The position numbers were made by a program, and so were the translations under genes. Shown one piece after another: positions 1 through 17,683 of a DNA stretch of 17,683 nucleotides. Below the pieces are notes generated by a model. It did no database searches, was not told where the DNA came from, and saw only the letters and a list, made by a program, of their open reading frames with translations. Numbering within the stretch: the stretch's first letter is position 1; the number at the start of each line of letters is the position of its first letter. Origin of the DNA: Caldisericota bacterium (lineage in GTDB: Bacteria; Caldisericota; Caldisericia; JAAYUI01); contig JAKPMO010000025.1 of the NCBI GenBank assembly GCA_029548865.1, positions 1 through 17,683 of the forward strand, in the 5' to 3' direction.

Positions 1-1671
1 AATATTTTTATAGGTAACTATACAAATATATCCTTCACCACAGTACATTACTTCGATTTCTCCACCACTTGCGCCGGTTGCATTTTTATCCCACCTGTAT
101 TTTGTTGTTATTTTTTCTGTTGCCGGATCAAGCATCTCGAGGGAGTATCCAGTGCCAAACAAACTGCTATTTGTGGAAACAAAATAAATTTTTCCGTCCA
201 TGTAGGTTGGAAGCATTGCATCTCCGCCATAAGAACTCAGCTTCAGACCCGTTTTTGGATCAAAACAGTGAAGGCTACTGCCACCAGTCCAGACAAGCCC
301 ATTGGCATAGGTCATAAATAGACTTACCCATTCAGACTTATTTGGTTGCCATGACCACAAGAGTTTTCCATCTGCAAGCGAAATGGCAAACAGGGACCCG
401 TTGATACAGAAAAATTCCTTGCCTTCCGCAATCATGGCATTGGTGACCGTTTTAAATTGAAAACCCAGTTTGTCGCGCACATTGGTGGAAGTCCAGATCC
501 TGCCTCCAGTTTCGAGGTCGTAGCAGTTTACACCGACAAAGTCGTAGTTTGCCGAAACAAGGTAGAGCCTCTTGTCCAGCATCATCATGTTGCCGCTCAA
601 GCCGAGGTTCTGCGCCCACTGGACAGAAAGGGCATTTGTTTCTGTGCCGTTTCCTTCTGGCACGGCATAACTCCTGTTGTGGTTTGAACCATTGTTTATC
701 CAGCCCTGAGTGAATGTCTGTTTTGGTTTTGCCTGTTCAAGCGGTCTTGTGTAGCCGATAACAGCAACCGGTGTCTTTTTGTTTTCCCATGCGGCTGTGA
801 CGTCGAAGTTATAGACCCCTCCAGGGGCAGGTGTTGGCTTTGTTGAAGAAACGTATATCTTTTTTGTGCCATTTGCCGGTATGGTGAACTTTGTTTCCGA
901 GAGCGATGCCCACGCCGCTTGCTCGGAGAGGTTTACGGCAAGCGGGAGCGGCGAGCAGTTGGCAAGTGTTATTTCAGATTTCCCATAGGATTCCAGCCAG
1001 CCAAGGATTACCGGGTTTGGCGTGATCTTCAGGCACATTTCGACAACCTTGACGGTGAGTGTCGCCTCCAGTCCCATGTAGCTTGCCCTTATCTGGCACA
1101 CTGTCGGTTTGTCGCTTGAGAATCCCAATCTGTTGGCCCCAGTTTCCTTGGTTGTCCCGCTGCAGGCGCTGCTCCACTGGACCCTTGCGTATGGGACATC
1201 CTTCCCGTTCTCGTCGCTAATTTTGCATGATATGTCTAGCTTTTGGCCCACCTTTATGGTCACCTCGCCTGATGGGGTGAGTTTCAGGTTTTTTTCAAGC
1301 TGAATCTCCTGGGCCATGTAGACCATGACCCTTGAGGTGGCAGTGGTGTTACCCCATCTAGCCGTTATTGTCGAGAAACCGTAATCTTTGGCGTTTACCA
1401 TGATTTGGGTGCCGGACGTTTTTTCGATTGAAACGGCATCGCCTTCGACAGACCATTCAATATCAGGCTGTGAAACTTTGTTTCCATTTTCATCGGTTGC
1501 GATGGCGTTCAGTTTTGCATTCTCGCCAAGATTGATGACCAGCTCACCTGGCTCGATTCTCAGGAATTTTTCTTGCGCCTTTGCACCACCAAAACTCCCA
1601 ATCACAAACAGAGCTGAAAGCATTATCAGTAATGAATCCTTAAAATATTTCAAAAATCTTTTGTTTTTCAT
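1..1671 (-). CDS. Secreted protein with tandem Ig-like (Big_2-type) domains followed by PQQ-like beta-propeller repeats; 3' end runs off the window (>=557 aa)
   Basis: Not in the ORF track because it has no stop in the window. Manual translation from ATG 1671 is open to base 1. It begins with a signal peptide MKNKRFLKYFKDSLLIMLSALFVIGSFGGAKA. Two Ig-like repeats follow (LRIEPGELVINLGENAKLNAIATDENG..IEWS / LKLTPSGEVTIKVGQKLDISCKISDENG..VQWS), then propeller motifs CYDLETGGRIW, AISLADGKLLW and CFDPKTG. Confidence 0.85.
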   Translation of the reverse strand, partial: MKNKRFLKYFKDSLLIMLSALFVIGSFGGAKAQEKFLRIEPGELVINLGENAKLNAIATDENGNKVSQPDIEWSVEGDAVSIEKTSGTQIMVNAKDYGFSTITARWGNTTATSRVMVYMAQEIQLEKNLKLTPSGEVTIKVGQKLDISCKISDENGKDVPYARVQWSSACSGTTKETGANRLGFSSDKPTVCQIRASYMGLEATLTVKVVEMCLKITPNPVILGWLESYGKSEITLANCSPLPLAVNLSEQAAWASLSETKFTIPANGTKKIYVSSTKPTPAPGGVYNFDVTAAWENKKTPVAVIGYTRPLEQAKPKQTFTQGWINNGSNHNRSYAVPEGNGTETNALSVQWAQNLGLSGNMMMLDKRLYLVSANYDFVGVNCYDLETGGRIWTSTNVRDKLGFQFKTVTNAMIAEGKEFFCINGSLFAISLADGKLLWSWQPNKSEWVSLFMTYANGLVWTGGSSLHCFDPKTGLKLSSYGGDAMLPTYMDGKIYFVSTNSSLFGTGYSLEMLDPATEKITTKYRWDKNATGASGGEIEVMYCGEGYICIVTYKNI

Positions 1672-1747
1672 TTTCTTCCAAATATAGAATACACGAAAAA
1701 CCTCTGTTTTGTTCTTATGTTTTTTAATACTTGCAAAGAGTGAACTT

Positions 1748-1784
1748 AAAACAAAAGCCCCGAGGCTTAATGGCCTCGGGGCTT
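1748..1784 (-). terminator. Rho-independent terminator of the 854-aa gene
   Basis: Perfect 12-bp stem AAGCCCCGAGGC (1755-1766) / GCCTCGGGGCTT (1773-1784) with a 6-nt loop. It is followed on the minus strand by TTGTTTT and lies 30 nt after the stop at 1815. Confidence 0.9.
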
Positions 1785-1814
1785 CAAACGCTCCAGTTAG
1801 TCAAAAAGTTGAGC

Positions 1815-4379
1815 TTATTTTACAGTTATCTTCCTCGTGATTGTCTTGGTCCTTGCGTAGGCATCCGTTGCCGTTATCGTGACCACATATTCGCCTGAGG
1901 TCCAGGAGTGCTTGAAGCTTGTTTCAGTGCTGCCATCAAGCGTGTTCATGTCATCTTTTCCATCACCCCAGTCAACTGTCACATCACATGGGAACTGTCC
2001 GCCTTCCACTTTGACGCCAAGTTCGAGTTCTTTCCCAGACTCAATCGTGCTGGCCTTCGTATCAAGCCCGTTCCATTTTGCGGTTATTGTGAAATCCGGG
2101 GAAGGAATTGCTTTTACATACAACATCGAGGCAGATGCTTTTGCACCTGTTATCTTGCCGGTATATGAGTTTGTGGCTGTACATGAGGTGTTATTTATCA
2201 CTGTCAGGCTGTTGCCAGGGAACTGGATGTTCTTGTTAAGCTTGAATGCAATCTCGAAAGTCCTTGTCTCGCCAACCTTAAGTCTTCCAATCTCAAATTT
2301 GACGCCATTGATGCCTTGCGCTCCAGTTGGCCTTGAAGTGTCGTAAACAAGCTCATTGGGGAAATTGTCGTAGAGAACAACATTTATGGCATCAACAGTC
2401 CCTGCGTTTGAAACGCTTATGTAGAACACTGCCTTTTCATCTACATTGCAAGTGGATTTTTTCACCCATTTACGCAACTGCAAATTGACTTCTCCAACGA
2501 TCTGGACTTCTCCCTGGGCAGGTTCTCCAGAAGGAGACTGGATGCTGACTGCTCTCAGGTCTGCTATGCCGATTATCTCGCCAGAGGTCAGAGTTGCGCT
2601 TGCCCCACCGCCGTTTATGAGCAGTATTGTAGAGGTACCTCCATTGATAAGACCAAGGTTTGTAGAAAGCTCAACTGTCAGGATACCGTCGAGAATGTCC
2701 GGTGAAACTGTTCCACCATCCAGATCACTGTGGAAATCTACCATTACTGGTGTTGAATATCCACCGACAACAATAGATGACGATAGTGCCCTGATCCTCA
2801 TCACAATCCATGGTCTGTATTTGATTCCTGAGGGCCCAATCGGGTCCCCATTACCAGGCCCAAATCCTGACGGGCCACTGTTCGATCCCCACCAGTTGCG
2901 CCTTGCGTCTATCTTGCTGGACTCATAGCCATACTGGGCAACATTGAGCACTTCATCAATATTCACGAGGGCAGCATTTGTGTTCCCACAGAAAATGCAG
3001 CTTTCAATTACTGCATCTGTTGGTTGCCACAGAGGGCCAGTGGTTGAGTTTGGATAACGCCTTCCGGAAATACCAATGCCATAGGTATTTGCGTAGCTTG
3101 AATATGGGGGATATGCGATCATATTGGAAAGGAATGCACAGCGTCTTACAACCAGACCTACCGTGCCTATTGCATTTAATCCATAAGAGCAATTACGAAC
3201 AATGGTGTCAATAATAGACACGTTGTAAACTGAGTTGTCAATATAAATGCCCCTTATGGAGTCCTGGATCACGCATCCTAATATGGTCACGCCGGTCAGT
3301 GTTGCTGGGTTGGCCGAATAAGCATTGTCAGACCTTCCCTTTATTCCCAGGGCCATGCCATTTATTGCGTGGGTGTTACCGCACCTTGTAAACACGCAAT
3401 TGTTGAAGAGGATGTTTGTAAAATCGCCATATTTCAGGTTTATATCGATTCCAAACGGGCTTCCATATCCTGGCCAGTAACCTGTATTGGTAATTGTCAG
3501 GGAGTCAAAAATTGCATTCGAGAGTTTCTCGAAATACATGGCCTTGTAAGACAGATTCTGATAAACACAGTTTCTTATAGTGAGATTGGTAAAATCGTTT
3601 ATTCTCATTGGGGGTGGTGGAAGATGCGGGGTGCAAACATAGAAGCCATACCCCATGTTGATGAAATTGCATCTTTCCACAAGGAAATTGTTACAGGCAA
3701 CACTCTGGCGTAATGCGTCATTTTTGAAAAAATATATGCCGGTGTTGATGTTATTTATCATATCACAATCAACAACAACCACATTTGCGGTGCTTGCGGT
3801 GTAGTCAAAGAACATGCCATAGCTGCAGCGGTAGATATAAAGGTTCCTGAAGGTAAGGTTGGAGGTCGCCATTGCGCTGTGAATGGCGTTGCCGTTGGTG
3901 GGCCTGTTGTTGGTTGTTATGGAGAGGTTCTCGATGGTGACATTGCCAGACTGGAGGATAAAAGCATGGCTTACCAAGGAGGTAATCACTGTATCCTGGG
4001 TTGGATCTGTCCCCTTTCCTGAACCAATTATTCTTATTGCTTTTGTAATGGTTAGACTCTCGCTGTATGCGCCAGGGGCCACGTAAATGGTCGCATTTGC
4101 GGAAGTTGCCGCAAATGCCGCATTGATTGTTGGGAATGCATCAGTCCCTATAGTGTGGGGGTCCGGATCGCCAGGGAAGGTGACATTGGTTCCAGGTGGA
4201 AATAAAATAGGATCAGCCCAGTCGTCATCAACGCACGTATCGGGCAGACTAAAAGTGATCTGCAGATCTGCGCTTGAAGTTTTCGGTCCCTTATCAGCTG
4301 GTACAGCAGCGTATATGGGAGAGGATAGGAAAAGTAGAGCAATAACAAATATAGCCATAAGGCCATTTTTTCTCATCAT
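1815..4379 (-). CDS. Secreted right-handed parallel beta-helix (pectin-lyase-like fold) protein with C-terminal Ig-like, DUF11 and PKD-like domains
   Basis: Signal peptide, SD AAGGAGG. The beta-helix start motif FPTINAAF..TIYVAPGAYSESLTITKAIRIIG is followed by Asn/Ile-rich PbH1-like coils and the cap IDARRNWWGSNSGP. DUF11-like motif LQLRKWV..FYISVSNAGTVDAINVVLYDNFP; PKD-like VDWGDG..HSWTSGEYVVTITATD. Confidence 0.85.
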   Translation of the reverse strand: MMRKNGLMAIFVIALLFLSSPIYAAVPADKGPKTSSADLQITFSLPDTCVDDDWADPILFPPGTNVTFPGDPDPHTIGTDAFPTINAAFAATSANATIYVAPGAYSESLTITKAIRIIGSGKGTDPTQDTVITSLVSHAFILQSGNVTIENLSITTNNRPTNGNAIHSAMATSNLTFRNLYIYRCSYGMFFDYTASTANVVVVDCDMINNINTGIYFFKNDALRQSVACNNFLVERCNFINMGYGFYVCTPHLPPPPMRINDFTNLTIRNCVYQNLSYKAMYFEKLSNAIFDSLTITNTGYWPGYGSPFGIDINLKYGDFTNILFNNCVFTRCGNTHAINGMALGIKGRSDNAYSANPATLTGVTILGCVIQDSIRGIYIDNSVYNVSIIDTIVRNCSYGLNAIGTVGLVVRRCAFLSNMIAYPPYSSYANTYGIGISGRRYPNSTTGPLWQPTDAVIESCIFCGNTNAALVNIDEVLNVAQYGYESSKIDARRNWWGSNSGPSGFGPGNGDPIGPSGIKYRPWIVMRIRALSSSIVVGGYSTPVMVDFHSDLDGGTVSPDILDGILTVELSTNLGLINGGTSTILLINGGGASATLTSGEIIGIADLRAVSIQSPSGEPAQGEVQIVGEVNLQLRKWVKKSTCNVDEKAVFYISVSNAGTVDAINVVLYDNFPNELVYDTSRPTGAQGINGVKFEIGRLKVGETRTFEIAFKLNKNIQFPGNSLTVINNTSCTATNSYTGKITGAKASASMLYVKAIPSPDFTITAKWNGLDTKASTIESGKELELGVKVEGGQFPCDVTVDWGDGKDDMNTLDGSTETSFKHSWTSGEYVVTITATDAYARTKTITRKITVK

Positions 4380-4767
4380 GTCCTCCTTAGAAGATGAAAT
4401 ACAAAAATAAATAAATCCACCTTCTTATTAGAGAAAATTTATAATGTATATTAAGGTAATAATCAATTATTAATTATTTTATAATGTAATAAAATTGTAA
4501 ACAACCGGGGTTGGCAAGCTTATGTTTCATCTATATTTAACGATAAACATTTAACCCCGTTGATGGCGTTCCTAACAAGAGATGTCGTGCGTAAAATATT
4601 TTATGAAGTTGTGTGAAACCACAAACAATACGATAATATTTTATATCATTATATCATTATATGATTATATGGAATATATTTATTATTTCTTGAGTCCTCT
4701 CTGATAATTTCAATAAGTAGAATAATTATTAGGGATTGGTATAAAATCATTAAAACCAGAATTTGTT

Positions 4768-5160
4768 TTAATCAAACGCTTTCCATACAGATATAACAAA
4801 ATACAGGGCTGAAATAAACAGCGGAATGCCGGTTATTGTTCCTGCCCCAGGGCCTGCAAAATAATTTCCGGTTGCAATCCAGCCGATGGAATGCACGAAG
4901 AAATTTAATATTCCAGAAGCTATGGCGATTATGAATGCAAGCTTCTTCCCGAGCGGTCTTCCAAGCGCCATGAGCACCATGGCCAGACCTGAAGCCAGCA
5001 CAACCATTGATGCTGCAATCAGGTAATTTTCAAGCCTGTGGAATGGCAAGATAGGTATTTCATAAGTTCTGCCCCAGATTTCCTCAAAAATGTGGAGCAC
5101 CTGGAATGTAAAAAAGACAGCATAGATAGCCATCAGTTTATTTTCATTCGTTTTTGTCAT
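4768..5160 (-). CDS. HXXEE-domain membrane protein (~130 aa)
   Basis: The LHIFEE motif follows the first hydrophobic helix, and there are about four TM segments. Start taken at ATG 5160, which overlaps the rarA 3' end by 17 nt. The track's 5232 start overlaps rarA by 89 nt and is less likely. Confidence 0.75.
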   Translation of the reverse strand: MTKTNENKLMAIYAVFFTFQVLHIFEEIWGRTYEIPILPFHRLENYLIAASMVVLASGLAMVLMALGRPLGKKLAFIIAIASGILNFFVHSIGWIATGNYFAGPGAGTITGIPLFISALYFVISVWKAFD

Positions 5161-6400
5161 CTTTTTCAACCTGCCCCCTGGATTCCATCCGCTCCTTGAT
5201 GCGTTTTTCAAAGCCGATGTCTGTTGGCTCAAAAAATTTCGAATCCAGCAGCTCTTTTGGTAGATATTCTTGTTTCACAAACCCACTTTTGTGGTCGTGT
5301 GGATATTTGTAGTCTCTGCCCCAGCCAAGGTTTTTCAGTCCCCTGAAATTAGCGTTCCTGAGATGGATTGGCACCGGCGGAGTTGTTTTCTCGACCGTTT
5401 CCTGTGCGGCCCAGAGCGCCCTGGCCGTGCTGTTGCTTTTTGGGGCCTGCGCCAGGTACACAGCCACCTCGGACAGGATCAACCCGCATTCCGGGATGCC
5501 TATCTGTTCGACGGCCGAAAATCCTGATTGGGCAATCAGCAATGCCCATGGATCTGCAAGCCCGATGTCCTCTGCGGCCAGAATGACGAGTCTCCTTGCA
5601 ATGAAGGTCGGATCTTCCCCGGACTTCAGCATCCTTGAAAGCCAGTAGACGGCCGCATCTGGGTCTGAGCCCCTGATACACTTTATAAAGGCTGATATGA
5701 CCTGATAGTGCTCATCACCTGTCTTGTCATACGGCAATCTTCGCAAAACATCTTCTGATGGTATCTGAAGGGTATATTTGCCATCCACAGGAACCGAGAG
5801 ATTGAAAAGGTCTTCCAGAAGGTTGAGCGCCGACCTCGCATCTCCTGCCGACACCTGGGCGACAAAGTCCATCACCTCTTCTGGCATTTCTATGGTAAAC
5901 TCACCGAGGCCCTTTGGATCGATGATTGCTTTTTTGAGGATTTCCTTTATGTCCTCGTCGGAGAGTGGCTCCAGCCTCAGCACCCTGAGCCTTGAGAGGA
6001 GCGGGCCAATTACCTCGTAGTAAGGGTTTTCTGTTGTGGAGCCGACGAGCAGGACTTCGCCAGACTCGACAAAGGGGAGCAGAAAGTCCTGCTGGGACTT
6101 TGACCATCTGTGGATCTCGTCCACAAAAAGGACAGGGTGGTCGGCCTGCGCAAGCAGTTTTTTCAGGTCTGGAATGCCTGTTGTTACAGCATTGATGACA
6201 ATCGTTTGCCTTGATGTCGCTTTCCCGATCAGGTGCGCAAGTGTGGTTTTACCTGTTCCGGGTGGCCCCCACAGCAAAAGCGAAGTTGGCTTGCCCGACA
6301 GGGATTTTGAGAGCAGGCCGTCTTTTCCGAGCAGATGCTTCTGGCCAACAAATTCTTCTATCGTTTGTGGCCTCATCCTGTAAGCAAGCGGTTCTGACAT
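5144..6400 (-). CDS. rarA: Replication-associated recombination protein A (RarA/MgsA AAA+ ATPase)
   Basis: N-terminal PLAYRMRP, Walker A GPPGTGKTT, Walker B region FVDEIHR, STTENPY, and MgsA C-terminal motifs YDKTGDEHY..ISAFIKCIRGSDPDAA, EDIGLADP, PKSNS and YKYPHD. Confidence 0.96.
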   Translation of the reverse strand: MSEPLAYRMRPQTIEEFVGQKHLLGKDGLLSKSLSGKPTSLLLWGPPGTGKTTLAHLIGKATSRQTIVINAVTTGIPDLKKLLAQADHPVLFVDEIHRWSKSQQDFLLPFVESGEVLLVGSTTENPYYEVIGPLLSRLRVLRLEPLSDEDIKEILKKAIIDPKGLGEFTIEMPEEVMDFVAQVSAGDARSALNLLEDLFNLSVPVDGKYTLQIPSEDVLRRLPYDKTGDEHYQVISAFIKCIRGSDPDAAVYWLSRMLKSGEDPTFIARRLVILAAEDIGLADPWALLIAQSGFSAVEQIGIPECGLILSEVAVYLAQAPKSNSTARALWAAQETVEKTTPPVPIHLRNANFRGLKNLGWGRDYKYPHDHKSGFVKQEYLPKELLDSKFFEPTDIGFEKRIKERMESRGQVEKDDKNE

Positions 6401-6406
6401 GCGGCA

Positions 6407-6435
6407 ATTGTATTGGACAAACCGGTATTTTTCAA
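6407..6435 (-). promoter_or_regulatory. Sigma70-type promoter of rarA, probably giving a leaderless mRNA
   Basis: Minus strand reads TTGAAA-17 nt-TACAAT, then 6 nt (TGCCGC), then the ATG. No Shine-Dalgarno is present. Confidence 0.7.
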
Positions 6436-6455
6436 CACTTGCCAGAGCGCCCGTC

Positions 6456-6483
6456 TTGACAACCTTGAGAATACGCCTAGAAT
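6456..6483 (+). promoter_or_regulatory. Sigma70-type promoter of the leader/RIO kinase operon
   Basis: TTGACA (6456-6461), 16-nt spacer, TAGAAT (6478-6483). Divergent from the rarA promoter. Confidence 0.8.
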
Positions 6484-6519
6484 CACCTCAAAACAAATTC
6501 CGCCAAAGGAGGTGCGATG

Positions 6520-6576
6520 ATGAGAGTGAGAAACAATAACAACAATGCGCATCTTTTGGGCGGAGCCTCAGTCTAA
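6520..6576 (+). CDS. Attenuator leader peptide MRVRNNNNNAHLLGGASV (18 aa; 19 aa if started at ATG 6517)
   Basis: Strong SD AAGGAGGTG at 6506-6514, with GGAGG 7 nt before ATG 6520. Five consecutive Asn codons (6532-6546). TAA at 6574-6576 lies 27 nt before the terminator stem. Confidence 0.8.
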   Translation: MRVRNNNNNAHLLGGASV

Positions 6577-6603
6577 GCAATACCAAACCATAAAATAAAC
6601 TAG

Positions 6604-6636
6604 AAGGCCCGTTCAAAACAGGGAACGGGCCTTTTT
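6604..6636 (+). terminator. Attenuator terminator 1
   Basis: Perfect 11-bp stem AAGGCCCGTTC / GAACGGGCCTT with an 8-nt loop, ending in a T5 run followed by AATT. It lies upstream of the first structural gene. Confidence 0.85.
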
Positions 6637-6642
6637 AATTCC

Positions 6643-6679
6643 AGGGCCCCAGCGCACAAAAAGGCAAAGGGGCCTTTTT
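6643..6679 (+). terminator. Second, weaker terminator-like hairpin in the same leader
   Basis: AGGGCCCC (6643-6650) pairs with GGGGCCTT (6669-6676) around a large A-rich loop, with a T5 tract. Its 3' end GGGCCTTTTTAATT (6670-6683) is an exact 14-nt repeat of 6627-6640. Confidence 0.55.
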
Positions 6680-6703
6680 AATTTCCCGCAAAGGAGGAAC
6701 ACA

Positions 6704-6847
6704 ATGACCACGCTATTTGACAAGCTCGCACAAGCACTCACACCGGCCGTCGTCCGCGCATACAAGATAAAGCTCGAACGATACGAGGGCGGGAAAGTGT
6801 CAGCGGCTGGAAAAGCCGATCAAACAAATGAAGAAGGGAGGCATTAA
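6704..6847 (+). CDS. 47-aa small protein of unknown function (MTTLFDKLAQALTPAVVRAYKIKLERYEGGKVSAAGKADQTNEEGRH)
   Basis: SD AAGGAGG at 6691-6697, 6 nt before the ATG. First ORF after the attenuator. Its 3' end contains the SD of the next ORF. Too short for the ORF track. Confidence 0.7.
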   Translation: MTTLFDKLAQALTPAVVRAYKIKLERYEGGKVSAAGKADQTNEEGRH

Positions 6848-6850
6848 TTT

Positions 6851-6979
6851 ATGAAAAATGGCAAAGGATTCAAAGTTATGAAGTTGACGCAGATAAAACC
6901 AAAGATGACACCAAAAATAACGGTGCCAAAAGCAAAAAATTCCAAGGAGGAGTTTTGGAAGAAAAAATCTCCAAAATGA
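6851..6979 (+). CDS. 42-aa lysine-rich basic small protein (MKNGKGFKVMKLTQIKPKMTPKITVPKAKNSKEEFWKKKSPK)
   Basis: SD GGGAGG at 6836-6841. Starts 3 nt after the previous stop, and its TGA overlaps the ATG of the RIO kinase (ATGA at 6976-6979). 14 of 42 residues are Lys. Confidence 0.65.
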   Translation: MKNGKGFKVMKLTQIKPKMTPKITVPKAKNSKEEFWKKKSPK

Positions 6980-7800
6980 AGACAAGCCACGAGTCGGACG
7001 CTTCAGTCCGGCTCTGGCTCGAAAGAAAGGCCATCAGGACTGGTGAATTTGACCCAGATTTCCTGAGAGAGAGCCACCTGCGCGAGTGGATACTGCCTTC
7101 ACTGACTGCTTTCAAACAGCAGGGGCTGATCGAAGACGTGATTATGGAAGTCTCATCGGGCAAGGAGGCGACAGTCTACAGTTGCCTGGGGACAAAAAAG
7201 TCAGGGTTCCCGCTCCTTGCGGCCAAGGTTTACAGGCCAAGGATCTTCCGGAGCCTGAGCAATGATGCCCTCTACAGGGAGGGCAGGTGGGTTTCCCAGA
7301 AAAGCGTGCAAAGGGCCATAAACAGGAGGTCCACGATGGGCCACCAGTTCATGTTCGAGCGGTGGATTGAGGACGAATTCAGCGTCCAGAGGCTCCTCTG
7401 GAACAATGGCGTTGATGTCCCGAAGCCAATTGCGATTAAGGGCAACACAATACTCATGGAATACATCGGTGATGAGAACGGGCCAGCACCGCTTTTGAGG
7501 AAAGTGAAAATTCCAGACAAGGACATGGACAGGGCATTCAGGCGGATGCTGACAAACATCAGGAACATGCTCGGGCTCAATGTTGTCCACGGCGATCTTT
7601 CCGCATTCAACGTGCTATGGTGGGGCGGGAAGGCGATCATCATAGACATGGCGCAAGCCGTTGACCCAAGGTCAAACCCCAATGCCGAGTTGTTCTTCAA
7701 AAGGGACATGGCAATCCTGGGGCGCCACTTCAAGAGGGAGGAAGAGGCAAGGGAAATTGCCGATTCGCTCTGGCTGGAGTGGGAGACCGGGAAGATTTGA
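6976..7800 (+). CDS. RIO1-family atypical serine kinase/ATPase (bacterial type)
   Basis: RIO motifs SSGKEATVY (P-loop), AAKVYR, VPKPI, LMEYIG, catalytic loop HGDLSAFNVL and metal-binding IIDMAQAV. An alternative start at TTG 6955 has an SD only 4 nt away, so ATG 6976 is favoured by the ATGA coupling. Confidence 0.92.
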   Translation: MKTSHESDASVRLWLERKAIRTGEFDPDFLRESHLREWILPSLTAFKQQGLIEDVIMEVSSGKEATVYSCLGTKKSGFPLLAAKVYRPRIFRSLSNDALYREGRWVSQKSVQRAINRRSTMGHQFMFERWIEDEFSVQRLLWNNGVDVPKPIAIKGNTILMEYIGDENGPAPLLRKVKIPDKDMDRAFRRMLTNIRNMLGLNVVHGDLSAFNVLWWGGKAIIIDMAQAVDPRSNPNAELFFKRDMAILGRHFKREEEAREIADSLWLEWETGKI

Positions 7801-7809
7801 GGAAAACAT

Positions 7810-7839
7810 CCAGGGTCCCTCACAAAGCAGGGGCCCTGG
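7810..7839 (+). other. Intercistronic GC-rich hairpin without a U-tract
   Basis: 11-bp stem CCAGGGTCCCT / AGGGGCCCTGG (one U-G pair) with loop CACAAAGC, between the RIO kinase and GNAT genes. Confidence 0.6.
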
Positions 7840-7877
7840 TCTACTCGAAAATTGATGAAAACAACATGGGAGACAAA

Positions 7878-8909
7878 ATGAACATTCAAATCAGAAAAGT
7901 TGAAAACGAAGAGTTAAGGACAACATTGTTTTTGCAGTACAAAGCGCATGCAACCATGATGCTCCACGAGGCGGAGCCTGAAATGAAACCGATATCGGAC
8001 GAGATGGCGATGCAGTGGCTTGATGACAAGTATGAAGTATCCATAAGAAATTATGCCTTTGAAGGCGAGAAAATTGTTGGCGATGCGGAAATATATTTAA
8101 GAAAACCGGATGATCCAGAATATGAACTGAACAAAGGTCTTGGTTATATATTTGGTTATGTGGAGCCCAAATATAGGAACAGAGGCATTGGTACAAGTTT
8201 GGCCAAAAAAGCTTTTCTGGACATCAAAGACAGTTGTGTCCACACGATTAGCTCACACTCTTATTCGGAAGAGGGCAACAGGTTTCTTCAAAAATTTGGT
8301 GTGCCTTCCTCGGTTTTTTCTGACATGAGGCTCGAGCTTGACGGGTTTGACTGGAACATTGTTGACGGATGGCTTAAGATTGCAGAAAAATCTGAAAACA
8401 ACTGGAAAATTGAACTGCACACCAAAATAACGGACCAGTTTATCGATGATGTCAGCGACCTGTCTTTCGCCACAGCGGTTGAATTCAAGAAAATGAACAA
8501 CCAGGAAACAATAGACCTGAGGGAGGCAGAGAAAAAGAAGTGGCAGGATTCCAAGGAGTTTCTTGAAAAATTCAGGCAGTATCGCTGTTTTCTGGTCAAA
8601 GATGCAAACGGGGTGGTCATCGGCTTTACCGAGGGTGGCATCGACAATGAAAACACTTACAGATTCATACAGTATGTGACAGCTGTTGATGCAGGACATC
8701 GCGGAAGCGGCATTGGCAAACTGCTCAAGGCCCTGATGCTCGACCACATCAGGCAGAACAATCCCCAGGTCAAGATGATCACAACAGGCAACAATGATCT
8801 GAATGCCCCGATGCTTGGGATTAACTCCAGACTGGGTTTCAAAAAACACAAGACCCAAATCAGCTACAAGATTTGTGTTGAGGAGGCTTTGAAGAGGTTG
8901 GGAATATAA
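7878..8909 (+). CDS. Tandem (two-domain) GNAT family N-acetyltransferase, ~343 aa
   Basis: Two acetyl-CoA binding motif A copies (VEPKYRNRGIGTSL and VDAGHRGSGIGKLLK) and C-terminal TGNNDLNAPMLGINSRLGF. Start set at ATG 7878 with SD GGGAG at 7868-7872. The track's start at 7779 overlaps the kinase gene. Confidence 0.88.
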   Translation: MNIQIRKVENEELRTTLFLQYKAHATMMLHEAEPEMKPISDEMAMQWLDDKYEVSIRNYAFEGEKIVGDAEIYLRKPDDPEYELNKGLGYIFGYVEPKYRNRGIGTSLAKKAFLDIKDSCVHTISSHSYSEEGNRFLQKFGVPSSVFSDMRLELDGFDWNIVDGWLKIAEKSENNWKIELHTKITDQFIDDVSDLSFATAVEFKKMNNQETIDLREAEKKKWQDSKEFLEKFRQYRCFLVKDANGVVIGFTEGGIDNENTYRFIQYVTAVDAGHRGSGIGKLLKALMLDHIRQNNPQVKMITTGNNDLNAPMLGINSRLGFKKHKTQISYKICVEEALKRLGI

Positions 8910-8945
8910 AATTGTAGTTTTTTCTAGAGATTAGATAGAATTGAG

Positions 8946-8984
8946 AAAAAATATGCCCCTGAGTGATAAACTTGGGGGCATTTC
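8946..8984. terminator. Probable bidirectional terminator between the convergent GNAT and orphan genes
   Basis: Stem ATGCCCCTGAG (8953-8963) / CTTGGGGGCAT (8971-8981), flanked by A6 on the left and a short T run on the right. Confidence 0.7.
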
Positions 8985-8996
8985 AAGCTCAACGTT

Positions 8997-9326
8997 TTAT
9001 TTCCCCTTTTGTTCTTGAATTAATTTTTCAATTTTATCTGCAATAGCGTTTGATTGCTCAAAATTGTATGTTATGAGGTTCGGATTATTGTAATCAGGTA
9101 AATTCCTTATTTGTGTTGCAAGCCTTGATACCCGTGAATCATCTGGCTCTAAACCAACAAGGCTATAAAGTAATTCCAGCACAGGTTGCATACCTGACCC
9201 GCCGCATACCCCTTTATAGACAGGGATTCTAGCTCTCTTCAAGGTTTCCATAAAAGCAAATGCCGATACTCCACCATCTTCAACAATTTTCACCAATTTA
9301 TCAAAGAATTCCTTGTTTGTTTTCAA
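8997..9326 (-). CDS. Hypothetical protein, 109 aa
   Basis: TTG start with SD AGGAGG 6 nt upstream, its own consensus promoter and a terminator. No family recognised. Confidence 0.75.
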   Translation of the reverse strand: MKTNKEFFDKLVKIVEDGGVSAFAFMETLKRARIPVYKGVCGGSGMQPVLELLYSLVGLEPDDSRVSRLATQIRNLPDYNNPNLITYNFEQSNAIADKIEKLIQEQKGK

Positions 9327-9387
9327 TGTTGTCCTCCTAATATTTTGTATTAATTTATTCCATATTCCCTTGGGGATTTATGAAAAC

Positions 9388-9415
9388 ATTATATCATAAA
9401 ATATAATTTTGTCAA
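9388..9415 (-). promoter_or_regulatory. Consensus sigma70 promoter of the 109-aa gene
   Basis: Minus strand reads TTGACA-16 nt-TATAAT with an extended -10 TG (TGATATAAT). Confidence 0.8.
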
Positions 9416-9493
9416 GTAGCTAAAATAACACAATAAGGCGCATCTGATAGGTAGAACACTCTAATTATACAAATAATATGAGTATTCTCATTT

Positions 9494-10528
9494 TTACACT
9501 TTTTCGGTCTTCAAATACTCCACCAGCAATTTCGAAGTGGCCTCGATTGCGTCCTTGTGGGTGCGCTCCATCGAATGGCTGGCCTGAACACCCGGCCCGA
9601 TGAGGCCGGCCCTCAGGTCATGGCCGCCGTGGAGGGCCGCAGATGCATCGCTCCCGTAGAACGGGTAGATGTCCACCGCGTATTTGATTTTGTTTGCTTT
9701 TGCAAGGTCGACCAGCTGGTTTGTCAGGGCGTAGTCGTAGGGGCCGGAAGAGTCCTTGGCGCAGATCGAGACGCAGTATTCGTCGGTTGAGAGGTCGAGC
9801 CCGATTGCGCCCATGTCCACGGCCAGGATTTCGTTGGCCTCTGGGACAAAGCTTGCGCCATGGCCGACTTCTTCGTAGTTGGTTATGATTGCCGTGAAGG
9901 GGTGTGCTGGCGTTATTTTTTCCTCGGAGATTGCCTGAAGGGCACAAAAAATACAGGCCGTTCCAGCCTTGTCGTCCAGATGTCTGGTTTTTATGAAGCC
10001 AGATTCTGTGACGATTGTCCTTGGGTCCCAGGCTATGAAATCTCCTGCCGAGATGCCCAGTTTTTCGGTGTCTTCCTTGGAACAGACGCGCTCGTCGAGC
10101 CTTATCACCATGTTCTCGGGTTTTCTCTCGAGTTCCCTGGCGTTTGGGTGGACGTGCACCGAAGGGTCGGTTGTCAGGCATGTTCCGGTGTAGGTTTTCC
10201 CGCTCCTTGTGAAAATCTGGCAGTACTCGCCTTCCACTGTCTGCATCATGTAGCCGCCGATTGGCGTAAATTTCAGCCAGCCGTTTGAATCTATGGAGCG
10301 CACCATTGCGCCGAGGGTGTCAACATGGCCGGAGACGAGCCTCCTGAAGGACGCGTCCTTGCCGGGAACATCAACCAGCAGCCCACCCTTGTTGTTTCTT
10401 CTTGTTGCAAACCCGAGCGATCTTGCCTCGCGCTCGCACCTGTCTATTGCCGCCATGGCAAAGCCTGTCGGGCTTGGGGTCTTGCAGATCTCTTCAAGAA
10501 ATTTTACCGCGTAGTCAATGTTTGCCAT
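9494..10528 (-). CDS. M42 family metallo-aminopeptidase
   Basis: TPSPTG N-terminus and metal-ligand motifs GHVDTLG, RHLDDKAG, YEEVG, AVDM and SHSMERTH. SD GAGGTG. Confidence 0.92.
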   Translation of the reverse strand: MANIDYAVKFLEEICKTPSPTGFAMAAIDRCEREARSLGFATRRNNKGGLLVDVPGKDASFRRLVSGHVDTLGAMVRSIDSNGWLKFTPIGGYMMQTVEGEYCQIFTRSGKTYTGTCLTTDPSVHVHPNARELERKPENMVIRLDERVCSKEDTEKLGISAGDFIAWDPRTIVTESGFIKTRHLDDKAGTACIFCALQAISEEKITPAHPFTAIITNYEEVGHGASFVPEANEILAVDMGAIGLDLSTDEYCVSICAKDSSGPYDYALTNQLVDLAKANKIKYAVDIYPFYGSDASAALHGGHDLRAGLIGPGVQASHSMERTHKDAIEATSKLLVEYLKTEKV

Positions 10529-10573
10529 GTTTCACCTCTTTTGTCTGCCAATTCTATCATTGCCGGTGGAAAC

Positions 10574-10606
10574 AAAAAAGGGCGACCTTTTGGGCCGCCC
10601 TTTTTT
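10574..10606 (-). terminator. Rho-independent terminator after the 578-aa protease gene (symmetric, potentially bidirectional)
   Basis: AAAAAAGGGCGACC-loop-GGCCGCCCTTTTTT. The single mismatch on the plus strand is a G-U pair on the minus strand. Confidence 0.85.
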
Positions 10607-10624
10607 CGATGACTGGTGAGTCAA

Positions 10625-12361
10625 TCAAATTTTTGACTTGTAGTTTTTTGACATCATGAGGAAATCCATGAGGTCGACCTTCTGGTCGTTGTTGAAGTCT
10701 GCATCCTTGTAGTAGTTTGGGTCGCCAAGCGAGCTGTTGAAGTACTTCGCAAACAGTTCGACATCTGCATCGTCCACGACCCCGTCGAGGTTTACATCTC
10801 CCGGGATCGGGGCCACGTCAACAACTACCTTCACCCTTCCGGTGCCGGCGTTGCCGTCGTATTTGATGTATCCACTGTTGAAGCCGTACTTGAGTGAAGC
10901 CGTATTAATTGTTACATTTATCGGCTCTTCATTGCCAATAAAGCTTGTTCTGTCAATGTTGATCCATTGGGAGTCAGACTTGAGCATTGCCTGGAGTTTT
11001 TTTGGGCCGATGTTGTAGAATGTGAGGTCCTGGCTGGCCATTTCACCTTTGACTACCCTTCCGAAAGACAGGGTGTCCAGCACTTGCATGATTGGAACCT
11101 GTGGGGTGTCATAGCTTAGCCTGAAGGTCATCTTTTCACCGACTGAAGAGATCTTGTCAATCCTCAAAGTCTTTTTGGAGTCGTTTTTCTCATATGGCAG
11201 AGTGTTGGGTATCGAGTCGGCGCTGATGGCGACTTTTCCATAGTTGTCCCCGTACATTGCTGTTTTGTGGAGTGGTGATCCACCTGGATCAAGAACCTCT
11301 ATGCCAACAGTTTTCCACTCTTTTGTTCTTGTGTTGAAAAGATGTTTGTACTCTCTGCGATCATCGACATGGTAAACAATCATGCCATTTCCGGGACAAC
11401 CCTGGAAATAGCCATCTCCTCCGTGCCTTTGCCTATTTTCAACAAGAAGCCACTCGACATCGGAGCCTGGAAGCGGGATTTTGTACATTTTGTGTGGGCC
11501 ATCACCATTCAGGTCATCGACTTCATAAGTCCCTGGCTCGGTGATTGTTTCTGGTTCTATCCAGTTGGCTTTCCATCTCTGGTAGGAGTTGATCCCGCAA
11601 TATCCGTCCCATACACCTGCGGCCATGAGGTCCCAGCCACCAACGGGGTCAGATGTGTATGAATAATCATACAGATCGTAAAGTTCGCCCATTGCATGGA
11701 AATATTCGTGAAGGAGTGTAATCAACGGAAAACCACCAACTCTGACATCTTCGCCAATGCTTATGATGTTGCCTATTTCCATTGGCATTGTGAAATCCCC
11801 AGGCTTGTCTCCACCTACAGTGTAGGAATTGCCGGCCCAAATAACTATTGTCAGATCAGGGAACCCGTTCCCATCCTCATCGTATTCGAGTGGGTCGATG
11901 CCATATTTTATTGCTGTTGCAAAGGCATCATTGAAGAGGGAGTCCATGTCTTCATAATCATTGTATGGTTTTGGCATCATCATCCACTCTGGAATGCCTT
12001 TTTCACCGTAGGTTGGCCTGTATTTGCCATACGAGGATATCTCGTAAAAATTGAGGAGGCTTCTTTGAGTCTGTGAGATGAATTTTTCCCTTATACTGCC
12101 TGCGGCAATGGTCCATCTGCAATCGGGGAATTCCATTGGGAGAACAAGGACCTTTTGGTCACCAAGATGTTTCGTTGGCCTTATGGTCGAGTGCACCATT
12201 GATGGCGGTATTTTCCCACCATTCGACATGGCGATGTTTTTTACCTTGGAAAGTGGCATTTTCATGATGTCACAGGTTGTGTCACACTCTGAAGCTTTGG
12301 CAACAATCCATATCGGTGAAACCAAAGACAGGATCAGCGCGAAAGTCAATAATTTTTTCAT
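10625..12361 (-). CDS. Secreted M6 (immune inhibitor A-like) metalloprotease with an Ig-like/BACON-type domain and C-terminal dockerin-like domain
   Basis: Signal peptide; KVLVLPMEFPD; zinc motif HEYFHAMGELYDLYD; Met-turn VGGWDLMAAG; LVENRQ; IVYHVD. The C-terminus has duplicated Ca-binding loops GDVNLDGVVDDAD / ADFNNDQKVDLMD. Confidence 0.88.
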   Translation of the reverse strand: MKKLLTFALILSLVSPIWIVAKASECDTTCDIMKMPLSKVKNIAMSNGGKIPPSMVHSTIRPTKHLGDQKVLVLPMEFPDCRWTIAAGSIREKFISQTQRSLLNFYEISSYGKYRPTYGEKGIPEWMMMPKPYNDYEDMDSLFNDAFATAIKYGIDPLEYDEDGNGFPDLTIVIWAGNSYTVGGDKPGDFTMPMEIGNIISIGEDVRVGGFPLITLLHEYFHAMGELYDLYDYSYTSDPVGGWDLMAAGVWDGYCGINSYQRWKANWIEPETITEPGTYEVDDLNGDGPHKMYKIPLPGSDVEWLLVENRQRHGGDGYFQGCPGNGMIVYHVDDRREYKHLFNTRTKEWKTVGIEVLDPGGSPLHKTAMYGDNYGKVAISADSIPNTLPYEKNDSKKTLRIDKISSVGEKMTFRLSYDTPQVPIMQVLDTLSFGRVVKGEMASQDLTFYNIGPKKLQAMLKSDSQWINIDRTSFIGNEEPINVTINTASLKYGFNSGYIKYDGNAGTGRVKVVVDVAPIPGDVNLDGVVDDADVELFAKYFNSSLGDPNYYKDADFNNDQKVDLMDFLMMSKNYKSKI

Positions 12362-12370
12362 TTACAAACT

Positions 12371-12398
12371 AGAATACCACGGGTTGATGGCATGTAAA
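12371..12398 (-). promoter_or_regulatory. Putative promoter of the 578-aa protease (near-leaderless)
   Basis: TTTACA-16 nt-TATTCT with TG extension, 9 nt upstream of the ATG. No SD. Confidence 0.55.
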
Positions 12399-12502
12399 CA
12401 AAAAGACAAAACCTGAAAGAAGCGTGTTTTTATCTAAATGATCACGCTTACCCCCCTAGTACTTTTTAAGAATTGATTAGAATGGTTTAACTATTGTAAA
12501 TA

Positions 12503-14221
12503 TTACTTTCTGCCAATATTTCTCGCAAGGAGCATTAAGTCCAACCAATCAATAATTCCATCTTTGTTTAGGTCAGCCTCCTTCTTGTACCCCTCTTGAC
12601 CTTCGCTTTTTCCAAAGCAAGCAACCAATTCGTCAAAATCTTTTTCGTCAACTTTTTGGTCAAGATTGATGTCACCCATTATAGGCACCACCTCAACCGA
12701 AACGATAACTTTTCCTAACGTTGATGAGCAATTGAATGATATTTGACCTTTGTTTATTCCATAGGGGAGTTGTGACGTATCAATAGTCACGATGATGGCT
12801 TCATCATTGCCAATAAAGCTTGTTCTGTCGAGAGTTATCCATTTGCAGTCGGTTTTCAGGAAAGCCTGGAGTTTTCCTGCACCAGCATTTGTAAATTTGA
12901 GTTCCTGTGTTTTAGTGGTACCTTTTTCAACCTGGTCAAAAGGCAATTGTTCGTTTACTCTGACAAGTGGGATCTGTGGACTTTCAAATGTGACCTTGAA
13001 AGTCATTTTGGATCCTACATTTGAAATATCGCTTATGCAGAGAGTTTCTCTGGAGCTATTTGTAACATATGGCAGGGTGTTCGGAATGGTGGTACCGCTA
13101 ATTTTTGTTTTTCCGATATCAGCCCCAAAATTGGCGGTTTTGTGCAAAGGGGCACCACCAGGATCAAGAATGACAATTCCAGGCGTGCTCCATTCTGAGG
13201 TGATGGTGTTGAATCTTCCTCCATACGGCCTCCTATCGTCTACATGATACATTACAATGCCATTTCCTGGACAACCATTGTAGTATCCGTCTGCCCCATG
13301 TTTTTGCCTGTTTTCTACAAGTACCCATTCATCTATTGATCCGGGTATCTGGATTTTGTATGCTTTGTGTTCCCCATCCCCGTTAAGATCATCAATCTCA
13401 TAGGTGCCGGGTTCTGTTATTGTTTCTATATCGACCCAGCCAGCATTAAAACGACTGAAAGATGACATTCCCCAATAATTTTCCTCAAGACCAGATCCCA
13501 TGAGGTCCCAGCCCCCAACCGGATCAACTATGTGTGAATAATCATAGAGATCGTAAAGTCCGCCCATCCCGTGAAAGAATTCGTGTAGTGTTGTTCCAAG
13601 TGGGAAGCCTCCTTCACGTATGTTCTCACCAATGCTTATGAGTGGAAATGGAACGTCGCCGCGATAGAAATCCCCTGGGACGCTCTTCGTCCCGTCTCCA
13701 TAGCTGTTCCCGGCCCAGATGAAGATTGTCAGGTCCGGGTAGCCATTCCCATCTTCATCATATTCCTCGATTTTGAGCCCTTTTTCCTGTGCAGCTTTGT
13801 ATGCGTCTGGTCCCATGCTTAAAACCATTACATAGTCCGGAACTTCCATTTGATTGTATTCTTCTATTGTTTTTGGCATTTTTATCCAGTCATGCAGGAA
13901 AAATGAGCCAAAATCAATTTTGAGTTTTCCGCCTGAGGCAGTGTCAAAGTAGTTTTTAAGGCTTTTTACCTTGTCAGAAACGAATTTCTCCTCGGCGCTC
14001 TTATAGGTCATGACACCTTTTTGGTCAGGAAACTCCATCAGAAGCACCAAAACTTTTTGCACCCCAACGCTCTTTATTGCGGAAGCAGGTTTGAGTGGAT
14101 GGGCCAGTTTTGGCAGCTGGGGAGGCTGTTTTGAGGTTGCGGATTCTGGCGGCAACCAGTAATTAGAAGCAAGCATGAAAGACAGAAAAACCATCAATGA
14201 TATTTTCGTTTTCTCCCACAT
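12503..14221 (-). CDS. Secreted M6-like metalloprotease with C-terminal dockerin-like domain (tandem paralog)
   Basis: Colinear with 10625-12361: KVLVLLMEFPD, HEFFHGMGGLYDLYD, VGGWDLMGSG, LVENRQ, and GDINLDQKVDEKD / ADLNKDGIIDWLD. Confidence 0.88.
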   Translation of the reverse strand: MWEKTKISLMVFLSFMLASNYWLPPESATSKQPPQLPKLAHPLKPASAIKSVGVQKVLVLLMEFPDQKGVMTYKSAEEKFVSDKVKSLKNYFDTASGGKLKIDFGSFFLHDWIKMPKTIEEYNQMEVPDYVMVLSMGPDAYKAAQEKGLKIEEYDEDGNGYPDLTIFIWAGNSYGDGTKSVPGDFYRGDVPFPLISIGENIREGGFPLGTTLHEFFHGMGGLYDLYDYSHIVDPVGGWDLMGSGLEENYWGMSSFSRFNAGWVDIETITEPGTYEIDDLNGDGEHKAYKIQIPGSIDEWVLVENRQKHGADGYYNGCPGNGIVMYHVDDRRPYGGRFNTITSEWSTPGIVILDPGGAPLHKTANFGADIGKTKISGTTIPNTLPYVTNSSRETLCISDISNVGSKMTFKVTFESPQIPLVRVNEQLPFDQVEKGTTKTQELKFTNAGAGKLQAFLKTDCKWITLDRTSFIGNDEAIIVTIDTSQLPYGINKGQISFNCSSTLGKVIVSVEVVPIMGDINLDQKVDEKDFDELVACFGKSEGQEGYKKEADLNKDGIIDWLDLMLLARNIGRK

Positions 14222-14614
14222 AACTCCAATTTACCCCTTGGGCGTTTTTTTGAAAACCAATGATTGTTAAGTCAATTTGTCGAAAATAACAAATATACAG
14301 GTCGAAGGTAACTGAAAAAACTGGATAAAATGCTTCTGGAAAAGAAAAAATCATTTTTTATCAATTTCTGGTAAATACCGAAAAAATAATACATTAAATT
14401 ATTCTAAATAAATATATCTAAAATATTAAAACATTCATTGGGTCTATATTATTCATATAGATAATGAATATTATATATAATAACCTTCACATAAATCTGA
14501 TTTAATACGTATTATTTATATGATTAAACATTGAAAAAATATAAAAAAATAGTTGACAAAAATTACTATATTCAATGATATGGTTAAAGATTTTAATTTA
14601 TATATGGAGGAGTT

Positions 14615-17600
14615 ATGAAAAAGCTTATTGTGGCGATGATGTCTTTTATCGTGGCCACTGTTTCGACTACGGTTTTTGTACCTATTTCATCTGCTTTTTT
14701 GGGTTGGGCAGGTGCGAATAATTCCAAGTACATTCCTACGAATAATACCCAGCCTTATGATATAAATATCAGCAGGAATATTGGTAATTCAAAACGCCCA
14801 TGTATTGCGGTAGATTCTCATGGTATACCACACGTTGTTTGGCAGGATAACCATGAAACCAAATTTGGCACTTATGAAATCATGTATGTTAAATGGGACC
14901 CCGTCAAAAAGAACTGGGTTGGTGCCAGCGGGTCTGTTTATGACCCATCAGTGGAGCCTGAAGATCAGCCGGCAGATATAAACGTCAGCTACAATATAAA
15001 AGATTCTGTAATGCCAAAGATCGTTCTGGACACAAATGACCGTCCGCACATTGTGTGGGTCGATGAAACAGGTAATGATGCTGATATATTCTATGTATAT
15101 TGGGAACCGGGTCTTCCGTCTGGTCCAGGCTGGGCAAGGGCAGATCACACCAAGTATAATGGAAGCAACGCTGATGTTTGTTTGAATACCGGGACATCCT
15201 GTCAGCCAACTTTCGATCTCGATTCAAATAATATCCCCTTTATTGCATGGACAGACACTGAATATGGCAATGCCGAGATTCTTTGTGTAAAATGGGACGA
15301 GACAAATCATAGATGGGCCTGCGTTGATGGAAGCGAGTATAAGGCAAATGGTCCCTTCTGCCATGGGATCGTGTCAAACAACAGCGGTCTTTCGGTGGAG
15401 CCATCACTAAAGATAGACAAATCAACAAATACACTTCACCTTGCATGGGCCGATCAGTCATATCAAACAAATTCAAAAACCAACTATGAGATAATGTATG
15501 CAAGATGGAATGGGGCCTCCTGGGTAGGTGCAAACGGTTCTGCCTATGATGCTTCAACGGGTGCAAATGCCAATATGAGCAACAATATTGGTGATTCCAG
15601 GGCTCCGTCACTTGACTTGGATTCAAATGGCAGACCAAATATCGCATGGCAGGAGGCGACCTGCACGGTTGGTATTGGTGAAATTCTTTATGCGCGTTGG
15701 AATGGAAATAGCTGGGTGGGCGCAAACGGGAGCACTTACAATCCTATCAATTGTGCGAATGCATTGGTTTCGGACAGCTCAGTCGGATCAAAACACCCAA
15801 AATTGGTGCTTGATTCCAAAAATGACCCACACCTGGTCTGGTATGTAAATACCAATGATGGTGTTTCCGAAATCATTTATACCTACTGGAAACCATCTCT
15901 CTCGGGCTGGTACTATCCAGATGGGGACTAGTACACAAACACAAATTCAAATGTGAGCAAGAATAAGGGTAGTTCACTTTTCCCGTGCCTTGCGCTTGAT
16001 TCATCGGATGCACCGCACATTGTGTGGGAGGACAGATCGTATCCACTTGATAATGAATGTCTGAAAAAGAACATTGGCAATAAAGAGGTTGCCTCACAAA
16101 ATAGCTTGAGTGATTCACCAAATTCTGTTGTGGCACCTCCAAGATTTGATTGTGGCAACGAGGAAGATGAAGATGAATCTTGCTCAACCCAAAACAAGTT
16201 TGAGACAATGTATGTGCACTGGCATGATGCTTTTACTGGCACCTTCACTTTTACAAAAGGTGTAGATACTGATGGTGACGGCATTTATGATGATACAGGC
16301 GAAGCTGTTTACTTTGGGACGACTATACACTTCAGATTGTCTTGGATCTTTGAAAATCCAAATGGGGAAAATCTTGTAGATGCTTATGTTTTTGATGTTG
16401 TGCCCAATGGTACTGAATATGTTCAGGGGGCAGTCCCAGTTACAAGCATGTCCTACTCATTAGATGGTGGTGCTAACTGGGTTCCTGGTGAACCTGCAGA
16501 TGGAACACCAGCCGGTACGGTTCTCAGGTGGTTTATTGCGGATGGTACCACTTCAATTGACGTATTTTTCTCAGTTAAACTGCTTGATGGTGAAGATACG
16601 ATACAGATTGAGAACAAAGGAAGCTTCACCCACAGCCAAGATGAGGGTATACCGATCTATACAAATACAGTGTATGTTGTAAGTGAGAAAAATCCTGATG
16701 ATGGTGGAGGCGATGATGGCGGTGATGGCGGTGGCGGTAGTAGCGGGGGGACCCCGCGTCCGTATACAGTCAATCTTATAAAGTCTGTAGATGTGAATGG
16801 TGATGGATCGTTTGATGATTGTGGCAAAAAGGTCAATTCAGGCTCTACAATAACCTATCAGATCAACTGGAAAATGGATAATCCAGACGATGTCCCAGTC
16901 GGTGGTTTCATATATGATACGATCCCGCAGGACACTTTTTATGTTGGTGATTCTGCCACCCAAAGTGGTCTTGCCTATTCCCCAAATGGAAGTTCCAATT
17001 GGATTTGGGGCGATCCTCCGCATCTTGCGCCTGGTGGCACTAAATTGAGATGGAATGCTGGTTTGAAATGGGTTGGAACCGAGAACATGTTCTTTGATCC
17101 AAAGAAATCGACGCAGCCAAAAGAAATCAATATTAGTGAAGATATTTGGAGTTCCGAAGACCCTTCGATTGCCATAGACTCTAAAGGTGTGCCGCATCTC
17201 TGTTGGGCATGCAAAGTCAATGGCAATTTTGATATTTATTATGTAAAGTGGGATCATATAAAATTGCAATGGGTGGGAGCCAATGGGTCTATTTACATAC
17301 CTGGCAATGCCGTCCAGCCATTAGACATAAATATTAGCCGCAACCCTCTTGATTCCAAAAAACCCTCTCTTGTTCTTGACTCGAATGATATGCCGTATAT
17401 CGCATGGGAAGAGAACTCCTATTCCTCCCAGTACAAAGATATTTTTTATGTGCACTGGAATGATACAATAAAAGACTGGGTGGGTGCTGGGAATTCTGTT
17501 TACAACCCTGGTGGTGGACAACCTCTGGATATAAATGTTTCCAGGAATTCGAACTATTCGGTTTCCCCACAGCTTAGACTTGATAGCTTTGGGATACCTA

Positions 17601-17683
17601 ACATCGTGTGGTCGGATGCATCTTACCTGAATGAAGAAATCATGTATGTGAAGTGGGACCAATCGATCATGAACTGGGTGGGT
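14615..17683 (+). CDS. Very large secreted repeat protein (7-repeat beta-propeller, DUF11-like domain, Gly/Asp linker, second DUF11-like domain, second propeller), interrupted by one in-frame TAG at 15929-15931; 3' end beyond the window. Either readthrough or a pseudogene.
   Basis: SD GGAGGAG, signal peptide, and ~60-aa repeats W(V/A)GANGSxY..N(V/I)SxN...S..PxLxLDS...PHIVW....EIMYxxW. Manual translation after the TAG is open for 584 codons to the window end and continues the same repeat (YTNTNSNVSKNKGSSLFPCLALDSSDAPHIVWED). Confidence 0.85.

Follow-up and report, generated by a model that had tools for sequence, protein, structure and literature searches.

Introduction

The trp, his, thr and phe leader attenuators of E. 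coli follow a 1:2/2:3/3:4 pairing logic, with a run of one codon type placed upstream of segment 2, while the Rio1 kinases of archaea and eukaryotes bind and remodel the small ribosomal subunit. In the vmlR leader of Bacillus subtilis, as reported, the uORF lies within an anti-antiterminator hairpin and ribosome stalling blocks this hairpin, such that an antiterminator pre-empts the terminator; vmlR is also induced by ribosome assembly defects (PMC9226507). A start-codon mutant of the Clostridioides cplR leader is, in the part of that study available, OFF with or without drug (PMC10201436). Where they have been tested, the genes behind such uORF attenuators answer stalled ribosomes. Among bacterial RIO proteins, PA4780 is named only as a predicted kinase in the available text of PMC11197903.

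Here we analyze a 17,683-nucleotide stretch from the genome of a Caldisericota bacterium of sludge (contig JAKPMO010000025.1; the window), where a RIO1-family kinase gene is preceded by a leader that we propose, with a probability of about 0.72, to be an attenuator of the vmlR/whiB7 type. From its sequence and modelled folds, it would be ON at early stalling and OFF with full or no translation of its uORF, and would act through two chained terminators.

Architecture of the leader

Sequence, folding and comparison yielded four mutually exclusive helices, a uORF, their conservation and a similar layout before distant RIO genes. The elements of the leader are as follows.

6456..6483, + strand: sigma70-type promoter (-35 at 6456-6461, 16-nt spacer, -10 at 6478-6483; 11/12 consensus)
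6498..6516, + strand: segment 1, which contains the uORF SD and forms the 5' side of the protector (anti-antiterminator) helix
6520..6576, + strand: leader uORF of 18 codons, SD 7 nt upstream
6532..6546, + strand: uORF codons 5-9, all five Asn, located in the helix 1:2 loop within the predicted ON window
6546..6568, + strand: segment 2, predicted to pair with segment 1 (OFF) or the T1 5' arm (ON)
6604..6636, + strand: predicted intrinsic terminator T1, stem 6604-6633 of 11-13 bp followed by a U-run
6627..6649, + strand: predicted relay helix, T1 3' arm (6627-6633) with T2 5' arm (6643-6649)
6643..6679, + strand: predicted intrinsic terminator T2, stem 6643-6676 followed by a U-run, between T1 and the first gene

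The consensus promoter and the SD-equipped 18-aa uORF were found where the initial annotation had placed them, and transcription would start near 6490. Both promoter hexamers are unchanged in 3/3 congeners while the spacer varies, and a promoter scan covering 4.5 kb detected no further promoter-like site on the + strand from 6484 to 8361. The promoter is the weakest element because 5.5 matches are expected by chance in the 4.5 kb. The uORF could alternatively start at an in-frame ATG at 6517, giving 19 aa, and its frame, start and stop are retained in all three congeners, where 36 summed sites show no synonymous change. The earlier description of the uORF was accurate as far as it went and had left unmentioned the five-Asn run at 6532-6546, a mixture of AAC and AAT that is unvarying in the congeners and of a type present at 0/426 SD-led gene starts of the genome; eight of the first nine uORF codons start with A.

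Protector helix 1:2 (6498-6516 with 6546-6565, -19.1 kcal/mol) is predicted to bury the uORF's own SD, and ribosome loading would therefore compete with folding. Its pairs are all retained in the congeners, with one C-G to U-G change, and only 9/1000 shuffles fold as well as or better than 6490-6600. The antiterminator (6554-6568 with 6605-6618) consists of 14 standard pairs and one bulge, and its duplex energy of -19.0 kcal/mol was matched by 2/2000 shuffles and 4/3000 random genome windows; when segment 2 was set against 11 arms, its own arm was the best (-20.9 versus a mean of -11.4). T1 has a z of -5.06, equalled by 0/200 shuffles, and its stem is unvarying in the congeners, the single change sitting in the loop, while T2 is weaker (6/200 shuffles reach its value). 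The complementarity between the uORF and the T1 5' arm, the protector helix and the terminator had all been noted previously and are borne out by these values. What did not stand was the idea of one terminator as the whole switch, as T2 had been overlooked.

The relay helix (-10.8 kcal/mol) can form only when T1 is open, and forcing the antiterminator in the folding gave a relay probability of 0.95 and a T2 probability of 0.0. A G6644A change in two of the three congeners converts a G-U to an A-U pair in relay and T2 alike. Both stems share a terminator motif that is common in the host genome, and the relay could be a side effect of this. The whole leader fold has a z of -4.44, and just three of the 15 leader sites that vary across the four genomes touch switch helices. 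By prediction the antiterminator is exclusive with T1 and the anti-antiterminator is exclusive with the antiterminator, and an SD-led uORF and predicted intrinsic terminators are both present ahead of the first gene. Rfam covariance models gave 0 matches in the window at the gathering threshold.

Predicted switching

The switching steps that we infer from these helices would be as follows. Without a ribosome, segments 1 and 2 would pair and transcription would end at T1, with T2 as a backup, and a ribosome traversing the whole uORF would cover segment 2 and likewise allow T1 to form. A ribosome that stalled anywhere from codon 1 to about codon 8-9 would cover segment 1 and leave segment 2 free to seize the entire T1 5' arm before the T1 3' arm is made, and the released T1 3' arm would then seize the T2 5' arm, disabling T2. 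With both terminators off, ORF1, ORF2 and the RIO gene would be transcribed, and probably the GNAT gene too. Most likely the switch responds to early stalling in general, caused by drugs that arrest ribosomes just after initiation or by faulty ribosomes, with an added sensitivity to Asn-tRNA shortage in the host genus.

The folding with ribosome footprints that had been suggested earlier agrees with this direction, in that an early stall frees segment 2: the antiterminator probability is 0.93 with the P-site at codons 1-6/8 and drops to 0 by codon 11-13, depending on which of three footprint edges is used. The predicted ON window is codons 1 to about 8-9, most of which are Asn codons. At equilibrium T1 (-20.3) outdoes the antiterminator (-15.8) at any ribosome position once the T1 3' arm exists, and the switch would therefore have to be kinetic.

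Conservation and recurrence before RIO genes

The leader is retained in three of three congeners within the Caldisericia, and the proposed direction, in which early stalling means ON, is backed by this retention together with the footprint folding and the layouts of distant RIO genes. A conservation test in relatives, also called for at the outset, gave a divided answer: the uORF and the pairing are retained in 3/3 congeners, which are 96% alike, and no compensatory double change was seen in their leader pairings; two of the three have a broken terminal pair in the antiterminator.

Farther away, the leader detector was positive at 29/70 distant RIO loci versus 4/124 control genes, and among unit-first genes an SD-uORF plus terminator lies ahead of 18/32 distant RIO genes versus 3/52 matched controls, which argues that the leader goes with the kinase. 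In 16 of the 29 detected leaders the pairing segment begins 31-45 nt past the uORF start (33-36 in the window), and 13 of the 29 have a second terminator. The duplex is better than shuffles (p<0.05) in only 6/30 detected leaders, the window's own among the 30, and none of 16 tested loci of the RIO clade closest to the window's passes the detector, though 11 have a short SD-uORF. In ten hand-picked leaders aligned with the window's, to which their homology is unproven, the antiterminator cells pair in 80% of cases versus 73% when shuffled (2/500), a modest signal, and SD and segment 2 pair in 62/70. A scan of the host genome flagged eight sites (10 rows) among 232 SD-sORFs, of which the window's is, by eye, the only convincing uORF-terminator-gene leader. 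A back-translated leader pattern matched only the own genus among 93 genomes of the phylum and had no match in viral contigs. In a protein search identity falls from 95% to 49% with no intermediate homologs on which covariation could be assessed, and a quick tree of RIO proteins names no donor.

The five Asn codons might also be a selected sensor in a classical attenuator, the operon answering Asn-tRNA shortage and not general stalling. The codons, in tandem as AAC/AAT, fill positions 5-9 of the ON window, so placed that a stall at this regulatory run frees segment 2, and such a run is absent from all 426 gene starts. Furthermore, the genome (93% complete) encodes AsnRS and GatB, lacks AsnA and has only a weak partial Asn-synthase match, and in whiB7 the amino-acid response is set by uORF composition, as far as the available part of that study describes (PMC10274678). 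The regulated genes, however, have no evident role in making, importing or charging Asn, the 29 other detected leaders each have at most two Asn (by eye), and A/C-rich codons also hold the 1:2 loop unpaired; selection for Asn cannot show in four near-identical genomes. We consider this explanation unlikely.

The hairpins might also be constitutive, with transcription ending in the leader to yield a short RNA or peptide; the operon would then depend on leaky read-through or on an internal promoter that was not seen, and the complementarity would be incidental. The preference for T1 at equilibrium and the likeness of both stems to ordinary terminators of the host genome would fit, and so would four metatranscriptomes from sludge under no known stress, which contain RNA contigs from the body of the operon. 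These contigs include parts of 6671-9370 and nothing from 6419-6670; as contigs cannot show ends, strand or level, no weight is placed on the gap or the depths. The antiterminator duplex, however, exceeds chance, the layout is about tenfold enriched ahead of RIO genes, and the + strand from 6484 to 8361 is free of promoter-like sites, making constitutive hairpins improbable.

The genes downstream

The features that follow the leader are these.

6704..6847, + strand: small ORF1, 47 aa, strong SD
6851..6979, + strand: small ORF2, 42 aa, Lys-rich, pN/pS 0.34
6976..7800, + strand: RIO1-family kinase/ATPase (PF01163), alternative TTG start at 6955
7810..7839, no strand assigned: hairpin of 11 bp separating RIO from GNAT, lacking a U-run on the + strand and with a U-rich tail on the - strand
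7878..8909, + strand: tandem GNAT acetyltransferase, 343 aa, two GNAT stretches, pN/pS 0.20

The assignments of the RIO kinase and the double GNAT were both confirmed. The former has a PF01163 domain at 115 bits against a cut-off of 22, with P-loop, Lys, catalytic and metal-binding motifs aligned and intact and a pN/pS of 0.11, and scores 147.3 bits against the PA4780 family model NF041645, under its cut-off of 350. The best solved relative of the GNAT protein is Orf14 (2wpw, E 4e-12), and all scores against the NCBIfam AAC, Sat, ArsN and MshD models are under cut-off (best MshD, 34.8 versus 163 bits; others <30). None of the downstream genes, namely RIO1, GNAT and two unassigned ORFs, is evidently tied to Asn metabolism.

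ORF1 is doubtful as a protein-coding gene on its sequence: its DNA is unusually constant (pS 0.04, pN/pS 0.79 on 14 differences). A search of 1.84 billion representatives returned one close and one weak, repeat-like match. A structured RNA in its place was rejected, with a z of -0.1 and no compensatory pair. ORF2 is very basic and has no match in Pfam, NCBIfam or Atlas, and the RIO start codon at 6976 overlaps the ORF2 stop, an arrangement that makes translational coupling likely. A programmed frameshift from ORF2 into RIO was rejected, as no canonical slippery site was seen by eye and close homologs start at the equivalent of 6976. Our searches found no relative of either small ORF outside the genus, to which they look restricted.

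The switch could in principle have a reader other than the elongating ribosome, such as the initiation rate at the buried SD, temperature or an RNA-binding protein. Helix 1:2 does hide the uORF SD, the very basic ORF2 or the kinase itself is possibly a feedback protein that binds RNA, and the constancy of the ORF1 DNA (pS 0.04) is strange. In contrast, uORF frame, length and position relative to segment 2 recur at distant loci and no Rfam match lies in the window, and we regard a reader of this kind as very improbable. The proposed four-gene module was supported only in part, because the GNAT is a family-wide paralog, homologs of which are located elsewhere without such a leader, and because the small ORFs look genus-restricted. 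The link between leader and RIO gene held (18/32 versus 3/52), whereas conservation of all four genes did not, a GNAT following RIO in only 5/62 distant loci, all remote from the window's RIO. The neighbors at these 62 loci, counted with no control set, were MFS (7), GNAT (5), ABC (3), RsgA (1) and APH (1). We propose that the RIO kinase is the conserved target of the leader and the GNAT a local recruit.

Discussion

A leader of this layout stands ahead of about half of the scorable distant RIO genes, and it makes the role of RIO kinases in bacteria a testable question, through the drugs or starvations that induce the operon and through action on the 30S subunit. The link of the operon to ribosome stress, which we infer, hints that bacterial RIO kinases serve stressed ribosomes; like its relatives in archaea and eukaryotes, the window's kinase most likely acts on the small subunit. 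It is conceivable, and for now doubtful, that this RIO subfamily represents an undescribed cross-phylum stress response, in which an attenuator that is OFF is released by early stalling and leads to action on the 30S subunit, with retuning by Asn codons here. The tRNA modifications t6A and queuosine are linked to the reading of such codons, and a sensor retuned to Asn may also report loss of the modifications that read them.

As previously supposed, no attenuator of a RIO gene was found in the literature outside subscription papers and bioRxiv supplements, nor, within the same scope, was an Asn-codon attenuator. "RIO" is absent from ten supplementary files of the WblC regulon paper (PMC7157823), where genes labelled hypothetical could hide one.

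The window's kinase has its domain and catalytic motifs in common with Rio1/RIOK1 (PF01163; PDB 1zp9, 4otp, 6g5i) and with the bacterial PA4780 family (NF041645), yet falls short of the latter's cut-off (147.3 versus 350 bits). The leader resembles the E. coli trp, his, thr and phe leaders in its 1:2/2:3/3:4 logic and its run of a single codon type, and differs in having a second terminator and downstream genes that do not make the repeated amino acid. Its two chained terminators and its Asn run are unusual design features. As far as the available parts of the following papers describe them, it shares with vmlR an anti-antiterminator that contains the uORF and an antiterminator that competes with an intrinsic terminator. 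The vmlR uORF, however, has 3 codons and its target is an ABC-F protein, as against 18 codons and a RIO kinase here, where the uORF codons themselves encode the switching strand and two terminators are chained (PMC9226507). In cplR a 5' hairpin likewise sequesters the uORF, and the OFF state of the start-codon mutant is what helix 1:2 predicts here, but the uORF again has 3 codons, the terminator hides the main SD too and the target is an ABC-F protein (PMC10201436). Finally, whiB7/wblC has in common with this leader a uORF-gated terminator, the sensing of general translation stress and tuning by amino-acid composition, while its uORF is longer and Ala-rich, its target is a transcription factor, and loss of its start raised expression where helix 1:2 predicts OFF (PMC10274678).

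Results

The leader ahead of the RIO kinase operon is real and conserved, and we put at roughly 0.7 the probability that it is a ribosome-sensed attenuator switching the kinase ON when ribosomes stall early. The promoter, the SD-led 18-codon uORF, the protector helix, the antiterminator and terminator T1 were all located as the initial annotation had described; this layout stood, but a second terminator, T2, and a run of five Asn (uORF codons 5-9) had been overlooked.

Elements of the leader
6456-6483 (+), promoter
6520-6576 (+), SD-led uORF of 18 codons
6498-6516 with 6546-6565 (+), protector helix, from folding
6554-6568 with 6605-6618 (+), antiterminator, from folding
6604-6636 (+), terminator T1, z -5.06
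6643-6679 (+), second terminator T2, 3' of T1

Of 2000 shuffles, 2 gave a duplex as stable as the antiterminator (-19.0 kcal/mol), as did 4 of 3000 windows of the genome, and a run of five Asn, or even four Asn, in codons 2-10 is found at none of the genome's 426 SD-led gene starts. No Rfam match was found in the window. The SD regions of the uORF (6495-6512) and of ORF1, the first small ORF of the operon (6680-6697), form an 18-nt direct repeat (83%), and the ends of T1 and T2 a 27-nt repeat; duplication may have enlarged the leader. A RarA/MgsA AAA+ ATPase gene (5144-6400, minus strand) points away from the leader and shares a short promoter region with it.

When the transcript ending at 6618 was folded with all bases beneath and behind the ribosome blocked (edges +12, +14 and +17), P-site positions from codon 1 to codons 6-8 gave the antiterminator a probability of 0.93, which dropped to zero by codons 11-13 at all three edges, in line with the earlier proposal that an early stall frees segment 2 (6546-6568). 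Forcing the antiterminator released the T1 3' arm (6627-6633), which paired with the T2 5' arm (6643-6649) at 0.95, and T2 fell to 0, so T1 and T2 can both be opened by a single event. After the T1 3' arm has been made, T1 beats the antiterminator at equilibrium at every ribosome position (-20.3 vs -15.8), and the switch must therefore be kinetic. In the model that we favor, a ribosome stalled early in the uORF would allow the antiterminator to form, occupying the T1 5' arm in full and the loop in part ahead of 3' arm synthesis; T1 would stay open, and the relay helix between the T1 3' and T2 5' arms would in turn open T2. This relay may also be a by-product, as other terminators of this genome have similar stems.

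Every leader element is retained in all three same-genus genomes (congeners). Across the window and congeners 15 of 217 leader positions vary and three changes touch helices, namely C-G to U-G in the protector helix, G-U to A-U in a pair common to T2 and the relay helix, and an antiterminator end pair broken in two congener genomes; no compensatory double change occurs among the congeners at their distance. Synonymous changes are absent from the uORF (36 summed sites) vs a pS of 0.22 in the RIO gene, these comparisons being non-independent.

The kinase (PF01163) has intact motifs, its best solved relatives are Rio1/RIOK1/RIOK3, and it scores below the PA4780-family cut-off. Its closest relatives (94-96%) are in three Caldisericales/Caldisericia bacterium genomes, the next at 49% and lower, and the RIO1 domain is present in 4 of 93 phylum genomes, all four of the window's genus. 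The simplest explanation is acquisition by transfer; a quick tree indicated no donor. Elsewhere, an RsgA-type small-subunit GTPase gene (L091:4209-5252) follows a RIO gene.

Upstream regions of homologous RIO genes, which the initial annotation had suggested surveying for a uORF, were scanned with a detector of fixed criteria (an SD-led uORF of 10-32 codons plus a terminator at ≤110 nt) in 65 of 79 metagenome RIO loci (14 with short flanks excluded), 9 of 48 non-congener genome loci (archaeal and Patescibacteria loci excluded) and the window, with four more loci removed as short or identical. It was positive at 29 of 70 distant RIO loci (near-duplicates L103/L106 and L146/L151/L156 included) vs 4 of 124 other genes, and for SD-led unit-first genes at 18/32 vs 3/52 (Fisher p 3e-7, inflated by kinship). 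The pairing segment begins 31-45 nt past the uORF start in 16 of the 29, like in the window, and 13 have a second terminator. Counting against a link between leader and kinase, duplexes were better than shuffles (p<0.05) in only 6 of 30 detected leaders, the window counted.

We selected ten distant leaders visually, most of which have Ala-Pro-Pro in segment 2. Their SD, segment 2 and terminator arm line up with those of the window, and the ten have 62/70 paired cells for SD x segment 2, 77/95 for the antiterminator and 85/90 for T1. Their antiterminator pairing, window included, exceeded all but 2 of 500 shuffles, a value inflated by relatedness and hand selection. At one core pair most of the ten have C-G (or U-G), vs G-C in the window once its bulge is taken into account; among 11 arms, the window's segment 2 matches its own best. 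This pattern fits common descent with compensation, short of proof. The uORF peptides of distant leaders are otherwise dissimilar, and each of the 29 contains at most two Asn (by eye), which favors a positional sensor over an amino-acid sensor.

Also against such a link, in the RIO clade nearest the window none of 16 tested loci was detector positive, although 11 have a short SD-uORF. At seven loci of this clade (L097, L102, L105, L108, L109, L119, L120) an SD-uORF of 17-20 codons recurs far ahead of the RIO match (430-640 nt upstream), and no terminator with a U-run was detected there; the switch may exist here in a translational form.

Of the proposed module, the pairing of the RIO kinase with its leader is partly supported; a fixed set of four genes is not supported, as no comparable leader was seen at the 20 GNAT homolog loci inspected and no outside relative of ORF1 was found. 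The tandem GNAT has matches, many of them in tandem arrays, in each of the 10 other family genomes (10 of 10), and resembles Orf14 (2wpw) and none of the named resistance enzymes. Arrays of four to six paralogs occur in other genera of the family at L066/L078/L089 (G007:C26:148221-152411) and L069/L084 (G010:C1:37044-43252). Among 79 of 98 called ORFs scanned 3' of distant RIO genes (62 loci, no control set) were MFS (at 7 loci), GNAT (5), ABC (3), RsgA (1) and APH (1), the GNATs being at best 20-23% alike to that of the window. ORF2, which overlaps the RIO start, looks coding (pN/pS 0.34), and small ORFs occupy the equivalent place in several distant RIO loci. ORF1 has a strong SD but a pN/pS of 0.79; its DNA (6704-6847) has a pS of 0.04 vs 0.19-0.26 in its neighbours and no predicted fold.

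Four studies yielded RNA-library contigs over the operon body, among them one spanning 6671-7996; these contigs are uninformative on strand, ends or a single transcript. A 12/12 promoter with TG (9415-9388, minus strand) drives a 109-aa gene (8997-9326, minus strand), with no known family for its product, toward the GNAT gene; RNA contigs extend from ~9370 into the latter, and the U-rich tail of the RIO-GNAT hairpin (7810-7839) lies on the minus strand. Read-through antisense to the whole GNAT gene is possible. Two adjacent paralogous secreted proteins are also encoded on the minus strand (10625-12361 and 12503-14221, by eye), with what we take to be a zinc-metalloprotease-like HExxH motif and C-terminal dockerin-like repeats.

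Discussion

A literature search found no RIO attenuator, and judged by its downstream genes the operon does not belong with the classical amino-acid attenuators. The leader has the layout of vmlR (PMC9226507) and cplR (PMC10201436), and work on whiB7 (PMC10274678) describes a sensor of this type as tunable to one amino acid by uORF composition. By analogy, and with the uORF, the terminator and the mutually exclusive helices in common, the window leader is predicted to operate like the vmlR, cplR and whiB7 leaders. The switch would be of a known kind; what is new is its RIO target, the double-terminator relay and the Asn run.
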